Assembly: GCF_000007225.1 (NCBI RefSeq)
Contig: NC_003364.1
Coordinates: 1,050,001-1,082,000 of the forward strand
Length of the DNA: 32,000 bases
Source of the DNA: Pyrobaculum aerophilum str. IM2
GTDB taxonomy: Archaea > Thermoproteota > Thermoprotei > Thermoproteales > Thermoproteaceae
Direction: 5' to 3'
Shown here: piece after piece, positions 1-32,000 of the stretch
How the letters are laid out: every line of letters starts with the position of its first letter
Position numbering within the stretch: the first letter of the stretch is position 1
Notes under the pieces: model-generated
Database searches by the model: none
Told to the model about the DNA's origin: nothing
What the model saw: only the letters and a program-made list of their open reading frames with translations
Program-made: the position numbers and the translations under genes

Positions 1-448
1 CACAGTGGCCTTTCTCACCTCCATGACATATTTATACGGCATGGCCGCGGCGGGAGGCGCCTCTTTACTGCTCCTCTTATTATTCGCCTCTTCTCTCGTG
101 GCGAACTTGGGAAGGGAGTTTGTAAAAACGGCGATGGACTACGAAGGGGATATGAAGGCCGGTGTGAGAACTCTGGCAGTATGTGTGGGACCCGGCAAGG
201 CGGCCGCCCTGGGGGCTTGGATCACCGCGGCGTCTACTGCTTTCGGCTTTTGGCTGGCCTATGCGGCCCTCTCCGGCGGTTTTTACCTCTTGGCACTAGG
301 CGCCGCGGCGACAAGCATTGCGTTGATTTACTTCGCCGTACTGGCGCTGAGGGGTCTGTGGCAGAAGTACCGCAACGGCACCCTACTGGCCTTCGGAGTG
401 ACTCTTGTGGCGCTGGTAGCAGAGGCGGTATGGCGACTGTCCTCATAG
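1..448 (+). CDS. UbiA-family prenyltransferase (DGGGP synthase-like), C-terminal part; 5' end outside window
   Basis: Frame is open to the left edge. Sequence is polytopic and hydrophobic. Asp-rich motif MDYEGDMKAG resembles the second UbiA motif. The 3' end overlaps the next gene start. Confidence 0.7.
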   Translation, partial: TVAFLTSMTYLYGMAAAGGASLLLLLLFASSLVANLGREFVKTAMDYEGDMKAGVRTLAVCVGPGKAAALGAWITAASTAFGFWLAYAALSGGFYLLALGAAATSIALIYFAVLALRGLWQKYRNGTLLAFGVTLVALVAEAVWRLSS

Positions 449-1113
449 ACCTCGATGGAACTTTACTGCCGCTAAAGGCCTGGAACCCAGTCTTTGCGGA
501 GATATCGGCAATTATCGCCAAGAGGGCAGGGGCGGCGCCAGAAGAGGTTTGGATGAGAGTTAGGGAGAAGAACTTGGCCTTGATGAGGAGGCTGGACTGG
601 CGCGCGTTTGACTGGCAACAGCTATTCACATCAGCGGCCGCCGAGTTGGGGGTGCGGGAGGTGCCGGACGTTGTGGAGGTTTTGCACAGACACTTGCCAA
701 GCTTCCGCCTAAATGACGGAGCTATAGAGGCCTTGGCAGAGCTCAGGGAAATGGGCTTTAGAGTAGAAATCGCCACAAACGGACACGCGTCGTATCAGCT
801 CCCAGTGATAAGACAACTGGGTCTAGACAGGCTTGTAGACGGAGTAAGGACTTCAGATGCCTATAAGTGCGCTAAGACGTGCCCCGAGTTTTTCCACAAC
901 GCCCAGGTGATGATAGGCGACAACCCGGTCTTTGACGTCTACTTCCCCAAGCGGTACGGCCTCAGGGCTATTTTCTTCGGCGACTGGTCTAAAGAGGCGC
1001 CTGAGTATTCAAGACGCCTCTCAATCCCAGCGGAATCTACGCCTCCCGACGAGGTGATTAGGACTCTGAAAGAGGCGCCAGAGGCTGTAAAGAGAGTAAT
1101 GGGCAAAACCTAG
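430..1113 (+). CDS. HAD-superfamily hydrolase
   Basis: ATG at 430 gives MATVLIDLDGTLL (HAD motif I DxDGT). EIATNGH fits motif II and MIGDNPVFD fits motifs III/IV. The longer ORF from 181 only overlaps the UbiA gene out of frame. Confidence 0.8.
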   Translation: MATVLIDLDGTLLPLKAWNPVFAEISAIIAKRAGAAPEEVWMRVREKNLALMRRLDWRAFDWQQLFTSAAAELGVREVPDVVEVLHRHLPSFRLNDGAIEALAELREMGFRVEIATNGHASYQLPVIRQLGLDRLVDGVRTSDAYKCAKTCPEFFHNAQVMIGDNPVFDVYFPKRYGLRAIFFGDWSKEAPEYSRRLSIPAESTPPDEVIRTLKEAPEAVKRVMGKT

Positions 1114-1574
1114 CTTTTAGGCAGGCACCAAAGGCCCCTCTCCTTCTGGACGAAACCCCGCTTTCGAAGCATTACGCTGTTTAAGTTCTTTCCATAGTAT
1201 TTTCTAATCTCGGCAAATGTCAAGCAGCCGTCTGGCCTTTTGTTGGCCTCTCTAATAACAGCCTCCCAGCCGCCGCCAACTTCGGCGCTGGCAATTTGTA
1301 TATGGCGCAAGGCCTCTTTCACGGCCTTTTCTACCGAGTGCGCCACGCGCCTCTCCAAGTCTCCCACGTTGCGCGACAAAGCCTCCTCTACTATTTTGCC
1401 AACCCGCTCCTCTAAATTAAGCGATGCCATTACCTCCTCTACAATTTCCCTAATCCGTAGTTTACACGGCTGTTCTAAGAGTTTTATTATCACCTCGTCA
1501 AAGGGGGCGTCTGGCCTCGGGAGCAACCTCCTGAGCCGCTCTACCAGTGAGGGGTCGCGTATTTCTATGTGCAT
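1110..1574 (-). CDS. hypothetical protein, possibly DNA-binding
   Basis: ATG at 1574 lies about 25 nt downstream of TATA-like ctttatatag (minus strand, 1594-1603). The N-terminus HIEIRDPSLVERLRRL looks ribbon-helix-helix-like. The C-terminus LTFAEIRKYYGKNLNSVMLRKRGFV looks winged-helix-like. No firm family assignment. Confidence 0.5.
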   Translation of the reverse strand: MHIEIRDPSLVERLRRLLPRPDAPFDEVIIKLLEQPCKLRIREIVEEVMASLNLEERVGKIVEEALSRNVGDLERRVAHSVEKAVKEALRHIQIASAEVGGGWEAVIREANKRPDGCLTFAEIRKYYGKNLNSVMLRKRGFVQKERGLWCLPKS

Positions 1575-1626
1575 CGGCAAGAAGTATATAAAACTATATA
1601 AAGATTACGAGTGTAAAGAAGAGGGG

Positions 1627-2472
1627 TTACCCTTTTGTTTCTCCTGCCATTTTTTTCGCTAACGTGTAAATAACCGGTACTAACAACAATGCGGCGGCAA
1701 TGGCGATGCCCCATGCCACGTTTTGAATCACGTGTGCGGCTTGTGGGAAGTTGGCAAATATTGCACCTAGGCCTACCATTAAGAATATCAGATAAACTAA
1801 GAATTTGGCATACGGCGCAGCGCTGGCGAATTCTGGGTGATCTTCTATGATGTTCCTAACTACTGTGTGTCCTATGAATATGCCTGCACCTATAATCACA
1901 GTGCCGAGAATAAGCGGGTACACGAGAGGCCCGGTGAACAACATTAAGTCAAGCGCAATGGACACTATCAATGCGATGAGGCCGATGAGCAAGAGGTTGC
2001 GCAACATTTCGCCTATTTCAACGAACTGTTTGGGAAAGAGACCTGTCAGGAGTTTACCAATGTAGTCGGTTAAAAGCGCTACTAATATGAGACCAGCTGT
2101 GAGTAGTATTATACCGCCAATAAGTCTCGGCAGATACTCAGCAACTTGCGCTACCAATACGCCGGCCTCTCCCCCTATCCTCAGGTAACCTAATGCAACA
2201 ACAATACCTATAACTACAACAAATGCCGTAATTAGCATTCCAATTAGATTAGACAGATCTATTCCAGCTGCTCTAAAGGCCTTGCCCACGTCCGTCCTAT
2301 CAAACGCCTTCTCTAACCCAGTCCTCTCAATTAGCCTATTTACAGCCCTGCCTATCACCGAGCCTATTGCCCAAGCCACAAGAATTATTATTATTGCGAT
2401 AATGCCCTGTATGCCGTAGGCAATAATGTCGCGCAACAATTGCCCCCAATCTATTCCAAATTGTAGCAACAT
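1627..2472 (-). CDS. polytopic integral membrane protein, unknown function
   Basis: Multiple long hydrophobic segments. ATG at 2472 is about 25 nt downstream of TATA-like aatatttaaaaata (minus strand, 2491-2504). The track ORF begins at an upstream TTG (2487). Confidence 0.7.
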   Translation of the reverse strand: MLLQFGIDWGQLLRDIIAYGIQGIIAIIIILVAWAIGSVIGRAVNRLIERTGLEKAFDRTDVGKAFRAAGIDLSNLIGMLITAFVVVIGIVVALGYLRIGGEAGVLVAQVAEYLPRLIGGIILLTAGLILVALLTDYIGKLLTGLFPKQFVEIGEMLRNLLLIGLIALIVSIALDLMLFTGPLVYPLILGTVIIGAGIFIGHTVVRNIIEDHPEFASAAPYAKFLVYLIFLMVGLGAIFANFPQAAHVIQNVAWGIAIAAALLLVPVIYTLAKKMAGETKG

Positions 2473-2910
2473 AACCGTGCTCCACAATGGTATTTTTAAA
2501 TATTACGCAATTTAACTGGCCATATTAACAGTGTTAATGTCGAAAAATCGGTGTGTACAAGCCACTGTGTTAGCTTGCCCGAGCTAACACTGCGAAATTT
2601 AAATCGGCGAATGTCTTGTAGAACTGAGGGACGGATTAAGCTAACTAAAACTCTCCGACAATCGAAAATATCTAAAAATTATATAAATAGAATAGTTCTT
2701 TCTAATTCGATTAATAAAAATATGTTTAAATAAGTTGTATGAGAATTCTATTACAGAGTTTTGAACGTCTTATTAATGTTTTATAGATATATGTCTTAAT
2801 TGGTGTAAAAGGCGGCGTAGGGATAGAGCTGTCGCCCGCTCCGCTCTTGACGGTCAGTCCTCCGGCCGGCAGACGCCTTAATTTTTATTTACCTCTAGAG
2901 TATAATACTT

Positions 2911-4245
2911 GTGGAGTCAAAATTTATTGACAGAGAGGCTGAATTGCAGTGGCTAGAGGAGGCTTATAACTCCGCCTCGGCGCAGTTGCTCGTTTTATAC
3001 GGCAGGAGGAGGATAGGGAAGACGGCGTTGGCAGTGCGGTTTCTCAAGGGGAAGAGGGGGATTTACCATATGTGTACTTACGACTCCGTTGAGAAAAACG
3101 TGAAGGAGCTCTTGGGAAAGCTGGCAGATCTAACAGGGCTGGAATATCTCCGCCACTTAGAGCCGAGATTTGACGTATTTTTAGACGTCCTCGCCCGGGT
3201 CTCTGCGGGGGAGAGAGTGGCATTGGTGCTCGACGAGTTTCAATACCTCGTGGAGCTAGATCCCTCAATCCCCTCGGTATTGCAAAGAGCTTGGGATCTC
3301 TCTCTGTCTAAAACGAAAGTCTTTCTGCTCTTAGTGGGGTCAAGCGTGGGGATGATTGAGGAGAGGATTTTATCGCGCAAATCGCCCTTATACGGCAGGC
3401 GCACTGGGAGTTGGAAAATGGGCGAGTTGCCCCCAGGGAGGATACACGAACTACTCCCCGGCTGGGATCCCGTTGATGTGTTTAAGGCGTGGGCCGTAGT
3501 CGGAGGCGTGCCGTATTACCTATCTCTGTTTGACGCAAATAAGAGCCTTGAGGAGAATTTGTTGCGGCTTTTTAAAAAGGGAGGTCCCCTATACGAAGAG
3601 CCGGTGTTTTTATTAAGAGAGGAGTTGAGAGAGCCCCGTGTGTATGTGTCCATACTTGAGGCCATTGCCAGCGGGAGACATGCCTTGGGCGAAATAGCAG
3701 ACTGGGCCGGGCTGGATAGGAGCAAGGCGTCTAAGTATCTCTGGGTCCTCCAGCACCTGGAGATTGTGCGCCGAGAAGTCCCCGTGGGTAAGAAGAGGGG
3801 GCTATATTACATCTGGGACAACCTCTTCCGGTTTTGGTTCCGCTTTGTCTACCCAAACCTCTCCGCGTTAGAACAGGGGGATGTAAGGCCTTTGCAAGAC
3901 GGAGAAGCCCTCTCTCAATACTTCGGCGAGATGTTTGAAGAATTTATAAGGCGCCATTCGCCGTCTATATTCGGCGTGAGGCTGGGCAAGCTCATAAAAG
4001 GCGGCGTCGATATCGACTTGGCGGGGGAGATCCGCGGCTGTAGAATATACGGAGAGGTGAAATGGTCTGGGGATGTTGACGCAGAGGCCGTGGTGAGAGA
4101 TCTCATTAGAAAGGCGGAGGGAGACGTCTATATAGTAATTGCCAGGGGGTTTAAGAGGAGGACTGCCAACTCCTACACGCTTGAGGAAATTCTAGACGTC
4201 TTAAGGAGGGGCGGCAGGATAAGGCTTTGCGATGAGAAGACTTAA
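2911..4245 (+). CDS. archaeal AAA+ ATPase (Arch_ATPase / DUF234-type)
   Basis: Walker A GRRRIGKT and Walker B-like ALVLDEFQ. The C-terminal region has the winged-helix-like and DUF234-like layout typical of this abundant archaeal family. GTG start is 25 nt downstream of tttttattt. Confidence 0.8.
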   Translation: MESKFIDREAELQWLEEAYNSASAQLLVLYGRRRIGKTALAVRFLKGKRGIYHMCTYDSVEKNVKELLGKLADLTGLEYLRHLEPRFDVFLDVLARVSAGERVALVLDEFQYLVELDPSIPSVLQRAWDLSLSKTKVFLLLVGSSVGMIEERILSRKSPLYGRRTGSWKMGELPPGRIHELLPGWDPVDVFKAWAVVGGVPYYLSLFDANKSLEENLLRLFKKGGPLYEEPVFLLREELREPRVYVSILEAIASGRHALGEIADWAGLDRSKASKYLWVLQHLEIVRREVPVGKKRGLYYIWDNLFRFWFRFVYPNLSALEQGDVRPLQDGEALSQYFGEMFEEFIRRHSPSIFGVRLGKLIKGGVDIDLAGEIRGCRIYGEVKWSGDVDAEAVVRDLIRKAEGDVYIVIARGFKRRTANSYTLEEILDVLRRGGRIRLCDEKT

Positions 4246-4267
4246 GTCCCGCTGTTTTTAAAAAGCT

Positions 4268-4477
4268 GTGAGGCCTCCTGTAAAAGCCGTGTGGACGTCG
4301 AGGAGGAAGACGCCAGACGGCTACTATGTAGTGGTGCTGGGCTTATATGCAAAAGAGGCGCTGGGAGTGGAGGCAAAGCCCGCGGGCCGGTTTTACATAT
4401 ACAAAACCAAGTCGTGGCAAGAAGTCCTCCGCTTAATTAACAAGGCTAGAGAGCTCGGGCTAGACGTCAGGACGTGA
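4268..4477 (+). CDS. small hypothetical protein (69 aa)
   Basis: ORF only, GTG start, and a reasonable basic composition. There is no well-placed promoter of its own, so it may be co-transcribed with the ATPase. Confidence 0.35.
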   Translation: MRPPVKAVWTSRRKTPDGYYVVVLGLYAKEALGVEAKPAGRFYIYKTKSWQEVLRLINKARELGLDVRT

Positions 4478-4485
4478 CCAGGGCG

Positions 4486-5061
4486 TTAAGTCCCCCCTCT
4501 ATTGGCGAGGGCTTTTTTAATAAGCCTCGAGGCCTCCGCCTTGGTGAGGCACTCAACCTCTACGCCCAGCCTTCTGAGGAGCTCTAGCTGTCTCTCAGTG
4601 GCCAGCCACCTGGCGTACCTCTCGCGGAGATCTGGCCTCGACTTCAGAAAGTCGCAGTAAGCCCTCTTGGAGTAATAGTCGGCGCGGGAGTTCTCCTCCC
4701 GGGGAACCCACGATATGGAAAAGCGCCTAAACCCCCTGGACAGCTCCAGGGCCCTCTCGTGGAGGGGCTTCAAGTTCGGGGCCCTCACGGCGTACAGCCC
4801 CAGCATTTGCCTCACCACCAGCTGGCTGTCGCCGAAGGCCGAGACGCAGTCAAAACCCCCCGCGAGGGCCCACTCGAGGGCCTTTACAAGCCCCGCGTAC
4901 TCGGCGTAGTTATTCGTACACCACCGCTCGCCGAAACATACAACGCCGCCTTCGCCGTACGCCTCCCTCCCCTCGTCAAAGGCCGCAAAGCCGTAGGCGC
5001 CGATGCCGCCGGGGTTAACGGGCTCACAAGCCCCGTCAAAAAACAATTGAATACAACGCAT
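4486..5061 (-). CDS. rnhA: ribonuclease HI (type 1) with a C-terminal helical extension of about 55 aa
   Basis: Catalytic motifs FFDGAC (Asp), NNYAEYAGL (Glu), FGDSQLVV (Asp) and NSRADYYSK (Asp). TATA-like atatattttt lies about 25 nt upstream on the minus strand. Confidence 0.85.
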   Translation of the reverse strand: MRCIQLFFDGACEPVNPGGIGAYGFAAFDEGREAYGEGGVVCFGERWCTNNYAEYAGLVKALEWALAGGFDCVSAFGDSQLVVRQMLGLYAVRAPNLKPLHERALELSRGFRRFSISWVPREENSRADYYSKRAYCDFLKSRPDLRERYARWLATERQLELLRRLGVEVECLTKAEASRLIKKALANRGGT

Positions 5062-5156
5062 AGAAGACTGAGAACGTCAAAAATATATGTATCCCCGCCG
5101 GATTAAGTATCGGGCGGTAACCCCCTTTACGTCGCCGTTTACAATGGGGCAAAACA

Positions 5157-5166
5157 CTTAAAAATT
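5157..5166 (+). promoter_or_regulatory. TATA-like box for tRNA-Val
   Basis: cttaaaaatt is centred about 24 nt upstream of tRNA position 1. Confidence 0.55.
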
Positions 5167-5184
5167 GTAGTATTAAGCAGATAA

Positions 5185-5256
5185 GGGCCCGTAGTCTAGC
5201 GGTATGATGCCCGCCTCACGCGCGGGTGGTCCCGGGTTCAAATCCCGGCGGGCCCA
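5185..5256 (+). tRNA. tRNA-Val (anticodon CAC), no intron, CCA not encoded
   Basis: Hand-folded. Acceptor stem GGGCCCG/CGGGCCC. Anticodon stem CCCGC/GCGGG with loop CTCACGC. T-arm CCGGG-TTCAAAT-CCCGG. Discriminator A. Confidence 0.9.
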
Positions 5257-5843
5257 CCTTTCCCTCGCACTGTACACCGCATTCCTATTCACGTATTCGC
5301 TGGGGATCACACGCCTTTGCTGTCGTTAGCAAATCCCCTTTTGTCGCCAAATTATTAGCCACGTAATAGCCGTTTCTCTTGTTAAGCTTTTCTAGTTCAC
5401 CAAGTGCAGCCCAGATAAATTGACGCGGCTTGCTTCGACCCGCATTTCCGCCAGGTCCAGCGCCTACATCAACAAGCCGTCGTGGCGTATAGGTAATCGC
5501 ACAGCCGATTTTCCTAATGTCGTTAGTCCTAGCCGCACGCCTCGCGATTGGTTAATTACGCAAACACCGCTGTGATTGCCCTCACCGCGTTTTTAGTTGC
5601 GTTATTTACTGCACATGTACTGCACAGCGCCCTGGGCGTCGAGCCTTGGGACTCTTACTCGGCACGTTGATAGCCCCCCTCCTCGGGCCTTATTGCAACC
5701 GCCCTCCTCTCGCTTTCTAGAAAAACACGCGAGTACCTCGCCACGCCAGCCCCTTTTTCTAATGGCGACAGCATTAATAGAGGTGATTGTAATTCACATA
5801 CAGCTGTAAGGCGCTTCCTTGTTATTATCAGTTAAAATCGCGT

Positions 5844-6224
5844 TTATTGTATCGGAGACTGCACTTCTACCTCCACCTCAGGCGGGTCCTGGCTTCTGTC
5901 TACTTTTGTGTAGATCTCTCTGCTGGGCGTCCCCAGGGACTTGCCCTCTTTAAGCGCCCAGAATAAAAGCGTGGCGTATGCGTTGTCTACTTTCTCGGCG
6001 CTTCCGGAGAATTTAGTTGCGGCGACTGTGGCTGAGGGGAGCGTCTTGTCGCCGTTTGGGTCTGGGGTGAATATTTCAACAACCATGTCGTTTCCCTCTT
6101 TGCCGTGGAAAACTAATATCACGTTGGGCTTCAAGTCTCCCGTCAACGCGGCCCTGTTGGGAACTTTTTTAACCACGCTGAAGCCTCTTACCTCCTGCAC
6201 TTCTTTAATTTCGACCTTTGCCAT
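5844..6224 (-). CDS. GyrI-like / effector-binding-domain-like small protein
   Basis: 126 aa. The pattern resembles GyrI-like domains (…GTPSREIYTKVD…DPPEVEVEVQSPI at the C-terminus). It shares the bidirectional TATA at 6243-6250. Family call is by eye only. Confidence 0.5.
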   Translation of the reverse strand: MAKVEIKEVQEVRGFSVVKKVPNRAALTGDLKPNVILVFHGKEGNDMVVEIFTPDPNGDKTLPSATVAATKFSGSAEKVDNAYATLLFWALKEGKSLGTPSREIYTKVDRSQDPPEVEVEVQSPIQ

Positions 6225-6242
6225 AGGCGCGGATTAGCCCGG

Positions 6243-6250
6243 ATATATTA
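6243..6250. promoter_or_regulatory. shared bidirectional TATA box (atatatta)
   Basis: It lies about 24 nt from the minus-strand ATG at 6224 and about 22 nt from the plus-strand ATG at 6268. Confidence 0.5.
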
Positions 6251-6267
6251 ACTTATTGCCTTTTATA

Positions 6268-7020
6268 ATGCAACAAGCTGTTGGCATGTACGTAGAGGCC
6301 CCGACGCCCGACGAGGCAGCGCGTTTAATCAACTCGGGAAGGAAATTGGGGATTGTGATCGCAGTAGGCGTTTGTGAAGTGTTTTATACAGGCAGGGCGG
6401 CGGCGTCGCTAGGGCCTACCCGCCGCCTAGTAATCCTCAAGCGGGACGGCACGTTGTTAGTGCACGAGGCTGAGAAGGCCCAGCCAAAGATATGGAATCC
6501 GCCAGGTAGCTCCACTGCGGCATATGTAGAGGGGGGCAAGCTTGTCGTTAAAAGCATAAGGTCAAGGCCTTTTGAAACAGTGCGGGTAATTTTCGACAAA
6601 GTGGATTTCATCGCGGCTTTTGACGTGGGCGCAACTGAGTTGACGCTGGTGGGGAGCGAGCGGGACGTAGTGGGGGCGTTGGTTAAAAACCCCTCAATTA
6701 TTGAAGAGGGGCTTGAGGTAGTAGGGGTGGAGGTGCCGACAGACGTGGGGCATTTAGATATTCTGGCGCGTGATAAAAACGGGCGCTATGTAATAATTGA
6801 GGTTAAGAGAGATCTCGCGACCCATGAGGCGGTGTTTCAATTGGCTAGATACGTTGAGTTATACAGGAGGAAGGGATACGACGTGAGGGGGATATTAGTG
6901 GCTGGCGACATTACCGCCTCAGCATATGATTATTTGAAAAGATATGGATTGAATTTTGTAAAGATTAATCCGAGAGAATTGATGGTATTAACAAATAAAA
7001 ACCCATTAAATGCAAAATAG
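6268..7020 (+). CDS. nucS: endonuclease NucS / EndoMS
   Basis: C-terminal RecB-like nuclease motifs [21 protein letters not shown] and QLARY. Length and N-terminal domain are typical of NucS. Start chosen from TATA spacing; an alternative ATG is at 6286. Confidence 0.9.
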
Positions 7021-7198
7021 CTTCTCCAGCTTGTAAAGCGCTGAGTTTTTGAGTTACTTGTTATTATAAACGTTTATACATATTTTGTAAAAACTAATAT
7101 ATCATTTAATAGACACAATATAGATTTTACAAGATTGTTTAATTTGTTTTTCTTGTGCAGTAAGATAATATGTTAAAAATGTTAAGTGATTTTTAAAT

Positions 7199-7214
7199 AC
7201 GTATACGTATACGT
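7199..7214. promoter_or_regulatory. 16-nt perfect palindrome acgtatacgtatacgt between TATA and start codon
   Basis: Self-complementary as read. It sits between ttttaaata (7191-7199) and the GTG at 7217, an operator-like position. Confidence 0.4.
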
Positions 7215-7216
7215 CC

Positions 7217-7441
7217 GTGTACAGAGTGTTAATAAACAGAAATGAGGGTAGGATTTTGGTGACAGGGAAAGCAAGAGATTTAAAGTTGTTACACGAGGGC
7301 TGGGAGCTTCTCTTCGAGTCTTTCGACTGGGACGAGGCCTTTGAATACGCTATGAAAATCGCCAAGGATGAGGTTATCGAGTGGTATTACGACGAAGAGG
7401 TGAAAAAGAAATTTGTAAAAGGATTATCTATAGCGGCGTAG
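7217..7441 (+). CDS. small hypothetical protein (74 aa)
   Basis: GTG start 25 nt downstream of the TATA. Acidic helical composition (FDWDEAFEYAMKIAKDEVIEWYYDEE). The 3' end overlaps the convergent aminotransferase by 18 nt. Confidence 0.45.
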   Translation: MYRVLINRNEGRILVTGKARDLKLLHEGWELLFESFDWDEAFEYAMKIAKDEVIEWYYDEEVKKKFVKGLSIAA

Positions 7442-8770
7442 GATTTCGGTAATAAGGGCCGCGGCTCTAAGCGCCATGTCCCGGGGGATAACTAAGGGAG
7501 GCGCCACTCTCACTGTGGATATCCCGGCGCCTATCACCGCCACGCCGCGCTTAAAGGCCTTTAAGAGCACTTCGTCGAGATAACCGGCGGGTTTTTTCCT
7601 CTCGTCTAGTAGCTCAATGCCTATCATAAGCCCCAGCCCCCTCACGTCGTGTTTCTCGCCGACCTCGTCTTTAAAGAATTTCTTCAGCTCCTCCCCCAGC
7701 GTCTGGGCGTGGTGCAACAGCCCCTCTTCCTCTATTACTTCAATTGAGGCGAGTGCCGCGGCCGCCGCCACGGGGTTCCCTCCGAAGGTATTGGCGTGCG
7801 CGCCTCTGGGTAGCGACATGACCTCGGCCCTGCCTATAATTGCGCCGAGGGGGAGACCCGCGGCTATGGCCTTTGCCGTGGCGATTAGGTCGGGCTCTAC
7901 TCCGAAGTGTTCTACTGCAAACCACTTGCCCGTTCTGCCAAACCCCGTTTGCACCTCGTCGACGGCGAAGAGAATGCCGTGTTTTTGAGTGAGCTTTCTA
8001 AGGCCCTGGATGAAATTCTTAGGCGGAACGACGTAGCCCCCCTCGCCTTGAATCGGCTCTATAATCACGAGGGAGACCTCCGAGGGATCCACAAGCCTTT
8101 TAAATATCCAGTCTTCAATAAAGGCGAGGGCGTACTCGCCGCACTCCTCGGGGTCTGACGCCTTAAAGGGGCAGCGGACTGGGTGGGGATATGGGGCGTG
8201 TATGACGTTGGGCACCAGCGGCGAGAAGTGCCGCCTGTGGACTGGCTTAGACGCTGTTAGGCTCATAGAGCCGTAAGTCCTCCCGTGAAACGCGCCTAAA
8301 AACGCAATGACGTAGGGCCTCTGGCCTTTAAAATAGCCTCGGGCGATTTTCAACACGCCCTCAACTGACTCAGTGCCGCTGTTAGTGAAGAACACTTTTT
8401 TCCTCCCCGAGATGGGAGCTATAGACACAAGCCTCTCGGCCAGTTTCACGGCTATTTCGTAATAAAAATCTGTGAGCGAATAGTGAAGGAAGAGCTCTGC
8501 CTGTCTCTTAATGGCCTCAACTACTTTGGGGTGGGCGTGTCCCACGTTAGTCACGGCTATTCCAGAGTTAAAGTCAACGTAGAGATTGCCGTCGACGTCT
8601 TCAACGACCGGGCCGTAGCCCCGGGCGATGACAAGCGGATACCACCTGGCAAAGGACTGCATAATGAGCTCCTCATCTCTCTTCACAATCTCAAGGGCCT
8701 TGGGGCCCGGAGGCTCCACTACAATTTTCGGCACGTCGTCAGGGCTTATGGGCCAATGCCATTTAGGCAT
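7424..8770 (-). CDS. class-III PLP-dependent aminotransferase (4-aminobutyrate / acetylornithine aminotransferase family)
   Basis: Family motifs SGTESVEGVLKIAR, LVIIEPIQGEGG, DEVQTGFGRTGK and NTFGGNP. ATG at 8770 (MPKWHW) lies 24 nt downstream of tttatatata on the minus strand. The track ORF starts 11 codons earlier. Confidence 0.9.
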   Translation of the reverse strand: MPKWHWPISPDDVPKIVVEPPGPKALEIVKRDEELIMQSFARWYPLVIARGYGPVVEDVDGNLYVDFNSGIAVTNVGHAHPKVVEAIKRQAELFLHYSLTDFYYEIAVKLAERLVSIAPISGRKKVFFTNSGTESVEGVLKIARGYFKGQRPYVIAFLGAFHGRTYGSMSLTASKPVHRRHFSPLVPNVIHAPYPHPVRCPFKASDPEECGEYALAFIEDWIFKRLVDPSEVSLVIIEPIQGEGGYVVPPKNFIQGLRKLTQKHGILFAVDEVQTGFGRTGKWFAVEHFGVEPDLIATAKAIAAGLPLGAIIGRAEVMSLPRGAHANTFGGNPVAAAAALASIEVIEEEGLLHHAQTLGEELKKFFKDEVGEKHDVRGLGLMIGIELLDERKKPAGYLDEVLLKAFKRGVAVIGAGISTVRVAPPLVIPRDMALRAAALITEILRRYR

Positions 8771-8834
8771 AAGTAATCTAAAGTGGGCTATATATAAAGA
8801 CACATACTTAAAGACTGGACGTTGTAAAAAAGAG

Positions 8835-8882
8835 GTGATGAGGGCTGGGTTGCCGAGCGGTGGCGAATTAGGAGCCTACTGA
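8835..8882 (+). ncRNA. candidate C/D box sRNA
   Basis: C box GUGAUGA (8835-8841), an 11-12 nt spacer, D'-like CCGA (8853-8856), 3 nt, C'-like GUGGCGA (8860-8866), an exact 12-nt spacer AUUAGGAGCCUA, then D box CUGA (8879-8882). It lies in an intergenic spacer downstream of the TATA at 8789-8800. Confidence 0.5.
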
Positions 8883-9665
8883 CAAGGGCTAGGCGCTTGC
8901 GGCGAGCCCCGTCCCAAAGGGCGTTTAAAAAGCCAGAGACAGATCCCCTCCGCCAGTGGATTAGAGTAGCGCGGGAGTGCGCAGAAAGTGCGTTACGCCT
9001 TAATTATTGGGCAGATTACCGGCGCAGAAGCCCTCGTATATTACTTACGGGAAGCCGCCTGTGCTTTACAGCGGCATTATTGAGAAATCGCCTATATAAC
9101 TTCACCATTCTCTTTTTAAAAGGGCATCTTAGTTGCGACCTTGTTGCTCCTCACCCTAACCTGGCGCCTTAATTGCCGCCATGAAGGCAGTGGAGTACGT
9201 GAGGAAGAGCGCCGAGGAAGCCCAGAGATATACGACGGCCGCCAGACCTCGGTTGAGGCCTGCGTGTTAATAAAACGATACGCTTGACTTTATAAACAAG
9301 TGGATTACAGCCCGGGTAGTCAATAACGAAACCCCAGCCCTCCTTACCAGAAGGGGGAATGCTCTACATGCCGGTTGCTCGCGCGGAAGGGCGTTGCACG
9401 CCTGCCGGGGCCGGAGAGCCGTCTCAAGCGCGTGGAAAGCCCCAACAGCCCCGTCGCTACGTCGCTTGAATTGCAGAGGGCAACGTCCTCGGCCTAATGC
9501 CCAGCCAAGAGCGGGCTGTGGATTCCCCGCGCCTCCAGAGAGGGGCTAAAGCCGTGGCTAAGCCTAAATAAACGGCTGAAGGGAAGCCGAGGGCGATTCC
9601 CAGCCCCGCCGTGAAAGACTGTACAGAATACGAGAAAAACTTAAAAAAAAAGGTTTCTAATCCTT

Positions 9666-11771
9666 ATGGCAGTGATATACAAAGTAAAAATCACTTCGCT
9701 AGCCGCGGCTAGCCTGGCGGTGATAGCCTTGCTAGCGGCTTTGTCGCATGCGGCTACGCCTGGCGAATTTAGAGGGCCGATCGTTGAGCTCAAAGAAATT
9801 TGTATTAAGGCCGGGGCGCTCGGCCTAGCCGGTAGGAGCGTACACGAAGTGGCATTCTTATCGTGGTTGGGAGATGGGTTTATCCCTCTGCCCTACCGGG
9901 TAGAGGCCGTGGAGATATCAGTGGCGCCGTTATTAATAAACAGAACCGACGCCGAGAAGTACGCCTTTAAATCCCACACGTTGCCGCCCCGCTTTGAAAA
10001 CGACACTACTGTCTGCATATCAATACCCAAGAAAACGGCGAGGCCTCCTCCCAGGGCCCCCAGGGGCGGCGACCTCTACCAAATTAGCGATGCGTATGTG
10101 GTGGTATCCCCCAGACAGCCCTATGATCCCCCGCCTGTCCCCGTTGTCGGATCTAAACGCGACTCTGTGCCCGTCAGAAAGGCGGGGGTTGTAGAGGCCG
10201 TTGGCGCAGGCGCAGAGCCCCTCAGCGCTGTCTCCGCGGCCGTGAAAACTATCTCAGGCGGCTTCAAGACCATTGCCGCCTCCAACACCACAGTGGCGGC
10301 AAACGGCGTGACGTTTACAGTAACGCCCATTGACCTCCCCAACGGCACGAGGTATATTTGGCTGGCCTTTACTAACGTCACTCAGCCCGGCAGTTACTCC
10401 CTATACTACAAGGTATATGACGCGGCGAGCAACGCCGTCTACTTCGAGGGCACAGTCACTGCCGCTGTTGACGGGAGGAGCCCCTACTATTTCGTGATAT
10501 CAATACCGGTGTACCAGAAGGCATATAACAACCTCTTGAAGCTGTACATAGCCATTAAGAACCACAACCCAGTCCCAAGGGCTGTAGATCTCGTAATAGT
10601 GGGCATTTTCGACACGTCGCGCCACATGGACAACAGGTGGGTAGCCGGCATGGCCACCACTAATACTTACGGCTTCCCCGAATACGTCGTCCCAATTAGA
10701 GACGGCTACACTGCTATTCCCGTCCACATACCGCCCGGCGGCGTCCACGGGACAGAGAAAGTGAGAGTCAGGCTCGGGCTGAGGATATGCTCCTCGAACG
10801 CGCCCAGCTCCCTAACTGTTGATGTATACCTAAGGCCCATCTGGGTAGGCTCGCTTACCTTTACCTACAGCTACCGCGACTCGTGGGGATGTGCCGTGTA
10901 TAACACAGCCCAGGGCACTTACACTGGCTTCCTCCCAATGCCCTATTTGTTACTAGGCACTACTGACTTAGCCATAGGGCCCCTCCCCGCAGGGGCCCGG
11001 GTGACTGTATACGAGCTATACGTCGAGGGCTACAGAAGGCCGGAATTCAACAGGCCGTGGTCGCCAGCTATTTACGACTCCACTTGGCTAGACGGGACAT
11101 TTGTGATAAATAGCGTGTTGAAGGCGGAAACTTATATTTATACTAATCTGAGGACGGGGCAGTTCACCGATGTATATATAAGACTAGCTCTCTCGCCCAT
11201 AGTAACGCCAAATGGCGTAGTGCCGTTATCGCCTGGCGAGCATATAATTCATTACTACATCTACGCAACTGGCTTATCTCAACCAGACAAGAGCGATGCC
11301 GTTGAGGGCAGGCAGGAGACACTAGTCGATAAGCTATTGCCAATAGTGCGACGGATAAACGCCATCTTATCCGCGTTGGGTTTTGTAATAGACAGGACGG
11401 TGCAAGATGCGCCTAAAAAAGTGGCGTATAAGGTGGTGACTTTCGCCGGCAGAGTCACAGAACAAGCTCTCTCTTCAGCTAAGACTAAAGTAGAGGTCTA
11501 CCCGAATTACGTCCGGATAAACGTGGGGTGGGAGGAGACAAAAAACGCTGTCATCGTATCCATAAGATATTCTATGATTGCGAGAAGTGATCTAAAGACA
11601 GATATCGGCTGGTTTAAGTCGCCGTATACTACTATTTCAAACGATCTATTTGCCTCATCAAATGCCTATTCTATAGGGTTTATACAAGGCGTAGACATCT
11701 ATCGCACGTGGTACTGTCTGTATCAGGATATTTCTCCAGGTACGGTGTGTGATGCGTCTACATATAGGTAG
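9666..11771 (+). CDS. large secreted/surface protein, unknown family (701 aa)
   Basis: N-terminal signal/anchor SLAAASLAVIALLAALSHA. Thr/Val/Tyr/Pro-rich composition with many N-x-S/T sequons. ATG is about 25 nt downstream of the cttaaaaaaaaa box. No motif I can name. Confidence 0.7.
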   Translation: MAVIYKVKITSLAAASLAVIALLAALSHAATPGEFRGPIVELKEICIKAGALGLAGRSVHEVAFLSWLGDGFIPLPYRVEAVEISVAPLLINRTDAEKYAFKSHTLPPRFENDTTVCISIPKKTARPPPRAPRGGDLYQISDAYVVVSPRQPYDPPPVPVVGSKRDSVPVRKAGVVEAVGAGAEPLSAVSAAVKTISGGFKTIAASNTTVAANGVTFTVTPIDLPNGTRYIWLAFTNVTQPGSYSLYYKVYDAASNAVYFEGTVTAAVDGRSPYYFVISIPVYQKAYNNLLKLYIAIKNHNPVPRAVDLVIVGIFDTSRHMDNRWVAGMATTNTYGFPEYVVPIRDGYTAIPVHIPPGGVHGTEKVRVRLGLRICSSNAPSSLTVDVYLRPIWVGSLTFTYSYRDSWGCAVYNTAQGTYTGFLPMPYLLLGTTDLAIGPLPAGARVTVYELYVEGYRRPEFNRPWSPAIYDSTWLDGTFVINSVLKAETYIYTNLRTGQFTDVYIRLALSPIVTPNGVVPLSPGEHIIHYYIYATGLSQPDKSDAVEGRQETLVDKLLPIVRRINAILSALGFVIDRTVQDAPKKVAYKVVTFAGRVTEQALSSAKTKVEVYPNYVRINVGWEETKNAVIVSIRYSMIARSDLKTDIGWFKSPYTTISNDLFASSNAYSIGFIQGVDIYRTWYCLYQDISPGTVCDASTYR

Positions 11772-12387
11772 AGCTGGGGCGTCGACCGTATTGCTGTACT
11801 TATTGAACTTACCTCTTTTCTTCTCCAATCCCCTTTTTTATCCCCCGCTTTTCTCTCTAGGCGCGGCTTCGTATCACACGGCGTTTTTCGGCCTCTATAC
11901 ACTCTGGGGGTGGGCCTTATATGTTGGATCTTTCGTACTGGCGGCGCTAGTCCACCCGGCGCTTGGCGTCTTTTTAGCTTTTGTGGGGGGCTTTTTCGTG
12001 GCGCTGGCGTTGGGAAGCGGCAAGCGGAGGCTCCTTTCCCCATTTCTATATTTAGTCCTCTACTTCTTGTTGACCAACGCGCTGACGCTGGCCTCGTTGT
12101 TTATGCCCTTCGTGGTGGAGAGGGAGGAGGTGCCCGACCCCGCCCACGCGCCTCTCTACTTCGTGTACTACCTAGCGCTTCACTGGGCCTTCGGCCGCTT
12201 GGTGAGGCCCAGCACGGTTGTTAGCTCTGCCGCGAGGCTCTACAACGCGGCCTCCTCTCTGCTTAGGGTATTGCGAAAAACTGATAGCTTTCGTGAAGGG
12301 CCCGGCAAGAGGGCTGTTTACACGGCCTCTGCCAGCGATTTCGAAAAAAGCTGGGCGGAGGCATTCTCTGCTACGCTATTAGCTTAA
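11749..12387 (+). CDS. polytopic membrane protein, unknown family
   Basis: About 5 hydrophobic helices followed by a soluble tail. GTG/ATG start (11749/11752) overlaps the end of the 701-aa gene. Confidence 0.6.
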   Translation: MMRLHIGRAGASTVLLYLLNLPLFFSNPLFYPPLFSLGAASYHTAFFGLYTLWGWALYVGSFVLAALVHPALGVFLAFVGGFFVALALGSGKRRLLSPFLYLVLYFLLTNALTLASLFMPFVVEREEVPDPAHAPLYFVYYLALHWAFGRLVRPSTVVSSAARLYNAASSLLRVLRKTDSFREGPGKRAVYTASASDFEKSWAEAFSATLLA

Positions 12388-12447
12388 AAACGAAAAAGTT
12401 ATAGCCTAAAATCTAAAGTAAAAAAACGGGGGAAAGATCAGTATTTC

Positions 12448-12879
12448 ATGCGTTACCAAAAGATCCTATATATCACAGCGGCAATCGCCATCGCGGCGCT
12501 GGTGTATGCGCTGACGGAAACCACCGTATACCTACCGGTCTGTCTAGGCTTTCCCGGCGACTCCTGGGAATATGAAACTACCGGTTCCCCGTTCTATATA
12601 GAGGCGACTTTGACGACGCTAATTAGGTACGATGGATATTGGTGTAGCTCTCCGGCCTTATCCTTCTCTGCAACAACAGACAAGGTTCGTGTAGAGGTAT
12701 ACGCAGTGGGAGATGACCAATATTATGTGGTTACAGGCAGGTGCGTTGCTGAGGGGGAGAGCGTAGGTACTAGTGTAGATTGGACACTCGCGAGGTATCA
12801 TGGTGTGCAGGTATATCATACATGTACAGACGCCAAGTCTTACTACGTAGAAATTAAATACGACGCCTACTACAATTAA
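12448..12879 (+). CDS. N-terminally anchored/secreted small protein with four Cys (143 aa)
   Basis: N-terminal helix ILYITAAIAIAALVYAL. Beta-rich Tyr/Thr/Val composition. Own TATA-like box at 12413-12428. Confidence 0.65.
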   Translation: MRYQKILYITAAIAIAALVYALTETTVYLPVCLGFPGDSWEYETTGSPFYIEATLTTLIRYDGYWCSSPALSFSATTDKVRVEVYAVGDDQYYVVTGRCVAEGESVGTSVDWTLARYHGVQVYHTCTDAKSYYVEIKYDAYYN

Positions 12880-12881
12880 CC

Positions 12882-13499
12882 ATGAGGTTGTATATTCTGC
12901 TTGTAATAATTGCCGCGGTTGCTTCAGTAGGCCTAGCCTTTACATACTTCGTCTCCCAAGCGAAGGCGGATAGGTATTTGGCCATTGCCTACTTCCCGCC
13001 CCACCTCGCCGGGAATATAGACAAGGCGCTGGAGGAAGTGAAGAGAGAGGCCCAGTGGGCCAGCTGGTTTGGCGACGTGGGTCTCGCCTTGAAGAGACAG
13101 AGGGATGTGATAAACAAGATTTTGGAAGAGTGGGGCATTGGAAGAGATGGAGCGTCGCTAACTGTAGTAAACGAGCGGGGCGAGAGACAGAAGATAACAT
13201 ACCCATTTGCCTACCGTATCTACAAGAGAGACGGAAAAATCGTCGCGGAGATACGGCAAAAGGGCAGAGTAGTATTTAACTACACCACGGTCGACTTAGA
13301 AGACGCCTTCTGGACATTGATGGAAAAGGGCAGAGAGCTAAACGACACAACGTTAGAGCATGCTCTCCTGAGCTTCCTCATAGCGTATAAGTTTGACTTG
13401 CCCTTAGATTACTTCGTCTTTGCCATACCTTTCTGCAACGGCACGTACTACGGCCCCGACGTAAAGCCGCTGAGAGCTGTAATAGACGGGAGAGTGTAA
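12882..13499 (+). CDS. N-terminally anchored protein, unknown function (205 aa)
   Basis: ATG lies 2 nt after the preceding stop. N-terminal helix LYILLVIIAAVASVGLAF. Confidence 0.65.
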   Translation: MRLYILLVIIAAVASVGLAFTYFVSQAKADRYLAIAYFPPHLAGNIDKALEEVKREAQWASWFGDVGLALKRQRDVINKILEEWGIGRDGASLTVVNERGERQKITYPFAYRIYKRDGKIVAEIRQKGRVVFNYTTVDLEDAFWTLMEKGRELNDTTLEHALLSFLIAYKFDLPLDYFVFAIPFCNGTYYGPDVKPLRAVIDGRV

Positions 13500-13745
13500 G
13501 TGCGCTACTTCGTCGAGAACAGGACTATTATACCTATACGCCTTCCCGAGACAATTACTATCATAAACGTGGCTAGAGTAGGCGATGTCTGGCTAGGCGG
13601 ACATTACGTAATAGACGCATGTGCCTTGCCGAAGGTTAATAAACGCGGCGTAATTGCCATAGTCCACCGCGACAAACTAGACAGCGTAGTGAAGAACCTG
13701 GAGAAGTACCTAGGCGAAAAGCCGGTTATCCAGCCCATTTCTTAA
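13500..13745 (+). CDS. small hypothetical protein (81 aa)
   Basis: GTG immediately follows the preceding stop. It is the last gene of the tight operon and is followed by T-runs. Confidence 0.5.
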   Translation: MRYFVENRTIIPIRLPETITIINVARVGDVWLGGHYVIDACALPKVNKRGVIAIVHRDKLDSVVKNLEKYLGEKPVIQPIS

Positions 13746-13793
13746 TATTTTTAAAAGCCCTACTTTTTTAGACGCCTATCTTAATAGAGCTTC

Positions 13794-13843
13794 ATAACCC
13801 TTTTGAGTGCTCAATATAGCTGGCGTTGGCTTAAAAGGGTTAT
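13794..13843. repeat. perfect 11-bp inverted repeat (ataaccctttt / aaaagggttat) with a 28-nt loop
   Basis: Arms at 13794-13804 and 13833-13843 are exact reverse complements. It lies just downstream of the operon end. Confidence 0.8.
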
Positions 13844-13970
13844 CTGCAGTAACGAAGTAGTGGCCAATCATTAGCCCAGGTGAAGAGACGGCGTTGAAGC
13901 CCCGCCGGCACGTTGTGTGTACAAGCAGTGTCCCACTAATCACTGGCGTGGTCTATACTCCCCTACACTC

Positions 13971-14190
13971 TAATCATAAGGCACAAGCCTCTTACATCGC
14001 TCCCATCGCCGACCTCACCTCTGAAGGACTTCTTCACCCCCTCTCAAGCGCCTCTGCGTAGCGGAGTCCTCTTCAATTATCCCAAGTAAAGGGCCGCAGA
14101 GGCGGCCACGGGATTGCCGCCGGGGGTATTTGCGCGGGCTCCGCAGGGAAGAGGCCTTACTTCAGCTCTGCCTATTATAGCGCCGAGGGA
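13971..14190 (-). pseudogene. fragment of a class-III aminotransferase paralog
   Basis: It aligns by eye with 7621-7852 of the intact gene, same orientation, roughly two-thirds identical. Translated: GAIIGRAEVRPLPCGARANTPGGNPVAASAA versus GAIIGRAEVMSLPRGAHANTFGGNPVAAAAA. No N-terminal part, start or stop context. Confidence 0.75.
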
Positions 14191-14397
14191 TGTGGCGCTT
14201 AAGGTGATGTGTGAGTTATGCGGGGAGAGCGAGGCGTGTATCAAGACAGTGCACAGAGCGACACGACGGGCAGTGAAGGGGCTAGTTGAGGCGGCTGTGA
14301 ACGAGAAGCCTATTGAAGGGCTAGGCGCTTGTAATAAGGACTTAAGGTTGTGATACAAGGACCCCTTGCGTCAACTCCGCGCAATTGGGATTAAACT

Positions 14398-15168
14398 CTA
14401 CAGAGAGGCGCCAAACGCTTGTTTGATCTCGTTGAAATAGCTTTGATACCCCACCTCCTCAATTCTCTTAATTACATTCTCGTCGCCTTCAAGGACTACG
14501 CGTCCCTCGGCCATGACGTATACTTTAGTTGGCTTGATAAACTTCAACACTCTGGCGTAGTGTGTCGAAATTAAAATCCCGCTTCCAGAGGAGGCAAGTC
14601 TCATCACTGCTTTGCCCACTGCAGATATGCCGTCAATATCCAAGCCGCTGTCGGGCTCGTCCAGTATTGCGAATTTTGGATTTAGCAACAGCGCTTGTAA
14701 TACCTCTGCCCTCTTGAACTCGCCGCCGCTGAACCCCGCCCCTACGCCTCTATTAAAGACGTCGGGCCTTAGCCCCAGCTCCGCCGCTATTTTCTGAGCC
14801 TGGGCCAGCACTTGGGGGTTTGGATCTGTGAGCTTTTTGCCAGCCCTTATGTTCATCATGGCTTGGAGGAGGAAGGCAAACCTAACCTCCGGCACTGCAA
14901 TTGGCGACTGAAAGCCGACGTATATCCCCCTTGCGAATCGCTCCTCTGGGGGCAAGTCTTTTATAGATTCGCCGTCTAACAGTATATCCCCATCTATGAT
15001 CTCGTATTTTGGATTGCCGGCTATGGCTTGGAATAATGTAGACTTGCCGCTGCCGTTTGGCCCCATGAGCACTACGACCTCTCCCGTGGATATGGAGAGG
15101 GTTACGCCCCGAAGTATCTCCTTGCCGCTTACCGCCACTCTTAAGTTTTCTACCTGTAGCCTGTGCAT
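14398..15168 (-). CDS. sufC: Fe-S cluster assembly ATPase SufC
   Basis: Walker A GPNGSGKST, ABC signature FSGGEFKR, Walker B ILDEPDSGLD. ATG at 15168 (MHRLQVENL) lies 25 nt downstream of ctttatattta on the minus strand. Confidence 0.92.
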   Translation of the reverse strand: MHRLQVENLRVAVSGKEILRGVTLSISTGEVVVLMGPNGSGKSTLFQAIAGNPKYEIIDGDILLDGESIKDLPPEERFARGIYVGFQSPIAVPEVRFAFLLQAMMNIRAGKKLTDPNPQVLAQAQKIAAELGLRPDVFNRGVGAGFSGGEFKRAEVLQALLLNPKFAILDEPDSGLDIDGISAVGKAVMRLASSGSGILISTHYARVLKFIKPTKVYVMAEGRVVLEGDENVIKRIEEVGYQSYFNEIKQAFGASL

Positions 15169-15800
15169 GTGTGAGATGACGATGTGTAAATATAAAGTTG
15201 AATATAGCAACTCAAGACACGCCGAATTTTCTGGGCAGGGAGAAGGCCTCGGGGAGTTTAACGCGTATACACTCCTTAATGCTAAGCGCCTCCATCGCCC
15301 CTGTGGGCCACTTTAATCCACTCGTTTATTAGCTTTATCTCCGGCCTTAGGTATACGCCATGGGCGTGTCAAATACGTAAAACGCGGCCATCTTGTCGCC
15401 TACCTTGCAAACAGCCTTTTTCTCCGCGGCAAAACACGACATCGGCTTCCCTCTCCATTCTCCCTCCCACAGAGAGACCCTCTCCAGGGCGTACTCACTA
15501 ATTAGCGGTACTGCGTATTACTCCCCGTACTCCGCCAAGCTTGCTGGAGGCGGTAGCGCCAGTGCTGCCCACATTGCACCAGCTTAGGGACGCTCTGGCA
15601 GAATTCGCCGATGCGTTTAGAGTTGTTACGCGCGAAGTGAGTGTACCTCCTTGCAGACCAGTTAGACGCCTTGCGCAAGTTCAAACCGTTGAAAGACGCC
15701 ATTGACCAGTGGAGAGAGGGGAAGCCGGCCGCTCAACGTACGCAAAGCCCCGGGGTTTGAATATTGACGAATTGCACTTTTAAGTCGTATCGTAAGAGAC

Positions 15801-15810
15801 TTTATATATA
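15801..15810 (+). promoter_or_regulatory. TATA box (tttatatata) for sufB
   Basis: About 18-22 nt upstream of the ATG at 15823. Confidence 0.55.
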
Positions 15811-15822
15811 ACTATCGCGTTA

Positions 15823-17253
15823 ATGACGATGCAAGAGTTCCAGAACATCCACGCCACAATTAGCCACGTGGAGTCTGTGGAGGAGGTGCTGGGCATTGAA
15901 AAAAAGTTTTCGTATCAAGTTGAGCTAAAAGGCCGCATTACAAAGGACATGGTGGAGGAGATCAGCCGCCTCAAGGGAGAGCCGGATTGGATGCGCCGGT
16001 TGAGGCTGAGGATGTTAGAACTGTTTGAAAAATTGCCGACTCCGAAGTGGGTAAGGGCAGTGCAAGAAATTGATCTAGAGGCGCTTGTCCACTACGCCAA
16101 GCCCCAAACCGAGACTGTCTCGAGCTGGGATCAACTGCCCAAGGAGATTAGGGAGTATTACGAGAAACTAGGCCTGCCCGAGATTGAGGCTAAGGCATTA
16201 TTAGGCCTTGGGGCGCAATTTGACAGCGAGATCATATACTTCAACCTCAAGAAGAAGTTGCAAGAAAAAGGCGTAATTATGCTCCCCATGGAGGAGGCGG
16301 TGAGGAAATACCCAGATTTAGTACAGCGGTATTTCATGAGGGTATTCCCGCCGGAGCATAAATTCGCTGCGTTGCACGGCGCCTTGTGGTCAGGGGGCGT
16401 GTTCATTTACGTTCCGCCTGGCGTCAGAATTGAGCAGCCCCTCGAGACCTTCTTCTTCATCGGCCAGTCCATGGAGAGCCAAATGGAGCACTCCATTGTG
16501 GTGGCAGACAAAGACGCGTACGTCCACTGGATTGAGGGCTGTTCGGCGCCCCGCCTGTTGAAATACTCATTTCACAACGGCATGGTAGAGGGATACGCCC
16601 ACGAGGGCGCCACTTTGAAGATAACCACAGTACAGAACTGGTCTCGCAACGTAGTGAATTTTAACAACAAGAGGGCTATAGCTGAGGCGAGGGCCAAGGT
16701 GCACTGGGTAGAGGGCTCTATTGGAAGCAAGACTACTTACACGTTCCCCTCCACTGTTCTCAAGGGAGAGGGCGCCTCCACTGAGATCGTGGGCATTACC
16801 GCCGCCAAGGGGACATACTGGAAGGAGAACGGGGCTAAGGTGTGGCACCTAGCGCCTAGGACTAGTAGCAGAGTGGTGAACAAGAGCATCTCGGCGGAGG
16901 GGGGCGTGGCGGTGTACAGGGGGATTGTGCACGTACAGAGAGGCGCCAAATACGCCAAATCCCACGTGCAGTGCGACTCGCTAGTCCTCGACAAAGACTC
17001 AGCCACGCTCACAGTGCCCCACGACCAAGTATTTGAAGAAACCGCAGTAGTCACCCACGAGGCCACCGCCTCGACAATTTCAGAGGAGAAGTTGGCCTAC
17101 CTCCGCGCCAGGGGGTTCACCGAAGACGACGCCAAGGCCGCAATAGTGCTGGGCTTCGTCGGAGATATACTTAAGGACCTGCCCTTTGAATACGCCGTGG
17201 TGCTCGGCAGAGTAATAGAGCTTGAGTTCGGCAAGTTATCTAAAGTCGGTTAA
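15823..17253 (+). CDS. sufB: Fe-S cluster assembly scaffold SufB
   Basis: 476 aa with typical SufB/SufD beta-helix region motifs (HSIVVADKDAYVHWIEGCSAP, QNWSRNVVNFNNKRA, SISAEGGVAVYRG, VQCDSLVLD, ARGF). Confidence 0.92.
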   Translation: MTMQEFQNIHATISHVESVEEVLGIEKKFSYQVELKGRITKDMVEEISRLKGEPDWMRRLRLRMLELFEKLPTPKWVRAVQEIDLEALVHYAKPQTETVSSWDQLPKEIREYYEKLGLPEIEAKALLGLGAQFDSEIIYFNLKKKLQEKGVIMLPMEEAVRKYPDLVQRYFMRVFPPEHKFAALHGALWSGGVFIYVPPGVRIEQPLETFFFIGQSMESQMEHSIVVADKDAYVHWIEGCSAPRLLKYSFHNGMVEGYAHEGATLKITTVQNWSRNVVNFNNKRAIAEARAKVHWVEGSIGSKTTYTFPSTVLKGEGASTEIVGITAAKGTYWKENGAKVWHLAPRTSSRVVNKSISAEGGVAVYRGIVHVQRGAKYAKSHVQCDSLVLDKDSATLTVPHDQVFEETAVVTHEATASTISEEKLAYLRARGFTEDDAKAAIVLGFVGDILKDLPFEYAVVLGRVIELEFGKLSKVG

Positions 17254-17261
17254 CTCAACAG

Positions 17262-17268
17262 TTTTTTT
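17262..17268 (+). terminator. T7 run downstream of sufB
   Basis: ttttttt begins 9 nt after the sufB stop. Archaeal terminators are oligo-T tracts. Confidence 0.5.
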
Positions 17269-17304
17269 ACTCTGATATAATTAAAACATCATTAGCTATA
17301 GGAC

Positions 17305-17780
17305 GTGGCGGAGGTTATCAGCAAAGCTTCAGAAGACTGTTTACATAGAGTCGGCGTTGCTACTGGGAATTGTTCTCTTGAGGTAATTAATTGTAAACAA
17401 GCAAGGAGTTACAGGGGCGTGGCGGGTGTGTATATATTCTTCGACGAGTCAGGTGTGTATTACATTGGCGAGACCAACGACATTGCGCGTAGAGTTGGGG
17501 CACTGTAATGCGCACATAGGCGGGTCTGAGGGCGTTGTCAGATTTTTTATACACTCTTGGTGTATGCAGAGAGTCGGGTAAATGGCGTAGGTTAAGGGTT
17601 AAAGACAGGGAGCACTTTATCAAACCTGCTTAAATACAGGGGCTGAAGATATTTTTGTGTGATCAACTGCAGAGTAAGGAAAAGGACAGGGAGGAGGCTA
17701 GAATGAGACGGGAGCTGGAGGATTGTTTGACAAGAGAATTAGGGCCTCAACGTCTAAAGTTGCACCGGAGTTTTGTATAA
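17305..17780 (+). pseudogene. GIY-YIG nuclease domain gene, frameshifted remnant
   Basis: The first 67 codons contain GVYIFFDESGVYYIGETNDIARRV (GIY...YIG...R motifs). The frame then breaks at a GGGG run (17496-17499), and the sequence HCNAHIGGSEG continues in another frame. Further stops and shifts follow. Confidence 0.55.
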
Positions 17781-17809
17781 TTTAAAAACTGAGATCTTTC
17801 TAAGCGGAC

Positions 17810-18403
17810 ATGTCTACGTGTATTTCGGAGAGATTTTCTATATGTAGCCCGGAGGTGGATAGAGGCGAGGTTTTAAAAAAGGCGTTGGAAATCGAAGAGC
17901 TGTTTTCCGCATCTCCCTACGATGTAATAGGAGTGGCAGTTGCCTTCGGCGCAGATCCCGTGGAGGCCAAGAGGAAGTTGGGGGTGGAGATATCGGGATA
18001 CGTCAGAAAGCCGATATCTACATTTCTAGCCCGATACGGCAAAGCCCACGGCTACGAGAGAGTGGAGAGGGAGTTGGTAAAGCTCTACCAGGCCCAGAAA
18101 GGCTCTTGCATCTGCCCGGTGGGCCCAATAGCGCCGCTTGAAAAAGGCTATATAGTGCAACGGCCCTACGGAATTTATATATGCGACGGCGGGGGGTGCA
18201 GAGAGGTGGCGCCGGAGCCTCTGACTGTTTACGAACACCCCACAGGCTGTATGTTCTACAACCCGCCGCTGGTGCTCGCCGACCAGCCCATTGCCGCTGT
18301 GGCCAACGCCTTAAAGCAGTTAAAAGTCGCAGAGCCTGACCTCGTGGCCAAATACCTCCTCCCCGGCCTGTGCAGAGAGCTGTGGGGGGTGTACATTCCC
18401 TAG
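17810..18403 (+). CDS. hypothetical Cys-rich protein (197 aa)
   Basis: ORF with a well-spaced TATA (17776-17788). It carries CICP...CDGGGC...C clusters. No family recognised. Confidence 0.55.
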   Translation: MSTCISERFSICSPEVDRGEVLKKALEIEELFSASPYDVIGVAVAFGADPVEAKRKLGVEISGYVRKPISTFLARYGKAHGYERVERELVKLYQAQKGSCICPVGPIAPLEKGYIVQRPYGIYICDGGGCREVAPEPLTVYEHPTGCMFYNPPLVLADQPIAAVANALKQLKVAEPDLVAKYLLPGLCRELWGVYIP

Positions 18404-18563
18404 CGCTCGCCGCGTGGCTGATGGCGGAGCCGGGATCCTAAAGACGCGGCAAGCCTCCTCTGAAAAAACCGCAGTTGCGGTGTCCAAACGGCGAAATTGC
18501 GAACCGCGCGCTGGAGGTGGCTGAGTAAGTGGCCGCAAAGTTTTTAACCCGTTTTTTGCTAAT

Positions 18564-20129
18564 ATGCCGGTTTCTAAACTTCGAAGGATTACAACAAGGC
18601 GGACTCTGGCACTTGTATTAATAACGGCTGTAGCCCTAACAACGTATATTGTTGCGACAAACCTCCCCAGCCCAGACGTTACTATTAAGTTCGAGATTTA
18701 TGAAGATGGGAAGAGGATCACGGACATATTTACGAGGAGTGACGTGACTGCCGCCGTTTTCATCAGGGCCATCACGCCGGACGGAGAAGTGCCAGTATTC
18801 GTCGGCCAGACAAGGGGCGCCGTCCACGTGCCAGCCGCAAAGCTGGGCCCAATCGCCAAAAACTGGACTGATATACAGAGGGGGAGGGGCAACGACCCCG
18901 AGAGGTTCTTCACAGCCCTAATCGTGAGCGTGGCGGTTGTTAACAAGACGAGCGGAAAGCTTATTCTATACGCCACGTACTTCGTTGATTACCCGCCTGC
19001 AAAAATCGCGAGGGGAGATACTGAGGTAATCTACACGTTACACATAGCCAAAAAGCGGAGTGAGACTAGGGGCTATGTAGTTAAGGTCGATAGAGAGGAG
19101 AAGGGGAGCCCGCTGCTGGGGTACGGCTTCGCCGCGCTCAGCCCGCCTTACACAGAGCCGCCAAAAGACGTGTGGTGTGAAGTAGTGAGCCCAGAAATTC
19201 CGAGCTACATCTGTTGGTACAGGAAGGCCTGGATCGGCGTGGAAAACCTCACGGCCGTATTCCCCAGCTCCTACTTCGCCGTGTATAACGGCAAGACGTA
19301 TATGAAAGTGCCGGTGATAATGGCCGTAAACAACTTTACCGCGAGCGGCAGCATTGAGATCACAATAAGTATGCTTCAAACAGCTGCGAAATTCTCTGTC
19401 AGTGCCGTTTTGGCTGTGCCAGCCGATAAAGGTCCTTCTATAAGCCTAGCTGGTCGTAGTTGGGGCGGAGAGCTGTATTACATGGGCAACTCTATTTTTC
19501 TCGGCCCCACTAGATCTGGCTGGATTTGGATCTACGGAAGGCCCGTCTTTGCGTCATACGACGTATATTACGAGGCGCCGGGATGGAGGGAGTACTGGGG
19601 AGAAGAGAACTACTTCTACATAGCGGATATTTACGTAAGTAATATGATTATAATTAGCGACAAGGACTTCGTCTTGCCCGCTGAAATAATCAACTTCTTC
19701 TACGAGGGCGTCACTAAACAAGGCCCCCTAACTATTTCCGGAACGGCGCTGGACGACGGCAAGCTGGACCCGGGGGAGTACCTTTATTTTAGCCAGCTGT
19801 TCTCTTACTACGACAAGTGCGGCGCCGATTTTGAAGTCGGAATTCCAGTCGGCGCGATAATAGTAGCCGCTTTGACGAAAAATGTACAGCTAACTCTTGC
19901 AACTGCCGCTATCAAGGCCTTAGAAGTATCCCTATCTGTAGAGGGCGCAAATGTATACATAAATGGTAATATATACAATTACGGCGATCATCCAGACGTG
20001 CCTAACGATATGAACATCGCAGAGTATATTGTCGTCGCCGTTGGGAGGTATAATTACACGGCTAAGGACTTCTGGGGCAATACTTGTACCTACGACGTGC
20101 CCGCCGGTCTGTATATTGAAAGTCGCTAA
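18564..20129 (+). CDS. large N-terminally anchored secreted protein, unknown family (521 aa)
   Basis: N-terminal anchor LALVLITAVALTTYIVA. Tyr/Val/Ile-rich beta-type composition with N-x-S/T sequons. TATA-like box at 18540-18549. Confidence 0.7.
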   Translation: MPVSKLRRITTRRTLALVLITAVALTTYIVATNLPSPDVTIKFEIYEDGKRITDIFTRSDVTAAVFIRAITPDGEVPVFVGQTRGAVHVPAAKLGPIAKNWTDIQRGRGNDPERFFTALIVSVAVVNKTSGKLILYATYFVDYPPAKIARGDTEVIYTLHIAKKRSETRGYVVKVDREEKGSPLLGYGFAALSPPYTEPPKDVWCEVVSPEIPSYICWYRKAWIGVENLTAVFPSSYFAVYNGKTYMKVPVIMAVNNFTASGSIEITISMLQTAAKFSVSAVLAVPADKGPSISLAGRSWGGELYYMGNSIFLGPTRSGWIWIYGRPVFASYDVYYEAPGWREYWGEENYFYIADIYVSNMIIISDKDFVLPAEIINFFYEGVTKQGPLTISGTALDDGKLDPGEYLYFSQLFSYYDKCGADFEVGIPVGAIIVAALTKNVQLTLATAAIKALEVSLSVEGANVYINGNIYNYGDHPDVPNDMNIAEYIVVAVGRYNYTAKDFWGNTCTYDVPAGLYIESR

Positions 20130-20264
20130 CTCTCCCCAAAATCCGCTTTTCCCATCGCGGTTTTTACGCCTCTCATACAAATCCGCAGGCGAGCTTGTTT
20201 TTCACGGCCTCGCACTACGCCGTCGTGGCGGCAACATGTTATAAATAGGCAGTATATAGACCCG

Positions 20265-21164
20265 ATGAAAATCGGCATAGTTAGGCCGTACGAGGTCGAG
20301 TTCAACCTCGGGGATGTTGCCGACTTAGAAGAGGCGATTAAAAAACGTGGCCACATCCCCATTAGGATATACGTGGACATGTTAGAGGTCAGGATTGGGG
20401 GCGGGGGAGTTGCAGTGAGGCAGGCGGTTGGCAGAGGCCAGCCTGAGGAGGTGGACGTGCCCGGGGCAATTCTGCGCCACCTGGGCATATTCCGCGACTT
20501 TGAGCAGTTCCTCTACAGAGTGTGGGCGGCGAGGGCCTTAGAGGAGTCCGGCGCCTACGTCATGAACCCAGTGTTGCCGTGGGTTGTCGCCGGCGATAAA
20601 ATGGCCGCGCTTATGAAGCTGGCAAAGGCCGGCCTCCCGGTGCCGCCGACAGTAGTGACGGAGAACATGTTTGTGGGGTACAGAGCAGTCGCCGAGTTCG
20701 GCAGGGCTGTGGTTAAACAAATGAGAGGCGCCATGGGCTACGGCGTTTTTTTAGTGGATAACCCAGACGTGGCTTTTCACATTTTTTCGGCGCTTGTCAA
20801 TTTGAACAAGCCCATATACGTCCAGAAATTCCTCGAAAAGGGAAGCGGCGACTACCGCGTGGTGGTTGTGGGAGGCCGCGTAATAGGCGCGGAGTACAGA
20901 AGGGGGGAGGGGTGGAAGACGAACGTGGCCCAGGGGGCTAAGCCCGAGCCCGCCAGAGCAACCCCCCAAATGGAAGAGCTGGCGGTAAGGGCCGTGGAGG
21001 CGCTCGGCTTAGACTACGGCGGAGTCGACATCGCCGAGACGAGCGACGGGTATTACATACTTGAGGTAAACCCCACTATGAGCTGGCAGGGCTTTAAACA
21101 AGCAACGGGGATAAACCCGGCTGAGCACATCGTGGACTACCTTCTAGAGAAAATAAAGAAATGA
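20265..21164 (+). CDS. RimK-family ATP-grasp ligase
   Basis: 299 aa with an ATP-grasp pattern (VVKQMRGAMGYGVFLV, PIYVQKFLE, DYRVVVVGGRVIGA, GGVDIAETSDGYYILEVNPTMSW). Confidence 0.85.
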   Translation: MKIGIVRPYEVEFNLGDVADLEEAIKKRGHIPIRIYVDMLEVRIGGGGVAVRQAVGRGQPEEVDVPGAILRHLGIFRDFEQFLYRVWAARALEESGAYVMNPVLPWVVAGDKMAALMKLAKAGLPVPPTVVTENMFVGYRAVAEFGRAVVKQMRGAMGYGVFLVDNPDVAFHIFSALVNLNKPIYVQKFLEKGSGDYRVVVVGGRVIGAEYRRGEGWKTNVAQGAKPEPARATPQMEELAVRAVEALGLDYGGVDIAETSDGYYILEVNPTMSWQGFKQATGINPAEHIVDYLLEKIKK

Positions 21165-21251
21165 CGGCAGATTTCAAACCATTACAGCAATAGGCAAATT
21201 ACTTTTCATTTTTTGGCTAACGCAAAAAAAAGACCGGAATTACATGACGCC

Positions 21252-22682
21252 ATGGACAAAAGGCTAGTTTTGGGATTGATGGCGCTTCTGTTGGCAACTG
21301 CGCTGATATACGCGGCTACTCCATACAAAAACCCGTATCAGTACTCTGAGGAGCACCAGACGCTTTGGGGTAAAATCGCCGCCCTTGCCCACTACGACGT
21401 GATTAAGACTACAGAGCCTAGGCTCTGCTCAAACGGCGCGGCTAACTACACGTGCTTTTTAAGCAAAACGGATATTGCCCCTATCCTAAAGGCGTTAAAC
21501 AAGACGGGAGTGAAGCCGGAGGTTGCTGAGATAGAGGCGAAGTGGGTCCTTGTCCTAGACATAGACTACACAGCAGTGCTGGCAACTGGCAACTCTTCCC
21601 CGTATTGGCGCAATTACACAGTAATAAAGGCGTGGGAGCTTACGTGGAACAACCAGACTGCGAGAGTTTATCAAGTAAGGCTGAGGTGGTCATACGGCGA
21701 GTTGATAAAGGCAAAGGATCTGGTCGTTGAAAAATTATTGTATAAAGACAAGGTCAAGGGGATCACCTCTGTAGCGCCAGCCCTAGAGAGGATAGTAGTC
21801 ACTACTAAAAACGCCACCTCTGACCGCAAGCCAGATCCCAATGCAACCGAGACAATAAAGAAAAAGATAAAAGAGATTGATTCAGATCTTGAGGTGGAGG
21901 TTGCTTACGCCGAAGAGGCGAGACCAACGCTGAGTAGAGGTAGTGTTTTTAACCCACTTGTAGGAGGCATAAATATAACACTTATTTATAGATATACTCC
22001 TAACTATTTGAATATCTCTGGTTGCACATTGGGCTTTACTGGCATGCTGTATGGCTCAATCCCCGTCATAGTGACGGCGTGGCATTGTAGTTTTTGGATA
22101 TGGGGGAGTTCTGTAAGAGTTTACCAGCCCACGCACTTCGACTACTACATAGGCAATCAATACCAGCCAGCTGGATGTACATACAGGCAAATTGACGCCT
22201 ATACCATTGAGACGTATTGCGATATTATGACAATACCGGTAGATACTAGCAGACGCACCACTGCTCCACAGATCTTCAGACCTTACGACGTGGACTGGGG
22301 GACTGTGACGAAGGTGTTGGGGAGATACGACGTGCCTTGGCTTGGTACATTAACTAAGGCTGGGAGAACAACCGACATAGCACAAGGACTTCTGTGGAAT
22401 TATTGTACAGATACTATATATTATCAAAGAGCGAGATATGATGAAAATCTAATCATTATACATCAAATAACTGTTAAATGTACAGTTGATGTAGCTTGGA
22501 TGAAAAATTGGAAAGGCGATAGTGGTGGCCCTGTCTACGTAGTAGGCCCGTTAATAGGGCTAAATTCGAGAGAGATATACGCATATGGAATTACCTCTGG
22601 CGTTTATTTCGGCTTGGTTGGAGAGCCGCACACTATAGTATCGCCCCTCGATGCCTATCCTTTATATGTCAAATATACTTAG
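21252..22682 (+). CDS. membrane-anchored trypsin-fold (S1-like) serine protease with a long N-terminal region of unknown function
   Basis: His motif VTAWHC (His codon 22083-22085). Asp candidate in DAYTIETYCDIMTI. Ser motif GDSGGP (22518-22532). N-terminal anchor LVLGLMALLLATALIYA. ATG at 21252 fits the TATA-like gcaaaaaaaag. The track ORF starts at TTG 21213. Confidence 0.8.
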   Translation: MDKRLVLGLMALLLATALIYAATPYKNPYQYSEEHQTLWGKIAALAHYDVIKTTEPRLCSNGAANYTCFLSKTDIAPILKALNKTGVKPEVAEIEAKWVLVLDIDYTAVLATGNSSPYWRNYTVIKAWELTWNNQTARVYQVRLRWSYGELIKAKDLVVEKLLYKDKVKGITSVAPALERIVVTTKNATSDRKPDPNATETIKKKIKEIDSDLEVEVAYAEEARPTLSRGSVFNPLVGGINITLIYRYTPNYLNISGCTLGFTGMLYGSIPVIVTAWHCSFWIWGSSVRVYQPTHFDYYIGNQYQPAGCTYRQIDAYTIETYCDIMTIPVDTSRRTTAPQIFRPYDVDWGTVTKVLGRYDVPWLGTLTKAGRTTDIAQGLLWNYCTDTIYYQRARYDENLIIIHQITVKCTVDVAWMKNWKGDSGGPVYVVGPLIGLNSREIYAYGITSGVYFGLVGEPHTIVSPLDAYPLYVKYT

Positions 22683-23472
22683 AATTACTGTCAAAATTAT
22701 CTTTTTTTCATTACTTTTTATTCTCTTTATTATTACACTTCTTCTTACATTTGCTAATGTAGTGTGTATTGCTGGCTGGGAGCCTCCCAACCCGCCTCGG
22801 TGTCAGCTGGTTGGTAGAGTGGCGGAGGCGCTATTCCCTCTGCCCTACTCTGCAATACTCAAAGCCTCTGAATTTGTATGTAATCTTTTAAATGCCGCGG
22901 GATATGCCGCTTCTCCGCCCAAGTGTGCGCCGGCTGGAAGCGTCGTGGAGACTTACGCCACTGGTACCGTCTACGGTCCGTGCGACTACAAGGGGAGCCT
23001 CCAAGTGTCGAGCTGCATAGTGAAGGGAGTTGAGGGAAGCGCCTGCGTGGCCAGCGACGGCAGATACGCGGTGTTTCTAGCATCGGTGCCCGAGCCGTCC
23101 GAGCCGCGCGGAAGTGGCGCAAGCACGCTGGCGATAAGACTTCAGCCAATTATAGTCGTTGTCGACTTGCGCACGGGCGATGCGGCGTTGCTCCACTTCT
23201 GGTTTCACGTTAACAACACGGCCCAGTTTGTAAACTACTCGCAACCTCCCCCGTGGTATGACCCAGCTACGTTACCAGCTACGTTAAGCCGCTTCGTCGT
23301 CTTTGGGGAAGACGGCGTATATTTAAGAAACGCCACGGAGCCATTCGCTCTGGTTATAATCCGTGACTTCTACGCGGCCAGAGTTAGCGTTGACAAGTCT
23401 GCGCTGACAGTCTCTGGGCCGGTGGAGCGCGCCAGCGGCGTGTTTATAAAAGTGCCCATCCGCGGCGGATAG
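22651..23472 (+). CDS. Cys-rich secreted partner protein (273 aa), paralog of 23733-24884
   Basis: Overlaps the protease 3' end. N-terminal helix IIFFSLLFILFIITLLLTF. Shares VYGPC, CVASDGRYA, VVDLxTG, VVFGxDGVYLR and FxKVPI with the minus-strand paralog. Confidence 0.65.
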   Translation: MPILYMSNILRITVKIIFFSLLFILFIITLLLTFANVVCIAGWEPPNPPRCQLVGRVAEALFPLPYSAILKASEFVCNLLNAAGYAASPPKCAPAGSVVETYATGTVYGPCDYKGSLQVSSCIVKGVEGSACVASDGRYAVFLASVPEPSEPRGSGASTLAIRLQPIIVVVDLRTGDAALLHFWFHVNNTAQFVNYSQPPPWYDPATLPATLSRFVVFGEDGVYLRNATEPFALVIIRDFYAARVSVDKSALTVSGPVERASGVFIKVPIRGG

Positions 23473-23732
23473 GGCCAAACGCCTGAACCAGACAGCGACG
23501 GCGCTTTGTATTAGCCACATACTGAACAGTCGGCTTGGCTGAAATAACACACATCATTCAGCCGCTAAGGCGTAATTCTCGGCGCAGGACACATCGGGCG
23601 GATTGAAAGTTGCCGCCAGAGGCGTGGCGCTGGGGCGAGAGAGGTAGGGCGCCGGAGCCCAGGAGGTCAACACAGCCTACGAGGTACTGCTGGCTTTGCG
23701 CAGTCCTTCCCCCGGCGCGCCGTCTAGACGTA

Positions 23733-24884
23733 CTACTCCCTCCTGGGTATTGGAACCTTGACGAAAGTGCCGTTGACGGCCTCCACCGGCTGGCCTATTC
23801 TCAGCCTGGAGGGATCCAGCTCTACGCGCAGGGTGAAGACGCTCTTTATCATTGCCTCTATCCTGCCGAGGTCCGCCTTCCAGTCGCTGGGCGCCTCCCT
23901 GAGGTACACCCCATCTCTGCCGAATACTACATGGCGTCGAATCTCTTCGACATAGAGGAGCGCGATATCTGGATGCGGCGAAAGAGGGTCTGGAAGCTCT
24001 GGAAAAGCTAATTGTACGGCTGTCGACTATCCTGTGTTTAAGTCCACGACAAGTAGGTAATAGTGGGGAGGGATCAAGACCGCGGGGCAAACCACAGGCT
24101 CACACGGAGGCGTGTGGGCCGGGCAGGCGGACTTTTCAACGCGCGCCAAAGACGCCGCGTACCTCCCGTCGCTGGCCACACAACTGAGGGGCTCTATTCT
24201 AATCACTTCGCCAGTCCTACACGTCGGCTTGCTGTATTCAAAAGACCCGTCGTATTGGCAAGGCCCGTAGACATAGCCGGAGGCGTTGGACGCCTCTCCT
24301 GCGGGGCACGGCGGTGGCGGTTTGTAGTTAAGCCCTGCGGCTAAGCAGATAGGCGCCGTAAACGGCCCCCAACGGGGATCAAAGGCAAGGGATATAAGCT
24401 GTGTAAGGCCTATCGTAATAATATGTAAAAAATCCTTTTCATTTGTAGCCAACGTCCCGCCAAACGAGTCTGGCGACGTCCGTCTGATTATATAAACAGC
24501 TGGGACGGCTATGGCGGCGATTTCAAGCGTCACGAAATCCCACGCAATTCTATAGTCAATGAGCTCTAAGGGCCCGCTTTTTACGAAATCAATTATAGAG
24601 CCATTTAGACACGTCCCCAGCTCCTTTATGCTCGTCTCCGTAAGCCTCTTTAAAAACTCCGTCTCGTTGGGCGGGGCTATTAATATCATCGCCACTCCCC
24701 TCCCAGGGCTGATCCCAACGGAAAAGTCCCTGGGCGTTACAGACACGCCGCTCTCGTTATAAGGCCGCCAGACTAGTTTGCCAAGCGCAGAAATCCTCCT
24801 GTCTATTTCATCGCCCTCCGCCCCCACAAGGTAATGAGATGGCGGCGGGGCCTCGCTTATATCTATCATAACTAACAGCGGCAA
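23733..24884 (-). pseudogene. paralog of the Cys-rich partner protein, interrupted by one in-frame TAG (24027-24029)
   Basis: The 285-aa ORF ends ...YYLLVVDLNTG-TAG. The same frame continues for 95 more codons (STAVQLAF...VVFGRDGVYLREAPSDW...NGTFVKVPIPRRE) to a TAG at 23733-23735. That extension aligns with the C-terminal third of the 273-aa paralog. Confidence 0.65.
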
Positions 24885-24888
24885 ATCT

Positions 24889-25476
24889 CTATAATTTCTT
24901 AAACACTTCCCTCAGCCGATCCTTTACTTTAGCCAAAGCGCTCATGTCTTTGCCAGGTGGTTGCGAGATATCTATATTAACTGTTCTCCTCCACGCACTG
25001 ACGAATATAACATTTACCTTAATGCCGGCAGTAGCCAGCGAGGCTTTAACGTCCTCTATTAGGGCAGAGGTCCTATTCGCCCACTTACTTGCTCTGGAGA
25101 GTCTCTCTGCTGTTGTCCTATTAGCCACGGCGCCGCAACAATAGTAGTAATCCGCGGTGCCAGTGTAATTCGCCGCCTCTAATTCCGCCTCTATCTCACG
25201 CCACACTTTTTTAAACTCCTCGCGCCATTTCTCTGGAAACTCATACCACAATTTGATTTTTTCTTGAGCCTCTTTATTTGCCTTTTTTACCTCGGGGTCG
25301 TAATGGCGAATAACGTAATATACACAGTTGTCCACTTTAATCTCAACTGCGGGCCTTTGGAAGACTGAGTAAACAACAGTCATGTTGCCGAAATTGTGCA
25401 CCTCGCCGTGATAAGTCCACGCCGCAAATACAACAGCGGCGAGGAGTACTAGGAAGAGTAGTGACTCACTCGCCAT
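24889..25476 (-). CDS. N-terminally anchored hypothetical protein (about 195 aa)
   Basis: ATG at 25476 gives MASESLLFLVLLAAVVFAAW. The central region is Lys/Glu-rich and helical. It lies between the protease remnant and the partner paralog. The track ORF starts 11 codons earlier. Confidence 0.55.
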   Translation of the reverse strand: MASESLLFLVLLAAVVFAAWTYHGEVHNFGNMTVVYSVFQRPAVEIKVDNCVYYVIRHYDPEVKKANKEAQEKIKLWYEFPEKWREEFKKVWREIEAELEAANYTGTADYYYCCGAVANRTTAERLSRASKWANRTSALIEDVKASLATAGIKVNVIFVSAWRRTVNIDISQPPGKDMSALAKVKDRLREVFKKL

Positions 25477-26085
25477 ATCTATGCACAACGCCGTAGAATT
25501 TATTAACACACTCTACAGCCCTAAACTCTATGAACGGCGGATTATCCGCAGGCCTTAACGATGTGAAAATTCCTGTAATCGTAACAAGCACGTACGGTGT
25601 TCTCGGTATTGGAGACACTTTGAGGAGAGGCGATCCGCTATCCCCTTGTTGAGTCGGCTTCCATTCAGGGTCGTAGTATATAACTAACAGACAGTACGGC
25701 CTACCGTCAGGCGCAGTGGGTTCGTAGTAATAAATCCGGGCTTTTCCTCCCTTATATCCAGTTAAGTGGCCAATTCGATACATATTGTAGATGACTTGCC
25801 CCTCATACGACTTTAGCGTGCTGTCGCTGAAGTAGGTCATGGAGACTTGTGGGTATCCGCTGTATCCGCACAACTCTATAGGCGGCGATGCCATTGTGGA
25901 TCTTTTTTCAATTTTAACAACAGCCGCGTCGACAAGATTGTCGTTTTTATCCCACAGCTTGCCAATGTAGTTTTGGGCGTTCCTCCGAAAGGAGAACCGC
26001 AATAATAGCAATGTTGGTATATACTATCGCCGTCGTCAAAGCCATGGGACACTGTTATATACGCCGGTTGCGATCCAAGCCATAC
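25466..26085 (-). pseudogene. S1-like serine protease paralog, 5'-truncated and frameshifted
   Basis: Two overlapping minus-strand frames. The upstream frame has GSQPAYITVSHGF (compare GSIPVIVTAWHC). The downstream frame has NYIGKL...DAAVVKI...GDSGSPLL (compare YYIGNQ...DAYTIE...GDSGGP). The shift is near 25990-26010. Homology stops at the inverted repeat edge (26086). Confidence 0.75.
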
Positions 26086-26288
26086 GGCGGGGTGGGGGGT
26101 GGCAATACCTTCATGACTCTCCCTTGCACATCCCCCAATTTTGAATTTTTCTCCAGCGTCTGACACCGGTCGGGCGGTGCCCCCTGGCGCCCCGCTCCCA
26201 GGTGTTGAGCAAGATTTCGTTCAACATCGCGCCTTTCAACTCCCGAGTGTTGAACTGAGTACGGGTTTCAGCTCTCCGATTTTGAACC
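26086..26288. repeat. left inverted repeat of the tnpB element
   Basis: Its reverse complement aligns with 27663-27861. Examples: ctgaaacccgtactcagttcaacactcgggagttgaaaggcgcgatgttgaacg versus ctgaaatccgtactcagttcaacactcgggagttgaaaggcgcaatgttgaacg, and also caccgcccgaccggtgtcaga. Confidence 0.9.
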
Positions 26289-26482
26289 TGGCTCTGTTCA
26301 GCGACACGGCTCCCGGCCCCCGGGCGCTGAACTGTCCCCTTTCCTGAGTTCACTCCTGAGTTGACGTCTTTTCAGCGGACACCTCCTGAATTTTTCAGGA
26401 AGTGGGCGCCGAAACTACGCTAACTCAGGAGGGATTTCAGGACGGCAGGAGGATTCAAATTTGCGGGTGCGCAGGACGGGGC

Positions 26483-27628
26483 ATGAGGGTACACAGAACC
26501 CTGGTAGTACGGAGAAAGATTGAGGAAATTCCGCCAGAGAAGTTAGTTAAGTTCCTCGAGGTGCAACAGAAGTTCAGGGAGTGGGCTACCCAGTGGTACA
26601 AGTCGGGATTCAAGGTGCCAGCACCAGAGGAGAGTCCGCTGAAGTACTTCGCAGTGGAACTAAAGTACGGTATGAGACTGATCCCCACCAACGGTCTCAA
26701 AAACGGCGTCTGGAGGGTACCTTTACCGTTTGACGCACAGCTCCGCGAAAATAACGAAAGGGATCAGAGTCGCGGTGTCTTAGTCGATTTGTCAAGAGGG
26801 GACATCAGAATTAGAAAATGGGGCGGGGGCACGATTGAAATACGGCTTAGAAAATCAGAAATCAAGTGGATAACTCAGAGACTGAGGGAGGGGGCGTGGC
26901 TGAAACTAGCCTACGCGTGGATCGGCCACACCAGGCAGACAAACTTAGTCGCCTTCAATCTGGCACTCGTCTTTGCTAGAGAGACAGAACAGTATCATCC
27001 AATTCGTATCATGGCGATTGATCTCAACGCCCTTCATAACGGCGTCTCCTGGGGCGTTGTAGACGGCGAGAGGGTAATAAGGCGCGATACCGAGAGACCA
27101 GATTTAGTCCGCGTCGGGAAGTTGCAAAAGGAGATATCCCGCCTAGACTCTCTCTGCGCGGAGAGGGGAGGAGACTACTGCGAAAAGGCGAGAGAGGCGA
27201 AGAGCCGCCTCTGGCGATTGTTGCGACGGTTTGAAGACGAGGCGGCCAAGAGACTAGTTGAGCTGGCCATAAAGCAGAAGGCCGCAATAGTGGTAGACGC
27301 GCCAGAGGACGAGTCCGTGAGGGAACTAATGGAAGGGAATTATACGCCAAACAGAAAGATATACCTAAACATAGGGAGACTGAGGAGGAGGATAAGAGAG
27401 CTGGCGGAGTGGTACGGAGCGCCTTACCTTGAGGAGAGATTGTACAGCACTGTCTGTCCCCGTTGCGGGGGCAAAATGAGAGAGCTGTCAAACAGAAAAG
27501 TCAAATGCCTGTGCGGTTTCGAGGCGCAGAGAGATCTAGTGCCCATCCTCTGGGCCCAGAGGCGGTTCTCCGAATTAGTCCAACCCTCCTCTTTTTCGCC
27601 CAATCTGTTGCCAGCGCCCGTTCTGTAG
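26483..27628 (+). CDS. tnpB: TnpB (IS200/IS605 OrfB, RuvC-like RNA-guided nuclease family)
   Basis: RuvC-I IMAIDLN. Glu candidate in AAIVVDAPEDESVRE. Zn ribbon CPRCGGKM...CLCG followed by the RuvC-III-like QRDLVP. ATG at 26483 (MRVHRTLVV) is preferred over the track start at 26402. Confidence 0.9.
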   Translation: MRVHRTLVVRRKIEEIPPEKLVKFLEVQQKFREWATQWYKSGFKVPAPEESPLKYFAVELKYGMRLIPTNGLKNGVWRVPLPFDAQLRENNERDQSRGVLVDLSRGDIRIRKWGGGTIEIRLRKSEIKWITQRLREGAWLKLAYAWIGHTRQTNLVAFNLALVFARETEQYHPIRIMAIDLNALHNGVSWGVVDGERVIRRDTERPDLVRVGKLQKEISRLDSLCAERGGDYCEKAREAKSRLWRLLRRFEDEAAKRLVELAIKQKAAIVVDAPEDESVRELMEGNYTPNRKIYLNIGRLRRRIRELAEWYGAPYLEERLYSTVCPRCGGKMRELSNRKVKCLCGFEAQRDLVPILWAQRRFSELVQPSSFSPNLLPAPVL

Positions 27629-27662
27629 TCGCCACAGACAAATGGTCTCCCCCCTTACGTCT

Positions 27663-27861
27663 GGTTCAACGTTCAAGAGCTGAAATCCGTACTCAGTTCA
27701 ACACTCGGGAGTTGAAAGGCGCAATGTTGAACGAAGTCCCGTTCAACACCTGAGGACAGGGCGCCACCGCCCGACCGGTGTCAGATACTGGGAAGAGAGA
27801 AATCAAAATTGGGAGATGTGCAGGAAAGAGTCATGAGGGAGCCACTGCCCCCCACCCCGCC
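27663..27861. repeat. right inverted repeat of the tnpB element
   Basis: See the left repeat. It starts 35 nt after the tnpB stop, where a TnpB guide (omega/reRNA) scaffold would be expected. Confidence 0.9.
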
Positions 27862-28010
27862 CCGGGCAGGGCGGGGCGGCCCTGGCGCGCGGGCCGAAGG
27901 CGGGGAGAGCCCGCCGAGGGGGTTGCCGACGCCCCGGGCGCGGCCCGCCCCGGAAGCCTCTGGCGATCCGGGGCCCCGTGTCCCCCGGGGCGCCCGGGGG
28001 GATAGGGGAC
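27862..28010. other. extremely GC-rich tract (about 85% G+C by my count), non-coding
   Basis: G- and C-runs with local palindromes (gggcagggcggggcgg, cccccggggcgcccgggggg). ORFs on both strands give Pro/Gly/Arg junk. Confidence 0.7.
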
Positions 28011-28205
28011 ATAGCCCAGCGTGGCTACAATATCACAGGGGGAAGATCAAGAACCAGCACGTAGATGGCTTTGCTATTTCAACGCATGGGAAGAGCGGAT
28101 CTTGGTATTTGGACAAATCGTCTAAAGCCATCGCCGGCGCCGCAATTATTACTAGTGCTATCTTTGTGGACATGAATTCCAGAGATTTTTTAAAAATACT
28201 CCCGT

Positions 28206-28254
28206 TCAGTCCGTCGCGAGCACGTCATATGTCGGCTTTGGTACTCGTCATCAC
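28206..28254 (-). ncRNA. candidate C/D box sRNA immediately downstream of the Pop5 gene
   Basis: Read on the minus strand. C box GUGAUGA (28254-28248), 12 nt CGAGUACCAAAG, D' CCGA, 3 nt, C' AUGACGU, 12 nt GCUCGCGACGGA, D box CUGA (28209-28206), then UAUUUUU. TATA-like ttatataaa (28272-28280) is centred about 25 nt upstream of the C box. Confidence 0.6.
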
Positions 28255-28265
28255 GTCTTTGACAA

Positions 28266-28553
28266 CTAGTGTTTATATAAGGCTTTTCTTATCGACGCGG
28301 CCACGGCCTTGGCCCTTTTAGAAGTGCCCGCCACTTTTACAGTATAACACCCGTTGAGAAGCGCCACTATGGCCCTGGCTTTTCTTACAGCGTCTCTCGG
28401 CACGCCTAATACTACGACGTCGTCGTATATGGCAATAAGCCTAGGCGGGCGTGTTAGCGCCTGGAAGCCGATTAGCTGATACCTCTCGAGGATCTCCGCG
28501 TAGCACCCCACAGGGTCGCGGCTTCGAATTAAGAGATACCGCCACTTAGTCAT
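28266..28553 (-). CDS. rnp2: RNase P protein component 2 (Pop5/Rpp14-like)
   Basis: 95 aa. The N-terminus KWRYLLIRS, the VLGVPRD and ALLN segments, and the C-terminal VAGTSKRAK match the Pop5 pattern (RY..fe..., ...GTikk.). Adjacent to Rpp30 with an 8-nt ATGACTAA overlap. Confidence 0.65.
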
Positions 28554-29076
28554 CTCTGCTCGCCACTAGCTCTGTCAACACTCCCAGGGAGTTTTTAAAA
28601 GGCGCAGTCCAGTTGGCGTCTCCGCTCAATTCCACAAGCAGTGCCGCCACGTCAAGCGGCGACTTGACATCGCCCAAGCTCTCCACGGGCGTGGAGAACA
28701 CAGTCGCCTCAGGCTCCAGGACCTCAAGCCACTCCGCGAGGAGCGGCAGGTTAGACAACAACGGCTTTAGTGGCAATTCTATATACTTGTTGTATTTTAA
28801 AGCGGCTCTTACCTGATCCCTGGTGAGGGGGGCGTAGGGGTTTACTCTTATAAGCTGTACGTCCTCTCTGTACACATAGACGTTGAACTTATCCCTCCCC
28901 TTGGCCTCAGCCCATTTAATATCAACTCCGCGGACAAAAGGCGCTATTAATGACGTCTCAGCCTCGCGCCTCAGCAAGGCGGCTCGAACGCCCACTTCCC
29001 ACAACGCCTTTTCTACCTCGGGAGAATACACGGCGAAGTCCCACTCCACAAACCCCCTCTTAATCACAAAGGCCAT
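28546..29076 (-). CDS. rnp3: RNase P protein component 3 (Rpp30-like), short form
   Basis: 176 aa. ELPLKPLL and [27 protein letters not shown] resemble the conserved Rpp30 C-terminal strands (..l.l.pLL.. / ..sS.A....d.R.P.D...l....G). Gene order with Pop5 and L15e is as in other archaea. Confidence 0.55.
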
Positions 29077-29410
29077 TTTTCACTCTTATCTTCAGCCTCA
29101 CCACGTCGTCGTGATTCGCGGCCACAAACCGGCCCGCCGCCAGGGCTTGTTTATCAAGCCTTAGGTAATACACGCCGTCGCCGGGAGACGCCGGGATATT
29201 CCCTCCGAATTGTTCGCACAGTTTTTTCAACACGTAGTCGCAATTCTCTAAATACGACGTGGCTAAATAAATGGGATTTCCGTAATGCCCCTCGTATATC
29301 TCAACGACGATGGGAATGTCGCCGAAGGCGCTGCGCAGAATTCCCAACACCGCGTCTACGCTCTCTGTTGAGTGTATAATAACGCTTATTTCCACGTATC
29401 TACACTGCAC
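29060..29410 (-). CDS. DUF54/COG1325-like RNA-binding protein of the exosome neighbourhood
   Basis: [20 protein letters not shown] and [14 protein letters not shown] resemble that family. First gene of the three-gene minus-strand operon. TATA is about 25 nt upstream. Confidence 0.55.
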
Positions 29411-29478
29411 GTTGTGGCGTTTATGGGAGTTTTTATAATTGCAGCGAAAGTTTTATAAACGAGGCAGAGCAGTAGCCC

Positions 29479-30054
29479 GTGGCCCGGTCGGCGTATAGCT
29501 ACATGGCAATGTGGTATAGGAAAATTGGGAGAGAGGTGCACGAAAGGCTAATGAGGAAAATCTTAATTGAGTGGAGGAAAGCTCCGGCAATTGTCAGAGT
29601 GGAAAGGCCTTTTAGGCTGGAGCGCGCCAGGAAGCTCGGCTATAAGGCCAAGCAAGGCGTCGTCGTTGTGAGAGTGAGGCTTATGCGAGGCCCCTTTAAC
29701 AGGAGAAGGCCCGACTCGGGGAGGAGGCCGAAGAGAATGGGCGTGTACGGAATTACGGCGTGGAAATCGTGGAGACAAGTGGCCGAGGAGAGGGCGGCGA
29801 GGAAACACCCCAATTTAGAAGTTCTAAACAGCTACTGGGTAGCCGACGACGGCATATATAGATACTTCGAAGTGATATTAATTGACTGCAATTTGCCCAC
29901 AATAAAAAACGACCCCTTGTACTCGGGGATATGCGGCAGGGAGGTGCCCAGGAGGCGCATTATAAGGAGGCTGAGGGAGAGGCAGAAGAAGACGATTGAA
30001 TACCTCAAGAAGACGCTATTACCAAGACTGAAAGAGGCGCCCAGCCAACAGTAA
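29479..30054 (+). CDS. rpl15e: 50S ribosomal protein L15e
   Basis: ARSAYSYMAMWYRK, RVERPFRLERARKLGYKAKQGVVVVRVR, RRPKRMG and NSYWVADDGIYRYFEVILID are characteristic of L15e. GTG start is 25 nt downstream of gttttataaac. Confidence 0.92.
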   Translation: MARSAYSYMAMWYRKIGREVHERLMRKILIEWRKAPAIVRVERPFRLERARKLGYKAKQGVVVVRVRLMRGPFNRRRPDSGRRPKRMGVYGITAWKSWRQVAEERAARKHPNLEVLNSYWVADDGIYRYFEVILIDCNLPTIKNDPLYSGICGREVPRRRIIRRLRERQKKTIEYLKKTLLPRLKEAPSQQ

Positions 30055-30152
30055 GTTTTTAAAACTAGGAGTAGTTTTATACAACCGCGACGGGCTGTGG
30101 AGAGCCGCGCCCGCGGCGCCGTGAAACAGCCTGACGGTGTCTGGGGACACCC

Positions 30153-31013
30153 CTATTCTCTTAGTTTTCTGAATAAATGGCCCACGAAGGCCAAATTAAA
30201 CCCCCCTCTGCCCTGTGTTGAAAAGTCGTATAAAAAGGCGGAGTCCACGGCTCTTGCCAGATTATATACGGCGAAAAACCACGGAGCGTGTTCCGGCCTC
30301 CCCTGGAAGAAGAGATAGCGGGGCGCCCCCTCCTCGCCGTAGATCCATATTTGGGCATCTCCCACGTTTATTTTCGACGCCTTGCCCTCAGGCCTGCAGC
30401 CAACTGCGGCGTAAAATCTATCCCTCCCCACGGCGTATTCTAGCCTCAGCTTTCTCCTCGGCGCCTCAAGCCCCATAATTGAGGCATAGGCGTCAACTGC
30501 GGCGAAGATCCTCTCCAACGCCCTCATGGGCGCATACAGACAGCCCCCCCAGGCGTCGCGGAAACTGCCGCAAATAGAGTAGTTGCCGCCGACGTAAGGC
30601 CTGTACTTCACAGAAAACTCTTTGAAGTTGTTAGTTTTCTCCACGGGGAGGTCTACATCGACGTCTGGCACCGGCAGAGATCTGTACAGAGATAAAGACG
30701 CCGAGAGCCAGCCGTCTCCAATTATATAAACAGGCACGTCGCTGTTCAAAACCTCCCTGATCCCCTCCAGGCCGACTACGTCACATGAATCTACTACTAC
30801 GTCGTAACTGCCAGCGGGCTGTTCCACAAGCCTCACGGCGAGTACCTCTTTAATAAAGTCCAGAGTAAAGAGGGGGGCGAAGGGCGGGATGTCTAATAGC
30901 GGGTCGGAGGGATTAGAAGTCTGTATGTCAACTTCAACGCCGCTTTCCCGCAAGAGATATGCTAAGTAGGCGGAGCCAGCCTCGAGGCCTCTTATTAAAA
31001 CCCTCTTAACCAT
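30153..31013 (-). CDS. hypothetical protein with a Rossmann-like N-terminus, translationally coupled to thyX
   Basis: ATG at 31013 overlaps the thyX stop (ATGGTTAA). The N-terminus VLIRGLEAGSAYLAYLLRESGVEVDI resembles a degenerate dinucleotide-binding beta-alpha-beta unit. The rest is unassigned. Confidence 0.6.
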   Translation of the reverse strand: MVKRVLIRGLEAGSAYLAYLLRESGVEVDIQTSNPSDPLLDIPPFAPLFTLDFIKEVLAVRLVEQPAGSYDVVVDSCDVVGLEGIREVLNSDVPVYIIGDGWLSASLSLYRSLPVPDVDVDLPVEKTNNFKEFSVKYRPYVGGNYSICGSFRDAWGGCLYAPMRALERIFAAVDAYASIMGLEAPRRKLRLEYAVGRDRFYAAVGCRPEGKASKINVGDAQIWIYGEEGAPRYLFFQGRPEHAPWFFAVYNLARAVDSAFLYDFSTQGRGGFNLAFVGHLFRKLRE

Positions 31014-31740
31014 GGACAAGGGCGGAGAGCCAGGGCGTCTCCGGCAACGGGCCGTGTTTCTCCTCGGCGTCTTTTATGGCGTAGAGGCGGCAGTCCTCCC
31101 CCCTCGGCACTTTAGTGCAGAAATCGCGGTGGAGGCTCGGCAAGTCCTCCCACACCAGTCTGGCGAGGTTGGGCCACAAGCGCCACGCGTGTGCGAACAT
31201 CTGCCAGCAGACGTGTCTGATCTCCGCCTGGGCCGCGTAGGCGCACCTCAAGGGGGCGAAGTTGAGCAACAGCTCCCGGGCGTTCATCTGCACTGCGAAT
31301 AAGACGGCGGTGGCGTTGGGGAGGATCATGCGGGCGTACTCAGGCCTAAACCCCTCCCTCAGCCTCGCGTAGTCCTCGTAGGCCCTCTTCAGCAAATCCG
31401 CGGGGAAGCCCTTGGGCACGACGAATCTTATCTCTCGTTTTGTGTAGTCCACGTAGCGTTGCGACTCTGACCAGTAAGAGGCCATCCTGTGGCGTATGAA
31501 CTGGGTGTGGCAGGCGCGGGAGCACTCCACGAGGAACTGGGCGCCCATGAACTCAAAGACAGACCAGTGCCCCTGTCTGTAAAAGGCCGAAATGCGCTTG
31601 ATAATTACGTCTGGGGCCTGGGCCTTAACCGCCTCTTCCCAGGGCACGCCGCGGTAGAGGGCGTCGGTAAACGCCGAAATAACCGCCTCAGAGCCCCAGC
31701 TGGCGATGAGGAATACGCGGGGGGTTTCGAGAATAACCAT
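31006..31740 (-). CDS. thyX: flavin-dependent thymidylate synthase ThyX
   Basis: ThyX signature RHRMASYWSESQRY (RHRxxSxxxxSxR), plus HWSVFEF and typical length. Confidence 0.92.
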   Translation of the reverse strand: MVILETPRVFLIASWGSEAVISAFTDALYRGVPWEEAVKAQAPDVIIKRISAFYRQGHWSVFEFMGAQFLVECSRACHTQFIRHRMASYWSESQRYVDYTKREIRFVVPKGFPADLLKRAYEDYARLREGFRPEYARMILPNATAVLFAVQMNARELLLNFAPLRCAYAAQAEIRHVCWQMFAHAWRLWPNLARLVWEDLPSLHRDFCTKVPRGEDCRLYAIKDAEEKHGPLPETPWLSALVHG

Positions 31741-31845
31741 GTTAAGATTAACGCCCTTTAAAATCTACTGAACAGGTGATATTAGAATAACTTTACGGAA
31801 GCGCGCAGGGCGGCGAGAGATTTTTTATACCTCTTTACATAAGGC

Positions 31846-32000
31846 GTGGTTAATATCACCCCTCTAAATTTGACGCTCCCCCGGGATTTCCTCAACGAGA
31901 CGCTTCAAGTGCTTAATAAAACGCGGGAGGGGCCCTACACTATATCCAACGCTCCGCTGATTCCCCAGTGGCTACAGAGCGTTTTACTAACCGCGTACCT
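31846..32000 (+). CDS. 5' part of an unidentified gene running off the window
   Basis: GTG at 31846 lies about 22 nt downstream of gattttttatacc. The frame is open to the window end (VVNITPLNLTLPRDFLNETLQVLNKTREGPY...). Only about 51 codons are visible. Confidence 0.3.
   Translation, partial: MVNITPLNLTLPRDFLNETLQVLNKTREGPYTISNAPLIPQWLQSVLLTAY

Follow-up and report, generated by a model that had tools for sequence, protein, structure and literature searches.

S1E proteases are kinetically trapped and require help in folding, as established for alpha-lytic protease. In the staphopain–staphostatin and streptopain–Spi operons, the protease gene is followed by a gene for a small dedicated beta-rich inhibitor, and these inhibitors are cytoplasmic and directed at cysteine proteases. 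Polymorphic toxin/immunity loci, such as the CDI (cdiA-CT/cdiI) and Rhs loci, combine a conserved N-terminal part with a more variable C-terminal part and a small cognate gene directly downstream, and are described in the available portion of a survey that does not, in that portion, contain the word 'trypsin' (Zhang et al, 2012; PMC3482391). In the crenarchaeal genus Pyrobaculum, expression of the P. neutrophilum chymotrypsin-like protease PnCHT has been described; the enzyme is active on Suc-AAPF-pNA, is inhibited by Pnserpin at 80–100 °C, and is given as a 36 kDa protein, with neither a partner gene nor an N-domain described (PMC5297747). Trypsin-fold proteases, which an initial annotation of the locus studied here regarded as uncommon in Crenarchaeota, are thus already represented in this genus.

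Antagonism and self-protection mechanisms among Crenarchaeota are almost unexplored territory. Here we describe a locus in a 32,000-nucleotide stretch of the P. aerophilum strain IM2 genome (the window, to which all coordinates refer) that encodes an S1E-like protease and a membrane-anchored partner, which may act as a cognate inhibitor or immunity factor. A literature search on the locus tags and on archaeal S1E proteases returned nothing specific, in agreement with the initial annotation, whose author knew of no such description.

Results

Protease 1 (AAL63753.1, 476 residues) is encoded on the plus strand at 21252–22682, with its annotated start at 21252 in an open reading frame that spans 21213–22682. 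From the N to the C terminus it consists of a signal or anchor helix, an N-domain (~21267–21944), and an S1E-like protease domain (21948–22679). The motifs TAWHC (residues 275–279), CDIM (containing Asp324), and GDSGGP (residues 422–427) supply a triad of H278, D324, and S424 in His-Asp-Ser order. This triad is invariant in an alignment of nine family members, as are the motifs P-[LV]-V-G-G, C-T-L-G, and A-G-x-x-T-D. A profile of the protease domain matched SGPB in hhalign (95.7% probability, E 9e-9), and the best PDB sequence matches were likewise to SGPB, with the His and Ser motifs in register. The five best Foldseek matches of the protease-domain model were all S1E enzymes (2sfa, 3sgb, 2pfe, 2lpr, and 5mrr; E 2.5e-6 to 4.6e-4), with target-normalised TM-scores of 0.46–0.62 for an AF2 model with a pLDDT of only 30–55. 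The Pfam families Trypsin_2 and Trypsin matched five of the nine members weakly, with best E values of 5e-4 and 2.7e-3 and all scores under the gathering score, and an NCBIfam profile scan of the protease family gave no match. More broadly, scans of all cassette proteins with Pfam, NCBIfam, PADLOC, and PHROGs identified no family at curated thresholds. UniProt automatically names the protein 'Peptidase S1 domain-containing protein'. Judged by these sequence comparisons, protease 1 is a divergent chymotrypsin-fold (S1) enzyme of the streptogrisin/alpha-lytic (S1E-like) type, which bears out the S1-like assignment made in the initial annotation from the triad motifs.

The region of about 250 residues that precedes the catalytic domain, previously left unassigned, contains a discrete and conserved alpha/beta module of ~200 residues, the N-domain, which elsewhere is fused to serpins and to the ectodomain of the partner. 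Some Pyrobaculum serpins begin with a module that is 53–55% identical to the N-domain of protease 1, and at the sole informative serpin locus no partner gene stands downstream. The same anchor also bears a genuine S1 inhibitor, an observation that we counted in favour of an inhibitor reading of the partner. Four invariant N-x-S/T sequons suggest that the N-domain is probably N-glycosylated. Between the N-domain and the protease domain lies the invariant junction R-x3-F-x-P-[LV]-V-G-G, which hints at autoprocessing, by which the protease would be set free from the N-domain. We considered whether the N-domain is an alpha-lytic-type pro-region and rejected this assignment: the pro-region family PF02983 is absent, the N-domain has no Pfam match even at E <= 10 and no PDB sequence match, and Foldseek gives it a weak alignment only, with ribosomal protein uS3, so that only its position and the F-x-P-[LV]-VGG part of the junction hint in that direction.

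Partner 1 is encoded immediately downstream at 22666–23472 on the plus strand (268 residues from the annotated ATG, with an alternative ATG at 22651), and its gene overlaps the stop codon of protease 1 by 17–32 nt; at locus L006 the overlap is 4 nt. Both genes of this plus-strand pair are intact. The protein has an N-terminal transmembrane helix and two further helices, followed by a beta-rich ectodomain of ~170 residues with conserved cysteines. Every partner has the N-terminal hydrophobic helix, which predicts a membrane-anchored protein located outside the cytoplasm, and the conserved positions of the family alignment are the cores of beta strands and the cysteine residues. Foldseek comparison of the partner model (pLDDT 76) with the PDB and BFVD found no known inhibitor or other fold, with all E values above 0.09, and by structure comparison the model is unlike serpin, ecotin, SSI, Kazal, and staphostatin/lipocalin-like inhibitors. 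We counted this lack of a match to any inhibitor fold against the inhibitor or immunity reading. The partner is the fastest-evolving module of the locus: mean pairwise identity is 0.59 for the N-domain, 0.50 for the protease domain, and 0.43 for the partner, and N-domain identity exceeds protease-domain identity in 91% of 105 pairs. A sharp boundary between conserved and variable sequence within the protease was sought at the family level and not found, the gradient being gradual.

The pairing of protease and partner is strict. The partner gene lies downstream in 22/22 informative metagenome loci (those with a full protease plus downstream sequence), starting 18–102 nt past the protease match, and directly downstream in all eight genomic loci where a protease of the protease-1 clade is complete. 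These counts come from a single genus-level group, and the pattern-based scan of genome contigs, which recovered P. oguniense only, is not a full census. The pair occurs in at least three unrelated genomic contexts and persists down to ~30% protease-domain identity. The conserved two-gene unit proposed in the initial annotation is thus found well beyond the window. One divergent protease clade has no detectable partner, and a small polytopic membrane protein stands downstream instead; in many other loci this protein follows the partner, and it is absent from P. aerophilum. Because the partnerless clade has it downstream, a protective or cognate role could belong to this third component. Delivery or secretion genes were sought in the neighbourhoods and none were found, only the N-terminal signal or anchor helix being present. 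PADLOC and PHROG scans of the proteins at these loci gave no family match, and with respect to a viral or plasmid origin, tblastn searches of phage and plasmid sequences and an IMG/VR scan were all negative.

The loci form variable tandem arrays that contain 5′-truncated protease fragments and intact partners, as in L001, L002, and L012, and the cassettes are flanked by a conserved 48-nt junction. Strains are mosaic within the protease gene. The proteases of IM2 and L009 share 100% identity over the first 1,080 nt, beyond which identity falls to 72–88% per 90 nt, and in such strains the last ~116 residues of the protease change jointly with the partner. The C terminus of the L009 protease is 100% identical to an orphan C-terminal fragment in L001, and the partners behind the two are also 100% identical. 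This co-inheritance could reflect physical linkage alone. Across the family, divergence of the partner correlates with that of the protease (Spearman 0.71) little more than divergence of the N-domain does (0.69).

In at least five independent events the protease was removed while the partner ORF stayed intact, and the converse was not seen in the protease-1 clade. In L010 an in-frame deletion has left the partner fused to the signal sequence of the protease, L083–L088 join the N-domain to the partner ectodomain, and L057 has lost the protease domain alone. A mere protease remnant stands beside the partner in L015; L017 has lost the His and Asp regions by deletion and carries GDNGSP in place of GDSGSP. 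L013 carries an intact orphan partner with no protease remnant within 6 kb. Orphan partners are common, a pattern that in part speaks against the unit as initially conceived, but most retain a visible remnant of the deleted protease. The asymmetry, in which the partner outlives the protease, is informative and does not amount to a refutation.

These losses bear on two other roles for the partner, both of which we consider unlikely. The partner could be a dedicated substrate or pro-protein, such as an adhesin or envelope component that is matured, processed, or released by the protease. Strict adjacency with overlapping genes, the predicted extracytoplasmic location of both proteins, and the variability of the partner, which is shared by many surface proteins, agree with this role, and a substrate that has a function of its own could outlast the protease if processed in trans by another one. 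However, the partner alignment has no evident conserved linker or cleavage motif, the repeated in-frame rescues indicate that the partner is useful without processing in cis, and joint switching of the protease C terminus and partner fits binding specificity more easily than substrate turnover. Alternatively, and with similarly low probability, the partner could be a maturation, folding, or docking factor comparable to lipase-specific foldases (Lif), or a membrane receptor by which the mature protease is kept at the cell surface after its release. The folding requirement of S1E enzymes and the downstream, overlapping gene with a membrane-anchored product, as in lipase–Lif operons, are in keeping with this possibility, and the autoprocessing hinted at by the junction would make a docking partner sensible. 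A foldase or docking protein that has lost its client would be expected to decay, but the partners remained intact through at least five independent protease losses; moreover, the partner is beta-rich where Lif is all-alpha, and it evolves fastest of the modules.

The minus strand encodes a second, damaged unit that runs towards the first. Protease 2 begins at 28010–28173, where an ATG, a signal or anchor helix, and a short linker lead into the protease domain (PCDIVATLGY), and this 5′ end lies beyond the limits originally drawn for the unit. It is interrupted by a 1,922-bp IS element, 'paREP12' (26088–28009), whose terminal inverted repeats of ~200 nt are imperfect and which has a TnpB-like gene at 26402–27628 on the plus strand; precise excision in silico restores the reading frame. 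The motifs SHG, DAAV, and GDSGSP lie in the 3′ portion (25466–26087, the PAE1826 region), and the full strings ITVSHGF, DAAVVKI, and GDSGSP are present spread over two frames. A PAE1825-type gene (24420–25476) and partner 2 (23733–24419) follow on the same strand, partner 2 being fused in frame to the gene upstream of it. The initial annotation recognised that this copy is decaying, and the damage is larger than it described: besides the IS element, there are frameshifts at ~28040 (a C5 run at 28033–28047), at ~25975 (25967–25983), and at ~24890, where an A-run splits PAE1825 (24892–25476) from the first ~150 codons of ORF 24027–24884, and an in-frame TAG (24027–24029) interrupts partner 2. 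Decay thus extends to partner 2 itself, which we counted against the inhibitor or immunity reading.

Partner 2 is a true paralog of partner 1, as had been proposed (BLASTP E 9e-13; tblastn E 3e-22 over 214 residues, through the TAG), and is nearest to 'partner C' (56% identity), which elsewhere stands behind a protease-1-type C-terminal fragment. The corresponding claim for the proteases did not hold. BLASTP aligns protease 2 with protease 1 over 22 residues at E 0.003, tblastn of protease 2 against protease-1-type copies found no match, and an exhaustive HMMER search with protease 2 recovered only three relatives and one marginal match. Homology appears at the profile level only (hhalign 77%, E 2e-5, 131 columns, with His, Asp, and Ser aligned), and protease 2 has a short architecture with no N-domain; we therefore rejected it as a close paralog and regard it as a member of a distant short-form S1 lineage. 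In P. ferrireducens, a protease-2-type gene overlaps the gene for a 342-residue PAE1825-type protein, a single chain with N- and C-terminal transmembrane segments, and no partner-family gene is nearby. The anchored protein of 195 residues noted earlier is real (PAE1825). Its P. ferrireducens counterpart is a fusion of this protein with the first ~135 residues of what had been taken for the partner paralog. Because the neighbour that protease 2 keeps in P. ferrireducens is the PAE1825-type protein and not a partner, the minus-strand unit looks like a composite that juxtaposes two different cassettes. The original scheme, in which one protease–partner unit was duplicated and one copy lost through redundancy, draws on the paralogous partners, the S1 triad motifs and weak profile alignment of the two proteases, and the heavy damage to the minus-strand copy; given the architecture and neighbours of protease 2 and the affinity of partner 2 to partner C, we consider it improbable.

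It is very improbable that the locus is merely a hypervariable island of secreted-protein genes whose adjacency is due to common ancestry and little recombination, since, although sampling a single genus-level group lets phylogenetic inertia inflate the co-occurrence counts, the pair recurs in unrelated neighbourhoods and at low protease identity, its genes overlap, and protease deletions have been accompanied by in-frame rescue of the partner.

Discussion

The reading that we favour, tentatively and at somewhat less than an even chance, is that the locus encodes a protease with a cognate inhibitor or immunity partner, organised in the manner of polymorphic toxins. Protease 1 would be an exported S1E-like serine protease that is displayed on, or released from, the N-domain at the cell surface, and the overlapping downstream gene would probably be translationally coupled to it. 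The partner would most likely bind its cognate protease, probably at the C-terminal barrel and the active-site region, and would thereby shield the producer's own envelope. The unit would diversify through duplication and through recombination within the protease gene, which exchanges modules made of the protease C terminus and the partner; tandem arrays and orphans, both fragments and partners, would result, much as at the polymorphic toxin/immunity loci of bacteria.

A wider proposal, which we regard as possible but doubtful, is that these loci form an archaeal polymorphic effector/immunity system. S1E proteases released from the surface would attack the proteinaceous envelopes (S-layers) of neighbours, cognate anchored partners would provide self-protection, an arms race between strains would have left its record in cassette switching and orphan partners, and the N-domain would serve generally to display proteases, serpins, and partners at the surface. 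The Pyrobaculum envelope is essentially protein, and an extracellular protease is therefore a plausible weapon and a hazard to its producer. In strict linkage, module switching, and persistence after protease loss, the partner behaves genomically like an antidote. The locus is a compact system that brings together a divergent hyperthermophilic S1E protease, a display domain that also serves serpins, and a partner family without a known fold. Should the partner prove to be an inhibitor, it would represent a new inhibitor class for proteases, stable near 100 °C; otherwise, the strict coupling would still define a new two- or three-component surface-protease module.

Among known enzymes, protease 1 resembles the S1E proteases SGPB, alpha-lytic protease, Thermobifida TFPA, and Lysobacter L1 in its His-Asp-Ser order, its C-x-LGF...TA-x-HC and GDSGxP motifs, the [LV]-V-G-G that opens the catalytic domain, an AG-x-TTD or G-S-TTG-like motif, and the presence of a preceding N-terminal region. 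It differs in that its family is archaeal and so divergent that it falls under Pfam and NCBIfam thresholds, its N-terminal region is a larger, more conserved, and probably glycosylated module common to serpins, and proteases of this clade always have a membrane-anchored partner gene next to them, downstream. PnCHT and the serpins aeropin and Pnserpin belong to the same genus, and protease 1 is set beside PnCHT by description only. Like protease–inhibitor operons, the locus has a protease gene followed in the same operon by a gene for a small dedicated beta-rich protein, but the Pyrobaculum partner has an N-terminal transmembrane helix, is predicted to be extracytoplasmic, and yields a model without a lipocalin-like match. 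Lipase-specific foldases are similar in their anchor and gene order, but are all-alpha chaperones, in contrast to the predicted beta-rich ectodomain of the partner.

The comparison with polymorphic toxin/immunity loci has limits: the putative effector here is an S1 protease, neither a delivery system nor a pre-toxin domain was seen, the boundary between conserved and variable sequence is gradual at the family level, and the host is a crenarchaeon. The likeness, drawn against the available portion of the survey (PMC3482391), lies in a conserved N-terminal region with a variable C terminus, which here shows a breakpoint at nt 1,080 and a C terminus that recurs as an orphan fragment; in the small, putatively cognate gene directly downstream; in tandem arrays with 5′-truncated orphan C-terminal fragments that each have a downstream gene; and in strain mosaics made by recombination inside the main gene, with orphan downstream genes kept.

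Protease 1 resembles S1E enzymes and overlaps a Pyrobaculum-specific partner

Exact sequence matches assign the window to Pyrobaculum aerophilum IM2. Protease 1 (21252-22682, plus strand; AAL63753.1, automatically named 'Peptidase S1 domain-containing protein' in UniProt) lies downstream of a RimK-like ATP-grasp gene (20265-21164, plus strand), and its stop is overlapped by the gene for partner 1 (22666-23472, plus strand). Two conserved proteins of unknown function, encoded upstream of the RimK-like gene at 17810-18403 (197 aa) and 18564-20129 (521 aa), belong to no Pfam family and keep their synteny across all strains examined, with the 521-aa gene truncated or split in certain strains (clusters of 446 aa and of 301 + 215 aa).

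In an alignment of eight database relatives of protease 1, all from Pyrobaculum, the catalytic His, Asp, and Ser are invariant; in protease 1, which is 476 aa long, they are H278, D324, and S424. Curated family libraries give no match to the family, with Trypsin_2 and Trypsin matching weakly in five of its nine members. A profile search of PDB sequences returned streptogrisin B (SGPB) as its sole entry, aligned at CTLGF..TAWHC and GDSGSP but not significant (E = 0.22), while hhalign comparison of the catalytic-domain profile with SGPB gave 95.7% probability (E = 9e-9). The AlphaFold2 model of the catalytic domain is poor (pLDDT 30-55), and the five best PDB matches of this low-confidence model are all enzymes of the streptogrisin/alpha-lytic protease subfamily S1E (2sfa, 3sgb, 2pfe, 2lpr, and 5mrr). 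Based on the profile search, the hhalign comparison, and the model matches, we conclude that protease 1 is a serine protease of S1E-like type, although a very divergent one. The S1-like identity and chymotrypsin-type triad proposed in the initial annotation are upheld by the invariant triad and the SGPB alignment.

Partner 1 begins with a long hydrophobic helix; then come two more helices and, over ~170 aa, a beta-rich domain. Its ectodomain comprises residues ~85-268. The family has only ~11 protein clusters, exclusively from Pyrobaculum, with conserved features that include C87, C106, and C127 and the motifs GxVYGPCxY, CVAxDGR, VVVDxxxG, and VVFGxDGVYL. The model of partner 1 (pLDDT 76) has no match in the PDB or BFVD.

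The protease-partner pair is conserved across unrelated loci

Local HMMs were run on 98 fetched loci to survey the pairing. In 22/22 metagenome loci where the protease-1-type domain is full and some downstream sequence is available, a partner gene lies downstream, starting 18-102 nt past the end of the protease match. All genomic loci show the same order, and their neighbourhoods are of at least three unrelated kinds: the RimK locus, a HerA/AAA island of Pyrobaculum sp. 3827-6, and a locus running from THUMP to S11. The suggestion that the two genes form a conserved unit therefore holds for the protease-1 type. The Pyrobaculum sp. 3827-6 pair (L003 1-13407) sits within a block of DUF87/HerA, AAA, Rad51-like ATPase, and HTH genes that may be an integrated element. 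Literature searches by locus tag and for archaeal S1E proteases found no work on these genes.

In many metagenome cassettes a third gene encodes a polytopic membrane protein (150-180 aa, motif PPLLSLLLLRRP); it follows the partner gene or, where a divergent clade of the protease has no detectable partner, the protease gene directly. This protein has no Pfam family and is absent from the window, from P. aerophilum, and from genomic loci L001-L018. It is a frequent third cassette gene in hot-spring metagenomes (L023-L027, L029-L033, L039-L050, L062, and others; e.g. L043 4826-5374).

Cassettes switch modules and lose the protease

In other strains the RimK locus is a tandem array (L001, L002, and L012), in which a full protease and partner are followed by 5'-truncated protease fragments, each with an intact partner behind it. 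The proteases of strain IM2 and locus L009 are 100% identical over 1,080 nt and diverge beyond; the divergent C terminus of L009 is identical to an orphan fragment of L001, the partners behind these two sequences are 100% identical, and the cassettes are bracketed by a conserved 48-nt junction. This strain comparison shows switching of a module consisting of the protease C terminus and the partner.

Several loci have lost the protease and kept the partner: an in-frame deletion in L010 joins the protease signal to partner 1, the protease domain is precisely deleted in L057, and six metagenome loci encode an in-frame fusion of the protease's N-terminal domain with the partner ectodomain. These fusions (L083-L088; e.g. 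L084 1295-2566) are single ORFs of ~420 aa from which the protease domain and partner TM helix are deleted. P. aerophilum locus L015 retains a short protease remnant ahead of P0020, P. ferrireducens locus L017 has a gutted protease with GDNGSP ahead of P186_2545, and P. oguniense has a lone partner (L013). Loss of the partner with retention of the protease was not seen in the protease 1 clade.

The N-domain is shared with serpins

The N-terminal region of about 250 aa, initially left unassigned, indeed has no Pfam family, but it contains a discrete conserved module. Residues ~30-230 are modelled as a separately folding alpha/beta domain (AlphaFold2, pLDDT 70-94) with four N-x-S/T sequons, all invariant; neither the alpha-lytic pro-region nor any Pfam family is detectably related to it. 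Mean pairwise identity is 0.59 for this N-domain versus 0.50 for the catalytic domain, and 91% of 105 pairs have the higher value in the N-domain. Other Pyrobaculum proteins carry this module, at 53-55% identity, in front of a serpin domain, so that a protease and a protease inhibitor have one presumed display domain in common. These serpins are 520-594 aa long, with a Pro-rich linker between the domains (P0009-P0011; L004 3605-5380). Ahead of the N-domain-serpin gene lie two genes paralogous to each other (L004 1262-3234), which encode 'GEWVL.G.DGLYLAKR', a stretch resembling the partner's VVFGxDGVYL; the partner HMM does not match them at E <= 1e-3. We infer that the N-domain is a surface display or anchor module. 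The junction R-x3-F-x-P-[LV]-V-G-G is invariant in the protease 1 alignment and may permit autoprocessing of alpha-lytic type.

The minus-strand unit is decaying

The minus-strand genes run toward the plus-strand pair, in the transcription order protease 2, PAE1825, partner 2. The two units had been described as paralogous cassettes, which is true of partner 2, a genuine paralog of partner 1 with an in-frame TAG. Protease 2, however, is a distant relative of protease 1, with the triad aligned in a profile-profile comparison (E = 2e-5) and no similarity at the BLAST level; its architecture is short, with a signal or anchor helix, a linker, and the catalytic domain. The 195-aa PAE1825 ORF, noted earlier as an extra anchored protein, is real and corresponds to part of a longer protein in P. 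ferrireducens, where a protease-2-type gene overlaps a downstream gene for a 342-aa protein that combines PAE1825 with the initial ~135 aa of the '285-aa partner ORF' of the window. That locus has no partner-family gene.

As initially proposed, this copy is being dismantled, with an insertion element, three frameshifts, and the TAG. Protease 2, whose C fragment is PAE1826, carries a C5-run frameshift (28033-28047), a 1,922-bp insertion (26088-28009), and a second frameshift (25967-25983), and an A-run frameshift near 24890 splits the PAE1825-type gene. All three frameshifts are in or beside short homopolymer runs (C5, A4, and A3). Homopolymer instability has been reported for P. aerophilum, and the frameshift positions fit with it. 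For the N part of partner 2 the annotation reads 'conserved within P. aerophilum part 1, authentic frameshift'. The TAG (24027-24029) and the 285 + 58 aa split are common to several P. aerophilum-like strains and MAGs (L009-L011), and therefore the lesion is old or strain-wide.

The inserted element, 'paREP12', contains a TnpB-like gene with a Cas12f1-like TNB domain, and its precise excision restores the protease 2 gene, reading ...TLGYAVWLGSQPAYITVSHGF... across the site. It has imperfect inverted terminal repeats of ~200 nt (26086-26288 and 27663-27861), a GC-rich internal palindrome (27948-27999), and a 49-nt inverted repeat (26342-26442; 78% complementary, 3-nt spacer) extending across the start of its TnpB-like gene.

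A possible protease and protective binder

Protease 1 and partner 1 are probably translationally coupled, and the C-terminal barrel of the protease switches together with the partner. The partner could possibly be a substrate of the protease, or a foldase or dock for it. Strict linkage, probable coupling, co-switching, fast partner evolution, one-sided loss, and the serpin on the same display module together point to a putative cognate protective binder, either an inhibitor or an immunity protein. A protease with such a binder would diversify much as polymorphic toxin loci do. The nearest experimental work is on the protease PnCHT of P. neutrophilum (ACB40794.1) and the serpin Pnserpin (PMC5297747).

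Follow-up and report, generated by a model that had tools for sequence, protein, structure and literature searches.

A tnpB-only element of the paREP12 clade in Pyrobaculum aerophilum and the probable origin of the inverted repeats around it

The insertion and its tnpB gene

Positions 26090-28011 of the window, as we call the whole 32,000-nt stretch of DNA analysed here, are a single insertion in the chromosome of Pyrobaculum aerophilum IM2. The working part of this insertion is a tnpB-only element in the style of IS200/IS605 (IS1341), a member of the Thermoproteales 'paREP12' clade that reaches from about 26333/26336 to 28011 (~1.68 kb). It is ordered as a 100-nt left-end hairpin, a putative promoter (leaderless tnpB mRNA), tnpB itself, a ~200-nt non-coding arm and a GC-rich, multi-helix 3' module (Table 1). 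No Y1 or serine TnpA gene was found in the element or in the 32-kb window.

The limits of the insertion come from the empty alleles L019, L023 and L024, in which window position 26089 is joined directly to 28012 (...ccatacggcg/tagcccagcg...; CATACGGCG followed by TAGCCCAGCGTGGCTACA across the junction), with flanks 97.0-100% identical to those of the window. When filled and empty alleles are compared the boundary cannot be shifted, even by 1 nt, and the insertion is seamless, without target duplication, as is characteristic of IS200/IS605 (IS1341-type) elements. The bases 5' of the left end vary by locus (TGT, TTT, CCT and CCA), and the host flank here ends in ...CGGCG; with one site only offering both empty and filled alleles, no fixed target motif (TAM) could be derived from the flanks compared. 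The comparison of ends among copies that the original prediction had proposed therefore defined the exact insertion limits and the canonical unit, but not the target motif.

The tnpB-family gene is intact, as had been predicted, with a 381-aa ORF from ATG 26483 that is a relative of TnpB (or 408 aa if read from GTG 26402), and it represents, at full length, a small and divergent clade of TnpB proteins that carries the annotation 'paREP12'. A Pfam threshold is passed by the TNB domain alone (Cas12f1-like_TNB, PF07282, 30.1 bits vs a cut-off of 26.3), while the NCBIfam models guided_TnpB (NF040570, 45.5 bits vs 100) and IS200_TnpB (NF038281, 12.5 vs 425) score below their cut-offs. When 1.84 billion proteins were searched with a profile of the clade, no more than 340 representatives came back at E <= 1e-3, and judged by these sequences the clade is narrow and divergent. 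In a Foldseek search of the PDB, the AF2 model (pLDDT 85.9, pTM 0.78) matched AsCas12f (E 5.6e-12), ISFba1 TnpB (1.7e-11) and ISDra2 TnpB (5e-8 and 3e-6) over its full length at TM ~0.5, and the modelled protein has the WED/REC region, split RuvC and zinc-finger TNB domain of the TnpB/Cas12f fold. Three residues are invariant, D180 (in DLNALHNG), D272 and D351 (in RD). The canonical RuvC-II Glu aligns with E275, which is variable within the clade, the invariant D272 lying three residues earlier; we count this against the explanation that we favour below.

Clustering at 90% identity groups the window protein with a P. aerophilum IM2 protein that bears the name paREP12. For the Pyrobaculum genes so named (AAL64255.1, for example), this is only a repeat-family label from genome annotation. 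A literature search on 'paREP12' returned no paper, and nothing in the searchable literature described the ends, the RNA or the repeats of the element; papers on Pyrobaculum sRNAs and the P. oguniense genome mention paREP families, with the window element absent. Neither the 408-aa form nor the IM2 paREP12 paralog P0128 had a record when looked up exactly.

Table 1. Features of the insertion and its surroundings (positions are those of the window)
Feature	Position	Strand	Details
Whole insertion relative to empty alleles	26090-28011	.	1,922 bp, target-site duplication absent
Junction microhomology, left arm/host flank	26086-26089	.	4 nt, GGCG (CGCC on the other strand)
Left arm, probable inverted, truncated copy of a paralogous element's 3' non-coding arm (L-type)	26090-26288	-	Inverted repeat with 27663-27861
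Spacer accompanying the left arm	26289-26335	-	47 nt, own 8-bp stem GTTCAGCG...CGCTGAAC
Left-end hairpin	26336-26446	+	100-nt palindrome with three TCCTGAR/YTCAGGA motif pairs; start may be 26333
TATA-like box GATTCAAATTTG, putative tnpB promoter	26452-26463	+	~27 nt upstream of CATGAGGG
tnpB-like gene ('paREP12' family)	26483-27628	+	381 aa, intact; Pfam, AF2, Foldseek
Right arm, internal 3' non-coding segment	27663-27861	+	GTTSAAC motifs form two short hairpins
Promoter-like unit in outer part of right arm	27800-27839	+	AAATCAAAATTG, 20 nt, then CATGAGGG; from alignment
GC-rich structured 3' module, candidate omega/reRNA scaffold	27827-28011	+	~84% GC, ~185 nt, ends at the element's right boundary
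3' flank, predicted to serve as guide if the module encodes an omega-RNA	28012-28031	+	By analogy with the TnpB paradigm

The halves of the left-end palindrome (26342-26390 and 26394-26442) fold as DNA at -30.1 kcal/mol (z = -5.9), and the hairpin is conserved in relatives, with compensatory changes in 10 of the 33 pairs of its consensus. The original prediction had placed the hairpin TCCTGAA-TTT-TTCAGGA and the tandem TCCTGAGTTSAC inside the left repeat and had suspected a genuine left-end structure. The conserved, compensated pairing upholds the second point but not the first, as both motifs sit between the left repeat and the ORF, within one 100-nt palindrome. Downstream of the hairpin comes TTCAAAWTT with CATGARG some 20 nt further on, a combination that six loci conserve in front of tnpB, and the spacing of the TATA-like box matches that of the A/T boxes preceding the window's tRNA-Val and Pyrobac-1. 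It is plausible that GATTCAAATTTG serves as the tnpB promoter and that the mRNA is leaderless.

A profile scan of genome contigs with a protein alignment gave 13 loci, whereas a scan with a single protein as the query gave no matches. A metagenome scan with the arm core GTTCAACAYYCGGGAGTTGAAAG found only two loci, one of them useful (L018), a viral scan found none, and plasmid and phage collections held no match. Homology with the independent copies L014/L032, L015 and L018 starts at 26335/26336, and in L018, L028 and L029 it ends at 28012; L018 matches 26336-28012 at 83%, and L028 matches 26479-28012. The canonical unit thus delimited has no long terminal inverted repeat. Its ends share a short one, TGTCCCCTTTCC (26333-26344) against GGATAGGGGACA (28000-28011), with 11 of 12 positions matching (chance probability ~2e-5) and a 9/9 match in L029. 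Furthermore, arms and genes are mosaic between loci, and recombination among the copies must therefore be frequent.

The 3' module as a candidate guide RNA

The 3' module is conserved in L001, L002, L016, L018, L028 and L029, always downstream of tnpB and on the same strand, and in these six loci homology always stops at its 3' end, with the sequences of different copies diverging directly after ...GGGGACA. Its consensus structure has 42 pairs, with 95% of cells paired and compensatory changes in 8 pairs, and the observed values were reached by 0-2 of 500 shuffles. The original prediction had foreseen a covariance analysis of the repeat; the covariation observed supports the structures of this module and of the left-end hairpin. 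The arm by itself folds no better than shuffled sequence (z = -0.28, for the left arm with its spacer, the sole copy folded alone). Rfam had no family matching any part of the element, whether gathering scores or the looser limit of E <= 1 were applied. An ORF at 27809-28321 covers the GC-rich module, but the idea that the module is coding was rejected, as the indels of relatives are not multiples of 3 (14 nt relative to L018, for example).

In TnpB systems the omega-RNA ends where the element itself ends on the right, and the adjoining flank supplies its guide. By analogy with the mechanism known for other TnpB elements, we propose that the module would be transcribed, with the promoter-like unit of the outer arm as the probable start (the alternative being that the RNA is processed from the tnpB transcript), and that the transcript would extend ~16-20 nt into the flank, yielding an omega/reRNA that could guide TnpB to the empty site. 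An archaeal TnpB has been demonstrated to be RNA-guided (PMC11043419; bioRxiv 10.1101/2023.03.06.531077).

The promoter-like unit of the right arm parallels the promoter and start of tnpB, and in L014/L032 the corresponding unit provides the start codon of a PaREP1 gene. A copy lies on the minus strand of the left arm, at 26108-26148, where it faces outward, towards the host ORF at 25466-26011. The original prediction had also raised the possibility that the right repeat encodes the guide-RNA scaffold. This is correct in that the outer part of the right arm overlaps both the start of the 3' module and the promoter-like unit, but most of the module (27862-28011) lies outside the repeat.

The inverted arms and the origin of the left one

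The original prediction rested on imperfect inverted repeats of about 200 bp at 26086-26288 and 27663-27861, and both a repeat search and BLAST bear these out. In gapped BLAST the two arms are reverse complements over ~206 nt (E 5e-47), the alignment of 206 columns holding 165 identities and 10 gap positions; identity is 80% with gaps counted and 88.8% when only aligned columns are. The repeat search resolves the same symmetry into three collinear pairs, 26185-26288/27663-27766 (104 nt, 86%), 26153-26184/27760-27791 (32 nt, 88%) and 26086-26147/27800-27861 (62 nt, 79%). The motif said to be shared near the outer ends is indeed present in both, as CCCCCCACCCCGCC at 27848-27861 and as its reverse complement at 26086-26099. 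The right arm begins 34 nt after the tnpB stop codon (27626-27628), and neither arm has further copies within the 32-kb window.

What does not hold is the implication that both repeats are terminal. The left arm is terminal at 26090, but the right arm reaches only to 27861, and a further 150 bp separate it from the right boundary of the insertion. The outermost four bases of the left arm, GGCG at 26086-26089, belong to the host flank, since empty alleles have them too; they also continue the match between the arms, the canonical sequence being CCCCCCACCC-CGCC-CCGGG. The right arm is contiguous with tnpB in L014, L015, L018, L028 and L032, so that four other loci (counting L014/L032 as one) carry the tnpB unit with a right arm and without a left one, and among the five independent loci of the subfamily the arm pair is seen only at the site described here. 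Repeats at both termini, a target duplication and several copies sharing the repeat pair, the marks of a TIR transposon or MITE, were all absent.

The left arm is closer to arms from other loci than to its partner. Over aligned columns its identity is 91% with the arm that follows tnpB in L015, 95% with a solo arm in L022 (an arm and 3' module where tnpB is absent) and 89% with the window's own right arm; the corresponding BLAST values are 93%, 93% and ~80%. An inverted duplication of the right arm in place was considered and rejected because of this order of identities, at least as a recent event. The left arm matches only positions 1-35 of the 3' module profile (26120-26086), and since CCCCCCACCCCGCC forms the 5' strands of module helices 1 and 2, it carries these strands without their pairing partners. 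The 47-nt spacer is present only in filled alleles of the window site; its arm-proximal 11 nt recur exactly beside the L022 solo arm, with looser similarity over ~27 nt. An 80-aa ORF overlapping the left arm, used as a protein-database query for arms miscalled as ORFs, found no match. L015 offers another, independent example of such an arrangement at a left end: an inverted fragment from inside a paralog, 141 nt that code for TnpB residues 41-87, is located there, 15 nt upstream of the left end.

We think it probable that the right repeat is nothing more than an arm internal to the tnpB element, and that the left repeat with its spacer (246 bp) is an inverted, truncated fragment from the internal 3' region of a paralog with the other arm subtype, the locus thus combining an ordinary TnpB insertion with a local rearrangement. 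In this model, the fragment would have been cut 35 nt into the 3' module, with the 4-nt microhomology as its point of fusion to the host flank. The least certain step is its arrival: most likely it was left behind at the left junction when a break was repaired, or templates were switched, between paralogous copies; alternatively, it may be the remnant of a small derivative element beside which the tnpB element then inserted. In either case the left fragment is probably non-functional as a transposon end or a guide-RNA gene.

Several relatives have long repeats on both sides of the gene, and for this reason flanking symmetry may have some role in this clade, which we also count against our preferred explanation. 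In L007 and L003 inverted repeats of 161 nt and 89 nt, respectively, surround the gene, and L001, L016, L029 and L030 have the same palindrome on both sides of it.

A nested insertion in two steps is a less favoured account and, in our view, unlikely. A non-autonomous, PATE-like unit of 243-246 bp, consisting of arm and spacer on the minus strand, would have inserted between ...GGCG and TAGC..., and the tnpB element would then have inserted directly 3' of its ...GAACTGT end. Under this scheme the right end of the tnpB element abuts the original flank and the first unit has its own GTTCAGCG/CGCTGAAC hairpin. IS200/IS605-type elements insert immediately 3' of a short motif, and insertion at an element/flank junction is accordingly what one would expect; the T-rich bases found 5' of the left end elsewhere (TGT, TTT) fit ...CTGT better than the host's ...GGCG. 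The 8-bp stem held by the spacer is subterminal, and solo hairpin units occur in related genomes (L018 5786-5867, L029 1546-1652, L032 2039-2153), as does the solo arm with module in L022. However, the supposed first unit lacks the 3' module, which forms the right end of every other copy, and therefore has no recognisable canonical outer end. Moreover, a second copy with these ends was absent from all loci retrieved, and no allele carries the unit alone.

A broader proposal joins the arms to the candidate guide RNA. In this Thermoproteales clade the guide RNA would have a gene of its own, transcribed separately, 200-400 nt 3' of tnpB and equipped with a portable duplicate of the tnpB-type promoter and start (TTCAAAWTTG, ~20 nt, CATGARGG), and the inverted fragments here and in L015 would be scars of template switching during the repair of TnpB-triggered breaks, or else the whole composite would move as one. 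Taken jointly, we regard these claims as distinctly unlikely.

That the composite of left arm, spacer and tnpB unit is itself mobile, with the long inverted arms as functional ends or a fold-back structure, appears improbable. The presence/absence polymorphism does take in all 1,922 bp, and both arms are present in every filled allele of the site (the window, L021, L025, L026/L027 and L031), with no intermediate allele, of either the tnpB unit alone or the fragment alone, among those compared; for this reason arrival of the whole composite in one step is possible, and the repeats around the gene in the distant relatives L007 and L003 point the same way. Against this, the right arm is not terminal, the tnpB unit occurs elsewhere without the left arm, the arms differ by 11-20% and are of different subtypes, the left arm is a truncated internal piece, and there is no target duplication. 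The same internal position of the right arm, the confinement of the pair to this locus and the truncated left arm of another subtype leave the TIR-bearing tnpB transposon, one of three readings offered in the original prediction, without support.

Another of these readings made the left repeat a second, outward-facing guide. The left arm as a working RNA gene, giving a truncated guide-like RNA against the left flank, or as a portable promoter for the host ORF at 25466-26011 seems highly improbable to us. It has kept TTCAAAATTG, ~20 nt and then CATGAAGG, aimed at an ORF ~100 nt away, and since the L014/L032 unit supplies the start of a PaREP1 gene, such a unit can head a gene. Conversely, the left copy ends after the first 35 nt of the module, and with ~150 nt of conserved structure, nearly all of the scaffold, missing, it cannot form a TnpB-type one; the host ORF, for its part, has its own A/T box and is itself unchanged in empty alleles.

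The remaining reading, insertion of tnpB into the loop of a pre-existing ~400-bp palindromic MITE/REP-like element, is contradicted and, to us, barely credible: long palindromic units do occur in these genomes, and L007 resembles an insertion into the centre of one (inner ends GATATATG and CATATATA), but the right arm is linked to tnpB at four other loci without a left arm, the left-arm subtype occurs downstream of another tnpB paralog, and empty alleles of the window site contain neither arm and no palindrome at all.

Significance and relation to known systems

The candidate 'new TIR-type tnpB transposon' is removed by these results. In its place they give the paREP12 clade, an uncharacterised group of hyperthermophile TnpB proteins, a concrete anatomy, with exact ends, a 100-nt hairpin, a candidate ~185-nt omega-RNA and a predicted guide. 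This suffices for planning an RNA-seq check, or biochemical work on what is predicted to be a thermostable, compact RNA-guided nuclease. Furthermore, if our reading of the left arm is right, the repeat illustrates how, in Pyrobaculum, recombination among paralogous elements can create breakpoints of genome rearrangement as well as repeats that are deceptively 'terminal'.

IS607-family elements, which combine a serine-recombinase TnpA with TnpB and are common in Crenarchaeota, resemble the window element in their TnpB cargo, in the lack of a target duplication and in short related sequences at both ends, but the window and its element contain no serine recombinase gene. The left fragment invites comparison with the haloarchaeal PATEs (palindrome-associated transposable elements) and core-deleted IS605-type remnants described in PMC3119063. 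These too are non-coding derivatives of tnpB elements that keep end-proximal palindromic parts and lack a target duplication, and they show frequent internal deletions and nesting beside or inside related elements. Unlike PATEs, the fragment has neither canonical end and is inverted against the left end of an intact element, and it comes from a different phylum and is unrelated in sequence.

The comparison with tnpB-only elements of the IS1341 group, such as ISDra2, concerns the unit as a whole. The window protein is very divergent, below the NCBIfam TnpB cut-off, the left-end hairpin measures ~100 nt rather than ~20-30 nt, and the canonical termini bear a short inverted repeat of 9-12 bp. The module, moreover, starts ~200 nt or more past the stop codon, does not overlap the ORF and has its own promoter-like unit. 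Set beside these differences, the window element shares with the group a solo tnpB of ~380 aa with the TnpB/Cas12f fold, seamless insertion, a large left-end hairpin, a conserved structured module ending at the right end, where the omega-RNA scaffold is expected, and divergent, mosaic copies within one genome.

Limits of the insertion and of the canonical unit

Repeat searching of the window returned three collinear inverted pairs spanning 26086-26288 (the left arm) and 27663-27861 (the right arm), and a gapped BLAST alignment of the two arms comprised 206 columns with 165 identities and 10 gap positions (E = 5e-47); counting aligned columns only, their identity is 88.8%. The arm positions of the original prediction are thereby borne out, as are the presence of CCCCCCACCCCGCC at both outer arm ends and of an intact tnpB ORF (26483-27628) between them, with the right arm starting 34 nt past its stop codon. 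Neither arm has a further copy within the window. The proposal that these repeats flank the element holds only in part: both arms exist, but the right arm is not terminal, and at the outer edge of the left arm the bases 26086-26089 belong to the host flank.

Alleles of the window site in other strains and metagenomes were retrieved through the neighboring host proteins. In three empty alleles (L019, L023 and L024), whose flanks are 97.0-100% identical to those of the window, position 26089 abuts 28012, reading ...ccatacggcg joined to tagcccagcg... The insertion is therefore exactly 26090-28011, or 1,922 bp, and comparison of empty with filled alleles reveals no target duplication and a boundary that cannot be moved by even one base. 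The insertion takes in both arms together with 150 bp at ~84% GC (27862-28011) outside the limits originally drawn. Since this stretch is part of the insertion, the right arm is internal and terminates 150 bp inside the right boundary.

In copies at other loci, DNA homology to the window starts no further left than 26335/26336, and it ends at the 3' edge of the GC-rich stretch wherever that stretch occurs, which is also the empty-allele boundary. This puts the canonical unit at about 26336-28011, and the comparison of ends among copies, a check that had been suggested beforehand, does not place the termini at the long arms. The right arm directly follows tnpB in every one of these copies (L014/L032, L015, L018 and L028), and the left arm is present in none. 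The start of the unit may be 26333 instead, because TGTCCCCTTTCC (26333-26344) inversely matches the last 12 nt, GGATAGGGGACA (28000-28011), at 11 of 12 positions (chance ~2e-5). An equivalent pair, CCCCCTTTC/GAAAGGGGG, matches 9/9 in locus L029 at about 2264-2274 and 4178-4188, and the terminal inverted match in L018 is weaker. Terminal repeats are usually described as missing from IS200/IS605 elements.

This evidence tells against two earlier explanations of the repeat. Had tnpB entered an already existing palindrome, the right arm should not accompany tnpB at other loci, as it does, and the empty alleles contradict that explanation as well; a transposon defined by long terminal inverted repeats does not fit an internal right arm, the lack of duplication and an arm pair present at this locus alone among the five independent subfamily loci compared.

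Features of the element in window coordinates, and extents of the copies compared
Feature	Window position	Remarks
Left-end hairpin	26342-26442	100-nt palindrome; DNA fold z = -5.9
Copy of promoter/start unit in left arm	26108-26148	minus strand
Second promoter/start unit	27800-27839	outer part of right arm, ahead of 3' module; AAATCAAAATTG, 20 nt, then CATGAGGG
3' module	27827-28011	downstream of tnpB in L001, L002, L016, L018, L028, L029
L014 copy	26335-27766	
L015 copy	26335-27803	
L018 copy	26336-28012	metagenome contig; 83%
L028 copy	26479-28012	
L032		L014 locus including full upstream flank

Hairpins, promoter-like units and the candidate guide RNA

The TCCTGAA hairpin and TCCTGAGTTSAC tandem, first placed inside the left repeat, lie in a separate palindrome, and its interpretation as a genuine left-end structure is upheld by the DNA fold (see table) and by the consensus of eight copies from five loci, in which 10 of 33 pairs carry compensatory changes and the TCCTGAR motifs are invariant. 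The L016/L029 subfamily has a left-end-type palindrome downstream of the gene too, with solo copies nearby. Solo TCCTGA-type palindromes, resembling palindrome-associated transposable elements (PATEs), occur at L018 5786-5867, L029 1546-1652 and L032 2039-2153, with tnpB elements a few hundred bp away.

Upstream of tnpB lies a conserved promoter-like unit (TTCAAAWTT, ~20 nt, then CATGARG) with the geometry of the A/T boxes found upstream of tRNA-Val and Pyrobac-1 in the window, which suggests a leaderless tnpB mRNA starting at ATG 26483. Pyrobac-1 itself is a Pyrobaculum-specific sRNA (30081-30140; Rfam, 72.8 bits) with a TTTTTAAAA box ~20 nt upstream, and it adjoins the gene for ribosomal protein L15e (29479-30054). 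Each arm repeats the tnpB unit in its outer part, in the form TTCAAAWTTG, ~20 nt, then CATGARGG. At L014 1700-1740 and L032 about 4390-4430 a 147-aa PaREP1 gene, taking the place of the GC-rich module, has its start codon in the ATG of this unit. The arm also has six GTTSAAC motifs forming two short hairpins, whose stems are invariant, so that the covariation once proposed as a check on the repeat is uninformative; a single copy, the left arm with the adjoining spacer, was folded in isolation, and its fold is no better than that of shuffled sequence (z = -0.28).

The 3' module has a consensus of 42 pairs in seven helices, with 95% of cells paired and eight pairs with compensatory changes; the observed measures were reached by 0-2 of 500 shuffles, and slid controls collapse. 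Copies of the module differ in length by numbers of bases that three does not divide, and we therefore judge the region to be non-coding. Six relatives have an extra hairpin, with differing stem sequences, that is missing from the window module, and more distant relatives likewise have GC-rich blocks after the gene. CCCCCCACCCCGCC constitutes the 5' strands of module helices 1 and 2.

Archaeal TnpB is RNA-guided (PMC11043419; 10.1101/2023.03.06.531077). By analogy with the established TnpB paradigm, the omega/reRNA would have its scaffold in the 3' module and its guide in the 16-20 nt past 28011, TAGCCCAGCGTGGCTACA..., in which case TnpB would cleave the empty site and so favor re-copying of the element. 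The predicted guide segment, 28012-28031, is just downstream of the stop codon of a 46-aa ORF (28033-28173, minus strand) called in empty-site strains, whose end is ~20 nt away from the point of insertion. The suggestion that the repeats encode guide-RNA scaffolds is thus partly retained for the right side: a putative promoter lies in the outer part of the right arm, as does the very beginning of the candidate guide RNA, but the candidate scaffold is mostly outside the right repeat, and nearly all of it is missing from the left copy.

Origin of the left arm

A profile of the 3' module matches the left arm over positions 1-35 only, at 26120-26086; this module copy ends at CCCCCCACCC, and the CGCC that follows comes from the host flank, giving a 4-nt microhomology. 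Identity of the left arm is 91% to the arm that follows the 72%-identical paralog of L015 and 95% to the solo arm of L022, compared with 89% to the window's own right arm. The closeness of the left arm to the former two, together with its stopping after 35 module positions, leads us to reject recent copying of the right arm and to identify 26090-26335 (246 bp), on sequence grounds, as a fragment from inside the 3' region of a paralog belonging to another subtype, set in inverted orientation. The fragment has neither canonical end, and its 47-nt spacer (26289-26335) agrees with L022 exactly over the first 11 nt and more loosely over ~27 nt. All filled alleles of the site contain it (the window, L021, L025, L026/L027 and L031), and comparison between strains reveals patches of mutual conversion between the two arms.

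Most likely the fragment arose while the left junction was being repaired, through template switching or microhomology-mediated joining, although this is the least certain step of our model. The microhomology, the inverted orientation and the internal origin all fit such a repair, as does a second case in L015: there the left end of an intact element is preceded, at a distance of 15 nt, by 141 nt of inverted sequence from the interior of a tnpB paralog (2701-2841; encoding residues 41-87 at 79% amino-acid identity). A two-step history, in which a small derivative element came first and tnpB was inserted 3' of its ...CTGT end, is a serious alternative to repair. There is a residual possibility that the outward promoter unit of the left arm is active towards the host ORF at 25466-26011, in keeping with its provision of the PaREP1 start codon in L014/L032.

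Rearrangement breakpoints among strains fall at or beside the element. In L022 (5541-5909) an arm and 3' module alone stand against the same right flank, followed by a trpF region; in L031 (4901/4902) window 28382 is fused to window 16355; and in L020 (5398-5847) ~450 bp replace window 24446-28154.

The TnpB-like protein and comparison with known elements

The 381-aa product, which groups at the 90% identity level with 'paREP12 [Pyrobaculum aerophilum str. IM2]', is a distant relative of TnpB. Only the TNB zinc-finger domain exceeds its Pfam cut-off (30.1 vs 26.3 bits), and the NCBIfam guided_TnpB model scores below threshold (45.5 vs 100). A profile of 26 relatives matched no PDB chains other than TnpB-derived ones, and the AlphaFold model (pLDDT 86) gave full-length matches to AsCas12f, ISFba1 TnpB and ISDra2 TnpB (E 6e-12 to 3e-6). 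Throughout the clade D180, D272 and D351 do not vary, and the position aligned with the usual RuvC-II glutamate does. The clade is small: it has 171 clusters at 90% identity, a profile search of 1.84 billion proteins gives 340 representatives at E <= 1e-3, and its named members are nearly all from Pyrobaculum, Thermoproteus or Thermofilaceae.

Two window-site alleles have altered genes: in L025 (2688-3815) tnpB is broken into ORFs of 163 and 194 aa, and in L021 (5984-7153) it is a mosaic with window-like ends and a middle from another subfamily. Separately, L007 holds a 38%-identical frameshifted relative in a pure 161-nt inverted repeat (2054-2208 and 3765-3924, 76% identity) that encloses promoter, gene and GC-rich region; with inner ends GATATATG / CATATATA, it looks like an insertion into the center of a long palindrome.

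The window element resembles the tnpB-only, IS1341-type members of IS200/IS605 in its seamless insertion, in the hairpin near its left end and in a putative structured 3' RNA region of several helices ending at the right boundary, a likeness that does not place it with IS200/IS605 as against IS607, no TnpA having been identified in the element or the 32-kb window. It differs from them in its very long left hairpin, in a candidate guide-RNA unit standing apart from the ORF with a putative promoter of its own, in the short inverted repeat at its termini and in its highly divergent protein. The 200-bp inverted repeat is a product of local rearrangement, not a new transposon architecture, and the debris of the element has its likeness in haloarchaeal PATEs and core-deleted remnants (PMC3119063).
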